A stretch of DNA of 64,000 nt from Styela clava (lineage: Eukaryota): assembly GCF_964204865.1 (NCBI RefSeq), contig NC_135257.1:6200001-6264000 (forward strand), read 5' to 3'. Shown here in pieces: positions 1 through 64,000 of this stretch. Below the pieces are notes generated by a model, which saw nothing but the letters and a program-made list of their open reading frames with translations, ran no database searches and was not told the DNA's origin. Within the stretch, counting starts at the first letter, position 1. Every line of letters begins with the position of its first letter. A program made the position numbers and the translations under genes.

Positions 1-149
1 TAACAATATGTCAAAAACAAAATCTGATTAATTTTATTAAGAAACAACACGAAATGCGATTTTTCGATTACTCTCCGAATGTGACGCGGGCCACAGATAA
101 TGAAGCGGCGGGACACATGTGCCCTCTGGGCCTGGGTTTGGACCACCCT
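1..149. mobile_element. Right end of a non-autonomous hAT (Charlie/Buster-like) MITE, cut by the window edge
   Basis: GCGGGCCAC...GGGTTTGGACCACCCTG followed by GTCTA. The same terminus is seen at 14915-14931. Confidence 0.6.
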
Positions 150-651
150 GGTCTATAACTTAAACCAAATTTTGATGTTTCAGCTAAAAAATAGCTCAAG
201 GAGTTGTTGAGATTACGATCAAATTAATTTTGGCACGAGGCTTATTGTTTTCAACTTTTGCTTTTGTAACACTGTAAATATTGTTCATAAAATGTAACTT
301 TTTACGTTACACTTACATGTCCCGCCAGTATAGGTGGGCAAAATTTTCGGTCTTTAATCCAAAAACCTTGTCCTCCTCTGGTCTGGTCTATAGTACATAC
401 CAAATAGTATTGGGAATTTTTATCGAGGCGCTGAACGCTTTTCACCCCTGCAACGGTCGCCATATTCGACGTGTATATATGTTAAAAAACAAAATGGGTT
501 TTAGAGTCAACGAAATTTGGCTTTGAAAATTTTCTTTGAAGGTACGCATTCAAGACTACTTTCTACTTGATTACGTCATTGAAAAACTTCAACTTTCCGT
601 AACTCCACTTTGAATTTACGAACGCAAATAACGTAAATAATTTATGAATTC

Positions 652-2632
652 CAGCTATACGGCTCGGTTAGCACATGCGAAAAGGGCGTCACCGTAAGTG
701 TACACAATGACGAGTATGAAGAACTCGGGCTTTAGAAAAATGTACGAGGACGCTCTGTCGCTGCTAGTTACAAAACTCCATACAATACCGAAGTTCTTAC
801 TTGAGAAAAACAGGCGTGGAGGTGGTTTAGCGTAAAAATGGTCTGGTTTTGCGATTTTATTTGTCTTCCATATTCGAGTCCTGCTTTGTTATCACAGCTT
901 GGTTGGCACATACGAAAAGGGCGTCATCGTAAGAGTACACAATGACGAGTATGAAGAAGTCAGGCTTTAAAAAATGTACGAGGGCGCTCTGTCGCTGCTA
1001 GTTACAAAACGCCATACAATACCGAAGTACTCACTTGAGAAGAACAGGCGTGGAGGTGGTTTAGCGTAAAATGGTCTGGTTTTGCGATTTTATTTGTCTT
1101 CCATATTCGAGTCCTGCTTTGTTATCACAGCTTGGTTGGCACATACGAAAAGGGCGTCATCGTAAGTGTACACAATGACGAGTATGAAGAAGTCAGGCTT
1201 TAGAAAATGTACGAGGGCGCTCTGTCGCTGCTAGTTACAAAACTTCATATATTACCAAAACACTTACTTGAGAAAGACAGGCGTGGAGGTGGTTTAGCGT
1301 AAAAATGGTCCGGTTTTCGCGATTTAATTTGTCTTCCATATTCGAGTCCTGCTTTTTTATAACTAGGGATGTACCGATACCACTTTTGTCGCCGATACCG
1401 ATCCGATAACAGCTAAAAAGGGCCGATACCGATATTAGAAAACGACCGATATTCCGATACCGATACTATGTAATTATTACCTCAAGTATGCAGGGCAGAC
1501 GGTTTTAAACAATAGTCTTTGACATTATTATTAGTGCACATTATTTCGGATCAAAAAAGAGAAGTATCACATACATATATTTATATTAAGAAGTAGATGT
1601 TTGGGATCCAAATGCGGCAATTGATTCTGATGCATTGAGAACTGGCGCTAGTAATCTCGGTGTTCAATTAGAAAACTAATAGGATTTGGCTACTGTCGGT
1701 GGTAAAATAAATAAAGGTTTAGCCTACTTTTCATTTGAAACTGGTACATTGAGATACTTGCGCAGGATTTTGTGTCAATATACCGTCGTATTTTATATTT
1801 TACACATCGGAACATCCACTAATATTCGATTGATATATTTCTGCATAATTGCCATGTAATATTAAAAACTTTGATATAAAAATTTGGCAGCAAAAATACT
1901 CAAATTGATTGAGCCAGTTTGGCTGATAAACGGCTAGAAACAGGTCAGAATCCGATTCCCGTTTCTACTAGCGGGGGTGGGGACGTACATGGCTCATGGT
2001 TCACGATCTATCCGAGCAAAAAATAATTTCAAGATTAGTATTCTAACCCATTTTCAGAACATTCTGGATCATATTGAGAAGCTAAATATATCGGAAATAC
2101 CGGTCTCAAAGTAGCCGATACCGAAAAATTGGCCGGTATTGGTACATCTCTAGTTATAACAGCTTGGTTGGCACATACGGAAAGAGCGTCACCGTAAGTG
2201 TACACAATGACGAGTATGAAGAAATCAGGCTTTATGAAATGTACGGGGGCGCTCTGTCGCTGCTAGTTACAAAACTCCATACAATACCAAAGTATTTACT
2301 CTCACTCGAGAAAGACAGGCGTGGAGGTGGTTTAGCGTAAAAATAGTCTGGTTTTCGCGATTTTAGTTGTCTTCCATATTCGAGTCCTGCTTTGTTATAA
2401 CGGCTTGGTTGGCAGATACGAAAAGGGCCTCACCGTAAGTACACAATGACGAGTATGAAGAATTCAGGCTTTAGAAAATGTGCGAGGGCGCTCTGTCGCT
2501 ACTAGTTACAAAACTTCATACAATACCAAAGTACTTACCTGAGAAAGACAGGCGTGGAGGTGGTTTAGCGTAAAAATGGTCTGGTTTTCGCGATTACATT
2601 TGTCTTCCATATTCGAATCCTGCTTTGTTATA
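652..2632. repeat. Tandem array of five ~233-243-bp units, interrupted by a MITE
   Basis: Units start at about 652, 895, 1128, 2160 and 2401 (CAGCTTGGTTGGCACATACGAAAAGGGCGTC...TTCGAGTCCTGCTTTGTTATAA) and are highly similar to each other. Confidence 0.9.
1364..2152. mobile_element. hAT (Ac/Tip100-like) MITE
   Basis: TIRs TAGGGATGTACC...GGTACATCTCTA, 8-bp TSD (T/G)TTATAAC at 1356-1363 and 2153-2160, and multiple subterminal CCGATA(C) repeats. Confidence 0.85.
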
Positions 2633-4090
2633 ATTTCTCAAATATGAAAGGTTTAGCTAGCAAGTTAGTGGTGGGATTGCGTGTTTACCGAATATCTAAA
2701 ATTGCAGATAATAATGACAATCTGTTTTGATTTGTTTTGACGACATCGCGATCAAATTGATTGGTGACGCGAGTCGTGATCGACTAACCCAGTGTGTAAA
2801 CATCTCCGAAGTCATAAATGTTATAGCAAAATGTCGTAAACATTGGGATAAAATGTCGCATGTTTGTATACCCATAAAGTGACTGCTGAACCAGCGCCAG
2901 TGTTTTTAGCGTAAACGCATCAACCAAAATTTGAAAGTCATGTGTATTTTCATAGTCGTCTGAGTTTCGGATTTGCGTTTCAACCTTACACATTTGTCTG
3001 ATTATATTATTGGGTAGTAGACCATAGCGTTGCGACTGCAGGTTTCGATGGCTTAAAGGTCCACACTATGCTATCATACTTAATATCTGAAGTGGACTGG
3101 GTTGCCAATTCACGCTTTCGCACATTGCGCTTGCGACATACTGTGTAATTACGTCACCGTGGCTGTCCTTTATTTGCCGCCAGCGCTGAAATAAGTGATC
3201 CATAAAATCCCTCCGCGTGACGCACAGTGCTAATAAAGGAAACAAAAGGATAAACGAGTTTCAGGCGGTTGAAGCGGATGAATATGTTGCAATTTTAACA
3301 TCCTGTTCTATTTACCGCATTGAGCAAACGTGATTGGTGCAATAAAGTGGCGCCGACGTTGCAAACTTAGAATTCAAATTTAGAACATGCCTTTCCGTCT
3401 GTTGAGCCACTGAAAAATAATGTCGCATCGGCTTGTTGAGATTAGCCTCACATTTGTAATTCTCATTTAACCGTTCTTGTGTCAGACAAGAAGTCAGCTA
3501 GTCGCCCTCCATTAGCGTGGTGCGTATACAGCCCCGTTATTTATGTAAATCGATAAAGTTAAGTCAGAACGAATACCAGTCTGCCAGTGTGGGTTTTCGA
3601 CTATCTTGCTCTAAATTGTGTTTTCCAGTTGATTTATTTAGCTGGAACTCCAGAACTATAATATTTTGGCGAATTGTGTGATTATGGTATCTCATTCGTA
3701 TTGTCGACCATAGTCTGGCTTTGCATTGTTATTAATTCTGTAATTTTGGGCGATCGATCAATGACATCATGTTCTCAGATTTTGGAGCATGGTATGGGTT
3801 AGTTCTGTAGTACGCTTGTCTGTCTGTACTTGCACATGGCAGCATGGAGCGTGCGTTCACGCTGTAACCGTCCGCAGGTCTGTGTTTAATATTTCATCGC
3901 CTCGCTTTCGACTGTTCGCAACGGGTTTCTTTCTTACAGTATTTTATCACTGTATCTTGTCGTCGCATTTGCCTTAGTATGCGTTGCAAGACCATGGGCG
4001 ATAAATAAAATTGATCATTTTATCTCTTGCTCTCTGCTATTGCAGATTAAACTACTTTTAGTCATTTAAATAATTCTCAAGAAAAAAAAC

Positions 4091-6331
<2,241 letters not shown>

Positions 6332-7349
6332 GCTGGAAGTTCCATCTTCAAATGCTTACCCTATACGCACTATATATGTATATTTGTACCCATCCCCATC
6401 TTTTCCCACTTAACTACATCTACAATGTAAACACGACCAATAGAAAATATCACATGATTGTCGGACGTTGTGAAAGAATCTTCAATGTACCAAGATTCAT
6501 GTGTAACAATGGCATTTGAATGATTCGGCCTCTCGTTTGTGAAATGTTTATTTGACAAGTCTCCTGTCTATAACAACTGGATGGTAACACGATCTTGTAG
6601 TTTTTTCTGCTCTTGTTTGCTTTGTATTCATCTTCTTTGTGTCATTGTCATATTTTTCTCAACATTTACTAGCATTTTCTTATTGAACTAAATCACCATT
6701 CCTAGTTGGCCAATTATTTCATCGCATGGTTGGTTACGTCCCGCTTGGACACGTTCCACCTTGTGAATATTTTGAATATCGCCATTAGCGTTCATGCAGT
6801 GCCCGCCCTTCTTTGAGTGCAATGTTATAATATTGAGCCTGCCACTTAATAGAGTTTCAACTTTCTACCCTAATTGTTCTGTTAATGCCTTTAAATGCGA
6901 TTTTTGACAAAAGTATGTGCCTTCCTTCCGGGAATGAATAAAATTTCGAGACAGTGATTTAGTGTTATTCATTGTTCATTAGAACACTCTTCATTAAATC
7001 GAAGTTAGTGTCGCGCTCCAGTTAAAAGCCGCTGCAACGGGAATCGACCGGGGTTCGAAAAGACCTTTTGTGACTCCGTACTAAGAACTGGTTACAGAAC
7101 TTTTATTCGCAATCTGGGTGTTAAACCTTATTTTTTGTATTTTTCTATGATTCCCCACTTTCAAAGATATCATTCACGTTTAAGTCGTTTCGAATTTGTA
7201 AAGACGTTTTTCAGAATGAATCCGATTTGGATTGAACAGTTTAACGAAAATATGTCTTTCTTTTTTTCAAGAGGCAAGACAATATTGATATATAGCTACA
7301 CCAATTTATGTGAGCAACAACCAATCTAAGAATTATTATAATTTTACTA

Positions 7350-8038
7350 CAGTAAAAACTACCTGCGAAATTAATTTGTTCCGGAAGCCCCTTCAGAGGT
7401 AGAAAATTCCTTTAAGTAGGGACGTATTTTACATGTAAATGCCCTAATCCGTTCCAAGACCATGCACACAAAACTTGGACATTATATTTGTATAAATTAT
7501 AATACATCAATTGTCAATGATGAAGGATTAAGACGAGAAAAGTACTTTAGTATTTTTCGTGGCGCTTATTTAAATATTTCATGTCGGCTGTTATGGTTTT
7601 ATTTTTGCTTATAATTTTATACCGCCAAGGCGCCAACTCAAACTAAACAATATTGTCATTAACGACGTCGGGATAACGATAAAATCCGCGATAGATACTA
7701 AATAATATTTAGAAGCTATTTTATACGCTCTAAATTACAAAAAAGGAATAAAAATTCTGTTATGTTGGGTCACTATCGAAACTGAGAATGAAAAACAATT
7801 ACGACACAATTTGCTCTTAGATTTATTGCTGAGGTTGCACAAACTAAATTGAAATATACGTAGAATAATTGTAAAAATATTTTTATATTTTACAGAATAA
7901 GCCCACATAAATTATAAAATCTATATGATTTGAGACAAAAAATGGCCTCGTATGCGTTATTTCACTGAAAAATATGTTATAGCAAAGGTACGGCACAAAG
8001 CTCGAGTATATCTTGACCTCGATACCTTGAGTTTACCG
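7350..8038. mobile_element. Possible Tigger/pogo-type MITE
   Basis: TA-flanked imperfect TIRs CAGTAAAAACT...GAGTTTACCG and an internal TCCGTTCCAAGACC motif resembling Tigger ends. Confidence 0.4.
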
Positions 8039-8744
8039 TAATTCCTTATATTGCATTCCATATTTGTACCACTGCAGCGTTTGTCAAATGCACCGCCCAA
8101 TAGCACTAGCATAGCCTACGGTTCAAAATAAGTACATAGAACGCCATAATTGCCTTTAACATAATGCAAAATTACGCCGACGAGTTCTCAGTACTACGTC
8201 ATCAACTCAACAGGACATACTGGAAATTGCGGACTGAATGGATGTTTCCCAGAGCATCGACTTCCTTGTTTACTTCATGACATTGGCCAATCAGCAAGAT
8301 GCAAAAAGGAACGTAGTTTCGCATCCGCTCAGACATTTTTCTCGTTCAGACAGATTTTCAGGCGTTGTCGTAAACATTACCTCGTTTTCGCGTTTTTAAA
8401 ATCTATTCGTTAGTTTCTAGTTATGTTTCGAATATTTAAATATATATCAAATAATATAATGATCACTTTGTTCTCTTAGGAGTTTCAGTTTAATTGCAGT
8501 AATCAAAAATTAGTGTAGAAATAGCTGTTATGGATTTAAGCTAAAATTCTTTACCGGTACTTTTAAAAAACAGATTGTTGAATGCTAAGAATCAGAATGA
8601 TGGTTTGAAACAAAAATACCCCATTTTACAGGGGTCAACTGGCAAAACCACTCTTCAATGGTAAAATATGGGAAGAATTTCACGGGGTCAAAGGTCGGGA
8701 AAAGGTCCAAAGCTCGCTTTATTCGGTCACAATCACGGTGCGTT

Positions 8745-9485
8745 TACTTGACGGCATCCGGAGACGGCTTAGTCCTATGCTCCGATTTCATAATTTTTAA
8801 TTTCGAAAAGAAAGATTCGCACATATATGTTGTTCCTATTGCCGCTGCAATACCATTTTTCTCAGGCTGAAAAACTCATTTTCATTGATACACTCACTGT
8901 AGAATTTAAGTTTTCTATCTCCCTGAAACAACTGTTTGCGTATATTCTGGGGCCTCTTCTACCCGAATGTCAACGGGACGCATACAAAGTTTTGAAGAGA
9001 CCGTCGAATTTTGCAATTAGGCGAATGTCTCTTTAAATGCTTTCAACAACTTTGCGACTTTGTCTCAAATATTTATAGAAATCCATATTGTTGCTGTAGA
9101 AGTTAATTAGTAATGGAAAATGAACTGCTTTCTTCAATTCAAATTGAGTTTCATACAGTTCAAGCCTTGGGATAAATGCCTGTATATCTTCATAGCAGTC
9201 TGTGATCAATTTGACAATGGGTAGAGAATTCATTATATCGCCACAGATGTTGCATGCTTGAGTGGCCCTCCGTAAAATCATAATCTGTGGCGTTAACGAC
9301 GCTTTTCTCATGGAGGAGCCGCGTGAAATTGAAGCCTCAAATCTAGCAAGATTTGATATCATACCAGAAATTTTTTTTGTTAAATATGTTTATACGTCCG
9401 TATTTATATAAAAACTTTAAGTGGGCCGCACGAATCCTTCCCGTGAGCCGCATGCGGCCCGCTGGCCGCGGGTTGGACACCACTG
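8745..9485 (-). mobile_element. Internally deleted hAT element (Buster/SPIN, GTF2IRD2-like) with a transposase C-terminal relic
   Basis: Minus-strand peptides LITDCYEDIQAFIPRLELYETQFELKKAVHFPLL and AAAIGTTYMCESFFSKLKIMKSEHRT (hAT dimerisation motif). TIR end CAGTGGTGTCCAACCCGCGGCC on the minus strand at 9485. Confidence 0.75.
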
Positions 9486-10270
9486 CTCTAAAGTCTAAAT
9501 CCGACCTTGCGCATGGCTGTTTTGTATTCTTGGTTGGTAGAGTTGAGATAAATGTTTTTTTCATGATTGCCACGACATATCCCCTAATTTATTTGTAGTA
9601 GTATATATTTACGATTCTACCTATGTCTTATATATTTACGATTCTACCTATGTCTTATTATTATTGTCCTTTGGAAATTTTCAATGCAAATTTTGTAGTA
9701 AATATTTTTTTTTAAAAGCTGGCTTAACGGCAAGCGTAACTAACCAATCGTTTGTAATAAATTATTAATATAAAACGTTCAAAACATAGGTATAGGTATT
9801 TCATCGAATGACTTACTACATACAGTTTTTTGAATCACTGCGAAACGAAAATTGGGCAACCGTGATGTACCGCCTGCCATACACAATAAGCATTAAATTT
9901 AACTGCTTTTCTTTGTAAATTAATCTAAGTTTTCTACGAATAATTGGTCCTCAATCATCATTGAAGCATGGGTGGACGTTGCATATCATATATTTTCAAA
10001 CGAAAAGTCCATAGGAGATTCGGATGTAACAATTTGAATTAGCGTCTTGTAGCGACATGTAACTTAAGTAAAAAGTTACCGCAAAATTTTATTTGCAACG
10101 TATAGATTCATTGAGCTTAGTGCATCATAACTTTGCAACCACTTCCGGTGTTTGTAAAATGTTTTTCGTTTCTGAGAAGCAATATAAGATAAGAGCGAAA
10201 TAACAGCAACAACCGATTCAGTAACGTATATGTACAGTTCTAGATAGCAACAAAAGAAACCAAAAAGATA

Positions 10271-12095
10271 ATGCGTGAGATAATACATTTGCAAGTGGGA
10301 CAATGCGGAAATAGAATAGGATCAAAGGTCAGTAGAACATGGAGAAAAATCATTTGTGAGCAAGGTCGTAATGACCAACCCAGACACAAGGTGCTTGGAT
10401 GTTTTGGCCGATAATAATTCACAATTATACCGGCACTACGTTGTGTGTGATATTTGTGTGAAACAAGCCAAGATCATCGTTCACTGCATTGAAAATTGTA
10501 TCAAGGGTGTATACTATGTTTTGGAGAAATACACTTGAATCAATACACAAGTCCCTAAAATCTTTATTCACATCATAATTTAGCGAAATCGTGATTCCTT
10601 CTATTATACGGCCCAGTAATTGGAATTTTGTTCTTTAACCTACTGCATTAAATAATACCATTTATTTCAAGTATTGGGAAACTCTCATTGCGGAGCACGG
10701 AATAAACGAAAAAGGATTCTACCATGCTAGCGCAGTGAAGAATGTTTTGGAAAGGGACAATGTTTACTTCCGAGAAATGAATGGTTCGATGATGATTTTG
10801 TCCGCTATAACTCGGTTTAAAAAAAGTATCTGAATGTTTATTTTTCAGGTCACCATGTTCCCCGTGCAGTATTGGTCGACCTCGAGCCCGACAGTCTGGT
10901 ACGCACTAGATCATGTGCTGTTGGTCAACTGTTTCGTCCCGACAACTATATGTTTGGTATGAATTTTATTTTTTTACTCGGTGTCGTATTGCTCCATTTC
11001 AACTCGACCCTACCCTTTCAGGTACCAACGGCGCGGGAAATAATTGGGCTAAAGGTTTTTATACTGAAGGTGCTGAGATTTTGGATGATATCATGGAGGT
11101 CATACGCAGAGAAACGGAGAGCTGCGATTGCTTTGAAGGGTTTCAAGTGTGCCATTCGCTCGGCGGTGGAACTGGATCGGGCTTAGGAACGCTTATAGGA
11201 CAAAGAATTAAGGATTTATATCCCGATAGAATGTTGATGAACTTCAGCGTTTTCCCTTCTGCTGAGGTATCTGAGGCTGTTGTCGAACCGTACAATGCGA
11301 CGCTGTCTATTACTAAGTTGCTTGAACACTCTGATGAAGTTATTTGTTTCGATAACAAATCTCTCTACCATATCTGCAACAAAACCATGAAGACTAAAAC
11401 TCCGCATTACAAGGATCTCAATTATTTTATTTCTGTTGCGATGAGTGGTGTTACCACCAGTCTAAGGTTTCCCTGTAATTTGAATTATTCTTTACGCAAA
11501 TTTGCACTAAATATGAATCCATTTCCACGATTGCACTTCATTATGCCTGGGTTTTCTCCTATGTCGAGCGAAAAAGGAGATGAATTAACTTCTTCTGAAC
11601 TGACCCAGCAATTGTTTCACGAAGAAAACATGTTGATGTCTTGCAATCCCGCAGACGGGCGTTACTTATCTGCATCGGCATTGTTCAGAGGCCAGGTGTT
11701 GATGGTAGAAGTAGACAAAGAAATAGCTAAAATCCAGGACGAACGTCGTAACAATTTCCCAGCGTGGATTCCAGACAATCTTTTAACAGATTACTTTAAA
11801 GTTCCACTTGGAAATCTAAACAAAGCAGCCACAGTCGCATGCAACAATACGGCAATACAAGTAATTTATTTTCTATTTCCATTTATACGGTATTGATTTT
11901 TAAATATGTTTTCAAATAATTTAAAATTAAATTCAGAAAATATTCACTTGCGTCTGTGATCAATTCACCGCAATGTTTCGCCGGAAAGCGTTTTTGCATT
12001 GGTACCAGGGCGAAGGCATGGATGAGTTGGAATTTACAAATGCTCATAACGACATCAAAGATTTAGTCAGCGAGTACCAGCAATATCAAAAATGA
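10271..12095 (+). CDS. Divergent beta-tubulin paralog, 424 aa, lacking the acidic C-terminal tail
   Basis: Exons 10271-10327, 10672-10783, 10849-10956, 11022-11860 and 11937-12095 (GT-AG, 1275 nt, no internal stop). Same four intron positions as the neighbouring gene. [21 protein letters not shown] and [11 protein letters not shown] retained. Ends SEYQQYQK*. Confidence 0.9.
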
Positions 12096-13775
12096 TGAAA
12101 TACAGTAGAAATCACCAACGCCCGTATGGACCACATGAGTCGCCCAGAAGTCCTAAATTTAAAATTAGTTCTAAAATTAGCTCAAATAACGTCGGTTATC
12201 AATAAGCTGCATATATTAATTTTATTCCTTGTTATAATTATATCACCCTAATATGAGAACCGTGATTGAACATGGAATATCCAACTCAAGCATTCTAATC
12301 AACTTTCACCCATCATTTTATTACGTATGTTGTTATATTCAACTTTATCAGTGTCTCCTCGTGGTTGAATACCATTAATAGTGATGGTTAAAGCTCAATC
12401 GAGCAAATTGGCTTTTCAGAAGTGTGCATCCAACTGGTATAGTCATTAGCCTAATCAGTACTCAGGAAGAAGCCCTCGGTTTCATAAAGGTTGGTGACCC
12501 TCAGAATATATAATGATCACAGTGAGTTAACTACTGTATCAAAATTGAATATCTCTCTCTCTCTATATATATATACAAGAAACTCGAAAAATGGAAAGTA
12601 AACAAACCATTTTAAACATTAGGCCTGATGGAGAATGTCGTCATCGGAGCATAAATTTGCATTTTCATAATTTTGGTCAGATTGCTTCCTTTAATCTTGA
12701 CGTGTAGGCAATCTCATTAAGTTTGCTGATATACCTGGCTACAATTTGTTAAAGGATTTACAACGAAACTGGAAGGGTTTGGAAATTACGCGTAAGGAAG
12801 AATAACGGAGAAAGCTCTATTTTGCCAACCATTAAAATGCAATTTGACCAAACTAAAGACGAATGCAAATTTATGTTATATTTCCCTCAAGACCTGATAT
12901 TAAAATTGTTTTGTTTATGCCACCTATTTTCGGGTGTGGGTGCATGCACCCAAGATTCTATTTTAAGCTCCTCATTTTCGTAATTTATATTTTAAATGTT
13001 TTTCATATTTTAGATATATATATATATATATATTTACTTTTAAGTCAAGTATCTCACAATATTGTTTAAATGCTTTTAATATAATATTTATCAGTAATGA
13101 CCGATACGATGTTCAAAAAATCGGGAAATGACTGGTGGCGTGCATTTTTGTACATCCCCGGAAAAGTTTCATGGCGGGCCATGCCATAACTGTAAAACCA
13201 TCAATAACTAAACTAACGTTTTCCGGAGATGAAGAATTCACCTACCGAAGAAAGTAGAAGAATGCCGACCTTATGGTACCGTCATGTGGTACAGAAAGAA
13301 ATGCTGCTATAAAACAACAAAAAGGAGTAACTATAAAATTGTATGAAGCACTCACACTTGTCAGACAATAAATAAATGTGTATACTTTTCTCAAATTTTC
13401 AGGAGTTTTTTATCGCGAAAGATTCCGGAATTGTTTAGTGAAAACCCCTAACTCGAAATATCATATTAGGTTCCGAAATCCCAACCCCAAGGAAACACTC
13501 GTACCTTCTTCATCGGCAACAGCTTTCTATTTGAATTTTGCACGTTTCAAATTTATTTCATGTTTTATCCGAGCATCTTTCATTTTCAGTCACTCGTACT
13601 CCAGAAACACGCTCGTCTCACTTTACCACACTCGTCCGACTTATCCCACTGTTCCGAATTAGTGCACATTTATGTATGTTCTGGGAAAATAGTTGAAGTA
13701 AGTATAAGAAAAGGAAATCATGCTTTTCCCGTGATGTTAGATATGAAGCTTTAGCTGTTTAGCATAAGGTAAGAG

Positions 13776-15296
13776 CAGGGGCGGATTAAGCCTCTTTGGT
13801 GCCCTAAGCACTGAAGACTTTGGTGCCCCCTCTTGTGTAATTTAATTATAAAAACAATAAACCACATTAGTGTATTATCTATTAAAAATAATTACAACCA
13901 GCAATAAATAAAACAACTTTTACGAATATTTTTAGGTTTTTTAACTGTTATATATAGCCGATATATATATATATATCGGCCGGTTACTGCCGATATGTTA
14001 TATCGGCAAACACGCAATATCGGGCCGATATATCGGTTGAGCTCTAATCCTGAGGGACTGTGACAATAAAGATTCATGCCTCCAATCTCAACGTGGATCG
14101 AAATACCAAAGGATACAAGTCACAACTGTAGTTTGAAATTTTACCGGTACCTAGTAGTCTACCTCAGGTGGTTCATGGTTGCTAGGTTGCAGTACCGCAA
14201 ACACTTTTGAAGAGGTCTCGCGGGCCGCAAGTCGGAGAAAACCCAAAAGTGATCGAAATATCGCGAGTTTACTTACTTTAAATTTAACAAACAACGAGAG
14301 TTTACCGTTCTAATCAGACTATTATTATGTTGCATGGATGGCGTTCTTTTAAAGAAGATTTATAAAGCTCTCAGTTATTCTAGAGTTAATTCCCGAGAAT
14401 TACCGTTGTAGTTTGCGCATCTCGCGTTTAATGTCGCTTCAAATTTTATTCTTTCGTGACCGATATTACTTGAAATTAAACCAGACACTGTGTGATGGGC
14501 AAGGAAATACGTTTCCGCCGTGTTTTCCTTATGTCACCTTTCTTGCGACATTCATTTTATTACGCATTGTTATATTGAGTAATTTGAAAACTTGCAGCGT
14601 GAGCAAGCTTAGTGCCATCGTCAAATACCAACTAGTTCCGTCTGAGTTGGTATTTCGGGACCTAGCTAAAAAAAAACTGAACTGTGCGGCGTTAAGTCGG
14701 CTCTGCGTTTTGTCACTACAGTCACATGGTCGACGCTTGAAAACAGAGGAGTGTTTTTACTAAAATAAAGGCACAAAGCGTTAGAAAAATGGTTTGAATC
14801 TCGGGATCCCAACCCCAGTTGGAATAGCTAAAAAAACTGAAAAAAGTTTCCCCATTAGATACAAATATACGCTAAAATTGTTCTGTGAGCCGCACGGAAT
14901 GTATCAGCATGACCGGGTTTGGACCACCCTGGTCTACTTTATCAAAAAACTCCCGACCTCGCTGACCACTAGATCGTTGAAATGCGATCGTGGACCCGCC
15001 ACATAGTGTAAATAGTTCGTTGGTCCAATTGTTGAGGAGGAAAGAATTTTTTTAAAACAAAATGCAGCAACAAGGAGAAGTCTAGAAAGAAAAACAACAA
15101 CAATTTAAGAGAACGACTCATGGGTCCATTTCGTGTCCAATAAATAAGTTTCAGTGTTTATTTTTAATAAAGAAGGTTAATATGGTACTTGAAGACGGAA
15201 AATAAGGAACATTTTGAAGTTTGCTCTAAAATTTTTGTGGTGCCCCTCTTTGCTTGGTGCCCTAAGCACGTGCTTATATTGTTTAATCCGGCGCTG
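13776..15296. mobile_element. hAT (Tip100-like) MITE carrying nested insertions
   Basis: TIRs CAGGGGCGGATTA...TAATCCGGCGCTG, perfect 8-bp TSD GGTAAGAG (13768-13775 and 15297-15304), and subterminal GGTGCCC repeats. Confidence 0.85.
14165..14931. mobile_element. hAT Charlie-like MITE nested in 13776-15296
   Basis: Ends CAGGTGGTTCA...TTTGGACCACCCTG, with TSD GTCTACCT/GTCTACTT. Confidence 0.7.
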
Positions 15297-15461
15297 GGTA
15301 AGAGCATTCATATGAAGTGAGTAAGATTCGTACAATTGTGAGACAATGATGAGAAAAAATTCTGACTTATTATTCCGCTCATGATACTTAATATCAAACA
15401 AACACCGTACAGCAAATACATGAAACATGCATTTTAGTGAAATTACACCGTACATCCACAC

Positions 15462-15665
15462 TCAGGTATAAACTTTCTGTTGCTTCCGCCTTTTAGTGCA
15501 AATTTACCCGTCACATAGTCTAAAATGCATATTTCCGTACAGTAAAAGAATTTCCCGTCATTCCCGCTTATGTAAAATTTCCCGTAGTTCCCGCGTTTTT
15601 TTGCTTCGCCTGTCGTTCCCGTTTCCCGCATTTTAGGGTTGCAATTTTTTGACATGTCAATCCTA
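15462..15665. mobile_element. Degenerate MITE remnant with TTCCCG subterminal repeats
   Basis: Repeated TTCCCG, terminus GTCAATCCTA, and flanking ATCCACAC/ACCCACAC as a possible TSD. Confidence 0.4.
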
Positions 15666-15799
15666 ACCCACACCTGGCGACGCCATCCAAAAATTACGTC
15701 ACTACGTCGTCACAATTACGTCATGGAGCTTGCCAATTAGACGTACGATCGCCCGAAACGGCATCGGCGCCGATGATAAAGAAGAGACTAAAATCTTTC

Positions 15800-16870
15800 T
15801 TGGACAAAAACCCAATTCTAAATAGGGACCAATTCGGCTTTAGAAATGGGCATTGCACTCCACATGCTATACTTGATATTGTCAGTCATTACTAAAACAT
15901 TATAGATGAAGGCTCATTGGGTTGTAGCGTATTTTTGGATCTGAAAAAAGCATTCGATACAGTGGATCATGATATCTTAATTACAAAACTTAATCACTAT
16001 GGAATTCGGGGAGTGGTCAATAAAATTGTTCGTAAGTTATCTGCAAAACAGAAGTCAATTTGTAATTTTGATTGGTTGTCAATCAATAAGTGAGAAGGTG
16101 TCGGTAGGGGTCCCCCAGGGCTCAGTATTGGGGCCTACCCTGTTTTTAATTCATGTAAATGATTTTGTCAATGCCATTAGGGCTCCAATTAAACTTTTCG
16201 CTGATGATACTAGGGCTACATTCGCCGCAAAAAACCTGTCCTGCCTAGAATATTTAGTTAATAGGGATCTTCATAGTATATCGGAATGGCTAATTAAAAA
16301 CAAGCTAAATATCTTGGAGTTATTCTAGACAATAAGCTAAACTGGCAGGGGCATATTGACCAACTTGCAGGTAGTCTGTCCAGAGCTATTGGTGCTATGT
16401 CCAAACTGAGACACTTTGTATCTGATAAGGTTTTAAGAATTGTATATTTTAGTCACATCTACAATATGGAATTGTGGCATGGGGATCTGCCCCTAAGACT
16501 TATCTGGATAGGATCAGAGTACTTCAAAATCGTGCGTTAAGGTTGATGAGTGGTACACGTCTGCGGGTAAGCCTAAGTCCCATTTATAAAAAGATGAATA
16601 TTCTTACAGTGACTGATGTATATAAATTCGAAATAGCGAAAATCATGTTTCAATTTAAACATGGAATTCTTCCTGAAATTTTTGATAGCCACTTCACAAA
16701 TTGTAGTAGAGTCCACCAATACAACACTCGTTTAGCGGGTAGAGGAGCATATTTTGTTAATAGGACAAGTTCCAGTTTGGCCCTGAATTCCATTCAAATT
16801 ACTGGTCCAAGTATGTAGAACACTATTCCAGATGACATCATAGAATCGTCTCATAGCGGTTGAAAATATA
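15800..16870 (+). mobile_element. 5'-truncated, decayed non-LTR retrotransposon (CR1/L2-group) reverse transcriptase
   Basis: QFGFR, FLDLKKAFDTVDH, GVPQGSVLGPTLF and LFADD motifs, broken by stops and frameshifts. Confidence 0.88.
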
Positions 16871-17914
16871 ATTATATGAGGTATTTCATAAATAAATATT
16901 AATAAATCGAGAGATAACTTCTCTGTGTTGTCTTTTTTACATTTCAATACCCATTTCACTCGCGATTTGCATCTTTATCTTTGCAAATATAATCTATTAA
17001 TTCAGCTCTTTCCTATATAGGACATTATATTTTTCTCATGATCTGATAGATATACAGTTCAAGAGTAATTTCAATGTATGTAACATCAACAGTTTCCATT
17101 CTAAGCCAACTATTGACTATTCAGCATTTGTACCTTTTGACATGATATGAAGTTGTAGTAGTTACCATAAACCCATACAATGTTACCTGATTAAATTGGA
17201 CGGCAATTCCTTGATTCCTTATCCCTGATTTTAATTTATGCAATTTTGTCAAGTGGAAATCATCTAGACCTAGTAATAGTGTGTGTGGTTTTATAGTAAA
17301 TGGTGGTATCTAAAATTGTACTACTGTCATTTAAAATGAAATCCACTATATCACATTGTATGTATATTATATCATAATTCAATAACTGTTCAGTTCAGCA
17401 GATATCTGGATGAAATTTTGCTATTATATGTAACCTGTAATTAGGTTTTCTTCGTTGCATTTTGATGTGACTATGGTAGTTCTTCACATATAAATGTATA
17501 GCATATTGAACTTTTATTTGAGTTCACATGTCTAGAGTTTACATTATTTTTATTTATATAGACTATTACTAGACTTGCTGTGGAAATTTTTCTATTGTTT
17601 ACAATTTCTCGCAATTCCACTACATTAGCTTATCAAATATTGACTTGAATTGCATTTGTCTCACAAGTTATGTAAATTATTATTCATATATTATTGTTAA
17701 AAATTGTTTATGTAATATTGCATATTACTGTTTCTTAAATGACATGCAGACATTTCTCAACCACGATATTTACAGTTACTCTTTATATGTTACTAGTACT
17801 TTAGGAAAATAGGTACGGTAAATTGGCTCTTATTCTCCTGAATTTATTTTTTAGTTCTGGCCTATAAAATTAAACAATTTATGCTGTAGGTTGAAGGCGT
17901 GCGTTCATTACCGT

Positions 17915-18185
17915 GTGTTGATATAAATTGCTGAATCGTATTTTCTGTGTTAAACCAAACTTGGATTAAAATTCTCAAATTATCATTATTGTATATGTTG
18001 ATATGAATTGCTGCATTCTATTTTCTATGTTAAACCAAACTTGCATTTATATTATTAATCCAATCTAAAGGATTTATATCCCATATCATTATTATTGTAT
18101 ATGTTGATATGAGTTGCTGCATCCAATTTTCTGTGTTCAAACTTGCATCTATACGTCCCAAATCATTATTATTGTATATACTGAT
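17915..18185. repeat. Imperfect short tandem repeat, 3-4 copies
   Basis: Recurring ATTATTGTATATGTTGATATGAATTGCTGCAT...TTTCTGTGTTAAACCAAACTTG. Confidence 0.6.
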
Positions 18186-19288
18186 AAAAAAGGCTACATT
18201 CTCTTCCTACGTTGAGTCCATACGAATTTGGGACATCTGCCCTTATATGTGGGCAATATGGATTATAAAAATTGATAAGGGACTGAACAATAATGATAAA
18301 TCTTTCGCAACTATTCAGATTCTGGAATATGGTATTTTGTATAGTGGAGATCATTTAGAGTTTAACCTTTGTATTATTCCAATTGTATATAATGGGTGAT
18401 GTCACCTAACATTGTACTTCTGTCATTCAAATTGAAACACATTATTACAAATTGTATGTCTATTATATCATATTTGATCGAACGGGTCCTAGGTATATTA
18501 ATATATATATTATGTATAGTATATTGCAGCTTATACTCTTCTTTTGAGCATACATGTCTTGAGTACTTCCTGTATATATTATACAACTCGTTCTGGCCTA
18601 CTGTGGTTCTAGTCATCATTGAATAATTTCCTCCTGGTCTCATTCCATCATTATAGTTGTGGAATACTACCAACTCAATAGTACATCCTGTCAAAATGTG
18701 AAAATTTTCGAATCTGTAGACAGTGGCTTGTCAAATCATAGTGTCTGATATAAATCAACTATTTACTCAATCATAAAACATATGTCAATCATTTAACATT
18801 AAAATAAATCCTCAAACACAACTGGCAATGTTAAATGCCAGTTGTGTTTAGGTTGAATTGCTCTACATTCGAGAACCTTTGACTTGATATATTAATCTAG
18901 TACTATTCCCTAGAAATTATTCTCCTCCTAATTATGTACAACTCGCCAATGGTGCTTTTTAAATTCATATTTTGTGATAGTGAAATTACGATGCTGCTTT
19001 ATATTTTACTGTTACATCGACTCATACTATTATATTTATTTACATTTTTATTTATCATTCACTTGTCTTCTTATATATTACTTTGACATCCCTCTGCAAG
19101 CAAAAAAATATTATACATAATATAAAATAATGAATATGGGGGGGGGGGGGGGGAGCTGACTCTGATGACCGTATCGCTCCTCCCGGTCTATACCGGTATG
19201 TTAGTCGTTATACCGAATAACTTTATTGTTGTATATTTTTATTACTGTTGCTCGCTTCTTTTTCTGGTTGACAAATAATAAATTTCTC

Positions 19289-19425
19289 GAACTCGCGATG
19301 TCGATCAACAAATATAAAGAAAATAGACATGGCGAGTTAGCCCTCTCTCTCTCTCTCAAACTCGCGATGTCGATCAACAAATATAAAGAAAATAGACATG
19401 GCGAGTTAGCCCTCTCTCTCTCTCG
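19289..19425. repeat. Direct duplication of a ~68-bp unit ending in (CT)n
   Basis: Two copies of AACTCGCGATGTCGATCAACAAATATAAAGAAAATAGACATGGCGAGTTAGCC(CT)n. Confidence 0.85.
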
Positions 19426-19611
19426 AGCTCGCATCCAACGGCTGTTTAGAATAAAATGAGACTGGCGGTAGCGAAATAAAACTTTTGTAACTAACTAGGT
19501 TAGGTTGTATACCGTACACCGGTACTGTTGATTTATACTCACACAATCAATTAATATGGTGATATATTTAGCATGCTTAGATGAAAATGATAAGTTGAGA
19601 CATCCTTTGCG

Positions 19612-22600
19612 GGGTCTCCCTAAAACCAGGCACTTGCGAATTCAGGCACTTTGATATTTTTTTATTTTTACCGTACGTCATTGGGGTTTCCAATTTAACT
19701 GACAAGATAATTAGACTTTAAATAATTTTTCGCATCCCTATATTGCAATAAAACAATATTATTTCCAATTTATTAGGGTATAAATAATTTTTCAATAGTA
19801 AAATGTGGCAACATTGATTACAAAATATAGAAATCAGGCACTTGTGAAATTTCAGGCACTTGGTCAAAACCAACGACTAACATACCCTGCTCGTGGTATT
19901 CAGTTACAAACTTACAATAGCAATTTTTTTTTACCGTCAAAACCTATTTTACAATGTATCTGATTACTCTAAAGCAGAAAATTAAATATATACACTTTGT
20001 ATGGTTGAATTTACAACATTTTGGTAAAATACAATACCGTTTGTGACTGATGGACGCGTGTCATATTCCGCAAGTGCCTGATTTTTTATTTTTCTCGGTG
20101 ACAGTTGCCATATTTTTTCGCAATTATTTTCTTAAATTATTTGCGTCAGCACTTACTATTCTTTGCTTTCTAACGCGAATTCATTGTTCCACAACAATTT
20201 GAGCGTTTTTAATATTGCAATGAGCAATACCATTTGACAACATATGGTCAAGGATCGTACTTTCTGGATTTATTTGAAATTGAATATGAATAATAAAATC
20301 TGGCAACCTCAAGCACAAAATACTAAAACCAGGCACTTGTGTGAAATTTCAGGCACTTCGTAAAAACCTATTTCTCGATGTTTTTAAACACTTTGAAGCA
20401 GAAAACTAAAATATACACTCTTTTTTATGATTGAAATGACGTCTTTTTGGTAAAAAAACAAAAACGATTGGGACTGGTGATGAGGGGTCAAATTTCGCAA
20501 GTGCCTGATTTTTCATTTTTTTCGATAACAGTTGCCATATATTTTCGCAACAATTTTTCTAAATTATTCGAGTCAGAACTTACTAATCGTTGCTTTTTAA
20601 AATAAATTCCTTGTTCTACAACAATTTCAGCGTTTTTACAATGAGCAATATTATTTGACAACATATAGATAACCATCGTACTTTTTGGATTTATTTGAAA
20701 TTGAATAGGAAAGATAAAATCTGGCAAACGCAAGCACAAAATACTAAAACCAGGCACTTGTGAAATTTCAGGCACTTTGTAAAAACCTATTTCTCGATGT
20801 TTAAACTTACTTTGAAGCAGAAAACTAAAATATACACTCTTTTGTATGATTGAAATGACGTCTTTTTTGGTAAAAAAGAAAAACGATTGGGACTTGTGAT
20901 GAGGGGTCAAATTTCGCAAGTGCCTGATTTTTCATTTTTTTCGATTACAGTTGCCATATATTTTTGCAATACTTTTCATAAAATCATTTTCGTCAGATCT
21001 TACTAATCATTGCTTTTTAAAGGAAATTCCTAGTTCTACAACAATTTCAGCGTTTTTAATAATGAAATGAGCAATATCATTTGACAACATATAGATAACC
21101 ATCGTACTTTTAGGATTTATTTGAAATTGAATGGGAATGATAAAATCTGGCAACCGCAAGCACAAAATACTAAAATCAGGCACTTGTGAAATTTCAGGCA
21201 CTTTGTAAAAAAATATTTCCCGATGTTTTTGATTACTTTAAAGCCGAAAATCCAAATATACACATTTTGTATGACTGAATTTGGTATTTTTATTGTCCAA
21301 AACAAGAAGAACTGTCACTGGTAGGAAATGTAGCAAGTTTAGCAAGTGCCTGATTTTTTGGTTTTGTCAATGGTAGTTGCCATATCTCTATAATTTTTGT
21401 CTTTTTTTTTATATGTTGTTTCCCTATTGCATAATTTTATAAAAGTCAATGTTTGTATGAGAGCTCCACTTAGCATAAATGGAATTAAACTTTTAACATC
21501 AGTATCTACATCCGGAAATCGATATTTAATTAAACCAATCACGCTTTTGCAAAACTATTTGAATATTGTAAAGTTTGAATGACATTGTGTTGTTTATTTT
21601 TATTAATTCAAAAGTATGACATATGTATTATTTAAATACGGGTTCAAATTTGACAGATCTGTAGGGAATATTAGTTAATCAGACGACATCTTTATAGTAA
21701 TGTTCGGAACCCTTGAAATTGGTTCAAAACTTCTTCTAATTTGTTATAAACATTTCGACGTAATATATTACCCAGGTAGTAACAATCGCATCGTTATAAA
21801 CAATCTAATTTGTCTTCTGGCAATATCAGTTCGAAATTCCAGTTTTAATTGTTATCGGACGACGATTTTAATAATGTAATTTGGCCTATGACTTCATATA
21901 AACTACATAACAGAAACAATTGACTTATGTCGTATAGAATCTTTTATAATACGTATCCAAGTCACATTATCCCCTAATAGAACATAATTTACCGTTCACA
22001 AAATTTATAAAAGCCTGTGCAAAATCTATATTGACAACCAGCGGTGTTCAACCACGGCTACAATATAGATATTCAATCACTTGCTGTTGCTGTTGTATAA
22101 TATTCTTTACAACCTGAAGATCTGACTGTAATATCTTTTCATGGATAGTTTATGGAATGGATTTCATGGATAGTTTACGTAGAATTATTTGTACATTATT
22201 TCATGCTGTAACAGCTAACTGTAAAACACGTAGTTCCTAAATAAGAAGAATGGCTACAGGATGGTAAATACGAGATGGCAATGTCACCTAAACAAAATTC
22301 GCTCGGCAAATGACATCAGGTAGCTGATATGCCCAAAGTTAGGCTTAAAAGCATCGTTAAACGAATGTTACAATAAAAATCCTTTAATATTCAACACGCC
22401 AGTAGTCAGTCAACGAATTTTTTTGCGTTATTCAAAAAGTTACAAATATATAAAAACGTAAAACAGTAATTGTTTTTAATGTCACAGAAGCCGTATTAAA
22501 CTCTCGATTATAGATCTTTCTCCATCAGTAATCGGGGATATAAATTTGAATTTAAATTTATTAAGGAGATAAAACATTAAAAACACAACTTCACAATGGA

Positions 22601-25196
22601 AGTGTATGAGTGAACACTAATCGAAGCTTTCAATTTTAAAATTATTAGAAATATTGAGTATCCAATGAAAATCCTTACTATTTGTTCTATTTTGACATGA
22701 TATGATTTACGTATCTTGCAATTAGGTAAAACCACAGATCTAAGAATTGAAAATTTTAAATGTCAGTTCTGAAATTAAACATGAAAAGATTTTGTGTATA
22801 TTTTGCTACTTTTATATGTCGGGCGTATAGTGTCTTCATGTCGCGAATGAGCATCAGAATAGGTTGTGCAGAAAATGGTGCTCCCGTAGTATGTGCACAA
22901 AGTTGGCACACAACCCGAACATAGTATGTGTACCAAGATAGAGGTATTAGGTTGTGCGCCATCTTGGAGCACATAGGCTACTACGGGAGCGCCCTGAAAA
23001 TACCCACATTGGCAACACCGACTTACCGAATACAAATTTTACACTTCCACAATTTCGCTTTCGATACTTTCTCACATGTATCATGATAACAACGCTTGCA
23101 AACGCAGCATTGGTATTGTACGTGCTCCCGTATACATTTCGCACTTTAACAGACACTCCAATTATTATTTTCCAGAAAGCAAAATTCATGCATCGGAATG
23201 TCAGAGTATATGAGTGGCGACGATGCAGTGCGACAACGTTCCAAATGTGATTGAATTTTTGTTGACTCCGCCTTGTTCAATCTTCCATATGGGCGTTTTG
23301 AAGAGGTATGTACTCACTTCAAATATAAATACTTGCACCACCCTCGGGCAGACGTCGAATTGAAACTAGCGATAAGAATAGCACTCAATATACATCGGAT
23401 TGTCTTAAAAAACATTTCAACGAGAAAGCAAAGTATAGTAAGTACTAAGTTCTGACGAAAATGATTTTATGAAAAGTATTGCAAAAATATATGGCAACTG
23501 TAATCGAAAAAAATGAAAAATCAGGCACTTGCGAAATTTGACCCCTCATCACAAGTCCCAATCGTTTTTCCTTTTTACCAAAAAAGACGGCATTTCAATC
23601 ATACAAAAGAGTGTATATTTTAGTTTTCTGCTTCAAAGTAAGTATAAACATCGAGAAATAGGTTTTTACAAAGTGCCTGAAATTTCACAAGTGCCTGGTT
23701 TTAGTATTTTGTGATTGGAGTTGCCAGATTTTATCATTCCTATTCAATTTCAAATAAATCTAAAAAGTACGATGGTTATCTATATGTTGTCAAATAATAT
23801 TGCTCATTGTAAAAACGCTGAAATTGTTGTAGAACTAGGAATTTATTTTAAAAAGCAATGATTAGTAAGTTCTGACTCAAATAATTTAGAAAAATTGTTG
23901 CGAAAATATATGGCAACTGTTATCGAAAAAAATGAAAAATCAGGCACTTGCGAAATTTGACCCCTCATCACCAGTCCCAATCGTTTTGTTTTTTACCAAA
24001 ATGACGTCATTTCAATCCTAAAAAAGAGTGTATATTTTAGTTTTCTGCTTCAAAGTGTACAAAAACATCTAGAAATAGGTTTTTACGAAGTGCCTGAAAT
24101 TTCACAAGTGCCTGGTTTTAGTATTTCGTGCTTGAGGTTGCCAGATTTTATTATTCATATTCAAATTCAAATAAATCCAGAAAGTATGATGGTTGACCAT
24201 ATGTTGTCAAATGGTATTGCTCATTGCAATATTAAAAACGCTCAAACTGTTGTGGAACAATGAATTTGCGTTAGAAAGCAAAGTATAGTAAGTGCTGACG
24301 CAAATAAAATTTTTGCGAAAATATATGGCAACTGTTATCGAAAAAAATGAAAAATCAGGCACTTGCGAAATTTGACCCCTCATCACCAGTCCCAATCGTG
24401 TTTGTTTTTTTACCAAAAAGACGTCATTTCAATCATAAAAAAGAGTTTATATTTTAGTTTTCTGCTTCAAAGTGTATAAAAACATCGAGAAATAGGTTTT
24501 TACGAAGTGCCTGAAATTTCACAAGTGCCTGGTTTTAGTATTTTGTGCTTGAGGTTGCCAGATTTTATTATTCATATTCAATTTCAAATAAATCCAGAAA
24601 GTACGATGATTGACCATATGTTGTCAAATGGTATTGCTCATTGCAATATTAAAAACGCTCAAATTGTTGTGGAACAATGAATTCGCGTTAGAAAGCAAAG
24701 AATAATAAGTGCTGACGCAAACAATTTAAGAAAATAATTGCGAAAAAATATGGCAACTGTCACCGAGAAAAATGAAAAATCAGGCACTTGCGAAATATGA
24801 CATGTCTCCATCAGTCACAAACGGTATTGTATTTTACCAAAATGTTGTAAATTCAACCATACAAAGTGTATATATTTAATGTTCTGCTTTAGAGTAATCA
24901 GATACATTGTAAAATAGGTTTTGACCAAGTGCCTGAAATTTCACAAGTGCCTGATTTCTATATTTTGTAATCAATGTTGCCACATTTTACTATTGAAAAA
25001 TTATTTATACCCTAATAAAGTGGAAATAATATTGTTTTATTGCAATATAGGGATGCAAAAAATTATTTAAAGTTCAATTATCTTGTCAGGTCAATTGGAA
25101 ACCCCAATGACGTACGGTAAAAAAAAATATCAAAGTGCCTGAAATGGTGCCTGAAAAAGTGCCTGAATTCGCAAGTGCCTGGTTTTAGGGAGACCC
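19612..25196. mobile_element. Foldback (Mutator-superfamily, FB/Rehavkus-like) DNA transposon, non-autonomous
   Basis: Termini GGGTCTCCCTAAAACCAGGCACTTGCGAATTCAGGCACTT and its reverse complement. Perfect 9-bp TSD TCCTTTGCG (19603-19611 and 25197-25205). Arms at about 19612-21390 and 23425-25196 are built from ~420-bp units. Confidence 0.92.
23023..23310 (-). pseudogene. PHD-finger (C4HC3)-like coding relic inside the foldback loop
   Basis: Manual translation ...WSVC*SAKCIREHVQYQCCVCKRCYHDTCEKVSKAKLWKCKICIR*, with one in-frame TAA at 23148-23146. Confidence 0.65.
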
Positions 25197-26654
25197 TCCT
25201 TTGCGTGTCGAGTACCGTACGTTTTCTTGTCACTTTGTTATCCCTTGCACAGTATTCTAACCAAACACATTCAATTTATTATATTTGCCCTCACGATTGA
25301 AGTTGTAAGTAAAACAGCCACCTTTCCATCTCCCATTACAAGAAGACCCTTCGTGCAGTTGCAGGCATACCGGTACCGTACCCGTTAACCGCCGTCGCAT
25401 GGCGAGTTAGCCTCCACCACCCCTTGTATTGAGTCTGTTCCGCACACATCTCATTCATGTATTCAGCTACCATTAGCAGAGGCAAGCCTATTACAAGTAC
25501 TGATTTACATTATATACAGATAGGTACGGTACCGGTATAATTTAAAAGCGGGAGATCGATATTTAGCCCAATGCTCGAGACATAGATCAGACGTCGTCAG
25601 GTACCGGTACCGGTATCACAGTATTATACTGCGTGAACACCCCTATAAAATTTTAAACCCTCCTCTGTTTGTTAGCTCCTCAATTTCCGTTTTTTAATTC
25701 TAGGGTATGAGCTGATTGCATTTGCAAATTCATGCAGTCATTTGTCAACTTATGAACTCATCGCTCATGACGAAAAAAACCTCCACTTACTTGAATTACC
25801 GTATCATTCCCAACTACTAATCTGCTAATTGCATCTTGAAACTATACAAAGATACATGTTTTACTTAACTTTGTAGCCAAATTAGTTTAAGCATAAATTC
25901 AACCGTAAGACTCAGACTTTTTCTGTCTTCTGGTCATAGCCCAGTAGTCATATACCAGTATACCGTAACAGTATAATGATATACCGGTACCGCATGTATT
26001 CTTGTTTGCGATAGAATTTTTCATCAATTATAAAAATGCGTATTGAGGAAACTGGGTTCGCAGGGGGTTGAGAAGGCTTAAAATTCCTTGTATGCTATCT
26101 ATTACTGTATCATTCATACATTCAAATTTTGTGAAAACTGTGCTAGTTGACGTGTAATGCACGAATTTTCTTGGCAAAATACTGCTTATAAATCCAGGGA
26201 TTTTGTGCAAAATTTATAATATTTTAGTTTTGTTCATTTTTGAAAGAATTTTACAAACATGTTTTTTGAAATAAAATAAATATCACAATAATTAGGTCTA
26301 TGTAAAACAGAAGTTTTGGTAGGAAAACTGACATTTTGAGTTGGTACATGTGTTTTCAATTAATGTATCATTCTATGAGTTTTATAAAAATCAATATACA
26401 TATATAATACATAATAATATTTGCATTAATAAATTATTTTATACTTCTTGTTCTTGGACTTGCTTATTCTTTGTTTTAAGTTGGAGAATTTGGTTATTGT
26501 CTGATTTGGAAAGTTTGATATAATTGATATGCCAATAGTAGTAAGATAATCACATTATTTTTACTATAAGGATTGGTGCCTATTTGACTATATCAATTCA
26601 ATGTTGTTTTAGGTTATAGTCCTAGAATACAGTGTATATCTCATCAAAATAGAC

Positions 26655-27650
26655 ATGGCAGAAAACGGAGATGAAGAGATGGAGATTTCATCTCTATCAA
26701 GCAAATTTATGACACCTATCCAACGTGCAGAAAGGTTGAAGATTCGACAAGAATACAGAAAACTGATCAGTGAAGTCCAAGACAAAAAGGAAGAATTTGT
26801 AAAACCAGAAAGTGGAGATTTATTGGATCGTGTCAAAAAAGCAAACTCTCTATTTCAAAGGGTGAAATCAACGAGGGAGGGAGCTTTAGATTCACGGTTT
26901 ATGGCATTATCAGTGTCTATTGCGGGGCAAACAACAAATCAACTTCAAACAGATCTTGTGGCATTTCAACCTGAGGAATTCATGGAAAAATTAGTGACCA
27001 GAATGGATGGGCGTTATATTGGTGAAGAAGAAGATGAAGTTCATATCACTTCAGAAGGATGGGAAAATTTCGGACAATATTCCTCTAAATTTTTTTCTAG
27101 CGTGAACCCTGTATTGAATGTTATGTCTGGTACATTTGAGCACAGTGCACTAAGAAGGCGACACACACAGTCTGACCCCATAGATAACGATACAGGGACT
27201 AAAACACAGCCGCAGCACCTTACACATTTCGAGGGGGATCGAAAAGAAGCCACACCAGAAGAAATTGAAAGAGTGCTTGGAGTGATTCAACAAATGTATG
27301 AACAAGATCCAGTCCCAATAGACTATTTTGAACTTGTTGTAAATCCGGATTCTTTTGGTCATACTATTGAAAACATGTTTCACATGGCATTTCTCGTCAA
27401 AGATGGCTTTGTTCGTGTGTTTTTAAATGAAAATCAAATACCAGTTGTTGAGCCAGTCAACCAAAATGAGGAAGATAATACTCAAACCGAAAAAAAATGT
27501 AATCAAGTCATGGTATCAATGTCAATGGATGAGTGGAGGGAAATTATTGATATTTATGAACTAGGAGGAAGAGCTCCATTCATAGAACCTTCAGAGCCTA
27601 AAAGCCCTGAGAGAGCTAATGGTCCATCATCAAAAAGAGTTAGAAGCTGA
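26655..27650 (+). CDS. NSMCE4A: NSE4/EID3-family kleisin subunit of SMC5/6, 331 aa, single coding exon
   Basis: ERLKIRQEYRKLI and REGALDSRF N-terminal motifs, plus the Nse4 C-terminal motif DYFELVVNPDSFGHTIENMFHMAFLVKDG. Confidence 0.9.
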   Translation: MAENGDEEMEISSLSSKFMTPIQRAERLKIRQEYRKLISEVQDKKEEFVKPESGDLLDRVKKANSLFQRVKSTREGALDSRFMALSVSIAGQTTNQLQTDLVAFQPEEFMEKLVTRMDGRYIGEEEDEVHITSEGWENFGQYSSKFFSSVNPVLNVMSGTFEHSALRRRHTQSDPIDNDTGTKTQPQHLTHFEGDRKEATPEEIERVLGVIQQMYEQDPVPIDYFELVVNPDSFGHTIENMFHMAFLVKDGFVRVFLNENQIPVVEPVNQNEEDNTQTEKKCNQVMVSMSMDEWREIIDIYELGGRAPFIEPSEPKSPERANGPSSKRVRS

Positions 27651-30600
27651 GTACCTCAGTGCTAAAACTTATGACTGAGTATGAGCTGAAAAATGATGTG
27701 ATATCACATTTGAAATTTAAAGGCAGTTGTGAGCTTAAAATCGCAACCCTTGTGTTCAACTATGTTTCATCATCTTCTAAGTGTGTTACATAGCATGAGT
27801 TGGGTGATCCTGGACTGTAGTAGTTTGCCACATACAGTAGGACCAAGGTAATTTGGTATCTGATCATCTGATGCTATTTGATCAGTATCAATAAGTCATC
27901 TAGATTGATTTTTATCATAGATTTTGATAAGTGCTTTTATCCTTGTGTATGAACTATTCAGAGATAGAATGTAATACTTGGAATATTGTTTCAAAGATTG
28001 TCTTTTTGATTCTTGTATGTTAATGTGTATCTGATTTTCCTATGAATCGGCCGATTTCATGATGAACTATAGAGTGAGATTTTCATTGATTTGTAATGCA
28101 GAGTCCAAATAAAATATGAAATAATTCTTATGATAAATATGAAATTCTTAATTCTAAACATACCGTGATAAATTGTGCACTTATCGTCTGAATGAGTTGT
28201 CCAATTCCATGTGGTATTTCTATCAACCAATGGGTGGACTGGAACTGAATCAATTGGGGCACACTTGACCTAGACGTTTTTAATTAATACAAAAGCAATG
28301 ATTTCAGGTGAATTTATCATCCAATTTGACATGAAAACTATAAACATTTGATTGTCGTGTTCGATTGGCATACAGGCAGGCCATGGATAGAAGCTATTGT
28401 TGTGCTGAATGAATCACTATGTAGCCTATATTGTTGACATAGTTTTTTTACCTTTGGCTGCAAGTCTATATCATGCCCAAAATATCACACCTTTTATACA
28501 TTGGCCTGATTTGAGTTATGTTTTAGTATCTTTACTCCAATCCTGCATTTGAAGGGGTGAAATGGGTTATCTTTTCAATATCTTTACTGCAAGTTTGCGT
28601 TCGAAGGGATGAAATGGCCACTTTTTTATTAATAAATTTTGGAATCATTTTCTTTTCTCATAATTCTATCGTTTTTACTCTTCATGATACTCTAGTATTT
28701 TCATACCATTTGGGGCAAAGGTTGTAACCATTTGTTGAGTTTTTATAACATTGAAAACATTTTTGTGATCACGTACCATGAGAGTCAGTAGACCGAGCAC
28801 TCAATTATTCACATTGTCCCAAAGAAGATTGTCAACCGATGATATCTTTTTATTGTCAGCAGACCGGCATCGTCCTTTTTTATGATCGACGAAATATACA
28901 AACACAAACGAAGAAACCCATAGCATTGCATTGCTAGTAAATTATTGGCCTTCAACTTCACAATTACGTGTTTCGCCGAGCCATAAGGTTGTGTTTCAGA
29001 ATAGACTCGATTGAGTTTAGGCGTTGCGTTTATTGCACAGATTCTTGTTATGGGCGACTGATGACCCAAATCGCCAATTTTTAATACTAAAAAAGCAGGC
29101 TCTCTTGGGGAGAGACTCTCTCTCTCTCTCTATAAAATAATGCATATTAAAATTGCATGTATTGTCAGCACAGTCTTATGCAATTGTTTGTTTCACACTG
29201 AATGGATTCTAATGGCAATGGGAGAGCGAGATTTCTTATTATGTCAACCAAACAATAGTCAGGCGTGTTTGACATTTTATTTTCATGGAGACTCTAAACT
29301 TGAGATAGCGTTGGTGTATTGAGAAACTTGCGTATGAATGAATGCTTTTTGTGGTTTCTCAGATTTGGGCAAGAGCTCATGCGGAACTAAGCATCTAAGG
29401 GGCAGCAGTAAAGCTTATTCAGGACGCCAAGCCTTTTCGTTGGGAAATTTAGGAGCGTGATGCTATATATTTCAAATGAATGACCATTTAGAAATCGTTT
29501 TTGGCGCTTTCTCGTGACATCCTTACCACAGCGATAGCTCTTAGACGTGGTGTGCGATATTTTCTAAAACTGGAGACGCGACTCTACTGGGGGCCTTTTG
29601 AATGTGTTTTATGAGTGATTTGCAGTATATATTTATCGGGGATTTAAGAGTGCACTGGACGAAAGCGTGGTAGAGAACAGAGGTCGCAGGTTGAAAGTAG
29701 GGGACAGAAGCAGAGGTGTAAAGGAGTCTTGGTTGGTATGTTTGAGTTGGCGATTTGGATTCAAGTAAATCCCTATTTTGGGCTTTACTGTTACTTCAAA
29801 AAAGTATTTCTACATACATTAATTACTATTGTGTCGCGTCCAAATTTTATAACGTATCTCAATTACTGGACTTAAATATATACAAGCTGAACCTCGAAAT
29901 AGAGCTTCAGAGACATTTTGGATACGTATTTTGACAGAAGATGGATATCGAGAAAGATTTTTAAAACCATTTTAAATTATGCCAAATATTTGAAGAACAG
30001 GTTTTGTTTTGTATCCAATTCACTAACAACAGGTTCCCTCATTTTAGAAAATGTATGTATTCACTAAGAAAGGTGTGCTGCATTACCCGCTTCACTGCGA
30101 AAGCGTTTTAAAGATCGAAATTCGATTATCCAATTATTTTAGAGTTTTTTTTTTCTAATATTGTTGACTTTTGAAGCGTCATTTTTGCTAATTCGCAGTG
30201 GAGGATTGTGAAAAAGTCGCTGACAACGCGTGCGTTTGTATTTTGGTAAAATCGCTGATTGTTTTCGTCATCGTGACGTGTTATTTAAGCCGTAAAAACC
30301 TTTACGTCGGTGTTTATTCCCCGTCAATGACAAATTTTCCCCAGCGTATATGTATGTGTTTTGAGCACAGTGGGTTTTACTTTTTTTCCCCGCATGAAAC
30401 TTTGAAACCAGTGAGAAAGAAGAGTTATCATAATACCCATCGGCGACGAGATGCTAAGATAATTAAAGGAGTGAGTGACCAAACCAAATTTTCTTGATTA
30501 AAAAGCGGCAATACAAAATACTAAACATAAACGGAAACACCGTAAGTTTCGATTTAGAATGCCAGCGACAGTTTCAAAGCACTATTTTAGATACTGTAAG

Positions 30601-32039
30601 CTGAAAAATCCCATGTGCCTACGGCACATATTTAATAATTGGCTTTAGAAACGATACAGTCATTGCAAATTGAAACACAGTCAATTGTGTGCGCAAGGTA
30701 CCTTTGATTAATTCTAAAATTAGGTTAAACAATTTTTTGTTGTACTAAAATAAATTTTGCTTCGCGGAATTTTATCGCATAAGAAGAGATTTGTCCAATT
30801 TAAATATGTTTAAAATAAAGTGCTGCAAGAACAGCTCAGATTTTTCGAGCTCACGAAATCGCAAAACACGATAAAATCGGAGACTTAATGAACTTTACCA
30901 CACATTTTTATGTCCGCAGATTGTCGTAGTATTTCAGAGTGATAATGCTTTTATTTTGTCGAAGCTGCCACAGCTTTAATTAAACACAATTAAATCAATA
31001 AAGCAAGACATTTTAAATACGCACGTATGGATTGATTACTTTGTACAAAAAATGATCATTATCCGTCAAAAACGTCGGCTCTTTACTATACTTTATATGT
31101 ATTTTTATTCACCTAAATTAAATCGTACTCTCTGGGATTTGATAGCAGATCTTAAGATTTTTCTAACTGCGATGACGAATTCGCAATACGTATCAACACT
31201 GAATGTTATTTGATAGTGTTTCTCACATTTTTATGTTTGCAGATTGCCATGTTGTTTTAGTTGTGCAAATGTGAGACAAGCATTAACTCTTTGAACTCTG
31301 ACGGCTCTGAGCGAAGTTACTCGCTCACCCTGAAGGTTCGCGGCGCCGTATTGGTTGAACAATAAAATAAGTCTAAATACTGGCTATTTGGCACGCTTGT
31401 AACTTTTTACCAATTATAGGTAGCACGTTGTGAGACATTTCAATCGAAAGGAAATTTTATCGTGCATTCAGAATGTATTTTCCATTTTGAAATACAGTTT
31501 GTCAAAATTAATAAAATTGACCCTAATCTAACAGTCATTTTTCTGCATGTATGTGAGTTTTGGCTTGAAATTTTGTTAGTTTGGTACAAAATATACTGCC
31601 AATATTTGATGTTCATAAAGAGTTTTTTATAAGCTTTTTGTTGATATTCGAATTACTATTGTGGCTGCCATATAACCAATTTTATATTTAAATATTTAAT
31701 TGTGTATCATTGTGTCGGGTGAACAACATCGATAAGCGGCCATGACGCACTGATTACGCAGCTACGCAAAAGCCGATCACGTGACTACCGTCATGAAGAT
31801 GTTGATAAGTACGTTCGAAACGTATTGCGTGGCAAAATGCGCAAGATAACTTTCACGACGACGTTCTCAGCGGAACATCGGTCGCCGAGTTTCGATATGA
31901 TATTAACCCTGTATGGATTGAAGTACCGACGTCGAGTAATGCGTGCAGTAATAGCGAAGTGAAGTTAATATCGTCATATAAAATTTCACGTGGAAAATGT
32001 TTTATTCGCCCATTAGTATTTGTTCAAATATCAACCAAA

Positions 32040-32648
32040 ATAAGTACTTACCTGCTCTGCAGATCAAAATATCTGATTTTACGAATGTTAGGCGAAGCAA
32101 GTGGATGGAATAATATCTGAGAGCACTAATACTGCAGAAAGAGCAACTCTTATTCTAACAAGATCATATCCGTCGCCAGAACTAGATACCCCACCGCAAA
32201 ACGCCAGTTCTAATAATAGATGCGTCGTATGCAGCAAAATTTACATTATTGCCAAAAAACCAATCCAGCTGCTAAAGACAAAGCGTTGCTGAAACGATGC
32301 GAGACAGTATATAAGTACAAATACTGTAATGAGTACCTATGTATAGGTAACGAAACCAACAACCATTGGTATAACTGGCACAACAAAGTGCAATATTGGA
32401 TTTAGTCTGCCTAATATTTTCATGTTCTTCATTGTTCCGGGCACAACGAAGTGCAATATTCAATTTAAAATTTTTAGCAAGCAGTCTTTTATGCACATAC
32501 ATTTTTCATGGTCTTTATTGTTCCGTTATCCGCTAATAAAATCACAATCTTGTTCATATTGCGTATACGTAACCACAACTTAATGGGCTTGAGCGGGCAG
32601 TCAAAGTCAAATCGTAGTGCGAATTTTGAATGCGTAGCATCGGGTTAA
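32040..32648 (+). mobile_element. piggyBac relic: C-terminal Cys-rich domain and right end
   Basis: Frameshifted RCVVCSK...ETVYKYKYCNEYLCIGNETNNHWYNWHNKVQYW*, and a GGG|TTAA end at 32642-32648. The left end is uncertain (possibly TTAA at 31283). Confidence 0.6.
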
Positions 32649-34175
32649 TTAATTACTTCCTGCGGACATTTGAATAATAACATCTCGACGTAACGTTATT
32701 GCGGATATCGTCACGTTTAGTTGCATTTGCGTAATATGCGTAAAGGTGTGCGTGACGAGACGTTGCCTCTCTCCAATGAGAACATCAATTTGACGCAGCG
32801 TCGCTGTTAAATCTACAGATAATCTAATATATTTGGTCATAAAATTTGAATGGCTCGTCGTAAAATCGTTTTGGATACGTATATAAAAAGCTATTCAAAT
32901 TCTCCACATATATTGCCGATTGAATATGTGGCTATTTAGGCAAGAAGTCGAAATTCTTTATATTAAATATTTGTTATCATACAATAATTTCATACGCACT
33001 TTCAAATTGCCAATTTTACTGAAACATCGTATATTAGAGCACCGATCATCACAATATAATTAGTCCCAATAACGAGCTTTCATGCAATATAAAATTTATT
33101 TAAATACTCATTGTGGTTCTTGAGATACGAGATCATAAAGTTGATTCCCGCCGACACGAAAAACAAGCCGGTAAACCGGCTTGCCGGGGCACAGAGCGTA
33201 CTCAAACAAGCCGGTAAACCGGCTTGCCGGGTTCAAGCGGTTAAGGAGAAGTAATCGCGGCGACTGTTTCAGAAGTGGTACCATTGGAAATTTTAAATTT
33301 GAGTCAGATTGATTTCTTTCTATTCGGTATTGGGAATTAGGATTGCGCACCTTGCGTTTGCGTCCATTGCTAGCTTGTGATCAGGTGACTACTGCGGTAC
33401 CGGCAGTACTGTACTATATTGTACTGTAAAGTCATACCCGTACTATTTCGTTTTGGCTTTCGTGTCCATATATTTGAGCGTCGCTCTCTTGTTTTTCTTA
33501 ATTTTTACTGATGACGACATCTACAAAGTTAGGGTTATTTTGTGCTCTTATTCAGAAAATATATTGGAATTGTCATAGTCGTATACCAAGTGCTGGGTTC
33601 AAGTAGCCTACGCTTAAAAAATCACTCAAGTAACAAGTAATTTTATAAATATTAGTTGAGTACTTACAGTAATTAGAGACAATATAGTATATTTTTAATA
33701 TATACCTTTTTTATTCATTGTATGATCGTTTTAAACTTTTTCATAGGCAGCTCCTCAGTGATGCCATTTTCAAGATCTTTAGCAGTCTCATTAAAAAGAT
33801 TAGTTGAAGAATGTCGCGAAAGAAACATTTTTTGACAAATATTTTACAATTGCAACTTCACCCTCTGTCAAACATTTTAATTCTTGGGCGATCTTTCTTA
33901 ATGTATATTCAATACGTCTCCCGTGGCTTCCAAGAATCGTGTGAGCATCTTGAGCAATGAGTTACATACAGTAGTGGGATTCAGCCGGTTTTTGTAACAG
34001 AACCGCCTGAAAATATGACGGGACAAAGGTCAGCGTTTTCCTTAGCGTCATTGGGCGTAAAACCTTCATGCTTGTACGTGACTTGGTTGCGCCTGAGAAA
34101 CCTGCCACTAAAGCATTTGCAGAACTTTGTGAAGTGTTGAAAGATCACTTGTCGCCAGAATCACTGGTTCAAACG

Positions 34176-34626
34176 TAGGCTTACCATAGGTCCCGTTTTA
34201 GGCGGGACAGTCCCACTTTTAAACGTCTTGTCCCGGCGTCCCGACCGGTCAGCCAAAAGTCCCGCTTTGGCGTTCAGCCAGTCCGAATAATACACGAACA
34301 AAACCAATTCTCGATATTGTTGCTGCTGTGTAGCGTACTGGTAGCCTACTTACTGAAGGTGGTGTTGTGTGTTTCGTTGTTGTTGTCGGATAATTGCAAG
34401 CTCCGTACGCCAAAAGGGTGCTCAACGTTAACGTAAATTCTTTTCTATTTTTCGAATTTGGACAGAGAGCACATGAACTCTCGATGACATTATGTTCAAT
34501 GAAGACAGGCGGAATGGTTTTAAATATAGGCCCCTAATGTAAAATCAGTACGTTCAAAGTTGAAAAAATCACAGCTTGGGCTTTGGAGGCGTCCCGCTTT
34601 GAGGTCACGAAAATATGGTAACCTTA
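34176..34626. mobile_element. hAT (Blackjack-like) MITE inserted in gag
   Basis: TIRs TAGGCTTACCATA...TATGGTAACCTTA, TSD TTCAAACG/TCCAAACG, and GTCCCG repeats. Removing it rejoins ESLVQT|ERFRF. Confidence 0.85.
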
Positions 34627-37600
34627 TCCAAACGGAAAGATTTCGTTTTCATCAACGAAGTCAAAAACATGGAGAAAGTGTGTCTGTCAGCTTTTTACGC
34701 AGATTTAAAGCGCCACTCCACCACATGTGAGTTGGGTGCCGTGTTGGAAAACACACTTCGCGACAAATTCGTAAGTGGACTGAAATGCAGCCATATAATA
34801 TACAAAATCGATTGATAACTGAGAAAAATTTAACATATGAAAAAGCATTGCAAATGGCTGCAGAAGTTGAAACTGCTGCCAAAGATACAAAAGTGCTTCA
34901 AGGCAAAAATACTGCAAATTATGAAAGTAAATATGCTCATTACGTGAAGCGTAATTCGTAAAAGAAATACTACAGGTGTGGTAAAATTGGACATTGTCCA
35001 GATAAATGCTGATAGAGTTATATTGTCTGAATTGTAATAAAAGAAGTCACACCTAATTTATGAGCAGATCAAAACCACACCACAGAAGAAACTCCCAGCC
35101 GCGACCTGGGCGTCAACAAAACTTCACAAAAGAAGCAGAGAAAAGTGTCGCTGCAGATAAAGTGACATCAAAATTTCTATCGAATATAAAAGTGGCAAAA
35201 GTAAATGGAGAAGAAAAAGTGTTCATTAATGCCACTAATATCATATGGATACCTGTCAAAGTAGCAGGGAAATAAATACCAATAAACACCTACTGCTGTA
35301 AAAATGAAAACGTATACAGGTGACCATAAAATCACTTGGGCTGCTACCAGTTGAAGTTTAATGTGGAAATGAAGGGGAAAAACTGAAATTGTATGTAGTC
35401 GAAAAAGAAGGACCACCATTAATAAGAAAAGATTGGATCAGAGCATTGAAAGTTAACTGTAATAAATAGGAGAATGTGAATAGCCTGAATTCAAATGAAA
35501 ATCCAATTGATATAGAAATAAGATTGGATACCTTGCTGAAGATTTATTTAAAGATGAACTTTCAAGGGCCATAAAACTAAATTTGTATTGAAGAAAAATG
35601 CATCCCCGGCGTTCAAGAAGGCACGTCAAGTAACGTTCGCCATGAAAGCAAGAATTGAAGGAGGAATAATTAGTAAAGTACCACATAGGGATTGGGGAAC
35701 ATCTATTGTAGCTGTGACAAAACTAAATGGTCAAATACGTCTCTGGGGTGATTTCAAGATAACTGTCAAGCCAGCTTTAAAGATCGATCAATACCCATTC
35801 CCAAAAGAAGAACTGTTTGTAATTTTAGCTGGCGGACAAAAGTTCACAAAATTGGATTTGAAAAATGCTTATTTGCAATTGGAAGTGGATGACAACTGCA
35901 AACATCTACTCACAGAGTACTATATCGTGTGAATAGAATGGTTTATGGAATTGCATCAGATCCAGATCTGGTAACGGGTTCTGAAACAAATTTTGCAAGG
36001 ATTGCCTAAAGTGGCATTTATATTAGATGACATGATTCTCAACGGATTAAATGGTGAAGATCACCTCAAGAATGTGGAAAACGTCTTAAAGAGATTAATA
36101 GAATATGGATTGAGACTTAATTTAACAAAATGAGAATTTATGAAAGATCGTTTTACCCTCTTTGGCCATGATATTGGTTGTTACGGACAACATAGGGCAG
36201 AGAAACTTGTCAAAGCAATTGTGGATGCACCACGTCCTGAAAATGTATTTCAAGTCTGAGCATTCACTGGTGTGATTAATTTTATGCTAAATTTTGCAAA
36301 AAGCGGGCAAGTGTGCTACAGCCAAATTATTGTCTATTGAAAAGGGGTCAAAAGTTCATATGGTAAAGCCTAAGACATGTGAACAAAGCGAAACAATTAA
36401 TTTTTCTAAATGCGAAACAATCAATTGCATCTGATCAAGTATAGGTGCATTATGACCCTAAGAAACCAGTAAAATTGAGTTGTAATGCTAGCCAATATGC
36501 CATATGGTATTGGTTGCGCATTATCAAATGTAATGAAAGCTGGATCAGAGAGACCTATTGCTTTTGCGCCACGAACATTAATTAACAAAAGCAGAAATGA
36601 ACTATTCGCAAATTGGAAAAGAAGCTCTGTTCATAGTCTGGGATGTAAAAAAGTTTTACCTACATTTACACTGATTGCAGACAATCAACCATTTTTTGTT
36701 GTTGCAATGTTTCTAGCATCGCATTCATATGATATCGAATAATATCGTAAAACTGAAAATCATGGTAACGCAGATTTTTTATCAAGATTTCCATTGTCTG
36801 AAAATTCACATACAGATGATGAAAAATATTTCTTATGTTGCATTTTAAAGGTATTGCCCGTCACAAGTACGGAAATAAGAAAAGCAACCACTAATGAGTT
36901 AATATTGTGTAAAGTGGTAGATTTGGCCCTGAAAGGATGGCCAAACAAAATCAAGAATGATGAATTCAACCGTATTTTAATAGAAGACATGAACTCAGTG
37001 TTCATGAAACAGAGTTGTAAGTTCACCCAAATTACGTTCAAGAATTTTAGAAGAATTACAAGAGTCACATCTGGCATATTCAAAATGAAAGCGTAGGCTC
37101 GATCATATGTCTGGTGGCTACAACTTACTAACTCAATTGAAAATAGAGTGAAAGAATGCGCTTCCTGCCAGGAAACACAAAAAACGCCTGCAAATGCTGA
37201 ACTACATATGTGGGAATTTCCGGCAAATGGGTTGGAACGAGTTCAAGTTGGTTTTGCAGGACCGTTCGTGAATTCGATGTTCTTGGTTGTAATTGTCGCG
37301 CATTCAAAATGCGCAGAAGTGATCCCTATGCGTTCTATCACATCGCAAAGAACTACCGAAGAACTCCGACACATATTTACAAAATATGGTATATGATATG
37401 CAATCAACTAGTGTCTGACAATGGACCTTCACGTCGGAAGAGTTTGCAGGCTTTTTGAAGAATAATGGAATACGTCATTTACGATCTGCACCGTTTCATC
37501 TGTCAAGTAATGGTATGTCAGAAAGATTTGTCGGAGTTTTCAAGAGTTCTCTTCTCCGAGGGAGGAAGAAGAAAGGTGATATTTTTTACAAACGAGATAA

Positions 37601-38322
37601 TTTCTTACTGGCGTACAGAAATACACCTCATTCGACAAAGAACGAGTCACCAGCTATTATATTGATGAAGCGATTTTTGCGATCACGTTTAGACTTGGTC
37701 AAGTCTGATCTAGCATCAAAAATTAATGAAAAGCAAACTAATGTACAAAATTCAAAAAGATATCCCAAAACAAGATATTTCGAACTTGGTCAAGCAGTCT
37801 CGGCTCGTGACTATTCTAGCAAAAAGAGAAGATGGGCCAGTTGCACAATCACCAAATATATGGGACTACTGACATACCGGGTCAAAATTTTTAACGGGTA
37901 TTTTGGAAACGCCCTATTTTGATCACCAGCTGAAAATGACGAACTTTGTCGAAGATATGAAGAACCGGAATGGTACAATTGGAACCGGTCAAGCACATCG
38001 TCAGATGAAGATCATGTCCAGCCACAGGGTAATCAAGGAGCAGGCCAACATCCTGAACCCAGGCGCAATCCTCTCAGAAACAGGAGACCGCCAGACAGAT
38101 TAAATTAGTGATAATGATAATGAACATTGAATTGAGGGTTTATTGTAAATGTGTTAATTTAGTGACATTGTTTATTTCTTCCTTAGGGGAGAGGGGTGTT
38201 TTGTATTTACATCATATTTTGTTGTTTTTAACACACGAGGTAGATTTGTGATTATGATGTCATAATTGCGTTTACTTGTCTGCGTGCTTGTTATTCATCC
38301 TTGTGTTTTAAAGTGTCTAGCG

Positions 38323-38665
38323 CACTGGTTCTCAACCATGAGCCATGGCTCACTGCTTGGCCACAGAGACATTTTCAGGTGGGCCACAAACATATCAAAA
38401 ATGACATATTTATTTGTCATTTTTAGTTATTATCATTATAGTTATTGATAAATTAGTTAAACTTTGATTATAGTAGCAATGAATGATAATACTGTACTAA
38501 GCTACTAAATGGTAATTGTCATAATAATTATGAAAATGTCTAATTTTGTAAATATATTTTTGGGTTTTTCTTGTAGTTTTTCCCTTACATGAGAAAGTTA
38601 ATGGGACACAGATTTTTTTGTGCAACGGAAGTGGGCCACGAGAGAATAAAGGTTGAGAACCACTG
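38323..38665. mobile_element. hAT Charlie-type MITE inserted in the LTR
   Basis: CACTGGTTCTCAACC...GGTTGAGAACCACTG with perfect TSD GTCTAGCG. Confidence 0.9.
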
Positions 38666-38745
38666 GTCTAGCGTTAAGCTGCGTTATACTGACGTCTTAC
38701 TTTACCCTATAATAAACTAATATTTGATTTGGTAATACCCAATAC

Positions 38746-39013
38746 CAATGTTCCCTCTAATTTTTTGTAGTATGTGTGCGCAGAAATTTTGGTGTGTGCG
38801 CACTTTTTTGGAAATGACTAATAATTGTGCAAAAACCAATGAAGAAATTTTGGCGTTCTAACCGGGTAATGAGTGGGCCAACAACAAACTTTCTCAACCT
38901 GCCAACCGAGAACATTATTACATTACATCGAAATACGTCTGTGCGCAGTAAATCTATGCGTGTGCGCAGCCTCTGAAAGCTGTGTGCACGCGCACACCTT
39001 AGAGGGAACACTG
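38746..39013. mobile_element. hAT MITE inserted in the LTR
   Basis: CAATGTTCCCTCTA...TAGAGGGAACACTG with perfect TSD CCCAATAC and GTGTGCGC repeats. Confidence 0.9.
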
Positions 39014-39445
39014 CCCAATACCCCTACCCATCACAGTAGGCTCTTCCTGAACAGCTCGAAAATTAATGTGACTTTGCTCAATGTATCAGCAAAATCTGCG
39101 ATGCAATAATCTGCATGGTTACGTGCCACAGTACAGCGTCATTTCCATCATCGCAGAACTCCGTAATATCCTGATCAATGTCGACTGTATCTTCAAGTGC
39201 GTCCTCCGCATTGCGACGTCTCTTGTATAAAACATCACAAACTGCGAGATGCAGTCTGTTGTGAGTTGCTATGGTAGTGATACACGAGCTACACAGATGC
39301 TCGTGTATTTGATGACAATTCTGGAAGCTTTTTAAGCGTCAGATAAACCTAGTTTAGATAATTATTATATTACTTTTATGAAAATAAAAGTCTCGACTAT
39401 ACGGTATGATCGGGTTTTTCGCGGCAAAATCATTGGACACGAAAC

Positions 39446-39824
39446 GAGAATATCGGTTGGAAACCGAAGACTCATCGATCGATAGTTAGGGGATCCCCCA
39501 AAACAGAAACTGCAGTTTCGATTCATCCGCTCTTGTAACTTGCGCACTGCGCATCGCACACACACACTCGTCGGGTCTCAAAATTCTCTCGCTTTACAAA
39601 AATCTAGATCACTATATCAATAATTGATTGATAACTCGCTAATTATACGACATAATTAGCCCAAAATCAATAGGCTTCTGGTCCGAGATAAGATGAATGC
39701 ACATGCAAAATCTGGAGCAGATTCAATCTCGCTTTTGTGAGATATCGCGTGCATCTAACAGACATACATACAGACAGACAAATACCTATCAACATACTTA
39801 CCGATTAAAATCGATAAGTAATAA
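39446..39824 (-). mobile_element. Helentron/DINE-1-like non-autonomous element, copy 1
   Basis: Reverse complement of 39839-40231, with (GTCT/GTAT)n microsatellite, sub-TIR ACTTATCGAT and 3' stem-loop. Confidence 0.7.
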
Positions 39825-39838
39825 GGCTATAGATTGTC

Positions 39839-40231
39839 TTATTACTTATCGATCTTAAAATCGGTAAGTATATTGATAGGTATTTGTATGTATGTATGTC
39901 TGTCTGTGTGTGTGTCTGTTAGATGCACGCGATATCTCACGAAAGCGGGATTGAATCTGCTCCAGATTTTGCATGTGCATTCATCTTATCTCGGACCAGA
40001 AGCCTATTGATATTGGGCGAATTATGTCGTATAATTAGCGAGTTATCAATCAATTATTGATATAGTGATCTAGATTTTTGTAAAGCGAGAGAATTTTGAA
40101 ACTCGCCGAGTGTGTGTGTGCGATGCGCAGTGCGCAAGTTACAAGAGCGGATGAATCGAAACTGCAGTTTCTGTTTTGGGGGATCCCCTAACTATCGATC
40201 GATAAGTCTTCGGTTTCCAACCGATATTCTC
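39839..40231 (+). mobile_element. Helentron/DINE-1-like non-autonomous element, copy 2
   Basis: 5' TTATTACTTATCGAT, GTAT/GTCT/GT microsatellite, 3' ATCGATAAGT and hairpin TCGGTTTCCAACCGA. Confidence 0.7.
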
Positions 40232-40274
40232 ATTAAATTGTTGTTGTTGTTGTTGGCATTCTTCTTCATCTTGT

Positions 40275-40552
40275 TACTTAAGATCGATAAGTATGTTGAT
40301 AGGTATTTGTCTGTTAGATACTCGCAATATCTCACGAAAGCGAGGTTGAATCTGCTCCAAATTTTGCATGTGCATTCATCATAGTTCGGAACAGAAGCCT
40401 ATTGATTTACGATGAATTATGTCGTATAATTAGCGAGTTATTAATTAATTAGTTATGGGACACACGGTGTCACTATAGAGTAAGAGCGCTGTTCTGGGGT
40501 ATCCCCTAACCTCCGATCGATAAGTCTTCGGTCTCCGACCGATATTCTCGTT
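40275..40552 (+). mobile_element. Third, shorter copy of the same DINE-like family
   Basis: Shares GATAGGTATTTG...GAAGCCTATTGA...TCGATAAGTCTTCGG...CCGATATTCTCGTT. Confidence 0.65.
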
Positions 40553-41412
40553 GTTATTTTTGTTGTGTGTGAAAAATCGCTATTCCATTTAATTACTGGA
40601 CCAATTGCTTTAAAACTTTCAGTGGTTAGGTGTTTCTGGCGATATGGCAATAGACCTCATTCATTAAAAACCCATCCTACGCGCAAAAATAAAAATGATG
40701 TAAAAAAAACAAGTTTAACATTAGCTCTTATGGGGAATGTGATCACCAGAGCAGAAATTTGCATTTTTTGTAATTTTCTAGATATCTTTCAATGCAGACG
40801 TGTGTAGTTTTTAGGATAGAATATTTTTTACATCTTTTTTGATATATTTATCATGATAAACATGGTCAAGATTTTTGATAGTAACATTTCCGCCATCTTT
40901 TCAAGACTTATATGATATATAATCACTAGGGTTCGCAGCGCGTCTATCAGAGATGTTGAACAGATGTAATCGTTTTGAATTCTTGGAATAAAGAGAGTGA
41001 TGTGTTGCGTATCCTCAGTGTTAAATTAGGAACCGCCAATTCCGTTAACGTTGCTACTAACTTGTATTCTCATTACGTCTAGGATTGCAGTTATGAACTG
41101 AAGTAGATATTTGCCTTTGAGTGTGGTATGATCAGTGTTAACTATACATATTCCCCAAGGGCCAATTAGAATTAGTAGGTGATGGTTTATGGCCCATGCG
41201 TCGGCAACAGCGCGTGCAATGACAAAGTTATGATGACTCATTGCCGGTTGTTTGGAACAAATCATAGGTTGTCGGACGACGTGTTTACGTTAACTTTCTT
41301 ACAAAGAAGACTTCGATCGATATCGTGTCTTGCTGCGGGGTATTTTAAAAAGTCAAGCAGGCTGGTCAATAAGCAAATCGTTTTTTTCTACAGGAGAATG
41401 GTTTAGGCAAAT

Positions 41413-64000: not shown

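Follow-up and report, generated by a model that had tools for sequence, protein, structure and literature searches.

The beta-tubulins of chordates rank with the most conserved proteins, and the idea of a tubulin code rests on their tails. The locus described here raises the question of what a chordate beta-tubulin might be for when its sequence has diverged heavily and it stops where the acidic tail should begin. It lies in a window of 64,000 nucleotides from the ascidian Styela clava (contig NC_135257.1, positions 6,200,001 to 6,264,000 of the forward strand), in which a sequence-only reading had picked out an intact, tail-less isotype next to a canonical one. The canonical gene (gene A, 4091..6331, plus strand; exons 4091-4147, 4691-4799, 4944-5054, 5141-5988 and 6113-6331) encodes 447 amino acids with the EGEF motif and an acidic tail. 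The divergent gene (gene B, 10271..12095, also on the plus strand) begins 3,939 nt downstream of the gene A stop.

Several other features were recognized in the window. At 659-2634, upstream of gene A, a 233-nt unit is repeated about five times in tandem, with an 800-nt insert between units three and four (1357-2159) that has 25-nt inverted ends and is probably a MITE. Single open frames are found at 26613-27650 (NSE4/EID3 domains, an SMC5/6 kleisin) and at 54282-55766 (494 codons, MFS transporter domain), and a trypsin-family protease exon at 49181-49687 on the minus strand. Broken retroelement pieces lie at 15981-16818 and 35558-37922: a fragment of reverse transcriptase (PF00078), and short frames resembling an LTR-element pol relic that have no Pfam match. 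The 64-kb window gave no Rfam matches.

Structure, identity and transcription of gene B

The five exons of gene B are joined by GT-AG introns of 344, 65, 65 and 76 nt, and yield 1275 nt and a protein of 424 amino acids, closed by a TGA and a second TGA directly after it. Exon 1 (10271..10327) holds codons 1-19, with the MREI start and Gln15 replaced by Arg. Exon 2 (10672..10783) is one residue longer than the canonical version and carries a Tyr20/Phe20 allele, while exon 3 (10849..10956) is one residue shorter and has a changed 54-57 loop. Exon 4 (11022..11860) contains the intact GGGTGSG signature, the T7 loop, the M-loop and the H10-S9-S10 region, and the coding part of exon 5 (11937..12095, to the TGA stop) keeps 20 of the 21 residues of canonical 384-404, carries E410N and is without an acidic tail. 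The protein ends in SEYQQYQK, two residues past the last tyrosine of helix 12, where gene A has a 21-residue acidic tail. The coding body has no stops, frameshifts or broken splice sites, and its internal indels are whole-codon (one residue gained near 44, one lost near 54-56 and three lost in the M-loop). The earlier statement that all indels are multiples of three thus holds for the coding body, but the double TGA may itself be a frameshifted relic (see below).

Gene B is a member of the beta-tubulin family. Its protein matches PF00091 and PF03953 above cut-off, is identical to that of gene A at 242 of 423 aligned residues (57.2%), and is 55-57% identical to the five other S. clava beta-tubulins versus about 37% to alpha-tubulin (tblastn). 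Its PDB matches are all beta chains among the 60 of 72 sequences listed. An AlphaFold model (pLDDT 74.9, pTM 0.79), which leans on an alignment of mostly canonical tubulins, overlays beta chains with a Z score of 51.6 and an rmsd of 2.3 over 415 residues. The predicted protein is letter-for-letter XP_039272068.2 (P0001 in our collection), "tubulin beta chain-like [Styela clava]"; the gene is therefore already annotated in RefSeq, under an automatic name only, and is unstudied.

The splicing predicted from the sequence is borne out by assembled contigs. Gene B was compared with the contigs of 8 of 15 sequencing runs, none of the 15 being recorded as RNA. All four joints are present in contigs of runs X1 and X2 (study P1) and X5 (study P2), and in study P3 two joints were found in run X6 and one in X7. 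As the locus is present in the genome as a single full-length copy, these spliced contigs do not come from a retrocopy. It is the splicing that shows gene B to be transcribed, since the runs are not on record as RNA. The DNA-like run X10, which may be the assembly's own sample, covers 10000-12544 unspliced with no differences. Contig depth, which cannot rank genes, is 3-35 for gene B versus 1478 and 6155 for a contig with a loose end that reads as gene A.

The tail-less end is likewise confirmed. The X1 and X5 contigs continue past the stop into the 3'UTR (12096..12961), colinear with the genome and with no further joint, reaching 12961 in X1 and 12635 in X5. This colinearity argues that no tail exon is added in the assembled transcripts, and a search of 12096-20000 with the C-terminus of gene A gave no credible match to a tail-like exon (best E 0.33). 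Since contigs drop rare isoforms, there may be a minor splice form that bears a tail. A 25-nt insertion allele at 12337, within a repeat in the 3'UTR, was seen in X1, X2 and X5.

Relatives, origin and the loss of the tail

S. clava has six beta-tubulin genes (A, B and L026-L029) and four alpha genes, and gamma, delta, epsilon, zeta and misato are each represented once. This census comes from searching the genome twice, with every candidate scored (25 of 25 and 16 of 16), and from aligning 15 loci with splicing allowed; the labels zeta-like (L031, G000:C3:16288886-16290658), delta (L037) and epsilon (L036) were read from translations. None of the four alpha genes is strongly divergent, and there is accordingly no co-diverged partner for gene B. 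EGEF is present in A, L028 and L029 and absent in B. The gene L026 (G000:C17:19335711-19341847) has seven introns, is 88% identical to gene A and has a tail without EGEF. About 100 kb upstream of gene B, on the same contig and strand, lies L027 (G000:C9:6105874-6108521), which encodes 441 amino acids, 81% identical to gene A, with a short tail that also lacks EGEF. L027 has one ortholog in the collection, the unnamed Logan protein P0098, which is 92% identical over residues 320-425.

Gene B had been taken for a tandem duplicate of gene A because the two have the same intron positions. The positions do agree (codon/phase 19/0, 55/1, 92/1 and 375/0), but they are common to A, B, L027 and L028, four of the six beta genes, and so do not identify the parent. 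Codon sharing is equally even-handed, with 86, 72, 84, 79 and 76 of 203 codons in common with the five paralogs (86 with gene A, 84 with L027). The tubulin phylogeny that the earlier reading had proposed leaves gene B on a long branch and does not establish descent from gene A. In a quick tree of 33 proteins the branch is unresolved; under the LG model gene B joins L027 with a bootstrap of 41, on a branch of about 0.8 substitutions per site (0.79) versus 0.00-0.17 for the other S. clava beta-tubulins. In an AU test with 10 proteins under the LG model (2000 replicates), none of the four placements tried was rejected, with P 0.52 for B with A, 0.66 for a clade of B and L027, and 0.35 and 0.21 for the others. 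Nine residues shared uniquely with L027, against none with A, gave derivation from L027 no support beyond long-branch convergence. Recent gene conversion from A into exon 5 of B was also considered and set aside, for the 13 of 25 identical codons there are matched by similar values in other paralogs (8-12). From its chromosomal position, gene B is likely to have arisen when a gene nearby on the same chromosome arm was duplicated long ago; the trees and the codon counts fit either neighbor as the apparent source.

No ortholog was recovered outside S. clava. With exon 4 as query (8000 candidates scored), nothing above 60% identity other than the protein itself appeared among the best 120 of 6521 matches, and residues 270-385 gave 4 matches among 59 candidates, the best non-self match being 43% identical. 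The full protein, searched against representatives at 50% identity, reached at best 57-63%, with canonical or fragmentary beta-tubulins, among the best 150 of 16,802. None of 65 pattern matches in metagenome contigs was confirmed, and runs X14 and X15, from two other organisms, contained only pieces of 35-70 nt that continue as other tubulins. Gene B is so far known from one species and appears to be lineage-restricted; the missing orthologs mark the limits of the collections and do not prove absence.

Two events could account for the loss of the tail. Read in the next frame, the bases around the stop give Asn-Asp-Glu-Ile-Gln-stop, and a frame-shifted reading of the canonical tail of the paralog L029 gives the same double TGA. 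From this short match, the double stop may be what is left of acidic Asp-Glu codons after a frameshift. The other candidate is an old non-autonomous DNA transposon at 12106..12503, which starts 10 nt past the stop, has 14-nt terminal inverted repeats and is represented by about 38 copies among 41 genome matches. It is flanked by a degenerate 8-nt target duplication (one other copy has a perfect one), and we take it to be a hAT-type MITE. No recognizable tail-coding remnant was found on either side of this element. The tail may thus have been lost by a frameshift or by the MITE insertion, and the insertion may have caused the truncation or followed it.

Selection and protein anatomy

Synonymous sites of gene B are saturated against every paralog (pS 0.78-0.90), and the dN/dS of paralog pairs is therefore unusable. 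Selection was judged instead against a background of 79 full-length beta-tubulins, taken from the matches to the exon-4 and residue 270-385 queries; gene B, its allele, three internally duplicated records and lengths outside 430-470 amino acids were left out. Gene B agrees with gene A at 109 of 128 near-invariant sites, at 63/92 and 54/120 sites of the intermediate classes, and at 16 of 87 variable sites (rho 0.50), and 77 of its residues were never seen in the background. When neutral evolution was simulated to equal protein divergence, none of 2000 sequences stayed open (mean 8.7 stops) and at most 90 of the 128 invariant sites were kept. Fourfold sites were 78% identical in these simulations, versus 34% observed. 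Divergence that tracks conservation, and the failure of the neutral simulations, argue that gene B has historically been mostly under purifying selection. This selection was long, and it went along with a rate of amino-acid change far above that of the paralogs.

Present-day constraint may be weak. A second NCBI allele carries Y20F, Y248D, R251L and C377R; the run contigs contain the changes at 248 and 251 and four silent changes. A Gln423-stop allele in exon 5 (12087), found at low depth in contigs of X6 and X7, removes two more residues. Four missense changes and one stop thus segregate versus four silent ones, giving a pN/pS of 0.26-0.33 that is biased upward by two missense alleles from a protein-only record, and neutrality is not rejected (P 0.06-0.10). 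The proposal of a selected isotype accordingly stands for the past and is tentative for the present.

For the anatomy of the protein, the split into plus-end and minus-end faces and the limits of the loops in the gene B alignment are assignments that we assume. Residue classes are those in the accessible portion of S6 Table of PMC9581425. By these classes, gene B keeps 36 of 45 GTP-site residues versus 206 of 382 elsewhere (P 0.0007), and the changes at the site are mostly conservative except Q15R and K174E. Lys252 (254 in structure numbering), which faces the N-site of alpha-tubulin, is retained. Of 48 interface positions on each face, 33 are identical on the plus-end side and 28 on the minus-end side, a difference that is not significant (P 0.40), and both proportions are above those of a divergent Naegleria beta-tubulin (0.44 and 0.42). 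Of the motor contacts, 15 of 23 are kept for kinesin and 8 of 16 for dynein, and the surface changes include E410N, E157D, E158L and K154R. The MREI tetrapeptide had been read as a sign of autoregulation; it is indeed kept, but it says little on that point, as Arg2 is also a dimer-interface residue (PMC9581425).

Other regions have changed more. The T7 loop and the start of H8 (codons 244-252, 11474..11500) carry G244C, Q245N, A248Y or D, D249S and, at 251, Arg or Leu, in front of the retained Lys252; D249S and K350L count among the more notable losses. The M-loop (11558..11593) is three residues shorter, with Tyr281, Arg282 and Ala283 missing in the alignment, and 4 of 15 positions are identical; shortened M-loops also occur in other divergent beta-tubulins, including that of Naegleria. 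The 54-57 loop is one residue shorter and retains a single glycine of the usual two, position 56 appearing as G56N in some alignments and as a gap in others. A sliding scan found H10-S9-S10 (canonical 328-372, 11717..11851) eroded beyond the prediction from family conservation (scan-corrected P 0.033) and canonical 45-89 more conserved than expected (P 0.023); the 20/21 identity of 384-404, in spite of many silent changes, has P 0.18 after correction. Among 64 positions of human beta-tubulin disease variants taken from the first part of S1 Table, 31 are changed in gene B, compared with 7 in L027, 3 in L026 and none in L028, and at three positions gene B carries the disease residue itself (E205K, S278G and R380C). 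The pI is 5.75 versus 4.7 for the canonical protein.

Once family conservation is allowed for, the GTP site has 36 residues kept against 31.9 expected (P 0.09), the motor sites 17 against 20.5 (P 0.10) and the lateral loops 15 against 13.2. Selective loss of lateral contacts was dropped as an explanation, as it does not exceed expectation given site conservation. No residue class departs clearly from expectation, which argues that the surface pattern is mostly general relaxation and not sharp specialization.

Candidate roles and known counterparts

The reading that we favor, at a probability of roughly one half, is that gene B encodes a minor, non-axonemal isotype that would dimerize with canonical alpha-tubulin and co-polymerize. 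Its product would bind GTP and pair with ordinary alpha-tubulin, for which the four canonical alpha genes supply partners, and would then enter the microtubules of some cell type or state. Lattice patches containing it would carry no glutamylation or glycylation on beta, would bind kinesin and dynein less well as a result of the four motor-surface changes, and would have altered lateral contacts with different growth and shrinkage. They would also be poorer substrates for severing, a process in which the beta tail has a role. Such a protein would be constrained in fold and nucleotide binding, and freed from the constraints imposed by motors, tail enzymes and axonemal partners. Tail-less beta-tubulin polymerizes faster and undergoes more catastrophes (PMC6022761). 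Co-assembly is favored by Lys252, by interface identities above those of Naegleria beta-tubulin, and by the spindles of Naegleria, whose component tubulins share 58% identity with the human ones (bioRxiv 2024.01.08.573270). Counting against the isotype are the changes at 31 of 64 disease positions, the altered and polymorphic T7 loop (which packs on alpha-tubulin), the lack of an ortholog, polymorphism for which neutrality is not rejected, and the absence of a co-diverged alpha. A fuller version, tentative and rather doubtful, makes the protein "code-silent": selected, translated and built into or capping specific microtubules, it would lack the tail on which glutamylation, glycylation, severing and VDAC block depend, and would combine a blunted motor surface and a short M-loop with an unmodified alpha, its tail perhaps having been cut by the transposon in the last exon.

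The polymorphism would suit a duplicate that once had a function, lost it recently and is now transcribed in early decay, although we consider this unlikely. Few haplotypes yield four missense alleles and a stop allele, and some of these changes fall at core sites (248, 251 and the equivalent of Arg380), which points in that direction, as do the 77 residues unseen in the background, the neutrality that is not rejected, and the lack of an ortholog when the milder L027 has P0098. However, the reading frame and every splice site are undamaged, the transcript is correctly spliced, pN/pS is about 0.3 even with its upward bias, the stop allele costs the protein no more than its last two residues, and saturation of synonymous sites against every paralog argues that selection lasted long. 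A quite unlikely reading is that of a non-polymerizing or end-capping tubulin, whose conserved plus-end surface would bind alpha-tubulin or a microtubule minus end but which could not extend a lattice, so that it served as sink, cap or template. The near-complete 384-404 segment (H11-H11'), which grips the next alpha-tubulin, would fit this, together with the eroded 328-372 region (minus-end face and lumen), K350L, D249S and the deleted M-loop tyrosine. Yet the two faces do not differ significantly (P 0.40), the 384-404 segment does not survive correction, lateral-loop erosion is as expected, and short M-loops occur in other divergent beta-tubulins.

A reproductive-tissue isotype, in non-axonemal arrays of spermatids or oocytes or as a minor part of the sperm tail, is suggested by analogy with fast-evolving insect testis and ovary tubulins; we regard it as improbable, and it overlaps the favored isotype if the array is non-axonemal. 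The sperm-axoneme role raised by the sequence-only reading is weakened. The determinants of the axoneme include the tail with its EGEF motif plus three acidic residues, and Gly56 of the internal variable region, in the 54-57 glycine loop (PMC2880298, PMC9934393). Gene B lacks the tail and the motif and has lost a residue and a glycine from the loop; Glu410 and three M-loop residues are gone as well. Both Ciona axonemal beta-tubulins have EGEF (PMC4427456), and three other S. clava beta-tubulins can supply it. Less likely still is a stress-induced, tail-less beta-tubulin with free dimers unable to block mitochondrial VDAC. This notion derives from C. elegans TBB-6, which is divergent, truncated at the C-terminus and induced 50- to 70-fold under mitochondrial stress, the VDAC idea being the speculation of its authors (PMC4946786). 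The case is one of analogy only, as gene B and TBB-6 are homologous only at the family level.

As a natural, expressed beta-tubulin that has no tail, occurs in the sister group of vertebrates and lacks a co-evolved alpha, gene B is a ready-made test of the need for the tail and M-loop in animal cells, and of the means by which a divergent isotype keeps from poisoning the lattice. A survey of divergent animal beta-tubulins could show how often tail-less forms arise, and the database matches suggest that they recur in animals. Among 148 new representatives (from the best 150 of 16,802), 65 are 400-480 amino acids long, many of them divergent beta-tubulins with short or non-acidic ends; 20 representatives were looked up, and these included four named animal models (Prorops, Daktulosphaira, Litomosoides and Ptychodera), not orthologous to gene B. 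The corresponding entries P0279, P0311, P0380 and P0302 (acorn worm, phylloxera, bethylid wasp and filarial nematode) are gene models of beta-tubulins 41-56% divergent, their tails absent or odd. As deposited, the gene models Prorops nasuta XP_066594709 (423 amino acids, 41% to gene A), Daktulosphaira vitifoliae XP_050545309 (437, 50-52%) and Litomosoides sigmodontis VDM92123 (416, 47-49%) are full-length beta-tubulins with no tail or a non-acidic one, and at only 37-42% identity to gene B they are not its orthologs. A literature search that covered few subscription journals found no chordate tail-less divergent beta-tubulin and no study of gene B, though supplements of PMC4202323 and of the bioRxiv preprints could list tunicate tubulins; a search on foraminiferan beta-tubulin gave no match.

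Gene B can be placed beside several known systems. It has the fold, GGGTGSG, MREI, Lys252 and intron positions of canonical animal beta-tubulins (TUBB2B/TUBB4B type; here gene A, L028 and L029), at 55-57% identity, but differs from them in the missing acidic tail and EGEF, the M-loop shorter by three residues and the loss of Glu410. Acidic tails have also been lost from retained paralogs among E-hook-less tubulins (mammalian Tub1H/TUBAL3, insects, ciliates); these are alpha-tubulins, and the passage of PMC4202323 on them names no tail-less animal beta. TBB-6 is likewise a divergent extra beta-tubulin with a truncated C-terminus, and its expression is restricted (PMC4946786, PMC8987236, bioRxiv 2022.02.27.482202). 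Stress induction is a feature of TBB-6, and an independent origin of the two genes is assumed. Tetrahymena BLT1-6 are extra divergent beta-tubulins that lack the tail motifs for glutamylation and glycylation and exist beside essential canonical ones (PMC9294176), although these are ciliate proteins with alpha-like partners, likened to gene B by description. The mitotic tubulins of Naegleria, at about 58% identity to human when human tubulins are more than 72% identical to one another (bioRxiv 2024.01.08.573270), are also put to non-axonemal use and are divergent at lattice contacts and in the lumen (PMC9036621). In Naegleria, however, alpha has diverged in step with beta, and a charged tail persists on the beta, whereas S. 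clava has no co-diverged alpha. The class is therefore not new, as TBB-6, the BLTs and the Naegleria tubulins attest, and gene B adds an ascidian member to it.
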